Origin: a virus
Reading direction: 5' to 3' (one strand)
IMG/VR virus record: IMGVR_UViG_3300045988_156257
Span: 1-38,886 of that record
DNA: 38,886 bases
Positions 1 through 38,886 of this stretch are shown in pieces. The position numbers were made by a program, and so were the translations under genes. How positions within the stretch are numbered: the first letter of the stretch is position 1; every line of letters starts with the position of its first letter. Below the pieces are notes generated by a model, which saw only the letters and a list, made by a program, of their open reading frames with translations, did no database searches and was not told the DNA's origin.

Positions 1-6475: not shown

Positions 6476-6787
6476 TTAGTTAAAATACCCGCGTAGGACC
6501 TTTTTAACGACTCCTCTATCATGGTCAGAAATTGGCTTGCCATCAAAACTACGCGATTCATCAATTGCTTTGTCTAAATCAAAATCAACATGCTTGGCAG
6601 AACGGCCCAACAGATAGTCTACCGAAACGTCAAAGTAGTCTGCTACTTTTTCTAAGTATTTTGAGTTAGGCGCACTTTTAGCCCACTTTGATATGGATCC
6701 ATTAGATAAGTCGAGTTTTCTTTCCAACTCAGCAACCGTCATTTTACGGCCATTTGCGAGTGTTTTTACAATCTCGTAAGTATTCAT
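6476..6787 (-). CDS. XRE/CI-type HTH repressor
   Basis: 103 aa. The N-terminal HTH is MTVAELERKLDLSNGSISKWAK...VADYFDVSVDYLLGR. GGGAGA lies upstream of the ATG. It is divergent from the cro-like gene. Confidence 0.88.
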   Translation of the reverse strand: MNTYEIVKTLANGRKMTVAELERKLDLSNGSISKWAKSAPNSKYLEKVADYFDVSVDYLLGRSAKHVDFDLDKAIDESRSFDGKPISDHDRGVVKKVLRGYFN

Positions 6788-7010
6788 ATTTGTATCTCCC
6801 AGAATTATTTCTATTTTTGACCTTGTATTAGAAATGGTTCTGTGATACTATAATTTTGTGCTTGAGATAAGGGCACAGAACCAAAGCTAACAAGAGAGGG
6901 GCCATAGTGCAATATGGCTCGTTTCTTATGCACTAATAATAGAATGTTTTCTATCATTAGTCAATATTACATTAATTATTTCTTAGAAATAATTCTGAAA
7001 GGAGACGACT
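6788..7010. promoter_or_regulatory. Genetic switch region with operator-like repeats
   Basis: AGAATTATTTCT (6801-6812) has its exact reverse complement AGAAATAATTCT at 6985-6996. There is a 21-bp perfect palindrome AATTATTTCT-T-AGAAATAATT at 6974-6994. GGTTCTGTG/CACAGAACC (6836-6844 / 6874-6882) encloses a TATAAT at 6849-6854. Alternative hairpins lie at 6901-6934. Confidence 0.7.
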
Positions 7011-7232
7011 ATGAGCATCTATAACGCTGTCAAAGGTCTAGCGGCAGATCAAGGCAAGTCGATCTACAAAATAGAGCACGACTTGAACCTGAGCAACGGG
7101 ACCATTTCCAAATGGAACAAGTCCGTGCCTCAAGTTAATCGACTACAAGCCGTAGCTGATTATCTTGGAGTAAGTATCCCTTATCTGCTAAGACTGTCGG
7201 AGGATGATGAGCATGCAACTAACCTTAAGTAA
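7011..7232 (+). CDS. Cro-like XRE HTH regulator
   Basis: 73 aa. The HTH is KSIYKIEHDLNLSNGTISKWNK...VADYLGVSIPYLL. AAAGGAG lies upstream. It is the first gene of the rightward early operon. Confidence 0.85.
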   Translation: MSIYNAVKGLAADQGKSIYKIEHDLNLSNGTISKWNKSVPQVNRLQAVADYLGVSIPYLLRLSEDDEHATNLK

Positions 7233-7533
7233 TGTCGACCTGCAAGCTTTAGCTGAGCAGATCGCACCGCTGATATCTCCGGCTAAGCCTGAGCCAGACT
7301 GGGCCAAGTTGAAAGACGTTCGCGATGACCTGTTCGCCGAAAAGTCACCAGCGTGGATCCGCTTGTACGTATTTGACGCATTCCCGGAAGTCCAGATTGA
7401 AAATGGTCAATCGGGTGCTTGGGTTAAAGGCGCACACGGCAAGGGCAGCGTCACTAAGATTTACCTGCCATATGCGCGAACGTGGATGCACGAACATCAC
7501 GATGAGATCGATTGGACGGCTAGAATGCCGTGA
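7213..7533 (+). CDS. Early protein, DUF771-like (possible excisionase/DNA-binding)
   Basis: GGAGG at 7199-7203 is best spaced (9 nt) for the ATG at 7213. The sequence pattern WAKLKDV...WIRLYVFDAFPEV...GAWVKG recalls DUF771 proteins that commonly follow cro in phages of lactic acid bacteria. Function is uncertain. Confidence 0.55.
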   Translation: MQLTLSNVDLQALAEQIAPLISPAKPEPDWAKLKDVRDDLFAEKSPAWIRLYVFDAFPEVQIENGQSGAWVKGAHGKGSVTKIYLPYARTWMHEHHDEIDWTARMP

Positions 7534-7548
7534 GAGGAGGTGATTCAA

Positions 7549-7674
7549 ATGGGACTATTACTAATCATCATGTCGGTCTTATCGATCGATATGGTGGTCA
7601 ACAACGTTTTACTCACAAAGCGTTGTCATCGCCTGGAGATGAAGCTACGCAACGAACACTACAAGGGGGACTAA
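7549..7674 (+). CDS. 41-aa hydrophobic micro-protein (not in ORF track)
   Basis: AGGAGG at 7535-7540 is followed 8 nt later by an ATG. The translation is MGLLLIIMSVLSIDMVVNNVLLTKRCHRLEMKLRNEHYKGD. The stop lies 2 nt before the next ATG. Confidence 0.45.
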   Translation: MGLLLIIMSVLSIDMVVNNVLLTKRCHRLEMKLRNEHYKGD

Positions 7675-7676
7675 TC

Positions 7677-7838
7677 ATGACTGAGATGATTGCATACGGA
7701 GCGCTATTTGTCTTAGCGATCGCTTTGCTGCTGACAAACCACTTGATCCTGGCGACGGTGGCCATCGTGCCGTATGTCTTGGTTAGCTTTAAATACAGTT
7801 TTCCGCAGGAACAAAAGAAGGCCCAGCGAAACCGCTAG
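7677..7838 (+). CDS. 53-aa membrane micro-protein
   Basis: The ATG at 7677 is preceded by AAGGGGGA. The product is MTEMIAYGALFVLAIALLLTNHLILATVAIVPYVLVSF..., with two hydrophobic helices. The track's longer form starting at 7530 has no SD. Confidence 0.5.
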   Translation: MTEMIAYGALFVLAIALLLTNHLILATVAIVPYVLVSFKYSFPQEQKKAQRNR

Positions 7839-7874
7839 GCCAAAAAAGAAATCAAACCACGAGGTAATTTTAAC

Positions 7875-8084
7875 ATGACACAAGATGAAATCAAAGTTGG
7901 CCAAGTGGCCAACCAACTGCTAAAGCTAAGCGAACACATACTGACGGATGCCAATCGCTTAGTATTGCATGAACCAAAGACACGGAGCGAGGCCATTGCT
8001 GAACATGACGCCATCGTTAAGCAGGCAGAGCAATTGGTTCTGTACGCAAAGGACTGGAAGCACGAAGTCACAGGGAGGTTTTAA
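7875..8084 (+). CDS. Hypothetical early protein
   Basis: 69-aa ORF with GAGG upstream, tightly packed before recT. No domain recognised. Confidence 0.6.
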   Translation: MTQDEIKVGQVANQLLKLSEHILTDANRLVLHEPKTRSEAIAEHDAIVKQAEQLVLYAKDWKHEVTGRF

Positions 8085-8086
8085 CC

Positions 8087-9100
8087 ATGTATCAACAACA
8101 GCAACCACAGGAACCAGTAAACGTTAGGGAATTAACCGACCAGGTCGCAGGACGCCTGGAGGATCTGAAAGACGAGGGACTAGCGCTGCCAACGAATTAT
8201 AGCGCTCAAAATGCACTGAAAGCAGCTTACTTACGGTTGCAAGGTGTCAAAGACCGGCAAGGACGTCCGGCACTAACCGTTTGCTCGCAATCAAGCATTG
8301 CTAACGCCTTACTTGATATGGCGATTCAAGGCCTTTCGCCGGCCAAGAATCAGTGTTACTTCATCGTTTATGGAAATGAACTGCAAATGCAGCGGTCTTA
8401 CTTTGGGACAATTGCCGCCTTGAAGCGCTTGGACAGCATTGAAGACATTGACGCCCAAGTGATCCACCAAGGGGATGAGTTCGAGATTGGGGCCGATGAA
8501 ACCGGCCACATCATTGTGACCAAGTTCAAGCCCAGTTTTGCTAACTTGGACAAGCCAATTAAGGGTGCGTTTGCCTTTATCAAGCTGACCAACGGCAGGA
8601 CTGCTTACACAGTGATGACGAAGGCTCAAATTGATGTTTCTTGGAGTCAAAGTCGAAATCGGCAAAACAAGGTTCAAGACAAGTTTAGCGATGAAATGGC
8701 CAAGCGGACGGTCATTAACCGCGCTGCCAAGATGTTTATCAACACATCTGACGATAGCGACCTATTGACAGGCTCAATTAACGCCGTTACTAAGGCGGAG
8801 TACGAAGAACCGACAGAGCCAAAGGACATAACGCAAACAGCGGCCGAAGAACAGGGGAGCACGGCTCAATTGCTGGCGGACTTTCAAGAAGCCCAGCAGG
8901 CCGAAGAGGAGGTTAAGACAAAACCAGCTCCCGTACAAGCCCCAAAACAGCCCGTAGCGAAAGAGAAACCAAAAACTAAAGAAGACCCCAAGGTACCGGC
9001 TAAAACGTCAGAGAGCGAACCAGAAGCAAAGCCAGCGAGTGAAACTGACGAACGCCAGATGTCAATTGATGATTTCTTGAAGGAGGGTCAAAATGCTTAA
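8087..9100 (+). CDS. recT: RecT-family single-strand annealing protein with long disordered C-terminal tail
   Basis: GGGAGG SD. The core (ALKAAYLRLQG..., NQCYFIVYGNELQMQRSYFG, KRTVINRAAK) is typical of RecT. A Pro/Lys/Glu-rich tail ends in MSIDDFLKEGQNA. Confidence 0.82.
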   Translation: MYQQQQPQEPVNVRELTDQVAGRLEDLKDEGLALPTNYSAQNALKAAYLRLQGVKDRQGRPALTVCSQSSIANALLDMAIQGLSPAKNQCYFIVYGNELQMQRSYFGTIAALKRLDSIEDIDAQVIHQGDEFEIGADETGHIIVTKFKPSFANLDKPIKGAFAFIKLTNGRTAYTVMTKAQIDVSWSQSRNRQNKVQDKFSDEMAKRTVINRAAKMFINTSDDSDLLTGSINAVTKAEYEEPTEPKDITQTAAEEQGSTAQLLADFQEAQQAEEEVKTKPAPVQAPKQPVAKEKPKTKEDPKVPAKTSESEPEAKPASETDERQMSIDDFLKEGQNA

Positions 9101-9941
9101 ACTCACACCAGAAAACTACTACTCTCACGAAACCGACTGGGACTACATGAGTTTTAGTCTATACAAGGATTTTACAAAATGTGAAGCCGCCGCTTTAGCT
9201 AAGATCAGCGAAGATTGGCAACCAACCTCAAGTCCGACACCTTTACTGGTTGGAAACTACATCCACTCGTATTTTGAGAGCCCAGAGGCACATCAAGCTT
9301 GGTTAGACCGGTCAGAAACCGGCGCGAAGACTAACCGAGAATTTATGATGACCAAGCCAACGAAGACGAACCCTGACGGCCACTTGCGAGCCGAATTCAA
9401 GCTAGCTGACCAGATGATTCAGACGCTTAAAAACGACAAACTTTTTAAGTTTGTCTATGTGCCCGGTGAAAAAGAAGTAATTGTGACCGGTAAGATTGGT
9501 GGTCACGAATGGAAAGGCAAGGTTGACAGCCTAGTCCTAGATAAAGGTTACTTTTGCGACTTAAAGACCGTTGACGACATCCACAAAAAGCATTGGAATG
9601 ACGAAAACAAGCTGTACACGAACTTTATTGAGGATCGCGGTTACGTTATGCAAGCGGCGATTTACCAAGAGTTGATCAAGCAAACCTTTGGTAAGCAATG
9701 CCAACCGTATTTGTTCGCGGTTAGCAAGCAAACACCACCAGATAAAGGCGCCTTTGACTTTCAAGGCGATACCAAGTTTTTAATGCAAGAAGCGATTGAT
9801 GAGATCAAGGAGAACCAAGACCGGTACTGGCAAATCATGAACGGTGAAGTAGCGCCGAAGCACTGTGGGAAGTGTGAATATTGCCGGTTAACGAAGGAGC
9901 TATCCGGATTCCAACACGTAACAGATATTGAGGTGGACTAA
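9093..9941 (+). CDS. PD-(D/E)XK exonuclease (RecT partner, Cas4-like C-terminal Cys cluster)
   Basis: GAAGGAGGG SD. It has GKVDSLVLDKGYFCDLKT (D...D-x-K nuclease motif) and a C-terminal CGKCEYC. Its position between recT and ssb supports the call. Confidence 0.75.
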   Translation: MLKLTPENYYSHETDWDYMSFSLYKDFTKCEAAALAKISEDWQPTSSPTPLLVGNYIHSYFESPEAHQAWLDRSETGAKTNREFMMTKPTKTNPDGHLRAEFKLADQMIQTLKNDKLFKFVYVPGEKEVIVTGKIGGHEWKGKVDSLVLDKGYFCDLKTVDDIHKKHWNDENKLYTNFIEDRGYVMQAAIYQELIKQTFGKQCQPYLFAVSKQTPPDKGAFDFQGDTKFLMQEAIDEIKENQDRYWQIMNGEVAPKHCGKCEYCRLTKELSGFQHVTDIEVD

Positions 9942-10373
9942 ATGAGTGAAGCAACAATCCAATTTCAAGGCCGGCTAACCGGCGAACCACAGAAGAACCA
10001 AGCTGGAAATTATCAAGTCGTCAACTTTAACGTGGCCGTTGATGGCAGTCGGCGGGATGCACCGACGATCTTTTACCGGGTTGCTGTATGGGGCAATCGT
10101 GGTCAGTGGGCCATGAATTACCTCCACAAAGGCACGCCGGTGATGGTATCCGGCACGCTAAGCCAAGCAAGAGTTTACCAGCGTAAAGACGGCGAATCAG
10201 GAATCAACCTGGACGTCAATTCTGACCACGTGGACTTTGTCGTTTTACCACCGCAAAACAACGGTGGTTTCCAGCAACAACAAGCCCCGCAGCAACCGCA
10301 AGGCCAATTTAACCATCAACAAGGGCAACCACAACAACAGCAAGGATTTAACAGCAACAATTTACCGTATTAG
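9942..10373 (+). CDS. ssb: Single-stranded DNA-binding protein
   Basis: It has an OB-fold N-terminus (FQGRLTGEPQ..., FYRVAVWGNRG) and a Gln/Pro-rich linker. The C-terminal tip is NSNNLPY. Confidence 0.88.
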   Translation: MSEATIQFQGRLTGEPQKNQAGNYQVVNFNVAVDGSRRDAPTIFYRVAVWGNRGQWAMNYLHKGTPVMVSGTLSQARVYQRKDGESGINLDVNSDHVDFVVLPPQNNGGFQQQQAPQQPQGQFNHQQGQPQQQQGFNSNNLPY

Positions 10374-10384
10374 GAGGTGATTAG

Positions 10385-11134
10385 ATGGCACAACGACGAA
10401 TGTTTAGCAAGAAGATCACTGATACGGATCTCTTTCTCGATATGCCGGCTAGTGCACAAAACCTTTATTTCCATCTCAACATGCACGCAGATGATGACGG
10501 CTTTTTAGGCAATGCTAAGACCATTAAACGCATGGTTGGCGCTAGCGATGACGACTTAAAGCTGTTAGCAGCCAAGCAATTTATCATAACTTTTGAAGAT
10601 GGTGTGACCGTGATTCGCGATTGGCGAGTACACAATTACATTCAAAAAGATCGCTATCGATCGACCATTTACACCGACCATAAGCGAGAACTAAATGTCA
10701 ATGAAAACCAGCAGTACCAACGGATTGAGGCTATGGATTCGAAATGTATCCAGAATGTATCCAGTTTGGATACTCAGGTTAGGTTAGGTAAGGATAGGTT
10801 AGAGATAGGTAAGGATAGAGATATATATACTTCATCGCCGGCAAAGGCCGACGATCATTTGTCTGAAAACTTTGAGGCAATCTGGAAAGAATACCCAAAC
10901 AAGGCTGGAAAGAAAGATGCATTCCGTCACTACAAGAAATGGCGAAAGGAATCGAAAGAACACACTGATGAGTACCTAATGTCAAAGTTAAAAGCCTACA
11001 AGCAGGATTTAGCAGTGAACCAATGGAAAAAGCCAATGAATGGATCGACTTGGTTTAATGGCCGGTTTGATGATGAGTACGCAACGCCAATCATGGATCA
11101 ACAGCCGAACCGTGCTAAGGGTTATCAATTCTAG
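10385..11134 (+). CDS. Replisome organiser / replication initiator (Phage_rep_org_N-like)
   Basis: The N-terminus MAQRRMFSKKITDTDLFLDMPASAQNLYFHLNMHADDDGFL is characteristic of phage replisome organisers. It contains internal DNA iterons and is followed by a helicase loader. Confidence 0.8.
   Translation: MAQRRMFSKKITDTDLFLDMPASAQNLYFHLNMHADDDGFLGNAKTIKRMVGASDDDLKLLAAKQFIITFEDGVTVIRDWRVHNYIQKDRYRSTIYTDHKRELNVNENQQYQRIEAMDSKCIQNVSSLDTQVRLGKDRLEIGKDRDIYTSSPAKADDHLSENFEAIWKEYPNKAGKKDAFRHYKKWRKESKEHTDEYLMSKLKAYKQDLAVNQWKKPMNGSTWFNGRFDDEYATPIMDQQPNRAKGYQF
10743..10830. repeat. Putative origin of replication iterons inside the organiser gene
   Basis: AATGTATCCAG occurs twice in perfect tandem (10743-10764). 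There are AGGTT/AGGTA pentamer runs. The 13-mer TAGGTAAGGATAG occurs twice, 21 bp apart (10785-10797 and 10806-10818), followed by ATATATATA. Confidence 0.6.
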
Positions 11135-11142
11135 GAGGCAAT

Positions 11143-11961
11143 ATGGAAGGATTAAATTTGCCACCTAACATTGTGGCAATGATGAGAGAGCAAGATCGTG
11201 ATCCTACGAAGGATCCATCAGTCTTTGCGGAGATGAAAAAACGTAAGGAAGAACGTGAGCAGCGTTTGATTAGCGAGTGGAACAAACAGATCCGCCAGGA
11301 CAAAATTAAAAGTTGGCTGCGAGATTCTATTTGGTCAGGTTCCCGACCTTTGAATTTTACCTTTGAGCGATGGAAGCCTGATATGCAAGAAAATACTCAA
11401 TTAGCGCGGGAAGTTGGTAACAGCGCCTGGAAGTTAGCTAACAGAATGATTGCCGGTGAGCAGTTTAACGTACTGATGTATGGCGAACCAGGAACTGGTA
11501 AAACCAGTCTAGCGTTGGCGATTGCTGACAAGGTATTTAAGGACGCCGAGAAACCGTATCTGTTTATTTCAACGATAAAGATATTTGGAATGTTTAGCGA
11601 ACGGTTCGATAACCCGGAAGTTGGTCATAGGCTCAAAGATTTGCAGAAAAAGGCCAAGCAAGCTCCAATATTGATCATTGATGACTTTGGAACAGAAGCC
11701 GGGATGAAGATATTCAATAAAAATACAGGGAAAGCACATTTCAATCCGGTTCGAAAGGACATGCAGGAGTGGTTGTATGAAGTAGCAGACGCCAGATATG
11801 ACGAGTACGAAAATGCGCATCACGGGTCAACGATTGTTACGACTAACAACACATCGGGTGATTTGGTGCAGATGTACAACCCAAAGCTAATCAGTCGGAT
11901 GATTACCAAACGTAAAGACAACACGATCGATTTTAAAGGACTAGATGATATGCGAGGTTAG
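11143..11961 (+). CDS. DnaC/IstB-like AAA+ helicase loader
   Basis: Walker A is YGEPGTGKTS and Walker B is ILIIDDFG. AGGAGG SD. Confidence 0.85.
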   Translation: MEGLNLPPNIVAMMREQDRDPTKDPSVFAEMKKRKEEREQRLISEWNKQIRQDKIKSWLRDSIWSGSRPLNFTFERWKPDMQENTQLAREVGNSAWKLANRMIAGEQFNVLMYGEPGTGKTSLALAIADKVFKDAEKPYLFISTIKIFGMFSERFDNPEVGHRLKDLQKKAKQAPILIIDDFGTEAGMKIFNKNTGKAHFNPVRKDMQEWLYEVADARYDEYENAHHGSTIVTTNNTSGDLVQMYNPKLISRMITKRKDNTIDFKGLDDMRG

Positions 11962-11964
11962 AAC

Positions 11965-12147
11965 ATGGCAACGATTGAATTTTGGCCGGGTGACCGGGTT
12001 AGATGGCGCAAAGTTGAGTTTACGGTCACCTCCATCTGGAGCGATGGGACGGTTGATCTGTGGGACGATCATTACCAGTTAATGCAACCAGATGTTAAGG
12101 CGAGTGAGGTTGAGCGAGTGGATACAGGGAAACGAATGGTCAAATAA
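11965..12147 (+). CDS. Hypothetical small protein
   Basis: 60-aa ORF with GAGG upstream, closely following the loader gene. Confidence 0.55.
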   Translation: MATIEFWPGDRVRWRKVEFTVTSIWSDGTVDLWDDHYQLMQPDVKASEVERVDTGKRMVK

Positions 12148-12169
12148 AAAGGCCACCGATACGGGTGGC
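12141..12169 (-). terminator. Intrinsic terminator oriented for the minus strand
   Basis: GCCACC-CGTATC-GGTGGC hairpin, read on the minus strand, followed by CTTTTTATTT. On the + strand it is followed by GGGGTG, with no U-tract. Confidence 0.6.
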
Positions 12170-12569
12170 GGGGTGCGATTACCAGGAATAGCGTTGGCGG
12201 AAGGCATTGTTAATTTAGTCGTTAAGTTAGAGTTGGTTAAGCTTACCATCCCCTTAGTATCAAATTTGGAACTTACGTTTGCTGTTGGGAACTTGAAATT
12301 ATTCATTGCCTTCATCTGTTTAGCTACGCCATTCATCAATTTTGTTACCGTAACGGCTTTTTATCCGTTACTTCTGTATGTTTCCATACAGTTCAGCATA
12401 TCTCTTCAACTCGGGGAGTTGCCGGGCGCTCGTGGGATATAAATCCTATGCGTTGCACCTTCAATTAAGCTTGGCTCAGGGTTGCCATATCAACTAAGAC
12501 TTAGGTTTTCCTTGAATTCACCCGGTGCTAAGTAACGTATCGCTACGCCACAGGGCAATCAACAATCAG

Positions 12570-12578
12570 ATTATACCA
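12570..12578 (-). promoter_or_regulatory. Extended -10 element TGgTATAAT on the minus strand
   Basis: The reverse complement of 12570-12578 reads TGGTATAAT. It points into the ORF-free region that ends at the minus-strand terminator at 12141-12169. Confidence 0.35.
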
Positions 12579-12614
12579 CAAAATATTGGGGTAAAGAGGA
12601 GTGAGGCAATCACC

Positions 12615-12812
12615 ATGTGGTGGGATAAAGTACAACCAATCATGATTAGACAAAATCGAAGTATCTATTGGCTAGCAAAGCAAACTGGGATCCTAGATAA
12701 CACACTTTACCAGTACAAAAACAAAGGCGTGGAACCGAGCTTCAGGAATGCTTGTAGGATTGCAGACGCATTACAGGTTAGCCTATTAGAGTTACGAGAG
12801 GACGATTATTAG
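12615..12812 (+). CDS. Small XRE-type HTH protein
   Basis: The ATG at 12615 has GAGG 8 nt upstream. The HTH is RSIYWLAKQTGILDNTLYQYKNKG...IADALQVSLLEL. The track's N-terminal extension has no SD. Confidence 0.7.
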   Translation: MWWDKVQPIMIRQNRSIYWLAKQTGILDNTLYQYKNKGVEPSFRNACRIADALQVSLLELREDDY

Positions 12813-12814
12813 GG

Positions 12815-13297
12815 ATGAAACACTTTGGACAAAAGGTGGAACTAGACGGGATTACCTTCGACAGCATGAAGGAAGCCCAATTCTACTTGCAATTTGTCAA
12901 GCCTAGCGGGAAGAGGTTTACTTGCCACGAAAACTTTGAGGTGCTAGGTAAATTCGAGGTAGGGGGCTACACGCAACGGGGGATGTTCTACCGGCCAGAC
13001 TTTGTCATTTACGGGCCAGAGGGGCGAGAACATGTTTATGATGTCAAGACCTCGTTAAGTTCACGAGGAATTGATAAAGGAGCCTTGCTACGGTTCAAGC
13101 TATTCGCCCGGCGCTATGGATTGCCTGTTGAGGTAGTGGTACCGACCAAGAATAGTTTCCGTATGAAGCTATTTGGCTTTACCACACAACTACAGCCGGC
13201 TCATCCCCGTAAGAAGCGAAACGGCAAAGTAGAGATTGACCACTACCACGAATTTAAAAGCATTGATTATGACGTCAAAGGAATAATCGGAATGTAG
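12815..13297 (+). CDS. DUF1064-like PD-(D/E)XK nuclease (Holliday-junction-resolvase-like)
   Basis: ITFDSMKEAQFYLQF and YRPDFVIYGPEGREHVYDVKT (D...D-x-K) match the DUF1064 pattern common in Firmicute phage replication modules. Confidence 0.65.
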   Translation: MKHFGQKVELDGITFDSMKEAQFYLQFVKPSGKRFTCHENFEVLGKFEVGGYTQRGMFYRPDFVIYGPEGREHVYDVKTSLSSRGIDKGALLRFKLFARRYGLPVEVVVPTKNSFRMKLFGFTTQLQPAHPRKKRNGKVEIDHYHEFKSIDYDVKGIIGM

Positions 13298-13433
13298 GTG
13301 TGAATGGAGGATCTAAAATAATGACTAACGAAGAATACCGATGACGTCATAATCAATTACTGGGGTCTTGAAGGCTGTTACAAAACTTTGATTCACCAGT
13401 ACTAGAAACTTGTCACGATGAGGAGGTAGAGAA

Positions 13434-13886
13434 GTGAACTTGCTGACACGTGGCCTGCTTTGTGCAATTCACATGCGATTTGATGACCGTTTGCAAATTG
13501 AAGATAAGGAATATATTGACGAATTTGGTGAGCCTGACTTTGAACGAGAAACTCAAAAATTCAACCGCCGATTAAGGGCGATTGAAAAACTCCGTAAGTC
13601 AGATGACCAGCTTGAGCGAGAGCGGCTCCGAGAGCTGGAAATGGCTAAACGAAAGGGTGTAATTGACGGCTTGCGTACGATCTTTTTAGCCAAGGAACGG
13701 AAGCTTAAGGACGCTCGCAAGGGTACGAGCGAGTTTCCAGAATTGTGGGACATGCTCTTGGAATGGAAAATTAAAAGAAAACTAACTTTAGCGGATGCTG
13801 CATGCATTTCAAAGCGGTCGTTTAAAACGGTGAAAAATGAGCTGCATAAAGCGGCAGTGCGTAAAAAGAGGGCGGAAGGACAATGA
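13434..13886 (+). CDS. Hypothetical charged/coiled-coil protein
   Basis: The GTG start is preceded by GAGGAGG (7 nt). 150 aa, Arg/Lys/Glu-rich. No domain recognised. Confidence 0.6.
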   Translation: MNLLTRGLLCAIHMRFDDRLQIEDKEYIDEFGEPDFERETQKFNRRLRAIEKLRKSDDQLERERLRELEMAKRKGVIDGLRTIFLAKERKLKDARKGTSEFPELWDMLLEWKIKRKLTLADAACISKRSFKTVKNELHKAAVRKKRAEGQ

Positions 13887-13984
13887 TGGAAACGATTAAA
13901 TGGATCTTAGCGGTACTCACTGCGTTGGCGATTGCTAATGGGGTGGTGTGGTTGCTAGTCGGAATTCCGATTTGGCGCTGGTGA
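13883..13984 (+). CDS. 33-aa membrane micro-protein (not in ORF track)
   Basis: ATGA overlap with the upstream stop. GGAAGGA lies upstream. The translation is MMETIKWILAVLTALAIANGVVWLLVGIPIWRW. Confidence 0.4.
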   Translation: MMETIKWILAVLTALAIANGVVWLLVGIPIWRW

Positions 13985-14064
13985 AACTGACAAAATAAAG
14001 AGCACCCATGTAGGGCGCTCTCAAAGCAAATATCAATCCAATTATACAGCGAGGAGTGCACTTC

Positions 14065-14550
14065 ATGGGACTGTTTCCGCAAATTGATAAACAAGCAACA
14101 ATTGACAAAGTGCGTCATTTCTTTTGGGACGATGACCGATTTGAAGGGATCTGTTTGAGAGCGGGCAACTATGGCTTGCGATCGCCGCAATTAGATATTA
14201 CTGGGATCAGAGGCAGCTCAGCCTTTAACTCGACTGATGATCGGCTGGCCGACATTGCCGACTGCTTACATGCGATTTGCGCCGTTCACGAGGCCATTCA
14301 AAGTTGTCGGTATTCGTCCAGGATCATTTTGAAAGAACGTTTTTTACCGGGTTTTAGAGATCGTATGTACGTTAAAGAACTGGCGCCGAAGCTAGAACGA
14401 TACAGTGATGATGGCTATAAGGCACTAGAGGAGCGGGCCTGCCTTGATTTCGCGGATATCATTGAGCCAAAGTGTGCAGTATACCGTGTTGATCGTCAAT
14501 TAATTCCTGATTTTCACGTCTACTTCAAATCGGGGATGAATCGGGAATGA
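14065..14550 (+). CDS. ArpU-family late transcriptional regulator
   Basis: The ATG at 14065 has GAGGAG 8 nt upstream. The N-terminus MGLFPQIDKQATIDKVRHFF is typical of the ArpU family. Its position immediately before the packaging genes supports the call. Confidence 0.75.
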   Translation: MGLFPQIDKQATIDKVRHFFWDDDRFEGICLRAGNYGLRSPQLDITGIRGSSAFNSTDDRLADIADCLHAICAVHEAIQSCRYSSRIILKERFLPGFRDRMYVKELAPKLERYSDDGYKALEERACLDFADIIEPKCAVYRVDRQLIPDFHVYFKSGMNRE

Positions 14551-14714
14551 ATCGGGAATCGAACGGAGACCACACGGGGATAAAATGGCATATACTGGTA
14601 TTGTCAAAAAGAATGAGTAAGTCCCCGTTGGATTGGCACTTACTCTGGGTTCAACTCCACAGGCCTTGATTGTCCGCAATGACGTTAAACTACATATCAT
14701 TTTATTTTTACCTC

Positions 14715-14740
14715 AGCCTGGTTATTATAACCGGGCTTTT
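14715..14740 (+). terminator. Intrinsic terminator immediately upstream of the DUF4145-like gene
   Basis: AGCCTGGTTA-TTA-TAACCGGGCT 10-bp stem (one G-U pair) followed by TTTT. Confidence 0.65.
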
Positions 14741-14767
14741 GTATTATATGGGTGAGGTGAAAATAAA

Positions 14768-15343
14768 ATGGTAAAAATTGATTGTGAGGATTGGAGAAAC
14801 ACAGAACGTCTGTACCCCTATAGATATAAATGTGGATATTGTGGACAAACAGTTGGGGCAAATTATGGATATACGGTAAACCATGATGATTATGCAATTT
14901 ACTTGTGCCCGTATTGTGGGAGGCCATCTTTTATGGAGAACGGTATGATGACACCTGGATCTGCTTATGGGCAACCAATAACTAACTTGCCTGATACAGT
15001 ACAGAGTTTATATGATGAAGCACGTAATTCATATCAAGCTGGGGCATTTACGGGCGTTATTCTTATATGCCGTAAAGTTTTAGCGAATGTTGCAGTTTAC
15101 TATGGTGCTAAAGATGGTCAACAATTTGTTAAGTATGTTGATTATCTTGTTGAGAACGGTTATGTTCCAGAGAAAAGCCGAGAATGGATTGATGAGATTA
15201 GAACGGAAGGTAACAGTGCTACTCATAATCAAACGGCTAAAAATAAGAACGATGCACAACGAATTTTAGACTTTGTTCAAATGTTGCTACTAATTAATTT
15301 TAAATTTAATAGTGATTACAATAATTCAGAAAATAGTAATTAA
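14768..15343 (+). CDS. Zn-ribbon + DUF4145-like (HEPN-related) protein; candidate defence/moron gene
   Basis: GAGGTG SD 8 nt upstream. There is a four-Cys zinc ribbon (CGYCG ... CPYCG). The C-terminal helical domain (LPDTVQSLYDEARNSYQAGAFTGVILICRKVLANV...VDYLVENGYV...IDEIRTEGNSATH...AQRILDFVQMLL) fits my recollection of DUF4145. The gene is AT-rich and terminator-bracketed. Confidence 0.65.
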   Translation: MVKIDCEDWRNTERLYPYRYKCGYCGQTVGANYGYTVNHDDYAIYLCPYCGRPSFMENGMMTPGSAYGQPITNLPDTVQSLYDEARNSYQAGAFTGVILICRKVLANVAVYYGAKDGQQFVKYVDYLVENGYVPEKSREWIDEIRTEGNSATHNQTAKNKNDAQRILDFVQMLLLINFKFNSDYNNSENSN

Positions 15344-15355
15344 ATACAAAAACTA

Positions 15356-15384
15356 AGTCAGCTTAACGGCTGGCTTTTTATTTT
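15356..15384 (+). terminator. Intrinsic terminator after the DUF4145-like gene
   Basis: AGTCAGC-TTAACG-GCTGGCT stem (7 bp, one G-U pair) followed by TTTTTATTTT. Confidence 0.7.
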
Positions 15385-15403
15385 GGAAAGGGAGATGACA
15401 AAC

Positions 15404-15910
15404 ATGGCAAAGGTACACCAATGCGGTGAGATCAGATGTCATAGGATCATCCCTTTTGATCAACGATACTGTGACGTGCATGCCAAACTGCATGTGCATG
15501 ATGCCTATCATAACGTGTCGCACAAGCAACGGCTCGAGTCGTACAAGACATACAACCGTGAGCATCGTGACCAAGTAGCCAATACTTTTTATCACAGCAA
15601 GGAATGGCAGCACGTGCGTGACTACGTAACCAGTCGCGACATGTATACGTCGGGAGTGTCAGGCATCACACTGACTGATCATGATCTGATCGTGGACCAC
15701 GTGGTACCAAGACGCTTGTGCAAGGATCCGTTGGGCACCGACAACTTGTGGTGCCTGAGCAGACGTGAGCACCTTGCCAAGACAAAAATGGAAAAATATA
15801 TCGCTGACAAACCAAATGGTGATAATGTGCTGAAGCATCTAAATCGCCATAAATGGGCCGTATACATCGATCGACAGCTTGCAAGGGAAAAACATCGAGG
15901 CAGTCGCTAA
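15404..15910 (+). CDS. HNH endonuclease (packaging-associated)
   Basis: The ATG at 15404 has GGGAG 9 nt upstream. The HNH core is LIVDHVVPRRL...NLWCLSRREHLAKT. It is adjacent to a P27-type small terminase, as in HK97-like cos phages. Confidence 0.85.
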   Translation: MAKVHQCGEIRCHRIIPFDQRYCDVHAKLHVHDAYHNVSHKQRLESYKTYNREHRDQVANTFYHSKEWQHVRDYVTSRDMYTSGVSGITLTDHDLIVDHVVPRRLCKDPLGTDNLWCLSRREHLAKTKMEKYIADKPNGDNVLKHLNRHKWAVYIDRQLAREKHRGSR

Positions 15911-16041
15911 AACGTTCATACCCCCCCACAGGTACTCAGAAGAGAGCAATGTGCACATTAGCCTTCCGTTGCGGCAACGACAGTTATAAAAGTTCTCATT
16001 ATGGGGGCTGGCTGGATTACAAAAAGTAAGGAGATGACGCA
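15911..16041. other. Candidate cos / terminase recognition region
   Basis: This is the intergenic region between the HNH and terS genes. It contains a C7 tract (15921-15927), the 10-bp palindrome ATGTGCACAT (15949-15958), the 13-bp palindrome CGTTGCGGCAACG (15967-15979), and a complementary GGGGG at ~16003. Confidence 0.35.
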
Positions 16042-16569
16042 ATGCCACGCAAAATGAAGGTAACCAGAAGCCCAGACAACAAAGCCTATCAAAATCGGCG
16101 CACCGAGATGGTCGAAAAGGCGACTGAAGACCTGCAACCGTTGCAGACGTCACCACCAAACTACATGAAGGGCACGATTGCGGGCCGAGCCTGGCAGAGA
16201 ATCACGCCGATTCTGCGTCAAAGCACAATTATCAAGAATGCCGACCGCTCAACTGTGGAGGCTCTCTGCTCAGCAATCGCGCTGTATCGGCTTGGCTTTG
16301 ATGACGTGCAGGAAAACGGCATCCAAACGCCAATCTATAAGAGTGTGCAGAACAATCGCGGTGAGATTATCGACCGTGATTTTATCGGCTTTAAGAAAAA
16401 TCCGGCTGTATCTACGATGGATGCAGCGATTAGGCAGATACGCTCGCTATCGTCTGAGCTTGGGCTAACACCGACCAGTCGAGCATCCCTGCTCTCTCTC
16501 TCTGCTGACAGCGACGATGATGACGAGCCAAGCCTGGCAGACGTTTTGTCGGGTGGTGATGGCTGGTGA
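16042..16569 (+). CDS. Terminase small subunit (P27 family)
   Basis: AAGGAG SD. GRAWQRITPIL, STVEALCSAIALYR and SELGLTPTSRASL are typical of P27-family small terminases. Confidence 0.85.
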   Translation: MPRKMKVTRSPDNKAYQNRRTEMVEKATEDLQPLQTSPPNYMKGTIAGRAWQRITPILRQSTIIKNADRSTVEALCSAIALYRLGFDDVQENGIQTPIYKSVQNNRGEIIDRDFIGFKKNPAVSTMDAAIRQIRSLSSELGLTPTSRASLLSLSADSDDDDEPSLADVLSGGDGW

Positions 16570-18470
16570 TGCGCAAGTGGGATTTAACCAAAAAAGGCCA
16601 GACGGTCGAAAAAGCCTATGAAACCGAGAAAAATGCTGGCAGTTACAATGAGATCTTTAAAAAGTATCGCGATCCGGCGACCAGATATGCATTTGCCGTG
16701 CTTGAAGGCCGGCAGTTAGCCGGTAAAAAGATCAAGCTTGACGCTTTTCGGCATCTGCAGGACCTAAGACGGCAGACGGAAGACCCCGATTTTAACTATC
16801 ACTATGATTTGGACAAATGTCGGGCAATCATCAACTACTCAAAGTTGGTCCCTGACGTTAACGCCGGTAAGCCCTTGCCATTGATGATGTGGGAGCAAAA
16901 AATTCTGTGTTCAGTCATTGGCTGGCGTGATGATAATGATAAGCTCCGCTACATGCGGGCGATTTTTTCCGTTGCCCGTACCAACGGTAAGACCTATCTG
17001 GCTACGATTTTGATGTCGTTCTACTTCCTGGTGGAATCAAAGGGCCAGATGAACCATGACTATCTGTATACGGCACCGGTTACCAGTCAATCGCAAAAAG
17101 GGTTCCAATATATGCAGTCGTTTTTTACCAAGCTTTCGACTTTGCCGGCTTTTAAAAAGCTGTTTAAACAGCAAGAAATTGTTGTCCTGCATGATGTGAT
17201 CCTGTCGCGGAAGCTGCATAACCGACTGCTTCGGATGTCTTACAAGTCCGGCCAGTTTGACTCGCTCCACTGCCAGTTTGCGGTGGGCGATGAAGTCGGG
17301 GATGACCATCATATTGGCTCGATCATCGAGGGTAACGGCAAGATCACGTCTGGGCAAGGCCAAGAGCCTAATCACTGTTTTTTACAGGTTTCGACGGCCT
17401 ATCCAGACAGCAACTCGCAGTTTTACAAGGACCAACAGATGATGGAAGAAGTCATGGAGCGCGACTATGACCGCTCTTTGGACGACAACCTGTGCATGGT
17501 CTGGGAACAGGACAGCCTTGATGAAACAAATGACCCAGAGACATGGGTCAAGTCCAATCCAATTTTGGATTTGAGCCCCGAAAAGCATGATCAGTTGATG
17601 AAATCGCTGCTCTCTGAGCGTGATACCAAGATGGCGAACGGCTCTCTGCCAGAATTTCAGAACAAGTCGCTCAACATGTGGCTGCAGGTTAAGCAGAACA
17701 CGTATCTGGACCTTGATGATATCAATCGGGCAGCGGTTGATGACGCTCCGATCGACATTGACGGCCGCGAATGCTATGTGGGCTTTGACAAGTCCAATTT
17801 CAGCGATGATACGTCAATCGCCTTCGTATTCCCGTATCTGGACAACGATAAACCGCGCTACTACGTCAAACAGCATAGCTGGGTACCGCTTGCGCGGGCT
17901 CAGAACAACATCGTTTTGAAGGAAAAACAGGACGGTATCAACTATCGTGATGCCGAAAAGCGCGGTTTCTGCGATATTGCTAAAAACGACTACGGTTATA
18001 TCGATGATGGTGCGGTTTTTGAGTGGCTGATGGCCTATGTGGAAGCTCACAAGCTCAAAGTTAAATATTTCTGCTACGACAAGTGGGGCCTGTCCAAGAT
18101 GATCGGATGGATTGAGCAAAAAACCAACTGGAACACGATGCCGGTTAAAAACGTCATCCAAAATCTTAACGAACCGACCGTTGATCTGCGCAAGCAGTTC
18201 GACACGGGTACGGTCAGATACGACCACGACCCAATTATTACGTATTCGCTAAAAAATGCCGTGCTGTATGGCAACAACAACGGCGTAAAGATTGATAAGG
18301 AAAAGGCGACGACCAAGATTGACTTTGTCGATGCGCTGATTGACGCATGGTATACGGCAATGTTTCATTTTGACGATATCAGCCTGGAGAAATTCGATGC
18401 CAAAAACCCGTTCTCGGGGATGTCAAACGATGATATCAACGACTACTTTACCAATGATTTCTCATTCTGA
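16566..18470 (+). CDS. Terminase large subunit
   Basis: 634 aa. The start overlaps the terS stop (GTGATG; the ATG at 16569 is also possible). Walker-A-like ARTNGKT. Size and position are typical of the Terminase_1 family. Confidence 0.88.
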   Translation: MMRKWDLTKKGQTVEKAYETEKNAGSYNEIFKKYRDPATRYAFAVLEGRQLAGKKIKLDAFRHLQDLRRQTEDPDFNYHYDLDKCRAIINYSKLVPDVNAGKPLPLMMWEQKILCSVIGWRDDNDKLRYMRAIFSVARTNGKTYLATILMSFYFLVESKGQMNHDYLYTAPVTSQSQKGFQYMQSFFTKLSTLPAFKKLFKQQEIVVLHDVILSRKLHNRLLRMSYKSGQFDSLHCQFAVGDEVGDDHHIGSIIEGNGKITSGQGQEPNHCFLQVSTAYPDSNSQFYKDQQMMEEVMERDYDRSLDDNLCMVWEQDSLDETNDPETWVKSNPILDLSPEKHDQLMKSLLSERDTKMANGSLPEFQNKSLNMWLQVKQNTYLDLDDINRAAVDDAPIDIDGRECYVGFDKSNFSDDTSIAFVFPYLDNDKPRYYVKQHSWVPLARAQNNIVLKEKQDGINYRDAEKRGFCDIAKNDYGYIDDGAVFEWLMAYVEAHKLKVKYFCYDKWGLSKMIGWIEQKTNWNTMPVKNVIQNLNEPTVDLRKQFDTGTVRYDHDPIITYSLKNAVLYGNNNGVKIDKEKATTKIDFVDALIDAWYTAMFHFDDISLEKFDAKNPFSGMSNDDINDYFTNDFSF

Positions 18471-18484
18471 AAGGAGGAAACCGC

Positions 18485-18667
18485 ATGATTAAGACCATTT
18501 TTAAGCTGATTCTGGCAGTTGCGCTCGTAGTGCTGTGGGTTGCAGCACTCTTTGCCTTCGTTAAGTTTGGCTTTGCCGTCAACGTGGCAGTAGGTTGGCT
18601 GACGTTGTCAGTCGCACTCTATCTGGGGTCATACGTGATCTCAGCACTGATTGGCGGTGATGATTAA
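18485..18667 (+). CDS. Small membrane protein
   Basis: 60 aa with two hydrophobic helices. AAGGAGG SD. It lies between terL and the portal gene. Confidence 0.6.
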   Translation: MIKTIFKLILAVALVVLWVAALFAFVKFGFAVNVAVGWLTLSVALYLGSYVISALIGGDD

Positions 18668-19887
18668 TGTTTAATCCATTTAAAGCGGTGATCAAACGTT
18701 CGAGGATGCTTAGCTCAAACGGGTGGTCACCTTTTTTCTCGGCATCAAACGGACAGGTCGTGTCAGTCGGGCCAGTTAATGCGAGCGCGGCACTCAACAA
18801 CTCTGACGTTTTCGCGGTGGTTTATCGTCTGAGCTCAGACGTAGCAGCGTGCCAGTTTGAGGCACCAATGGTCGACTACATGCTTAATCATCCAATGGGC
18901 ACACTCATCAACGGCTACAACGTGTGGCAGTCGGTGGTTGCTCAGATGGCTCTCAACGGCAATGCCTACATGCTGATACACCGCGAAGGGACGGATGGTG
19001 TGGTAACTCGGCTTGAGCCGATTCCAGAAGAGCGCGTGACCGTTACGCTTAATGATGACGGCTCAGACGTCTTCTACACAGTCCATTTTGACGATTCCAA
19101 CCGCTCTGGCGACTATCAGGTGCCATCGGCGAACATGTTGCACTTTCGGCTGTTCGTCAACGGCCAGAGTGAGTCGCAGTATATGGGTGTCAGTCCACTG
19201 ATGAGCCTGGCCAAAGAGATTGACGTACAGGACCAATCCAATCGATTGGCTTTGAGCACGCTTAAGCATGCTCTGGCACCGACTAACATCCTGTCAATCC
19301 CACAAGGGACGCTTAATGACAAAGCTAAGGACAATATTCGTGACGAGTTTGAAAAGGCCAATTCCGGTGAAAACGCCGGCCGAGCAATCGTGCTTGATCA
19401 AGGCTTGTCACTGAGCCAATTGACGGTTAGCCCCGATATCGCTAAGCTGCTTGCCAATACTAACTTCAGCCAGGCGCAGATTGCTAAAGCTTTTTGTGTC
19501 CCGGCTGACTACCTATCAGGTAAGCAGGACGAGCAGTCAAGCATTGAACAGGTCCGCAGTCTGTATCAAAACTCGATGACGCTCTATATCAGGCCAATCG
19601 AGGACGAACTTACGAGCAAACTTGGCGTACCGGTGCACTTGGACGTCTCAACAGCGGTCGATATCGACCACCAGCAGTTGATCAGCAACATCGTCAGTCT
19701 AACCAACAGCAAGAATCCTGTCTTGTCGGGTGACGATGCACGCCAGATCCTGGTTGATCGTGGCGTACTGCCAAAACAGACGTACCAGACGGCTACGCCA
19801 GGAAATCAAGATCTAGGAGGTGATACGAGTGCCAACGACAACGGACGTACGAACGCTGACAACGGACCTGACGACACGGAGCAGTGA
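18667..19887 (+). CDS. Portal protein (HK97-type)
   Basis: 406 aa, directly after terL. The sequence pattern (NGNAYMLIHRE..., GVSPLMS, FCVPADYL) fits the Phage_portal family. Confidence 0.85.
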   Translation: MFNPFKAVIKRSRMLSSNGWSPFFSASNGQVVSVGPVNASAALNNSDVFAVVYRLSSDVAACQFEAPMVDYMLNHPMGTLINGYNVWQSVVAQMALNGNAYMLIHREGTDGVVTRLEPIPEERVTVTLNDDGSDVFYTVHFDDSNRSGDYQVPSANMLHFRLFVNGQSESQYMGVSPLMSLAKEIDVQDQSNRLALSTLKHALAPTNILSIPQGTLNDKAKDNIRDEFEKANSGENAGRAIVLDQGLSLSQLTVSPDIAKLLANTNFSQAQIAKAFCVPADYLSGKQDEQSSIEQVRSLYQNSMTLYIRPIEDELTSKLGVPVHLDVSTAVDIDHQQLISNIVSLTNSKNPVLSGDDARQILVDRGVLPKQTYQTATPGNQDLGGDTSANDNGRTNADNGPDDTEQ

Positions 19888-21598
19888 TGATGATGGCATG
19901 ACCGTTGAGGGTTATGCCATGTTGTATGATCAGCCGTCAGTCCCAATGCCGTTCGTCGAGTATATCGATCGCGGTGCACTGGACAACGTTGATCTGTCAA
20001 AGGTCCTGCTGCTGTACGGTCATGACCTTAACAGCGTCTTGGCCCGTTCTGATGCGGAAAATCTGCAGTTACGGGCCGACGATAAGGGATTATGGTTTCG
20101 GGCTACACTCCCTGATACGACACTGGGTCGTGACACGTATACCAACGTGGCTACTGGCAATCTCAAGGGATGTTCGGTCGGCTTTAAGATTGGCGATGAC
20201 AAATGGCTGCAGGGCAACGACGGCAATGTTATCCATCATATCCGGTCGTTCGACCAGCTGATTGAGATCTCAATCACGCCGATTCCGGCCTACACCGAAA
20301 CCAGTGTGGACGTACAGCGTTCCTTAGAAGCATTTATGAAGGGAGAGAATGAAGTGGAAATTGACTACGACAAGTTGGCTGATGCGGTAGCTGACAAGCT
20401 TGAACAACGATCTGCCGAACAAACAGACGTTGAAATTACTGATGAAGCCGACAAGCAAGATGCGGAAACAACGGAAGAACCCATTGAAGAACCGCAAGAA
20501 GATGAAGAAGAACAATCTGCTGATGATTCTGCTGATTCTGATGACAAGCCTGCAGAAAAGCACGCAGAAAAGCCTGCAAAAAAGGTTGAAAAGCCTGCAG
20601 AAAAGGTTGAAAAGCGGTCTGAACCGCATGCAGAAATCGTAACTACGGAAAACGAAGAACTGAAAGAAGGTACTGAAATGCGTGAATTACACGGTGCAAA
20701 CGAGTCTACAAAGGACCAATTCGCACACTTTCTGAAGACGGGAGAAATTACCCGTGACAACACGTCTGGCGGGATCGGCCTGACCAATGGCCAAGTACTG
20801 ATTCCACAAGACATCCTGCCGGCTGAACACGAACAGCACCAATTCCCACGTCTGGGCAATCTGGTACGGCAAATCGCAGTTAAGCACACGACCGGTAAGC
20901 TGCCTGTCTTCCAGCCAGGCTCTGGCAAGCTGGCTCTGCACACAGAACTGCAATCCACTGCTAACAGCACGTCGCCTGAAATCAAGGAAATCCTGTGGAA
21001 TCTTAAGACATACACGGGACGCTACGTATTTACGCGTGAATTGATGGACGACTCCGACTACAACTGGGAAGCTGAACTGCAATCCCGACTGGTCGAACTG
21101 CGCGACAACACGGAAGACGATCTGATCGTAACTCAACTGACCAACGGCATTACGGCTGTTAAGCCAACCAACCTGATTGACGATTTGAAGCTGATTCTGG
21201 ACTCCAAGCTGAAGCCATATGACAGCAACGCATCATCGATTGTGCTGAGTCAATCCGCCTTCGCTCAACTGGATCAAATGAAGGATTCCGAAGGGCGTCC
21301 GCTGGTACAGCCTAACGTAACGTTGGGTACTGGCAATGCTATTTTGGGCAAGACGGTTACGGTCGTAGACGACACGCTGTTCCCTAGTGCAAAGCAAGGC
21401 GATGTCAACATCGTGGTTGCACCACTGCAAAAGGCGGTTATCAAGTTCAAGTCCAATGAAATCACCGGCCAATTTGTCGACACCAACGACATCTGGTACG
21501 AGGCTCTGGGTATCTACATGCGTGAAGACGTTGTTCAAGCCAACAAGGACGTCATCAACTGGGTATCAAGCACGACTACTTCTACTCCTGGCAAGTAA
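19829..21598 (+). CDS. Prohead protease (S78/HK97 type) fused in frame to HK97-fold major capsid protein
   Basis: The GTG at 19829 has AGGAGG 8 nt upstream. The N-terminal ~170 aa (VEGYAMLYDQPS..., LLYGHD, GCSVGF, EISITPIPAY) fit a prohead protease. An acidic/Lys-Pro repeat linker follows. The C-terminal ~300 aa (LTNGQVLIPQDI..., TGKLPV, capsid-like end) fit an HK97 MCP. There is no stop codon between the domains. Confidence 0.8.
   Translation: MPTTTDVRTLTTDLTTRSSDDDGMTVEGYAMLYDQPSVPMPFVEYIDRGALDNVDLSKVLLLYGHDLNSVLARSDAENLQLRADDKGLWFRATLPDTTLGRDTYTNVATGNLKGCSVGFKIGDDKWLQGNDGNVIHHIRSFDQLIEISITPIPAYTETSVDVQRSLEAFMKGENEVEIDYDKLADAVADKLEQRSAEQTDVEITDEADKQDAETTEEPIEEPQEDEEEQSADDSADSDDKPAEKHAEKPAKKVEKPAEKVEKRSEPHAEIVTTENEELKEGTEMRELHGANESTKDQFAHFLKTGEITRDNTSGGIGLTNGQVLIPQDILPAEHEQHQFPRLGNLVRQIAVKHTTGKLPVFQPGSGKLALHTELQSTANSTSPEIKEILWNLKTYTGRYVFTRELMDDSDYNWEAELQSRLVELRDNTEDDLIVTQLTNGITAVKPTNLIDDLKLILDSKLKPYDSNASSIVLSQSAFAQLDQMKDSEGRPLVQPNVTLGTGNAILGKTVTVVDDTLFPSAKQGDVNIVVAPLQKAVIKFKSNEITGQFVDTNDIWYEALGIYMREDVVQANKDVINWVSSTTTSTPGK
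20549..20614 (+). repeat. Tandem DNA repeats encoding the PAEK/VEK linker
   Basis: CCTGCAGAAAAG-type 12-mers are followed by the 21-mer CCTGCA(A/G)AAAAGGTTGAAAAG twice in tandem (20573-20614, one mismatch). Confidence 0.8.
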
Positions 21599-21618
21599 GA
21601 GTGTGGAGGTGATCAGCA

Positions 21619-21921
21619 ATGATTGATACGCAGTCGATGCTTGATGAGCTCTGCTTGGACGCAACCGATGAGACAACGCAATTGATCACCGACCTGTTAA
21701 GCCAGTCCGAAAACATTATCCGTGACTCGGTTGACAAAACTAAGCCAATTGCCAGCTATGAGCAGGATCCAATTTTTATTAGGGCTACTAAAACGCTGTG
21801 CACTCAGCTGTACTATGACCGTACGTTGACTGGCGGGATGTCACTGGGCTTGCAAATGATGATCAATCACTTAAAAGGCGAGGTGGGAGCAGATGGCTAC
21901 AAACCGAACAGCACCGTATAG
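21619..21921 (+). CDS. Head-tail connector (gp6-like)
   Basis: 100 aa, GGAGGTG SD. Position and pattern (LITDLLSQSENIIRD...TQLYYDR) fit the gp6-like connector family. Confidence 0.7.
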   Translation: MIDTQSMLDELCLDATDETTQLITDLLSQSENIIRDSVDKTKPIASYEQDPIFIRATKTLCTQLYYDRTLTGGMSLGLQMMINHLKGEVGADGYKPNSTV

Positions 21922-22261
21922 CTATCAGCCGTATCAGATGCGGTATACCGCAGAGTTTGGCAGTTTTGACATGGCAGAAAACGGCATGGGCATCCCGATG
22001 CCAACTTTTGTCAGCCAGTTTAAGCTGCACTATGCCCGTGTCAGTCAAACGATCAGTCAAAAGTATGAGGCGCTCGGCACGGACTTTGAAAACACCCAAA
22101 TCCTAGCCGTGCGACATGACAAGCGGATGACTGACAAGCTGGCTGTGCGGATTGATGGCAAGGTATACAGCATCGTGGATTTGTCAGCGCGTGATGATAC
22201 CTATCTGTCATACGATCTGATCACCATCAAGCGCTATAAAGCGGGTGGTCAAGATGGCTGA
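21893..22261 (+). CDS. Head closure / head-tail adaptor protein
   Basis: 122 aa, overlapping the upstream gene. GAGGTGG SD. It occupies the conserved position in an HK97-like morphogenesis module. Confidence 0.65.
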   Translation: MATNRTAPYSYQPYQMRYTAEFGSFDMAENGMGIPMPTFVSQFKLHYARVSQTISQKYEALGTDFENTQILAVRHDKRMTDKLAVRIDGKVYSIVDLSARDDTYLSYDLITIKRYKAGGQDG

Positions 22262-22694
22262 CGACATTGAGATGGACCAGTTCCTTGAGCAGTGGCTCGA
22301 ACAGGTTAAGTCGATCTCGGTTGATCTGACGCCTAAGGAGCAGGCCGAAATCACTGAAGCTGGTGCAAAGATGATGGCTGAACGGCTGACTGAAGTTACC
22401 AATGCCAAACACCGCTCCCACCACAACGACAAGACGTATGGCCACGCCGCCGACCATATCTCGTATATGGCTAAAGACGTGGACGGCGAGGTCAACGGTG
22501 CATCTACAGTTGGCTGGGACAACCACTACCACGCTATGAATATGATGCGCTTGAATGACGGCTATAAGGGGTATTCTGGCGACCATTTTGTTACTAACCT
22601 ACAGCAGGACAAGGCAACCGGTGAGGCCGTCTTAAAAGCTGAAAGCGACAAGTACCAGGAACTGATCAATGATAAGAAAGGGGATGACGACTGA
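22254..22694 (+). CDS. HK97 gp10-like tail component
   Basis: Start at MADDIEMDQF. Position and size are typical of gp10-family neck proteins. Confidence 0.6.
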   Translation: MADDIEMDQFLEQWLEQVKSISVDLTPKEQAEITEAGAKMMAERLTEVTNAKHRSHHNDKTYGHAADHISYMAKDVDGEVNGASTVGWDNHYHAMNMMRLNDGYKGYSGDHFVTNLQQDKATGEAVLKAESDKYQELINDKKGDDD

Positions 22695-23065
22695 TGCTGG
22701 CAACGAAACGGGCTAAAGAGCTGATCCAGACTGGAAATTTTAAAAACGTTGACGCTGTCTATATTGGCGTTATCCCACAATCTGAGATCACACGCACTGA
22801 CCGGACGATCATACTGATCACGGACGTGCGCACCGACTTGGCACTTGATGGGAACCTGGACTTCCACGCTCTTGATAAAGAGGTTGAGGTCCAGATTTTT
22901 TATGCGCTCAATGCCGATGATCCCGACGAATTTGAGACATCATTGATGCATCTTTTTGTACGTAATGGCTGGACAATGCTTGACAATCATGGCCACACGG
23001 TTGACCCCAAGACTTATCAGGTTACACAAACCTACTACTTTGACTACTACGAACTTGAAAAATAG
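22694..23065 (+). CDS. Tail completion/terminator-type protein
   Basis: 123 aa. The ATG overlaps the upstream TGA. It lies immediately before the major tail protein. Confidence 0.55.
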   Translation: MLATKRAKELIQTGNFKNVDAVYIGVIPQSEITRTDRTIILITDVRTDLALDGNLDFHALDKEVEVQIFYALNADDPDEFETSLMHLFVRNGWTMLDNHGHTVDPKTYQVTQTYYFDYYELEK

Positions 23066-23076
23066 GAGGACAAAAC

Positions 23077-23694
23077 ATGTTACTTCACGGTATCACAACC
23101 GCGTGGGTTTTCCTTAAATCCAATGACGGTAAAAACTTGCTGACTAAAGACCAGGGGCTATCTGACAACGGCTTGCTGGAACTGGGCCATGACGTGCTCG
23201 GTGTAGCGTCAGCAGAAATCAAGGGCCTTGACGGCTCGAAGCTGGAAAAGATCTCAGGCAACAACACGGTACAGTACAGCTATGCTGACCCATTGAACCC
23301 AACGGTTGCTCTGACGGTCAACAGTCTTAAGATGGCTACTTATGCCAAATTAATCGGTCTGGAAAAGCAGGGCACTGGTTGGCAGATGGCTAACAACAAA
23401 CCAGTGGGTGGCTGTGTCGTCAAGGCACCACATATGACCGATGACGGTTACACCTATTTCTGTTTCCCAAGCGGCAACTTCTTAGGTGGCGACAAGAAGC
23501 TTGATTCGGATACCGACTCAAAGAAGACGCCAGTAACGGACTCACTGAGTTTTGCGGCGATTGATGATCCTAACATCAACGATCTGTATCGGATCTACGA
23601 CTCCACCGACACCGGCTTTACAGGTGAAGACGCGATGTTTAAGGAAATTTTGCCAGACTACGCTACGACGGTTGTGGCTGGTCCACACGCCTAA
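23077..23694 (+). CDS. Major tail protein
   Basis: 205 aa, AGGAGG SD. It lies upstream of the chaperone/TMP pair. The N-terminus resembles phi13-family major tail proteins. Confidence 0.75.
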   Translation: MLLHGITTAWVFLKSNDGKNLLTKDQGLSDNGLLELGHDVLGVASAEIKGLDGSKLEKISGNNTVQYSYADPLNPTVALTVNSLKMATYAKLIGLEKQGTGWQMANNKPVGGCVVKAPHMTDDGYTYFCFPSGNFLGGDKKLDSDTDSKKTPVTDSLSFAAIDDPNINDLYRIYDSTDTGFTGEDAMFKEILPDYATTVVAGPHA

Positions 23695-23765
23695 TAGTTA
23701 AAGATAAAGATCGCCAACGAAAGCAAACAATACTCTCTGAGGGCGGTCGATAGAGGAGAGATAAA

Positions 23766-24095
23766 ATGAAGCTTTATATCAAACTTTTTAACCGCAAGTT
23801 TGACGTCTCCACGTCTAACGGCAACATTCGGCGCGTCTATGAAATGCAGCTTAAAATTGCTAAGGTCCAAGCCGAAAAAGACATTTTAAAACGGGCAGAA
23901 AGCGAGCTGGAACTGGTCCAGGAACTGCCAAAGTTTCTCGGCATTATGCTCAAGCTGAATAAGCAACAACTTAAACAGCTTGACAACATGGACTTTGAGG
24001 CAACGCAAGACGCAGTCGGTTACATCTGCCAACGCATTTTAGGTCGCACTGATGAACAGATTGCCGAAGAGGAAAAAGAAGACCCAAAAAAGTAA
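23766..24095 (+). CDS. Tail assembly chaperone (gpG-like)
   Basis: 109 aa. It ends with the slippery run CCA AAA AAG TAA, directly upstream of the TMP. Confidence 0.8.
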   Translation: MKLYIKLFNRKFDVSTSNGNIRRVYEMQLKIAKVQAEKDILKRAESELELVQELPKFLGIMLKLNKQQLKQLDNMDFEATQDAVGYICQRILGRTDEQIAEEEKEDPKK

Positions 24096-24307
24096 ACTGG
24101 AAAGCTCGCGCGTGGAAGCTGCAGAATGCGATTGAAGACTTAGACAACAACGAGCGGGAGATGCTGATTCAGCTACACTGGACGATAGATCAGTACGAAA
24201 ATGCCGACTACTATCGTCTAGGTGAGGTTATGTCAGCTAAGGCACGTGATGAGCGTGCAGTTGACCCGTTGCAGTTTGTAAGAGGAAGGAGAGCGGATAA
24301 TGGCTAA
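23766..24307 (+). CDS. Tail assembly chaperone, -1 frameshift extension product (gpGT-like)
   Basis: The heptamer A AAA AAG lies at 24086-24092. The -1 frame stays open for 71 codons (VNWKARAWKLQNAIEDL...RGRRADNG) and stops at 24305-24307, overlapping the TMP start. Confidence 0.75.
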
Positions 24308-27300
24308 GATCAGCAACGTTATGGCGACTAAGGTCGCACTGGATTTGGTGGACGCATCGAAGTCAGTCCGCAATCTGACGACAGAAGTCAACGCATCAAC
24401 CAAAGCCTGGCAGGCACAGGAAGCCAGCCTTAGGTCTGCCGGCGACTATGTTGGCGCGGCTAAGGCACGGCTTGACGGTCTGGGCAGTTCGATTGATGCA
24501 CAAAAGGAAAAGATTTCTGCTTTACAGGAAAAACAGGAATCGATGAGCGACGTCAGCCAAGAAACGGCTGAAAAGTTTTTAAAGCTCAAAGAGCGCATTG
24601 ACGAACTTAAAGCCGAGCAGTCCAGTCTTGACGACATCACTGGTCGCAACAAGGAAAAATACGAGTCGCTTGGTGCTGAAATCAACCGTTTGGAAGCTCA
24701 GCAAAACAAGCTCAATGTGGGCACGGTCAAGCAAGCCGAGATCTATCTGCGCTACGGCGCACAAGTCGACCAGGCTAAAGCCAAGCTGGCAAGCATGGAG
24801 GCTCAGCAACAGCGGGCCGAACAGCAGCTCGAACTGCAGAATAGCGGCGTGCTGAAACTTAACGCGTCCATGCGGGCACAATCAGCGCTGTTTATGGCGC
24901 ATACTGAGCGTCTACAGGCTGAAGGGCGTCAGTACCAGGCTATGGGAGCACAGGTTGATGGTCTGGAAAACAAGATCGGCCAACTGAGAGAAATCCAACA
25001 GCGTGAGATGCAGATGCTTGAATCCACACGCCAGCGGATGGGTGAAAACTCGCAAGAGTATCTCCAGCAGGCAACCCGTGTGGAAGAGCTTGGTACTCAG
25101 ATTGCGCAGACACGGTCTAAGATCAACGAGCTTAACGAGGCCATGAAGGCTACGCCGCATACGTGGCTTGATGGCATGAACGCTCGTCTGGACAATCTGC
25201 AAGGCAAGGCTGACCGAGTAAGCCACTCGTTTGGCAGTATGTTCCTGGCTAACACGGCGGCTAACCTGTTTTCTGGCGCGCTGGCAACGATTCAGGCTCA
25301 CTTTACGGAGCTGATTGCCAGCGGGCAAGAGTATGACGTTACTCAGCAGAAAATGGTAGCCGCGTGGGATACGCTGACCGGTTCGGCTAACAAGGCTCAG
25401 GACATGGTCAACACGGTCAACAACCTGTCAGTCAAAACCGGTCAAGCCGTTGACACTGTGGACGAACTGGAGCAGGGATTCTACCACCTGCACTCGTCTA
25501 AGAGCCAAGCCGACGGGCTGACCAGCTCCATGCTTAACATGGCTGACGCGGTCGGGCTTAACAGCCAACAGATCAATGACGTATCACAGGATATGGTCCA
25601 CGCTATGGCAACCGGCAAGGTTACACAAGGTGAGCTTAACCAGATCGGTGCCTACTTCCCGATGATCGATGAGGCGCTGGCTAAGCACTACCATACCAGC
25701 GTTGCCGGAATGCGTCAGATCGCGAGCGCAGGTAAGCTTGATGCTGACACGTTCCAACAAGTATTTGAGCAGTTAGGTAACGGTAAGTACAAAGAAGCCG
25801 CCGACAACATGATGGGCACCTTCTTTGGCATGGAGCGGACGATCAAAGCCCGTATGCCGGCCCTTGTCGGCGATATCGAACAGCCGTTCATGCAAATGAG
25901 CAATCCACTGCTTGAGTCCGTGTCAAAGTGGGTATCAGATAAGCGTACTGACGCGCTGTTTACCCAGTTTGGTCAGCATTTGATGCAGGCGTTTAATCAG
26001 ATCACGACCGCTTTTGGCGGCAAAAAGATCAACGTCAGTGATGCGCTGACTGGCGGAATGGAAGCTGCTACTCGTGCCGTTGACCGTTTTGCAAACGTGG
26101 TGTCATCACACCATACGCAGATCAAGGAATTTTTTGACTCGTTTAAGACTGGTTCGGCGGCGAGCCTTAAGATTTTTGCTAATGTCATGCTCGACTTGTC
26201 TAAGGTAATGCTGCCGGTCTTGGATGAGTTGGCTAAATACCCGAAGACAACCGCAGCAGTTATTACTTCCCTTTTGTTAGCAAGCAAGGCTGTAAAAGGA
26301 TTGTCTGTGGCGGTCAAGGGACTGCAGATCATGCGGACGGTCGGCTCAACGATTGGCAGTTTTGCGACTAAGATCAAAAACATCCCAAGTCGCAAGATTA
26401 CTCGCATTCAGGTCGACGGCGCCAAGTCCACGCAGAATTTGGAAGCCTACAGCCGGCGTTTGGACCGTATTCCGAAGTCCAAGACGACTAAGGCAATCGT
26501 CAACACGGCATCTGCCGAAACTAGTCTGACACGGCTTGGAACTAAAGCGACCGTAGCTGGTAAACTGGGCTCAAGCGGGCTCAGTTTGATTGGTCGTGGT
26601 GCCAAGATTGCATCTGCCGGACTTGACTTAATCGGTGGCCCAGCTGGTGCAATCATGCTTGTCGTACAGGGCTTAACAATCCTGTACCAGCACAACAAAA
26701 AGTTCCGCACGTTCGTCAACGGATTGGCAGGCTCAGCCATGTCGGCAATGGGCAAGATGGGCAAGGCTTTTGAGTCCGGTGCTAAATCGGCAATCTCGTG
26801 GACCAGCAACATGTGGGACCGTGTCAAAAAGAGCTATCAGCAAGGTCAAGCTCAGACTCAGCAGCAGACTCTGCAGCATGCACGCCAACAGCAGAAGGCT
26901 TGGAACGATATCCGTGACAACGTCACTAATGCCACGCGGGATATGATGCACAAAGCTGGGAATCTTTTCAGCAACGGCTACAACGGCATCATTAACACCA
27001 CGTCCAACTGGCGGACTAACGCATCCAACCTTTGGAATGATGCGTCGAGCAAGATCCTAAACACGGCCGGCAATTTGCGGTCCAACTCGACCAACATTTT
27101 GTCAAAAATGCACGATAAACTGTCTGGCATCCAAGATACAGGCTTAGGCCATATGCTTGGCGGTTGGAAAGACCATTTTGGCAAGGTCATTAACACTATC
27201 GAGTCAAATGGTAGTCCACTCCATAATGCTTTTAGAGATATTTTAAACGGCTTGCTTAGTCCATTTACCAATTTGATTAACGGCATTATCAAAGGTATCA

Positions 27301-28493
27301 ACTGGGTCTTGGATAAGGTTGGCGGTGATAGCCATAAACTCGGCACTTTCTCCATCGGCAAGCTTGCCAACGGTACGCCAGGAGGTGGCTTACTCCATGA
27401 CCAGGTGGCACTGCTTAACGATGGATCTGGTCCTAACTATCAAGAAATGGTCCACTTCCCATCTGGCGAAACGGTTATGCTCCCACCAGAGCGCAATCTG
27501 ATGATGTACCTTCCGGCACAAACAGAAGTGCTTGATGGTGAGCGGTCAGCCAAGCTGGCACCGATGATGGGTATCAGTCACTATGCTGATGGTGCTGTGG
27601 GCGACTTCTTCTCGGGCCTGTGGGATAAAGGCAAGGACGTTGTTGACTTTGCTGAGGATATCCTTAAAAAGCCAATCGACTTTATGGAGTCCGTCTTTAA
27701 GCAATTCGTTTCGGGCAAGTCTGACAATGGCGGTTTCTTCAGCGTTCAGCTGCATAACAGTCTGCCGGTGTACTTCGCCAAGTCGATGGCTGACTGGGTC
27801 AAAAAGCAGTTCCAGGAAATGGCTGATCCAGCCGGTTCTGGCGTTGACAGATGGCGACCATACGTTGTCAGAGCTTTGGGCATGCTGCATTTAAGCTCAT
27901 CACTTGTGGGTAGGGTTTTAAAGCAGATCCAAACGGAATCTGGCGGTAACCCTAAAGCACTCGGTGGTGATGATGGTTTGAGCGATGGTCGAGCTATGGG
28001 GCTAATGCAGGTTAAGCCACCTACGTTTGCAGCCTATAAATTGCCTGGCCATAACAACATCTGGAATGGCTTTGACAACCTTTTAGCCGGTCTTAACTAT
28101 GCACGGCATCGCTATGGTGATGGCTTGTCATTCTTGGGGCAGGGGCATGGTTATGCCAATGGTGGCATAGCTACTCAGCCGTCAATTTTTGGCGAGGCGG
28201 GAGCCGAAATGGCAATCCCGCTGGACAGTATGAAGTCATCCCGTGCGTGGGAGCTTATGAGGCAGGTCGTCACCTACTATGGTGGCAACAATGCCACAAG
28301 CAAGGCGTCTACGGTTGATACACAAAACCTGTCACAGCAAATCCAGGAACTGATCGAAGTTGGCAAGGCTGTTTTGGCAGTCAACGGCGAACAGGTCCGT
28401 GCTATCAAAGGCATCAACGGCTATGACAAGACCCTGGTATACCATCAGCAACGTACCGATATGGATTTAGCTAGTTTTCAGTCGTTTGTCTAA
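24300..28493 (+). CDS. Tape measure protein with C-terminal lytic transglycosylase (SLT) domain
   Basis: 1397 aa with a coiled-coil N-terminal third and hydrophobic segments. The C-terminal motif is LKQIQTESGGNPKALGGDD...GLMQVKPPTF...NLLAGLNYARHRYG. Confidence 0.9.
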   Translation: MAKISNVMATKVALDLVDASKSVRNLTTEVNASTKAWQAQEASLRSAGDYVGAAKARLDGLGSSIDAQKEKISALQEKQESMSDVSQETAEKFLKLKERIDELKAEQSSLDDITGRNKEKYESLGAEINRLEAQQNKLNVGTVKQAEIYLRYGAQVDQAKAKLASMEAQQQRAEQQLELQNSGVLKLNASMRAQSALFMAHTERLQAEGRQYQAMGAQVDGLENKIGQLREIQQREMQMLESTRQRMGENSQEYLQQATRVEELGTQIAQTRSKINELNEAMKATPHTWLDGMNARLDNLQGKADRVSHSFGSMFLANTAANLFSGALATIQAHFTELIASGQEYDVTQQKMVAAWDTLTGSANKAQDMVNTVNNLSVKTGQAVDTVDELEQGFYHLHSSKSQADGLTSSMLNMADAVGLNSQQINDVSQDMVHAMATGKVTQGELNQIGAYFPMIDEALAKHYHTSVAGMRQIASAGKLDADTFQQVFEQLGNGKYKEAADNMMGTFFGMERTIKARMPALVGDIEQPFMQMSNPLLESVSKWVSDKRTDALFTQFGQHLMQAFNQITTAFGGKKINVSDALTGGMEAATRAVDRFANVVSSHHTQIKEFFDSFKTGSAASLKIFANVMLDLSKVMLPVLDELAKYPKTTAAVITSLLLASKAVKGLSVAVKGLQIMRTVGSTIGSFATKIKNIPSRKITRIQVDGAKSTQNLEAYSRRLDRIPKSKTTKAIVNTASAETSLTRLGTKATVAGKLGSSGLSLIGRGAKIASAGLDLIGGPAGAIMLVVQGLTILYQHNKKFRTFVNGLAGSAMSAMGKMGKAFESGAKSAISWTSNMWDRVKKSYQQGQAQTQQQTLQHARQQQKAWNDIRDNVTNATRDMMHKAGNLFSNGYNGIINTTSNWRTNASNLWNDASSKILNTAGNLRSNSTNILSKMHDKLSGIQDTGLGHMLGGWKDHFGKVINTIESNGSPLHNAFRDILNGLLSPFTNLINGIIKGINWVLDKVGGDSHKLGTFSIGKLANGTPGGGLLHDQVALLNDGSGPNYQEMVHFPSGETVMLPPERNLMMYLPAQTEVLDGERSAKLAPMMGISHYADGAVGDFFSGLWDKGKDVVDFAEDILKKPIDFMESVFKQFVSGKSDNGGFFSVQLHNSLPVYFAKSMADWVKKQFQEMADPAGSGVDRWRPYVVRALGMLHLSSSLVGRVLKQIQTESGGNPKALGGDDGLSDGRAMGLMQVKPPTFAAYKLPGHNNIWNGFDNLLAGLNYARHRYGDGLSFLGQGHGYANGGIATQPSIFGEAGAEMAIPLDSMKSSRAWELMRQVVTYYGGNNATSKASTVDTQNLSQQIQELIEVGKAVLAVNGEQVRAIKGINGYDKTLVYHQQRTDMDLASFQSFV

Positions 28494-28556
28494 CGCACTG
28501 AGTTGGACAACTACCCACTAAAATGTTTTTCATTGCGTCTGAGAGGGGATGTATAT

Positions 28557-29396
28557 ATGCAACGACCGACGATGTGGATCAAACTTCCCGGTCAAGACGA
28601 AATTAACTGCGAAAGCATCACCAAAGGGCTGCGGTTTCTTCAGGACGATTCTGATCCCGGAGTGACCAACTCCTATCTGACTGATGCCGGTCTTGACGGA
28701 TCACTTTTGAGCTATCAATCAATCGCCAAGAACACAGTCAACGCTAACTTTTGGCTGCACTTTGGTGATTGGTACGACTATAAGATGAAAAAACACTCGA
28801 TCGCTAAGTTTTTTACGCAGAAAGGCTTGATGCGAATCAGAACCGATGCTGAGCCGGCAATCGTCAAGTACGTGTATGCTGGAAGCTACTCGATCAAGCC
28901 GGTGCAGGACTACTCGCACGAGGCGCTGTTTACGGTGACTTTTGATAACCCTACCGGTATCAAGTACTCGCTTGGCTGGTCAGATGATGAGATGACGTAC
29001 GGTAATGGGCTTTGGCAAGTCGGGATGAATCTGCCGAACGGCAAGCATCTCGACTATGAGTATATCGGCCAGCGGTCTTTTAAGATTTATAACGCAAGCG
29101 ATATCACGGTTGACCCGATACAGCGTCATCCGATGCAGATCATCGTCAAGAACACAACGGGCCAGGTAGAGATATCCAACCAGACAACCGGCACGTCAAT
29201 CGCCTATCGTGGTCATCTGACTGCAAGCGACGAGCTGACGTGGGATGGCGTCAACTGCTATCTTAATGGCGAGCTGGCTAACAACGATACCGACTATACG
29301 TATCTGACACTGGCGCCGGGATACAACGACATCCACGTGTCCAGCACGTCAGACGCCGATATACGTTTTCACTTTAAGTTTTTGTATCTAGACTAA
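28557..29396 (+). CDS. Distal tail protein (Dit)
   Basis: The ATG at 28557 has GAGGGG upstream. About 280 aa, between the TMP and the Tal. Confidence 0.75.
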   Translation: MQRPTMWIKLPGQDEINCESITKGLRFLQDDSDPGVTNSYLTDAGLDGSLLSYQSIAKNTVNANFWLHFGDWYDYKMKKHSIAKFFTQKGLMRIRTDAEPAIVKYVYAGSYSIKPVQDYSHEALFTVTFDNPTGIKYSLGWSDDEMTYGNGLWQVGMNLPNGKHLDYEYIGQRSFKIYNASDITVDPIQRHPMQIIVKNTTGQVEISNQTTGTSIAYRGHLTASDELTWDGVNCYLNGELANNDTDYTYLTLAPGYNDIHVSSTSDADIRFHFKFLYLD

Positions 29397-29402
29397 GGGG
29401 GG

Positions 29403-31997
29403 ATGACAGTGACACCGCTTGATGCAATCAATCAGCATCGCTATACGTACTTTGGCTTTAAAGATGTGTCAACGGCTGATCATCCCTACCAGTATCTGCC
29501 TGCACTCTGCTATTCTGACAATCTGACCAACTGGAACGTCGTACAGTACTACCCAGAGCTGGGCAACTGTGGCGCACAATCGGTTGCTAAGATTGGCAGT
29601 TGGTACTATGTAATTGCAACCGGATATCTGATGCGAACTAAGAATTTTGTCGACTTTGACAAGCTCGACAATCCACTGGACAAGCAGAGCGAGTTCAAAC
29701 ACGTGTGGGCACCAGAGATCTTTACCGACATTAACGGCAACTACCACGTAACCTACTGCGCCAACAAAGACGATTCAGAGGTGACAGGATTTGACCTGTA
29801 CGTAGCTGATATGACTGCGGACGGTCAACTGAGCAATCTGCAGCAGAAAATCACGTTTTACGACGGTCAGCTGGGTAACGCTCGGCAAATTGATCCAAGC
29901 ATCGTACTCTACAAGGGTATCTACTACCTGGCAACGTCGGGCGACTACCTGTACAGTGCCACGAACTATCTGGGACCTTATCAGCGTGTTAAGGCCAACT
30001 TCACACCGACACCGCAGTTCTACGGTGATCAGTGGTGTGGGAACGATGGTTGGACGGAAGCACCAGAACTGGTCAAAGACGGCAACTTCCTGCGGCTGTT
30101 TTCCGATATGCCGGCTAAACACGGCTATGTATACCGGTCTGCAAACTTAAGCGACTTGGGTACATGGTCAGCTCGCTCGCAGACCGTTTGTGTGGACTTT
30201 GACATGCGTCACGGATGCTTTATGGTCAACCCTAACGTTGAGCCTGCGCTGTATAAGGCAGAGATCAGCTATGACAACAAGTTTGACCCTGCGATGACTA
30301 TCAAAGCGCTCCATAACGATCAGGTCGTACCGCTGACATGCTATGAGCGGACTGGTTTCCAGTACCAGTATGCCAACAATCAGACCAACCAGATCCAGTT
30401 CAACGCTTATGATGACGGTTCGCCAAGCTGGCCGATGATTCAGGTTGAAAGCATCATCACCTTTAATGATGACTGGTTTGTTATTAAGAACATTCAGCCG
30501 ACCATACAGGGCTCCGATATCGTACAGGTGACGGCAATCCAGTACGTCAACAGTCAAATTGCCACGATCCACCAGTACAACACTCAACAGGGTACGCTGA
30601 CCATGCGACCGGACGATATCTTAAAGTACTGGCTCAATGACAGTACGGTCAATCCAAACAATAAGTTCACCTATAACGTTGTCGGCAGTTTTGAATCGCA
30701 TCGTGTGGAAAACTTAGGCAACGGCTCTGGTAAGGACATGCTGTCTAAGATCACTGAGATGTGGCCGTCAGCGATCATTTATCCGCAAAAAAATCAGATC
30801 AACGTGGTCAGTGCTGACGCCTTTACTAAGCCGACGCAAAAACGTATCGACTATATCCGTGATACATCTGAGATACAGATGACGCAGGACTCAACCAGCA
30901 TCGTCAACATGGTTCGCTGTATCGGCGCAACCAAGCAGAGTGATACTTCAACCGCTGCTACCGACTCTGGAGGAGTGCAGCTGACCGAGTCAGAGGTTAC
31001 ACAGACGACTGGGGCAGATAGAACAGCTGAGTTTCAAGCCGACGCTAAAAAGTATCTGGGCGTACCGTACAAGTGGGGTGGACACGATAAGTCCAATCCT
31101 TATGGGGGGATGGACTGCTCCGGCTTTGTCAGTCAGGTCTACTACGACTTCGGCGTCAACGTGCCACCGCAAACGGCACAGATGGAACCCTACTTTTACC
31201 AGGTTAGCGATCCTAGATGCGGGGATGTCGGTTTCTACGGTCCGCACGGCAGTACGCATCATATATGTCTGATGCTTGATGCCAATACCATGATCTACGA
31301 GCCAGAGCCTGGCCAAGTCTGCAAGATTGCGCCAGTAAGCTCATACCCGCCGGACTGGTATGCACGCAACAACAACATCCAAGCCAAGATCAACCAGCAG
31401 AAGACCACAACGGTTGACAATGCCAATATCACATTTACCGACAACTATCAGTCGGGAACCTACAACAGTGAGGAACAGTACTACTTCGAGCCGTTTATGG
31501 TGATCGACAACGACAGCATCAATGCGTGGGGGCCATATCCCGCCACGTCTGATCTGCAGGACGACCGGTTTACCGATGCCAATGCAATGCGTGCCTACGC
31601 TAAGACACAGCTGTCACCAGACCCGACCATATCAATCGTGGTGACGCTTAACAGCAATGCCAAGCCGATTGCCGGCGAGCAGGTACGACTGAACATTCAG
31701 CCACGCCACTACAGCACCAACGTGACGGTGGTTGGCTGGACGTGGTATCCGTTTGACCCCACACAGGGGACACAGATCACGTACGATAATCTGCCGGCTA
31801 CGATACTTAACAATCGTGCCACTATGCGGACTCTGGCAGATGTTGAGAAGATGGCACGGACGGCGCTTGCCAACATACCGCAGGTTTTTTACTCAAGCGA
31901 AGACCCTACAGCCAAACATAACGTTAAGAATGGCGCAATTTGGGTTAAACCGATAAACCAAGAAACAGGAGGCGACGCAAAACATGCCGATGGATAA
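29403..31997 (+). CDS. Tail-associated lysin (Tal) with N-terminal GH43-like beta-propeller and internal NlpC/P60 endopeptidase
   Basis: Residues ~1-280 carry SDNLTNW, VWAPEIF..NGNYH, IDPSIVLYKGIYYL and TEAPELVKDGNF, spaced as in a GH43-like propeller. Residues ~285-520 carry DDWFVIKNIQP...VTAIQYV, typical of the prophage-tail/Tal family. Residues ~545-650 carry GVPYKWGG...MDCSGFVSQVY...HHICLM, which is NlpC/P60. An alternative start is the GTG at 29409. Confidence 0.8.
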   Translation: MTVTPLDAINQHRYTYFGFKDVSTADHPYQYLPALCYSDNLTNWNVVQYYPELGNCGAQSVAKIGSWYYVIATGYLMRTKNFVDFDKLDNPLDKQSEFKHVWAPEIFTDINGNYHVTYCANKDDSEVTGFDLYVADMTADGQLSNLQQKITFYDGQLGNARQIDPSIVLYKGIYYLATSGDYLYSATNYLGPYQRVKANFTPTPQFYGDQWCGNDGWTEAPELVKDGNFLRLFSDMPAKHGYVYRSANLSDLGTWSARSQTVCVDFDMRHGCFMVNPNVEPALYKAEISYDNKFDPAMTIKALHNDQVVPLTCYERTGFQYQYANNQTNQIQFNAYDDGSPSWPMIQVESIITFNDDWFVIKNIQPTIQGSDIVQVTAIQYVNSQIATIHQYNTQQGTLTMRPDDILKYWLNDSTVNPNNKFTYNVVGSFESHRVENLGNGSGKDMLSKITEMWPSAIIYPQKNQINVVSADAFTKPTQKRIDYIRDTSEIQMTQDSTSIVNMVRCIGATKQSDTSTAATDSGGVQLTESEVTQTTGADRTAEFQADAKKYLGVPYKWGGHDKSNPYGGMDCSGFVSQVYYDFGVNVPPQTAQMEPYFYQVSDPRCGDVGFYGPHGSTHHICLMLDANTMIYEPEPGQVCKIAPVSSYPPDWYARNNNIQAKINQQKTTTVDNANITFTDNYQSGTYNSEEQYYFEPFMVIDNDSINAWGPYPATSDLQDDRFTDANAMRAYAKTQLSPDPTISIVVTLNSNAKPIAGEQVRLNIQPRHYSTNVTVVGWTWYPFDPTQGTQITYDNLPATILNNRATMRTLADVEKMARTALANIPQVFYSSEDPTAKHNVKNGAIWVKPINQETGGDAKHADG

Positions 31998-34893
31998 CGT
32001 AACGCTTGAAAACACTCAGCAGTCAATCAGCAGTCGTGATACCAAGTCCGTTGCGTCCGTGATGGTCAACGGCAAGTGGGTCAATCTGAGCGACACACTG
32101 GAGCAAACTAACGTCAAATCAGACGTAGGCGCAGTGTCTAAGCAAGTGGCTGAACAGCAAACAGTGATAACAAGCATGGTTGCACAGGCTGACAGTGCCG
32201 TTGAGAGTGCTGGTGAGAATGCCAAAGCATTGGCTAGCCAAGCCAACGCACTGAGTGATGCCAAGAAGGCGATAGATAGTGACGTCGCTAGCGCTAAGGG
32301 ACTAGCCAACACGGCACAAGCAACCGCCGATAACGCCATTAAAAGTGCGTCAAGCGTGGCAAATGATCTTGCGGCAGTGGCAAGTCAAGCAAAGTCCAAC
32401 GCAAGTGGGATCACGAAGGTGACGTCCGATGTGGGATTGCTACAAACCACAGTGGCGGATAACAGTGGAAACATCTCCAAGATCCAAGAAACGGCTACAA
32501 AAATTCAGCAAGCCGTATCCGACAACTCCGGTGCAATTATGACGGCAACTCAAACCGCACAAAGTGCCGTAACCGTCGCTAGCGATGCGAAATCAAATGC
32601 AACTGTTGCCGTGCAAACAGCAAGCGGAGCAAGCGTCACGGCTAAGAATGCACAAGGCGATGCCACCACAGCAATAACCACGGCCAAAGGCGCCGTTACT
32701 CAAGCTAGTGACGCAAAGTCTAACGCAACAATCGCCGTTCAAACGGCAAGCGAAGCCAGCGTAACAGCGACTAACGCACAAAGTGACGCCAGCTTTGCTA
32801 AGCAAACAGCGAGTGATGCCAGTGTTCAAATCAAGAACGCACAAGGCGATATCTCAAAATTGCAAACCCGAGCGGGAACGATCGAAGCAAGCGTGGCCAC
32901 CAATTCCGGGGCAATCGCTGATGTGCAGGCTACCGCTAACCAACTCAAGGCAAGTGTGTCTGATAACGCAGGTAACATCACGGTGGCCAAGCAAACCGCC
33001 GACAGCGCTGTCGCGGTGGCCAGTGATGCCCGCAGTAATGCTACGGTTGCTATTCAAACAGCGTCACAAGCTAGTATCACAGCTAGTAGCGCAAGTGGGC
33101 AGGCGGCCAGTGCCGTGCTCACAGCTAATGGAGCAATGACCACCGCCAGTGATGCTAAGAGCGACGCCACAGTGGCAGTTCAAACAGCGAGTGGAGCTAG
33201 CTTAACAGCCACCAATGCACAAGGTGATGCCGCAATCGCTAAGCAAACGGCAAGCGAGGCTATTGTGCAGGCGTCCAATGCTGAGAGCGACTTTGCCCAG
33301 TTATCGATCAGAGCGAACAAGATCGAGGCAAATGTGGCGAACAACTCGGGGGCGATCGCTAGCGTGCAACAGACCGCGAACGGGCTGACGTCACGTGTGG
33401 GCAATCTTGAAAGCAAGACGGATACGCAACAAACAGCGATCGAGCAGAACAAAAATGCGATCACGCTCAAAGCCGACCAGACCAACGTGGACAAGATCAA
33501 CGGTACCGTTAATCAACTGCAATCCTCGCTATCTGTGCAAGCTGGACAAATCCAGACGAAGGTTAGCGCTAGTGACGTGTCAGGAATGCTGACCGGTTAT
33601 GCAACTCAAAGCTATGCGCAATCACTCGTCACGCAGAAAGCCGACGAATGGAACGTAAACTTAACCAAACTAAAAAACGACACTCAAACCAGCTTGACTA
33701 ACTTGGCGGTAGGGGTAGAAGGTGTCCAGGCACAGGTCTACAACTCAGACGGGTCGAGTAAAATTACACAGCTGTCCAACTTAATTGCGACAAAGGTATC
33801 TCAAGGCGACTACAACTCGCAGATCACTCAGCTCCAGAACGATATCAATCTTCGGGTTGCTAAAGGCGACGTGATCAGTCAGATCAACCAAGAGGCCGGC
33901 GGAGACACGTTGATCCAGGTAAGTAACGGGAAGAAATCGTTAATCCTTGATGCGGCAAACACGATCATTACTGGTGAAGCTTGGATCCCGGGTGCGGCAA
34001 TTGGGAGCTTGGACGCTTCCAAGTTGACATTCTATGGTGCTAATAACACTTATGCTACTATTGGTGCCAGCGTTGCTCAATACGACGACGATAATCAGAA
34101 GAGCACAATCAACCTTCAGTACAACGGTGGGATTGAGATCCACTCGTCAAACCAACAGGGATCTATCCTTACAATGCACGACAACACTATCCGGTTAGCT
34201 TCTAAATCATGGGGAGATAACCCCAATGCTTATCAGTATTCAGGTTTTTACGCCGCACCTAATTACTCGCTGATGAATACTTATCATAAAGATGGGACAA
34301 CTTCTGGAGTGGCAATTGACGATGACCGAATTCATATCTATGGCAGTTCAAAAGATAATCAACTCGGCGCACTTCAAGCAGATGTTGGTTGGTATAGTAT
34401 CAATGGGAAGACCGGCTTATTAACAGGGAACCAAATCAGCCTTAAAGCAGGAAACACCCAAGCAGTATTAAACGATAATAACATTAATATTAATAACGCC
34501 AGCGATACTAATAGTAAGAATTACGATGTGGCAATTCATATTAAAGGATGGGCTGAAATGACCGGCTGGTTTACCTGCATGGGAATAACCCAAACCTCGT
34601 TGCTTAGTACAAAGACACGTATTGAACCGCTTGATACAAAAGTAGCTCTTGACAAGATAGTGTCTGCTAATGTTGAAACTTATCAATTTAAGTCTGATGT
34701 TGCAAAAGGCAAAACTAAGCGTCATACGTCTGTCATTATTGATGATGTAAACGACGTTGCAGAATATTACACCCCCGAGGAATTTATTTCAGAAAATCGT
34801 ATGGGGCGTGATGACGGAGACATCATTGGCTACCTCATGGGGGCCGTGCAAGAATTAAAGAAACAGTTAGATGAATTAAAGGAGAAGATTTAA
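31984..34893 (+). CDS. Tail fibre with Ala/Ser/Thr-rich repeat shaft and C-terminal S74 intramolecular chaperone domain
   Basis: 969 aa with nested repeats in residues ~190-480. The C-terminus (LLSTKTRIEPLDTKVALDKIVSANVETYQFKSD...IGYLMGAVQELKKQL) fits the auto-cleaving chaperone of tail fibres/spikes. Confidence 0.82.
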   Translation: MPMDNVTLENTQQSISSRDTKSVASVMVNGKWVNLSDTLEQTNVKSDVGAVSKQVAEQQTVITSMVAQADSAVESAGENAKALASQANALSDAKKAIDSDVASAKGLANTAQATADNAIKSASSVANDLAAVASQAKSNASGITKVTSDVGLLQTTVADNSGNISKIQETATKIQQAVSDNSGAIMTATQTAQSAVTVASDAKSNATVAVQTASGASVTAKNAQGDATTAITTAKGAVTQASDAKSNATIAVQTASEASVTATNAQSDASFAKQTASDASVQIKNAQGDISKLQTRAGTIEASVATNSGAIADVQATANQLKASVSDNAGNITVAKQTADSAVAVASDARSNATVAIQTASQASITASSASGQAASAVLTANGAMTTASDAKSDATVAVQTASGASLTATNAQGDAAIAKQTASEAIVQASNAESDFAQLSIRANKIEANVANNSGAIASVQQTANGLTSRVGNLESKTDTQQTAIEQNKNAITLKADQTNVDKINGTVNQLQSSLSVQAGQIQTKVSASDVSGMLTGYATQSYAQSLVTQKADEWNVNLTKLKNDTQTSLTNLAVGVEGVQAQVYNSDGSSKITQLSNLIATKVSQGDYNSQITQLQNDINLRVAKGDVISQINQEAGGDTLIQVSNGKKSLILDAANTIITGEAWIPGAAIGSLDASKLTFYGANNTYATIGASVAQYDDDNQKSTINLQYNGGIEIHSSNQQGSILTMHDNTIRLASKSWGDNPNAYQYSGFYAAPNYSLMNTYHKDGTTSGVAIDDDRIHIYGSSKDNQLGALQADVGWYSINGKTGLLTGNQISLKAGNTQAVLNDNNININNASDTNSKNYDVAIHIKGWAEMTGWFTCMGITQTSLLSTKTRIEPLDTKVALDKIVSANVETYQFKSDVAKGKTKRHTSVIIDDVNDVAEYYTPEEFISENRMGRDDGDIIGYLMGAVQELKKQLDELKEKI
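32560..33400 (+). repeat. Nested in-frame repeats in the fibre gene
   Basis: Four copies of a ~29-aa unit SDAKSNATVAVQTASGASVTA-NAQGDA begin at ~32581, ~32704, ~33022 and ~33145. They are arranged as a ~147-aa (441-bp) duplication. Confidence 0.8.
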
Positions 34894-34895
34894 CT

Positions 34896-35087
34896 ATGAA
34901 TAACGAAGTAATGCAAAATTTAGTGAACGATTACGCGTCAGAACTAGGTGTACTGCACTCTAACTTGGTAATCGAACGGGCAAACAATCGCGCGTTACAG
35001 GCACAGTTAGACAAGGCAAACCAGGAATTAAAGGAACTCAAAGACAAGCAAGATACCGACAAGCAAGACACTACTAAGGAGGACTAA
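34896..35087 (+). CDS. Small coiled-coil protein
   Basis: 63 aa, AAGGAG upstream, heptad-like LQAQLDKANQELKELKDKQ. Confidence 0.6.
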   Translation: MNNEVMQNLVNDYASELGVLHSNLVIERANNRALQAQLDKANQELKELKDKQDTDKQDTTKED

Positions 35088-35089
35088 TC

Positions 35090-35347
35090 ATGCAAGTAAA
35101 CGTATCAAACATCGTTTTTAACTTCTCAACCACAACGCCTGGCCAAGTCGACTCGGCCAACTTCGCTTTCTACGGCTCAAACGCCGAAACGGGCGAGTTT
35201 CTTAACAACACGGTGCGCGTTGACAAGACCGAACTGCCAGAAGGCACTACGTTTTTCACGGGCTTAGACAAAGCCCAGACGATTGCACGGCAAAAGCTGC
35301 TCAAGTATCTGGCACTGCCTACCGATACGACGACTACGACTGCTTAA
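35090..35347 (+). CDS. Hypothetical structural-module protein
   Basis: 85 aa with a GGAGG SD, tightly packed. Confidence 0.6.
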   Translation: MQVNVSNIVFNFSTTTPGQVDSANFAFYGSNAETGEFLNNTVRVDKTELPEGTTFFTGLDKAQTIARQKLLKYLALPTDTTTTTA

Positions 35348-35360
35348 GGAGATGATGCAG

Positions 35361-35837
35361 ATGACACTGCAGACGATTGACCTTTGGGACGAGCCAAGCC
35401 CGTTTCAGAATGAAGACGCCTACGAGCAGAAACAGCACAACTGGATGGAGCTGCGTGGGTATTTTGGCTACTACGCCAATTACCTGGAAGAGTCGGCCGA
35501 AAATAATCAAACGCGCATCGACAATCTCATTAAAAATGCACCCCAACCGTCCGAAGTCGTGGACGCACGCACGGCAAGCGATGGCACGGTATATGCTACA
35601 CTGCACGCGCGCCTGGTCAACCTTGACGACGGCAAGATTGGCTATGAGGATGCATCTCAGCTGACCGGAGTCACTCGCACGCTTAAGCTGCGGGGATTCA
35701 ACACGATCTCATCCCCGATTAAAGAAAGCAAAATGCAGATGATCACTGACGACTATGACAATCACGGTCAGGAAGGGCTGAAAGTCATTGCTGTCTCGTC
35801 AATCCAAGTAACCAAAGGGAGTGAGCTGAATGGTTGA
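35361..35837 (+). CDS. Putative fibre/baseplate accessory protein
   Basis: AAGGAG at 35346-35351. The ATG at 35361 has the best spacing; 35352 and 35355 are also possible. The segment PSEVVDARTASDGTVYATLHARL resembles N-terminal regions of phage fibre or receptor-binding proteins. Confidence 0.55.
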   Translation: MTLQTIDLWDEPSPFQNEDAYEQKQHNWMELRGYFGYYANYLEESAENNQTRIDNLIKNAPQPSEVVDARTASDGTVYATLHARLVNLDDGKIGYEDASQLTGVTRTLKLRGFNTISSPIKESKMQMITDDYDNHGQEGLKVIAVSSIQVTKGSELNG

Positions 35838-36213
35838 GTCGATTAAGCTGATGAAAACCAAAGGCGCTGACGCTGAACAGGTCTATCCAGAAACCCACGC
35901 TGGCGTTGTGCACGGACTGACCAGTGCAATTAGCACGGTAGCAGGCGGTCATGACAACAAGCTGCCGGATGGTGCCGACTTAAACGCATGCACGAGTGGC
36001 TCAGACGCGGGCATGAAAGTCTACATCATCGATGGCGTACATGTTAAGAATGGCCCACAGAGTGTCGTATCCACACAGTGCTGGGCGGCACTCGTAGTAA
36101 TCGACATCAACGGCAACACCGCTGTACAACAGTACTACGATGCTGATGGTAGCGTGTGGGTGCGTGGCGCCAACGGAGACAACAAGACCTGGAACAGCTG
36201 GAAGAAACATTAG
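35830..36213 (+). CDS. Knob-like putative receptor-binding domain protein
   Basis: 127 aa. The C-terminal pattern (GMKVYIIDG..KNGP....CWAALVVID......YYDADGSVWVRG......WNSWKK) resembles pyocin-knob-type fibre tips. Confidence 0.5.
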   Translation: MVESIKLMKTKGADAEQVYPETHAGVVHGLTSAISTVAGGHDNKLPDGADLNACTSGSDAGMKVYIIDGVHVKNGPQSVVSTQCWAALVVIDINGNTAVQQYYDADGSVWVRGANGDNKTWNSWKKH

Positions 36214-36224
36214 GAGATGATGAC

Positions 36225-36713
36225 ATGAGCACTTATATCGCAGACGTACTCGACAATGACGGTAACTCAATCCGGCCAATCACGGACTGGACGGCAATCC
36301 AAAATGCGCCAGACTTCGCAACGCAGATTCAGGGCGTCAAAAACAGTCTGACCGGTGATTCGGGGACATGGACCAGCAATGGACTGCAGTTTTTAAACGG
36401 TGCCGGCCAAGCTGATGGCACGCCGGTCGAATACAAGTACGAACATATTGGAGCGTACAAGGCACTGATGATCTCTGGTGCAATTAAGCTGCCTGGTTTA
36501 GGCTCAACCAATAGTGCCGACATTCTGCAGGTGCCAGTCCCAGACTGGTGGGACAACAGCCACTGTATCGTGCTTAACTACCTGGTACCGACGTGGGACA
36601 GCACGCAGAACTGGTTTACGTGGAACAACGGGAAAATCCACTTGACCAACAACTCCAGCTCGGCACAACAAGCAGCGTCATGGATGGATTTTCAAATCAT
36701 GGTGCTCTGCTAG
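36225..36713 (+). CDS. Hypothetical protein (possible second receptor-binding module)
   Basis: The ATG at 36225 has AGGAG 8 nt upstream. 162 aa. No confident domain. Confidence 0.55.
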   Translation: MSTYIADVLDNDGNSIRPITDWTAIQNAPDFATQIQGVKNSLTGDSGTWTSNGLQFLNGAGQADGTPVEYKYEHIGAYKALMISGAIKLPGLGSTNSADILQVPVPDWWDNSHCIVLNYLVPTWDSTQNWFTWNNGKIHLTNNSSSAQQAASWMDFQIMVLC

Positions 36714-36798
36714 GTTGAATCAGTCGCCAAAGAAAGTCAACAGTACCTTATGGGATGGGGGCGGCTTTTAAAAAGGAATTAGGAAAGTGAGGTGGGCT

Positions 36799-37125
36799 AT
36801 GGATATGCATAGACCATTTGGCTTTGATTGGGGTGAGCTGGTCAGCATCGTGACGTTAATTGGAGTTGCTATGACATATGTTAAGACGTCGATCACAAAC
36901 GCGGCTCACGACTCCAACCAGGCTGAATTTGACCGGCTGGGCGACTCAATCGCTCAGTTAAATCAAACTATGATCAAGGTTAATATGGTTCTAGACAGTC
37001 TCAAAGCTGACCGTGAGTCAACAAATCAGCGGCTCACTAAGTTGGAGACAGCGACTGACAAGCATGATGTTCGGTTGGCACGGATTGAAGAACATGTGAT
37101 CGTCAACAAGGGGGACAAAAAATGA
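36799..37125 (+). CDS. Membrane-anchored coiled-coil protein of the lysis cassette
   Basis: It has an N-terminal TM (WGELVSIVTLIGVAMTYV) followed by a coiled coil (LNQTMIKVNMVLDSLKADRESTNQRLTKLE). The start is 36799 or 36805. It lies directly upstream of the holin. Confidence 0.55.
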   Translation: MDMHRPFGFDWGELVSIVTLIGVAMTYVKTSITNAAHDSNQAEFDRLGDSIAQLNQTMIKVNMVLDSLKADRESTNQRLTKLETATDKHDVRLARIEEHVIVNKGDKK

Positions 37126-37556
37126 AGGTAGCAAATGACATTATCGAATGGTTGATTCAATCGGGAGCCATTGTATGGCTCTTTTATTTTGGCTTCGTAA
37201 TCGCTAAGCCGTGGGTTGGCAGCAAGATTGATCACGCTAAGACAGTCCGGCAACGTGAAGCCTGGACGCTCTTGGAGCAGGTGGCGATGACTGCTGTCAA
37301 CTCGTTAGTAAGTTCCAGCAAGCCAGGCCCCCAGAAGTTTGCGGAAGCATCTGACCAGGTACAGTCCTATATGGCCGATCACGGTGTCCACATTGACATG
37401 AAGACCGTTCAGTCAGTTGTACAGGCGGCATATGAGCAGTCACCGTTGACACCTACCACAGAGCCAACGAAGAAACCGGACAAGTTGGGACAAAAAGAAC
37501 CTGATCTTGTCCCAGACGGCAAGGCAAAGGCAATTGATCCCAAGGAGGTCGCATAA
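37122..37556 (+). CDS. Holin (Holin_LLH-like, single N-terminal TM)
   Basis: 144 aa. It has a TM at [12 protein letters not shown] followed by a long hydrophilic tail. ATGA overlap with the upstream gene. It lies immediately before the endolysin. Confidence 0.65.
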
Positions 37557-37557
37557 A

Positions 37558-38670
37558 ATGGCAGTTCGTAATCCATTTATTGATGTTTCAAGTTACCAAC
37601 CTGATACGGTAGCATTTTTTCAAACGGCTAAGAATCAAGGAGCACAAGGCGTTGTTGTAAAGCTAACTGAAGGTAGTGAAGATGGTTCTAATTACATTAA
37701 TCCACGAGCGGCAGCACAAATTCACAATGCCCTAGCAGTGGGCTTAAGAGTAGCCTGCTATCATTTTGCCCGCTACACTTCAATTCCCGATGCACAGAAT
37801 GAAGCACGATTCTTTGTTAAGGTTGCTCGGCAGTTTGGCATGTATGACGATACGCTGATGATTGATGATGCAGAAGTTAATTCAGCCAGCGATTATCAAG
37901 GTGCTACCTTAGCCTTTCTTCAAGAAGTAGAAGCCCTCGGCTATAAGAGTACTGGTGTCTATTCAATGCGGAGTTTCTTTACTGGTGGCATCTTAAACAG
38001 TCACGGCTTCGGCAATCGGAAGAAGTGGGTTGCTGGCTATGGAGTTACTTCACTCGGAATTGATAATGCAAATGCTTGGCAATATACCGATCACGGTATC
38101 ATGGGGATTGACACCAGTTTTGACTTTGACGGTGCCTTCACCACTGGAAAAGCAAGCGGTAGTGTACCAAGTACCCCAGTACCAGCACCACAACCAGTTG
38201 AACACGTTGGTAAGCCAGCGGATGGGACTTACATTGTTCAATCTGGTGACACATTATCTGGCATTGCAGGCAAGTACAATACGACTTGGCAAACCTTAGC
38301 AGCGATTAACAGCTTGGGTAATCCTAACTTGCTTCAAGTAGGCCAAGTATTGAAGGTAACCGGTGAGTCATCACCACAGAATACTTACTACGTCCAAGCA
38401 GGTGATACTTTAAGCGGAATTGCCAGCAAGTTTGGCACAACCGTTTCTGGCTTAGTAAGCCTTAACCACATTGCCAATCCTAACGTGATTTACGTTGGCC
38501 AAAAGATTATGCTTGGTGATACTGGCCAATCTAACGCCTATACCGTTCAAAGTGGCGATACTCTATCTGGAATCGCTTCTGCTCACGGAACTACTTGGCA
38601 GGCATTAGCAGCAAAGAATCACATTTCTAATCCGAACATGATTTTTGTTGGTCAAACAATTCAATTATAG
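37558..38670 (+). CDS. Endolysin: GH25 muramidase + three LysM repeats
   Basis: The ATG at 37558 has AAGGAGG 8 nt upstream. The N-terminal FIDVSSYQ and IDDAE motifs fit GH25. There are three LysM units: Y(I/Y/T)VQ(S/A)GDTLSGIA...VGQ... Confidence 0.9.
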
Positions 38671-38675
38671 AAATT

Positions 38676-38724
38676 AACCCCTAGTGGTTGTTGCAGAAAA
38701 TGTAACGTCCACTAGGGGTTTTTT
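38676..38724 (+). terminator. Strong intrinsic terminator after the endolysin
   Basis: AACCCCTAGTGG ... CCACTAGGGGTT 12-bp perfect stem followed by TTTT (the stem's terminal TT plus these four form a six-T run at 38719-38724). Confidence 0.85.
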
Positions 38725-38767
38725 GTGTTAAAAAGCGTTTCATTTTTAATGGGTTGTTTTTTATAAA

Positions 38768-38886
38768 AAGGCCCTGCCGTTAAGCAGGACCTTTTTAGTT
38801 TCATTGGGACACTATTGGGACACCTTTACGGGTGAAACCATTGTGTACCAACGTTTTAACAAGTAACCGAGATTACTTGTTGTAGA
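38768..38886. repeat. Terminal direct repeat, copy 2 (identical to 1..119)
   Basis: See copy 1; 119/119 identity on manual alignment. Confidence 0.95.
38770..38796 (+). terminator. Second, potentially bidirectional terminator (also present as 3..29)
   Basis: GGCCCTGC-CGTTAA-GCAGGACC stem (7 of 8 positions paired) with A5 upstream and T5 downstream. It lies inside the terminal repeat. Confidence 0.55.

Follow-up and report, generated by a model that had tools for sequence, protein, structure and literature searches.

The window analyzed here, a stretch of 38,886 nucleotides from a Limosilactobacillus-type prophage, encodes a 191-aa protein that is probably (probability about 0.65) a distant member, at ~24% identity, of the RAZR / PD-T7-4 family of single-protein abortive infection systems, combining a zinc-ribbon sensor with a HEPN RNase. 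The family relationship and the conservation of the catalytic motif are demonstrated in the present analysis at the level of sequence comparison, and a known defense family thus gains a new and distant member. RAZR (ring-activated zinc-finger RNase; PDB 9Y9C/9Y6U) is the protein of E. coli UMB1727 formerly called PD-T7-4 (Zhang et al., Nature 2026; PMC13017515), which was discovered by functional selection (Vassallo et al., 2022; PMC9519451). It undergoes higher-order oligomerization on phage rings, cleaves ssRNA non-specifically and causes abortive infection; RAZR^Ec is triggered by a ring of ~170 Å formed by a portal or an Erf-like protein, with portal and Gp77 as ring-shaped activators and a ring-forming putative recombinase as a trigger, and the protein is non-toxic when untriggered (PMC13017515). 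The original prediction had described the gene as a candidate single-gene defense system of an architecture with no characterized function. The first part gains support from the match to PD-T7-4 described below, which points to an RNA-targeting HEPN effector; the second is outdated, given the selection of PD-T7-4 in 2022 and the RAZR mechanism of 2026. The gene and the parts of its product are as follows.

14768..15343, + strand: gene for the RAZR-like (PD-T7-4 family) protein, 191 aa (PADLOC, profile search, hhalign, Foldseek)
14822..14938, + strand: Cys4 zinc-ribbon domain, residues 19-57, the presumed sensor (invariant Cys, beta-rich model)
14831-14842, + strand: zinc knuckle C22/C25 (motif CGYCG)
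14906-14917, + strand: zinc knuckle C47/C50 (motif CPYCG)
14954..14995, + strand: linker, residues 63-76, PGSAYGQPITNLPD, leading into the HEPN helix 1 motif SLYDEAR (aligned to RAZR)
14996..15292, + strand: DUF4145/HEPN helical domain, residues 77-175 (Pfam, fold matches)
15200-15202, + strand: R145 (aligned to RAZR R146)
15212-15214, + strand: N149 (aligned to RAZR N150)
15224-15226, + strand: H153 (aligned to RAZR H154)

The open reading frame begins with ATG, and its own Shine-Dalgarno sequence (SD), GAGGTG, lies 8 nt 5' of the start, in agreement with what had been read from the letters. Its AT-richness, previously judged by eye, is confirmed by measurement: GC content is 35.6% against 46.9% for the whole window (the 2nd percentile among 576-bp windows), and GC3 is 24% against 47-61% for adjacent genes. 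The gene is under purifying selection, with a dN/dS of 0.15 over the whole 191-aa protein.

The combination of a zinc ribbon with a DUF4145/HEPN domain was upheld by the profile and structure searches that the original prediction had proposed. The protein matches Pfam DUF4145 (PF13643) at E=1.8e-9 and 38 bits (cutoff 23.1), and PADLOC PD-T7-4 (PDLC04109) at E=9.8e-10 and 36.2 bits, a score for which the tool displays no curated cutoff, with aa 35-176 aligned to profile positions 37-177 of 211. The allele of a sibling phage (L022) matches the same PADLOC profile at E=1.4e-9 over positions 11-174 of 211. BLASTP aligns the window protein with RAZR at 24% identity over 155 aa (E=5e-10), and hhalign gives 95.8% over 148 columns. 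A profile built from 20 homologues recovers RAZR chain 9y9c_OA at E=4e-7 through both domains, over residues 11-173 only, so that RAZR D179/D180/R184 fall outside the match; this family profile is needed to find RAZR, which a single-sequence phmmer search of the PDB did not find. The AF2 model of the full protein (pLDDT 76.8) contains the five-helix domain, and its best Foldseek match is again 9y9c_OA (probability 1.00), followed by HEPN domains (1ylm, 5yep, 2q00, 3o10, 2hsb); the full-length TM-score against 9y9c is only 0.34-0.36. The short Zn-ribbon DUF4145 subfamily to which these proteins belong comprises 614 representative clusters at E<=1e-30.

Residues on which RAZR function depends are retained. 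The motif IRTEGNSATH corresponds to R145-x7-H153, and R145, N149 and H153 align with RAZR R146, N150 and H154 at identical R-x7-H spacing. N149 and H153 do not vary among the 20 homologues, and conservation of R145 is at least 90%. The earlier remark that this element is longer than the canonical HEPN motif holds, and the spacing proves to be the RAZR signature, in which R146 and H154 are catalytic; the mutants R146A and H154A abolish RAZR defense (PMC13017515). The linker between the two domains is functionally essential in RAZR, where it packs against the HEPN domain. In sequence alignment, the only level at which the two linkers were compared, P63...LPD-x3-S-x-Y-x-EAR lies against P...MPD-x3-S-x-Y-x-EAR of RAZR; across the same 20 homologues P63 never changes, and P75 is conserved to at least 90%. 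The two knuckles noticed in the original prediction are likewise real features of the family, with all four Cys (C22/C25 and C47/C50) invariant in the 20 homologues and the zinc-ribbon region of the model beta-rich. The zinc-finger domain (ZFD) region is nonetheless the most variable part of the protein and presumably confers specificity: mean pairwise identity is 24% at the N-terminus, 56% in the ZFD and 73% in the HEPN domain, and dN/dS is 0.42 in the ZFD versus 0.12 in the HEPN domain.

By analogy with RAZR, the protein would be produced in the lysogen and be inactive by itself. On superinfection, the variable zinc-finger domain may bind a multimer encoded by the incoming phage, either a structural or a recombination protein, and oligomerization on this scaffold would bring HEPN dimers into an active geometry; the R-x3-N-x3-H site would then cleave ssRNA non-specifically, halting translation and, in turn, the infection. 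We infer RNase activity, a defense phenotype, a ring-type trigger, expression in the lysogen and release of the sequestered SD (see below) for this gene. The genome context includes candidate ring-formers of the carrier itself.

8087..9100, + strand: RecT single-strand annealing protein (PF03837 RecT)
14056..14550, + strand: ArpU-like late transcriptional activator, left neighbor of the gene (PHROG 248, E=4e-22)
15383..19887, + strand: packaging module of HNH endonuclease, TerS (Terminase_4), TerL, a small ORF and portal (domain and PHROG matches)
18667-19887, + strand: portal of the packaging module, ring-forming and a potential self-trigger

Since the carrier phage encodes both a portal and RecT, a ring-sensing RNase would need to ignore both. 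Together with several properties of the zinc finger, the presence of these rings favors a different account, unlikely in our judgment but the best of the alternatives: an abortive-infection RNase of zinc-finger and HEPN type that shares only its effector domain with RAZR and is activated by a non-ring phage protein or by nucleic acid, with no ring-templated 24-mer. The zinc-ribbon domain alone matches the RAZR ZFD weakly (hhalign 34.5%, E=4e-4), and an AF2 model of the ZFD alone (pLDDT 74) searched with Foldseek against the PDB found nothing significant, RAZR included, its SH3-like matches being insignificant. Family-profile similarity to 1qyp, the zinc ribbon superposed by the RAZR authors, is also weak (E=0.14). 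Knuckle-to-knuckle spacing is 21 residues as against 29 in RAZR^Ec, and the Lactobacillaceae clade of the window protein is as distant from RAZR^Ec as from RAZR^Ec-like Streptococcus prophage proteins. DS-38 already offers an example of a different zinc finger attached to a HEPN domain. Because the zinc-finger domain alone is unmatched to RAZR and identity is just 24%, ring sensing by the window protein is putative, as is the equivalence of the two ZFDs. Against a separate mode of activation, however, stand the full-length alignment, in which both domains including the ZFD are colinear with RAZR and knuckles, linker and HEPN follow one another as they do there, the conservation of the linker that is critical in RAZR, and the hypervariability of the ZFD, which fits the logic of a RAZR sensor.

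Membership in the RAZR family is accompanied by a genomic setting typical of accessory genes. The gene lies after the ArpU-like regulator and before the HNH, TerS and TerL genes, as originally described; the regulator scores 34.5 bits against NCBIfam phage_arpU, under the cutoff of 43.1, and its homologue in phage JNU_P1 is annotated as ArpU family. Elsewhere in the window, TnpB at 2986-4161 was considered as a Cas12f effector and rejected, as it adjoins an IS200-type TnpA and forms an IS605-family element with it. The slot between the ArpU-like activator and HNH/terminase is hypervariable and holds accessory cargo. It is empty in a near-identical phage (L021), whose homology is lost at 14657, and in sibling phages it contains a 41%-identical RAZR-like gene, DUF6731 with PDC-M67B, AbiN, or a TIR-like protein. 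The AbiN homologue (L240; PADLOC AbiN, E=1.3e-40) is set in the same leader-cargo-terminator layout. A 723-bp cassette whose sole ORF is the RAZR-like gene is common, at 96.5% identity, to an otherwise unrelated phage (L079). The cassette extends over ~0.72 kb, about 14660-15390: homology to phages with the same or different cargos starts on the left at 14648-14693, and right-hand breakpoints against unrelated phages fall at 15379-15392. Mobility of the cassette is thus demonstrated, and the proposal that an AT-rich cassette was acquired independently at a hot-spot for accessory genes is borne out by the empty site, the other cargos and the shared cassette. The one-ORF mobile unit, together with flanking genes that vary from one homologue to another, supports a stand-alone single-gene function. 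Of the features expected of a moron, presence/absence polymorphism, atypical GC and a conserved 3' terminator were found, and an own promoter was not detected in a scan for sigma-70-type promoters.

Of 39 viral loci with homologues, at least 18 have the gene directly upstream of terminase, and its position is the same in phages KC5a and TVCOM_ph1 and in prophages with differing terminase and portal types. This constant position beside packaging genes and 3' of a late activator, along with the undetected promoter, a match to PHROG 1305 labeled 'DNA binding protein' and the same annotation on KC5a orf31 and the TVCOM_ph1 homologue, could indicate a gene of benefit to the phage rather than the host, namely a nucleic-acid-binding regulator or RNA-processing factor of lytic growth or packaging. 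Such a role is very unlikely. In near-identical phages the gene is missing (L021) or replaced by unrelated ones, AbiN among them, and it is therefore dispensable for the phage; its catalytic HEPN residues are conserved and its GC content is atypical; and the 'DNA binding protein' labels are name transfers, not experiments. Homologues residing mainly in core-phage contexts would have weakened the case for defense; those found are phage-borne, yet they occupy the hypervariable slot.

The cassette is bounded on its left by a leader and on its right by a terminator.

14649..14696, + strand: 5' portion of the conserved cargo leader, forming the left edge of the mobile cassette, with partial palindrome TTGATTGTCCGCAATGAC (homology starts)
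14697..14714, + strand: anti-SD arm CATTTTATTTTTACCTCA, 5' strand of the outer stem (MFE and centroid folds)
14715..14737, + strand: inner terminator-like hairpin, 10 bp with a 3-nt loop, then a U-tract (terminator scan)
14738..14752, + strand: conserved U-rich 3' internal loop TTTTGTATTATAT... (near-invariance across phages)
14753..14770, + strand: SD (GAGGTG) and start codon, 3' strand of the outer stem (folds, SD pairing across leaders)
15355..15384, + strand: right-hand terminator (hairpin 15355-15376 and T-tract), right cassette boundary (terminator scan, homology breakpoints)

The gene had been described as insulated by two strong intrinsic terminators. Hairpins with a following T-run do occur on both sides (14715-14737, -13.6 kcal/mol; 15355-15376, -10.7 kcal/mol), but 'terminator-insulated' is too simple a description. 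The three terminator-like hairpins found in the 2.4-kb region are within chance (2.0 +/- 1.4 in shuffles); both flanking hairpins are conserved across phages, with compensatory changes in the upstream one. The downstream terminator does bound the cassette, follows the cargo in 18 of 23 loci and is the same hairpin in most of those 18 despite diverse cargos; it is also kept at the empty site of L021, and is therefore an element of the slot's right flank as well as a cassette boundary. The upstream hairpin is present as claimed, and is predicted to form the tip of a 74-nt structure (14697-14770) that sequesters SD and AUG, in a leader common to many cargos. In both MFE and centroid folds 14697-14714 pairs with 14753-14770. 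At least eight differing anti-SD/SD sequence pairs occur across phages; in each of 15 leaders the SD has a predicted probability of ~0 of being unpaired, and 25 out of 27 leaders have it base-paired by prediction. The inner hairpin shows compensatory changes at 4 of 9 pairs, with 94% of cells paired, and the U-rich loop (14738-14752), which acts as the terminator U-tract and also holds a -10-like TATTAT, is nearly invariant even where both stems diverge. Covariation across leaders thus supports the structure. Cargos of at least 15 families follow the leader, in every case with terminase downstream, and this long SD/AUG-pairing hairpin behind an apparent upstream terminator, common to many cargos, is new here; a literature search for an SD-sequestering moron leader or an ArpU/terminase hot-spot found nothing relevant. 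Rfam returned no RNA family in 14300-15500, the sole match being a sub-threshold miRNA. Two other readings of the leader were rejected. It is not an ordinary long terminator, as the U-tract comes after the inner hairpin and not after the outer stem, nor an attC-like DNA recombination hairpin, as recurrent wobble pairs (columns 15-66 and 25-39) are U-G on the + strand only and C-A mismatches on the other, which favors a sense-strand RNA structure.

The distance from hairpin to ATG is just 30 nt. A sigma-70-type scan, covering that one promoter type, found no promoter between the upstream hairpin and the ORF, and manual inspection of -10/-35 candidates in the leader found none convincing; the TATTAT at 14742-14747 lacks an acceptable -35 partner. 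An independent transcription unit is therefore putative, as is expression in the lysogen given the predicted SD sequestration. The leader may terminate read-through transcription ahead of the cargo gene and, in transcripts that pass the terminator, would pair SD and AUG with the upstream arm.

Type I toxin mRNAs hide SD and AUG in a fold-back stem, which the leader here resembles. This likeness, the role of HEPN domains as toxins in HEPN-MNT systems, and a Cro/CI-family regulator and death-on-curing (Doc) family annotation at the same junction of JNU_P1 would suit the toxin of an addiction or type-I-like module that stabilizes the prophage, its mRNA kept inert by the leader until processing or regulator loss, but this is the least probable of the explanations considered, as the cassette has no antitoxin ORF, an Rfam scan for known RNA families finds nothing in 14300-15500, RAZR^Ec needs its trigger to become toxic (PMC13017515), and the leader stands ahead of at least 15 unrelated cargos, non-toxin-like ones included, and is therefore a property of the slot rather than of the RAZR-like gene.

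A broader proposal builds on the RAZR-like reading and is put forward tentatively, as possible rather than probable. The leader (anti-SD arm, terminator, U-rich loop and SD/AUG) may be a portable module for insulation and translational control that marks an undescribed defense hot-spot directly before the packaging genes in Lactobacillaceae and related temperate phages, in which RAZR-like ZFDs discriminate self from non-self rings. If so, translation of toxic Abi-type cargo from lytic read-through transcripts would be silenced by the leader, the cargo including RAZR-like, AbiN and TIR-like proteins as well as ten or more uncharacterized small transmembrane or coiled-coil proteins. Such silencing would partly explain how a phage that makes its own portal and RecT rings can carry a ring sensor, and the RAZR-like clade would have evolved ZFDs able to tell the two kinds of ring apart.

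RAZR has been proposed to escape autoimmunity since the host has no such rings. The present homologue puts that idea to the test, as its carrier phage itself assembles rings of portal and recombinase: either the zinc finger discriminates between self and non-self rings, or expression is confined strictly to lysogeny. Beyond this, a family labeled only 'hypothetical', 'DUF4145' or 'DNA binding protein' in phages of lactic-acid bacteria, which are industrially important organisms in which phage resistance matters, gains a testable mechanism, that of a trigger-activated HEPN RNase. The leader and right-hand terminator delimit a slot with at least 15 gene families, mostly unknown, and a leader common to so many cargos can serve as a sequence probe for new defense genes in Gram-positive phages.

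Among known systems, DUF4145 (PF13643) was defined as a HEPN family by Anantharaman et al. (2013; PMC3710099), whose survey already listed fusions to zinc ribbons and presence in dsDNA viruses. The window protein exceeds the Pfam cutoff for this family and falls in its short Zn-ribbon subfamily, whereas the family at large is broad and also includes fusions to type I restriction enzymes, helicases, TIR and AbiJ-NTD. With AbiN-type Abi genes and prophage morons of lactic-acid bacteria it shares an AT-rich single-gene accessory cassette and, in one sibling phage, the very slot, but it has no sequence relationship to AbiN, and its effector is of the HEPN RNase type. DS-38 (DefensePredictor) is a validated single-gene defense protein with a Zn-finger and a HEPN domain, of which only the HEPN aligns with PD-T7-4 according to its authors (bioRxiv 10.1101/2025.01.08.631726); it resembles the window protein in architecture and single-gene status, a comparison made by description only. 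With a zinc finger reportedly unlike that of PD-T7-4, DS-38 indicates that common architecture is no guarantee of a common trigger and cautions against treating all ZnF-HEPN proteins as mechanistically equal. From RAZR itself the window gene differs in its low sequence identity and shorter inter-knuckle spacer, its place in a Gram-positive temperate phage directly upstream of packaging genes, its coexistence with the portal and RecT of the same element, and the predicted SD-sequestering leader. The two nevertheless agree in size (~200 aa) and in their single-protein design, in which a Cys4 zinc ribbon at the N-terminus is joined through a conserved linker to a DUF4145 HEPN domain at the C-terminus, in an R-x7-H motif with a central Asn (145/149/153 here, 146/150/154 in RAZR), in having the ZFD as their most variable part, and in their carriage on mobile elements.

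The 191-aa ORF belongs to a complete prophage-like element, with an integrase at 192-1322 and a tail-fibre region similar to those of Limosilactobacillus fermentum phages. The gene and its flanks are as follows.

Left of the ORF: ArpU-like activator (PHROG 248, E=4e-22; NCBIfam phage_arpU, 34.5 bits, below cutoff)
14697-14714 (CAUUUUAUUUUUACCUCA) with 14753-14770 (UGAGGUGAAAAUAAAAUG): paired strands of an outer stem, predicted fold
14715-14737: upstream terminator-like hairpin followed by a T-run, -13.6 kcal/mol
14768-15343, plus strand: 191-aa ORF with ATG start, Shine-Dalgarno (SD) sequence GAGGTG 8 nt upstream of the ATG
15355-15376: downstream terminator-like hairpin followed by a T-run, -10.7 kcal/mol
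Right of the ORF: HNH endonuclease, then small terminase (TerS), large terminase (TerL) and portal

The original prediction had set the gene between a late regulator and the packaging genes and had called it more AT-rich than its neighbours, and both statements hold: its GC content is 35.6% vs 46.9% for the window (2nd percentile among equal-sized windows) and its GC3 24% vs 47-61% for adjacent genes. The claim of two bracketing terminators stands in part, as both hairpins carry T-runs but the upstream one is only the top section of a more extended stem structure. Terminator-like sites in the region are no more frequent than expected by chance (3 vs 2.0 +/- 1.4 in shuffled sequence), and the hairpins are taken as real because of conservation and covariation, not site count. 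A scan for sigma-70-type promoters detected none for the cargo ORF. The right terminator abuts the HNH start (TTG 15383 or ATG 15404), too closely for a promoter to fit between them, and HNH transcription therefore reads through the terminator or begins further upstream. The 130-nt HNH-terS gap (15911-16041) is likely to hold cos and the late promoter, to judge from phage JNU_P1, whose HNH gene is at the genome's right end. The 3' end of the ArpU-like gene carries tandem copies of an 11-nt unit, AATCGGGAATG (14528-14559; 2.9 copies, 95% matches); the repeat is also found in siblings L020, L021 and L027 and could be a candidate protein-binding site.

Assignment of the effector as a predicted HEPN RNase is solid. 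The proposed DUF4145 domain is borne out by Pfam (residues 97-170; 38 bits vs a cutoff of 23.1); this family was placed in the HEPN superfamily in 2013, in a survey that already recorded its fusion to zinc ribbons and its presence in dsDNA viruses (PMC3710099). The best PADLOC match (E=9.8e-10, aa 35-176) is PD-T7-4, a single-gene system from functional selection in E. coli (PMC9519451) that was renamed RAZR, 'ring-activated zinc-finger RNase', in 2026. RAZR comprises an N-terminal Cys4 zinc ribbon, an essential inter-domain linker and a C-terminal DUF4145 HEPN domain with catalytic residues R146 and H154; it forms a 24-mer around rings ~170 A wide, either the phage portal or the putative recombinase Gp77, and cleaves ssRNA non-specifically, resulting in abortive infection (PMC13017515). 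The earlier statement that no function was characterised for this architecture is thus superseded, the same architecture having a published mechanism in RAZR. The sole significant PDB match of a 20-homologue profile is RAZR chain 9y9c_OA (E=4e-7), with an alignment that spans residues 11-173 and therefore covers both domains. Direct comparison with RAZR gives 24% identity over 155 aa by BLASTP (E=5e-10) and 95.8% probability over 148 columns by hhalign. An AF2 model (pLDDT 76.8, pTM 0.70) has a beta-rich N-domain and a five-helix C-domain, and in Foldseek its top match is 9y9c_OA (E=4e-4, prob 1.00), with classical HEPN domains next. R145, N149 and H153 align with R146, N150 and H154 of RAZR; the family is invariant at N149, H153 and all four Cys and at least 90% conserved at R145, and the linker and helix-1 motif P..LPD...S.Y.EAR is common to both proteins.

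Ring sensing would be the trigger of the window protein. The zinc-finger domain (ZFD), which in RAZR sets specificity and varies most among regions (PMC13017515), is weakly matched to that of RAZR when taken alone (hhalign 34.5%), and a structural search with a ZFD-only model found no significant neighbour. The full-length TM-score of the model to 9y9c is low (0.34-0.36; global rmsd 12.5 A, 174 columns aligned), which, as a global comparison only, is read here as probably reflecting a different domain orientation. The 41 Lactobacillaceae homologues compared share on average 24% pairwise identity in the N-terminus, 56% in the ZFD and 73% in the HEPN domain; dN/dS is 0.42 for N-terminus plus ZFD, 0.12 for linker plus HEPN and 0.15 overall. 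These ratios indicate purifying selection on the gene and faster evolution of its sensor domain, as likewise reported for RAZR (PMC13017515). That the effector works as in RAZR while answering to a different kind of trigger is the alternative that survives best, albeit an unlikely one.

Sixteen contigs encode the identical protein, and every one of them carries the same prophage. Homologues with 57-80% identity lie directly upstream of TerS in prophages with unrelated packaging modules (Terminase_4, TerL_ATPase and Phage_portal in one type, Terminase_3 with an SPP1-type portal in the other) and varying recombinases (RecT, ERF or Sak). Among 53 homologue loci on viral contigs, 39 were testable for a downstream terminase, and in at least 18 of these the first large downstream ORF is the large terminase. 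Cultured phages with homologues are of two kinds, L. gasseri KC5a and Terrisporobacter TVCOM_ph1; both have the order activator, gene, terminase, and in both the homologue is annotated only as 'DNA binding protein'. A distant homologue (34%) sits in an IS-flanked unit, in two copies in one 8-Mb genome.

By sequence comparison of phages with 97-99% identical TerL, the slot between activator and HNH/terminase is hypervariable:

L021: empty; window 14657-15341 absent, right terminator kept
L022: RAZR-like gene, 41% identical
L027, 2395-3931: DUF6731 and a PDC-M67B-like membrane protein (TM)
L018/L028, L020, L023 and L030: other genes of unknown kind

In L079, an otherwise unrelated phage, homology to the window is confined to 14668-15389 (96.5%, 723 bp), and in phage locus L077 homology (98.7%) stops at 15392, the start of the Terminase_3 module. 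From these limits, leader, ORF and right terminator have moved together between phage backbones, and cassette mobility is demonstrated at the level of sequence homology. That the site can be empty or hold other cargos speaks against a nucleic-acid-binding function of benefit to the phage itself, which is improbable.

In the fold of 14551-14770 the 'upstream terminator' forms the tip of a longer hairpin (14697-14770, -31.6 kcal/mol), the 3' strand of whose outer stem consists of the SD and start codon. Across 15 leaders before at least six different cargos, standard pairs occupy 89.9% of pair cells vs 38-49% with partners slid, and eight pairs show both-side changes, matched by 0 of 500 shuffles; the leader sequences are related, so these figures are supportive and are not probabilities. 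Alternative arm pairs in other leaders (AATTCACCTCA/TGAGGTGAATT, ATCACCCA/TGGGTGAT, AAATTTCACTTCA/TGAGGTGAAATTT) were counted as independent support. In the recurrent wobble pairs (columns 15-66 and 25-39) the 5' arm supplies U and the 3' arm G, an orientation that would favour a sense-strand RNA structure. Scanning viral contigs for the conserved loop motif yielded 27 distinct leaders, with the SD predicted to be paired in 25; in L295, a chance match with a terminator only, it is unpaired. Rfam holds no such leader family. The SD might be released through use of an internal start site near the conserved TATTAT, through RNase processing, or by ribosomes or a helicase. A palindrome in the 5' part of the leader (14666-14684, imperfect in the window; GTCATTGTCCGCAATGAC in siblings L022, L023, L027 and L028) is a conserved feature on the 5' side of the anti-SD arm, perhaps an operator or small hairpin.

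Clustering of the cargos that follow the leader gives 15 clusters, plus a sixteenth for the chance match. RAZR-like genes are the commonest (9 of 26 real leaders); most others, some ten families, are small TM/coiled-coil proteins without a match. One cluster is AbiN and one has a TIR-like effector domain:

L240: AbiN homologue, 189 aa, E=1.3e-40
L256 and L320: 350-aa proteins with a TIR-effector-like C-terminus, E=2.7e-5

Eighteen of 23 units end at a terminator, the same conserved hairpin in most, and a large terminase follows the cargo in 13 of 13 testable loci (7 Terminase_3 type, 6 TerL_ATPase type). The predicted SD-sequestering leader defines a candidate defence hot-spot upstream of packaging genes; no description of a hot-spot so marked was found in the literature library searched. 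At the equivalent junction of JNU_P1 (L001; 4648-5603 and 5658-5728), a Cro/CI-family regulator and a death-on-curing (Doc) family protein are annotated, followed by a leader-like hairpin, with the inner hairpin unchanged and a different anti-SD/SD pair, before a 181-aa hypothetical gene. Siblings with a different ArpU-type regulator have tRNA-model Rfam matches of only 56 nt (L018 2876-2931, L022 3082-3137, L023 3189-3244, L028 2854-2909; ~45 bits vs gathering 29) about 100 nt before the leader of the cargo; no tRNA is present in the window. An addiction or type-I-like toxin is the least probable reading of the gene, the cassette having no antitoxin ORF and the leader being used generically before many cargos.

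The favoured explanation, with a probability of roughly 0.65, is a RAZR-family HEPN RNase that would be activated by a trigger, would confer abortive-infection immunity on the lysogen and travels as exchangeable cargo, its translation predicted to be blocked in transcripts that arise by read-through.

Further elements were observed elsewhere in the window:

1461-2494: lowest-GC stretch (minimum 31% near 1721), adjoining the integrase, with two short ORFs on the minus strand (95 and 103 aa) that match nothing in Pfam or PADLOC; perhaps additional accessory cargo
2576-4161: IS200/IS605 insertion sequence in the lysogeny module (Y1 TnpA 2576-2986; TnpB 2986-4161, which also matches PADLOC Cas12f models, as expected for TnpB)
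4416-5441, minus strand: second insertion sequence of that module, IS30-like transposase (HTH_38 + rve)
12374-12582, minus strand: group I intron match (Rfam RF00028, 66.5 bits vs gathering 50; full model 1-253, compact 209 nt), opposite to all neighbouring phage genes, between ORFs 11965-12147 and 12525-12812, with no host gene or homing endonuclease evident

The short ZnR-DUF4145 family numbers 614 representative clusters at E<=1e-30 and 1606 at E<=1e-10, and is present in many bacterial and archaeal phyla. The closest phage-borne relatives of RAZR^Ec, the E. coli form, are in the lysogeny module of Streptococcus Javan prophages (32-36% identity); having just ~25% identity to these, the window protein represents a separate clade. 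RAZR^Ec-like genes annotated as hypothetical occur in Streptococcus phage Javan263 (L331; 2950-3654, near the repressor, a slot and clade different from those of the window gene) and in seven other phage records, six Streptococcus and one Vibrio (44% identity to RAZR^Ec for the latter, 32-36% for the Streptococcus records), as well as on Campylobacter, Paenibacillus and haloarchaeal plasmids. DS-38, a validated ZnF+HEPN protein, is reported to differ from PD-T7-4 in its zinc finger (10.1101/2025.01.08.631726). According to the RAZR paper, autoimmunity does not arise because the host lacks rings of the triggering kind (PMC13017515); the carrier phage, encoding its own portal and RecT, poses a puzzle for that account. 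The gene joins an already known kind of defence as a new and distant member, one that current PADLOC models would flag, so that alone it is of modest interest; what it adds is the prophage context of its clade, with the question of self and non-self, the mobility of the cassette and the conserved, predicted SD-sequestering leader.
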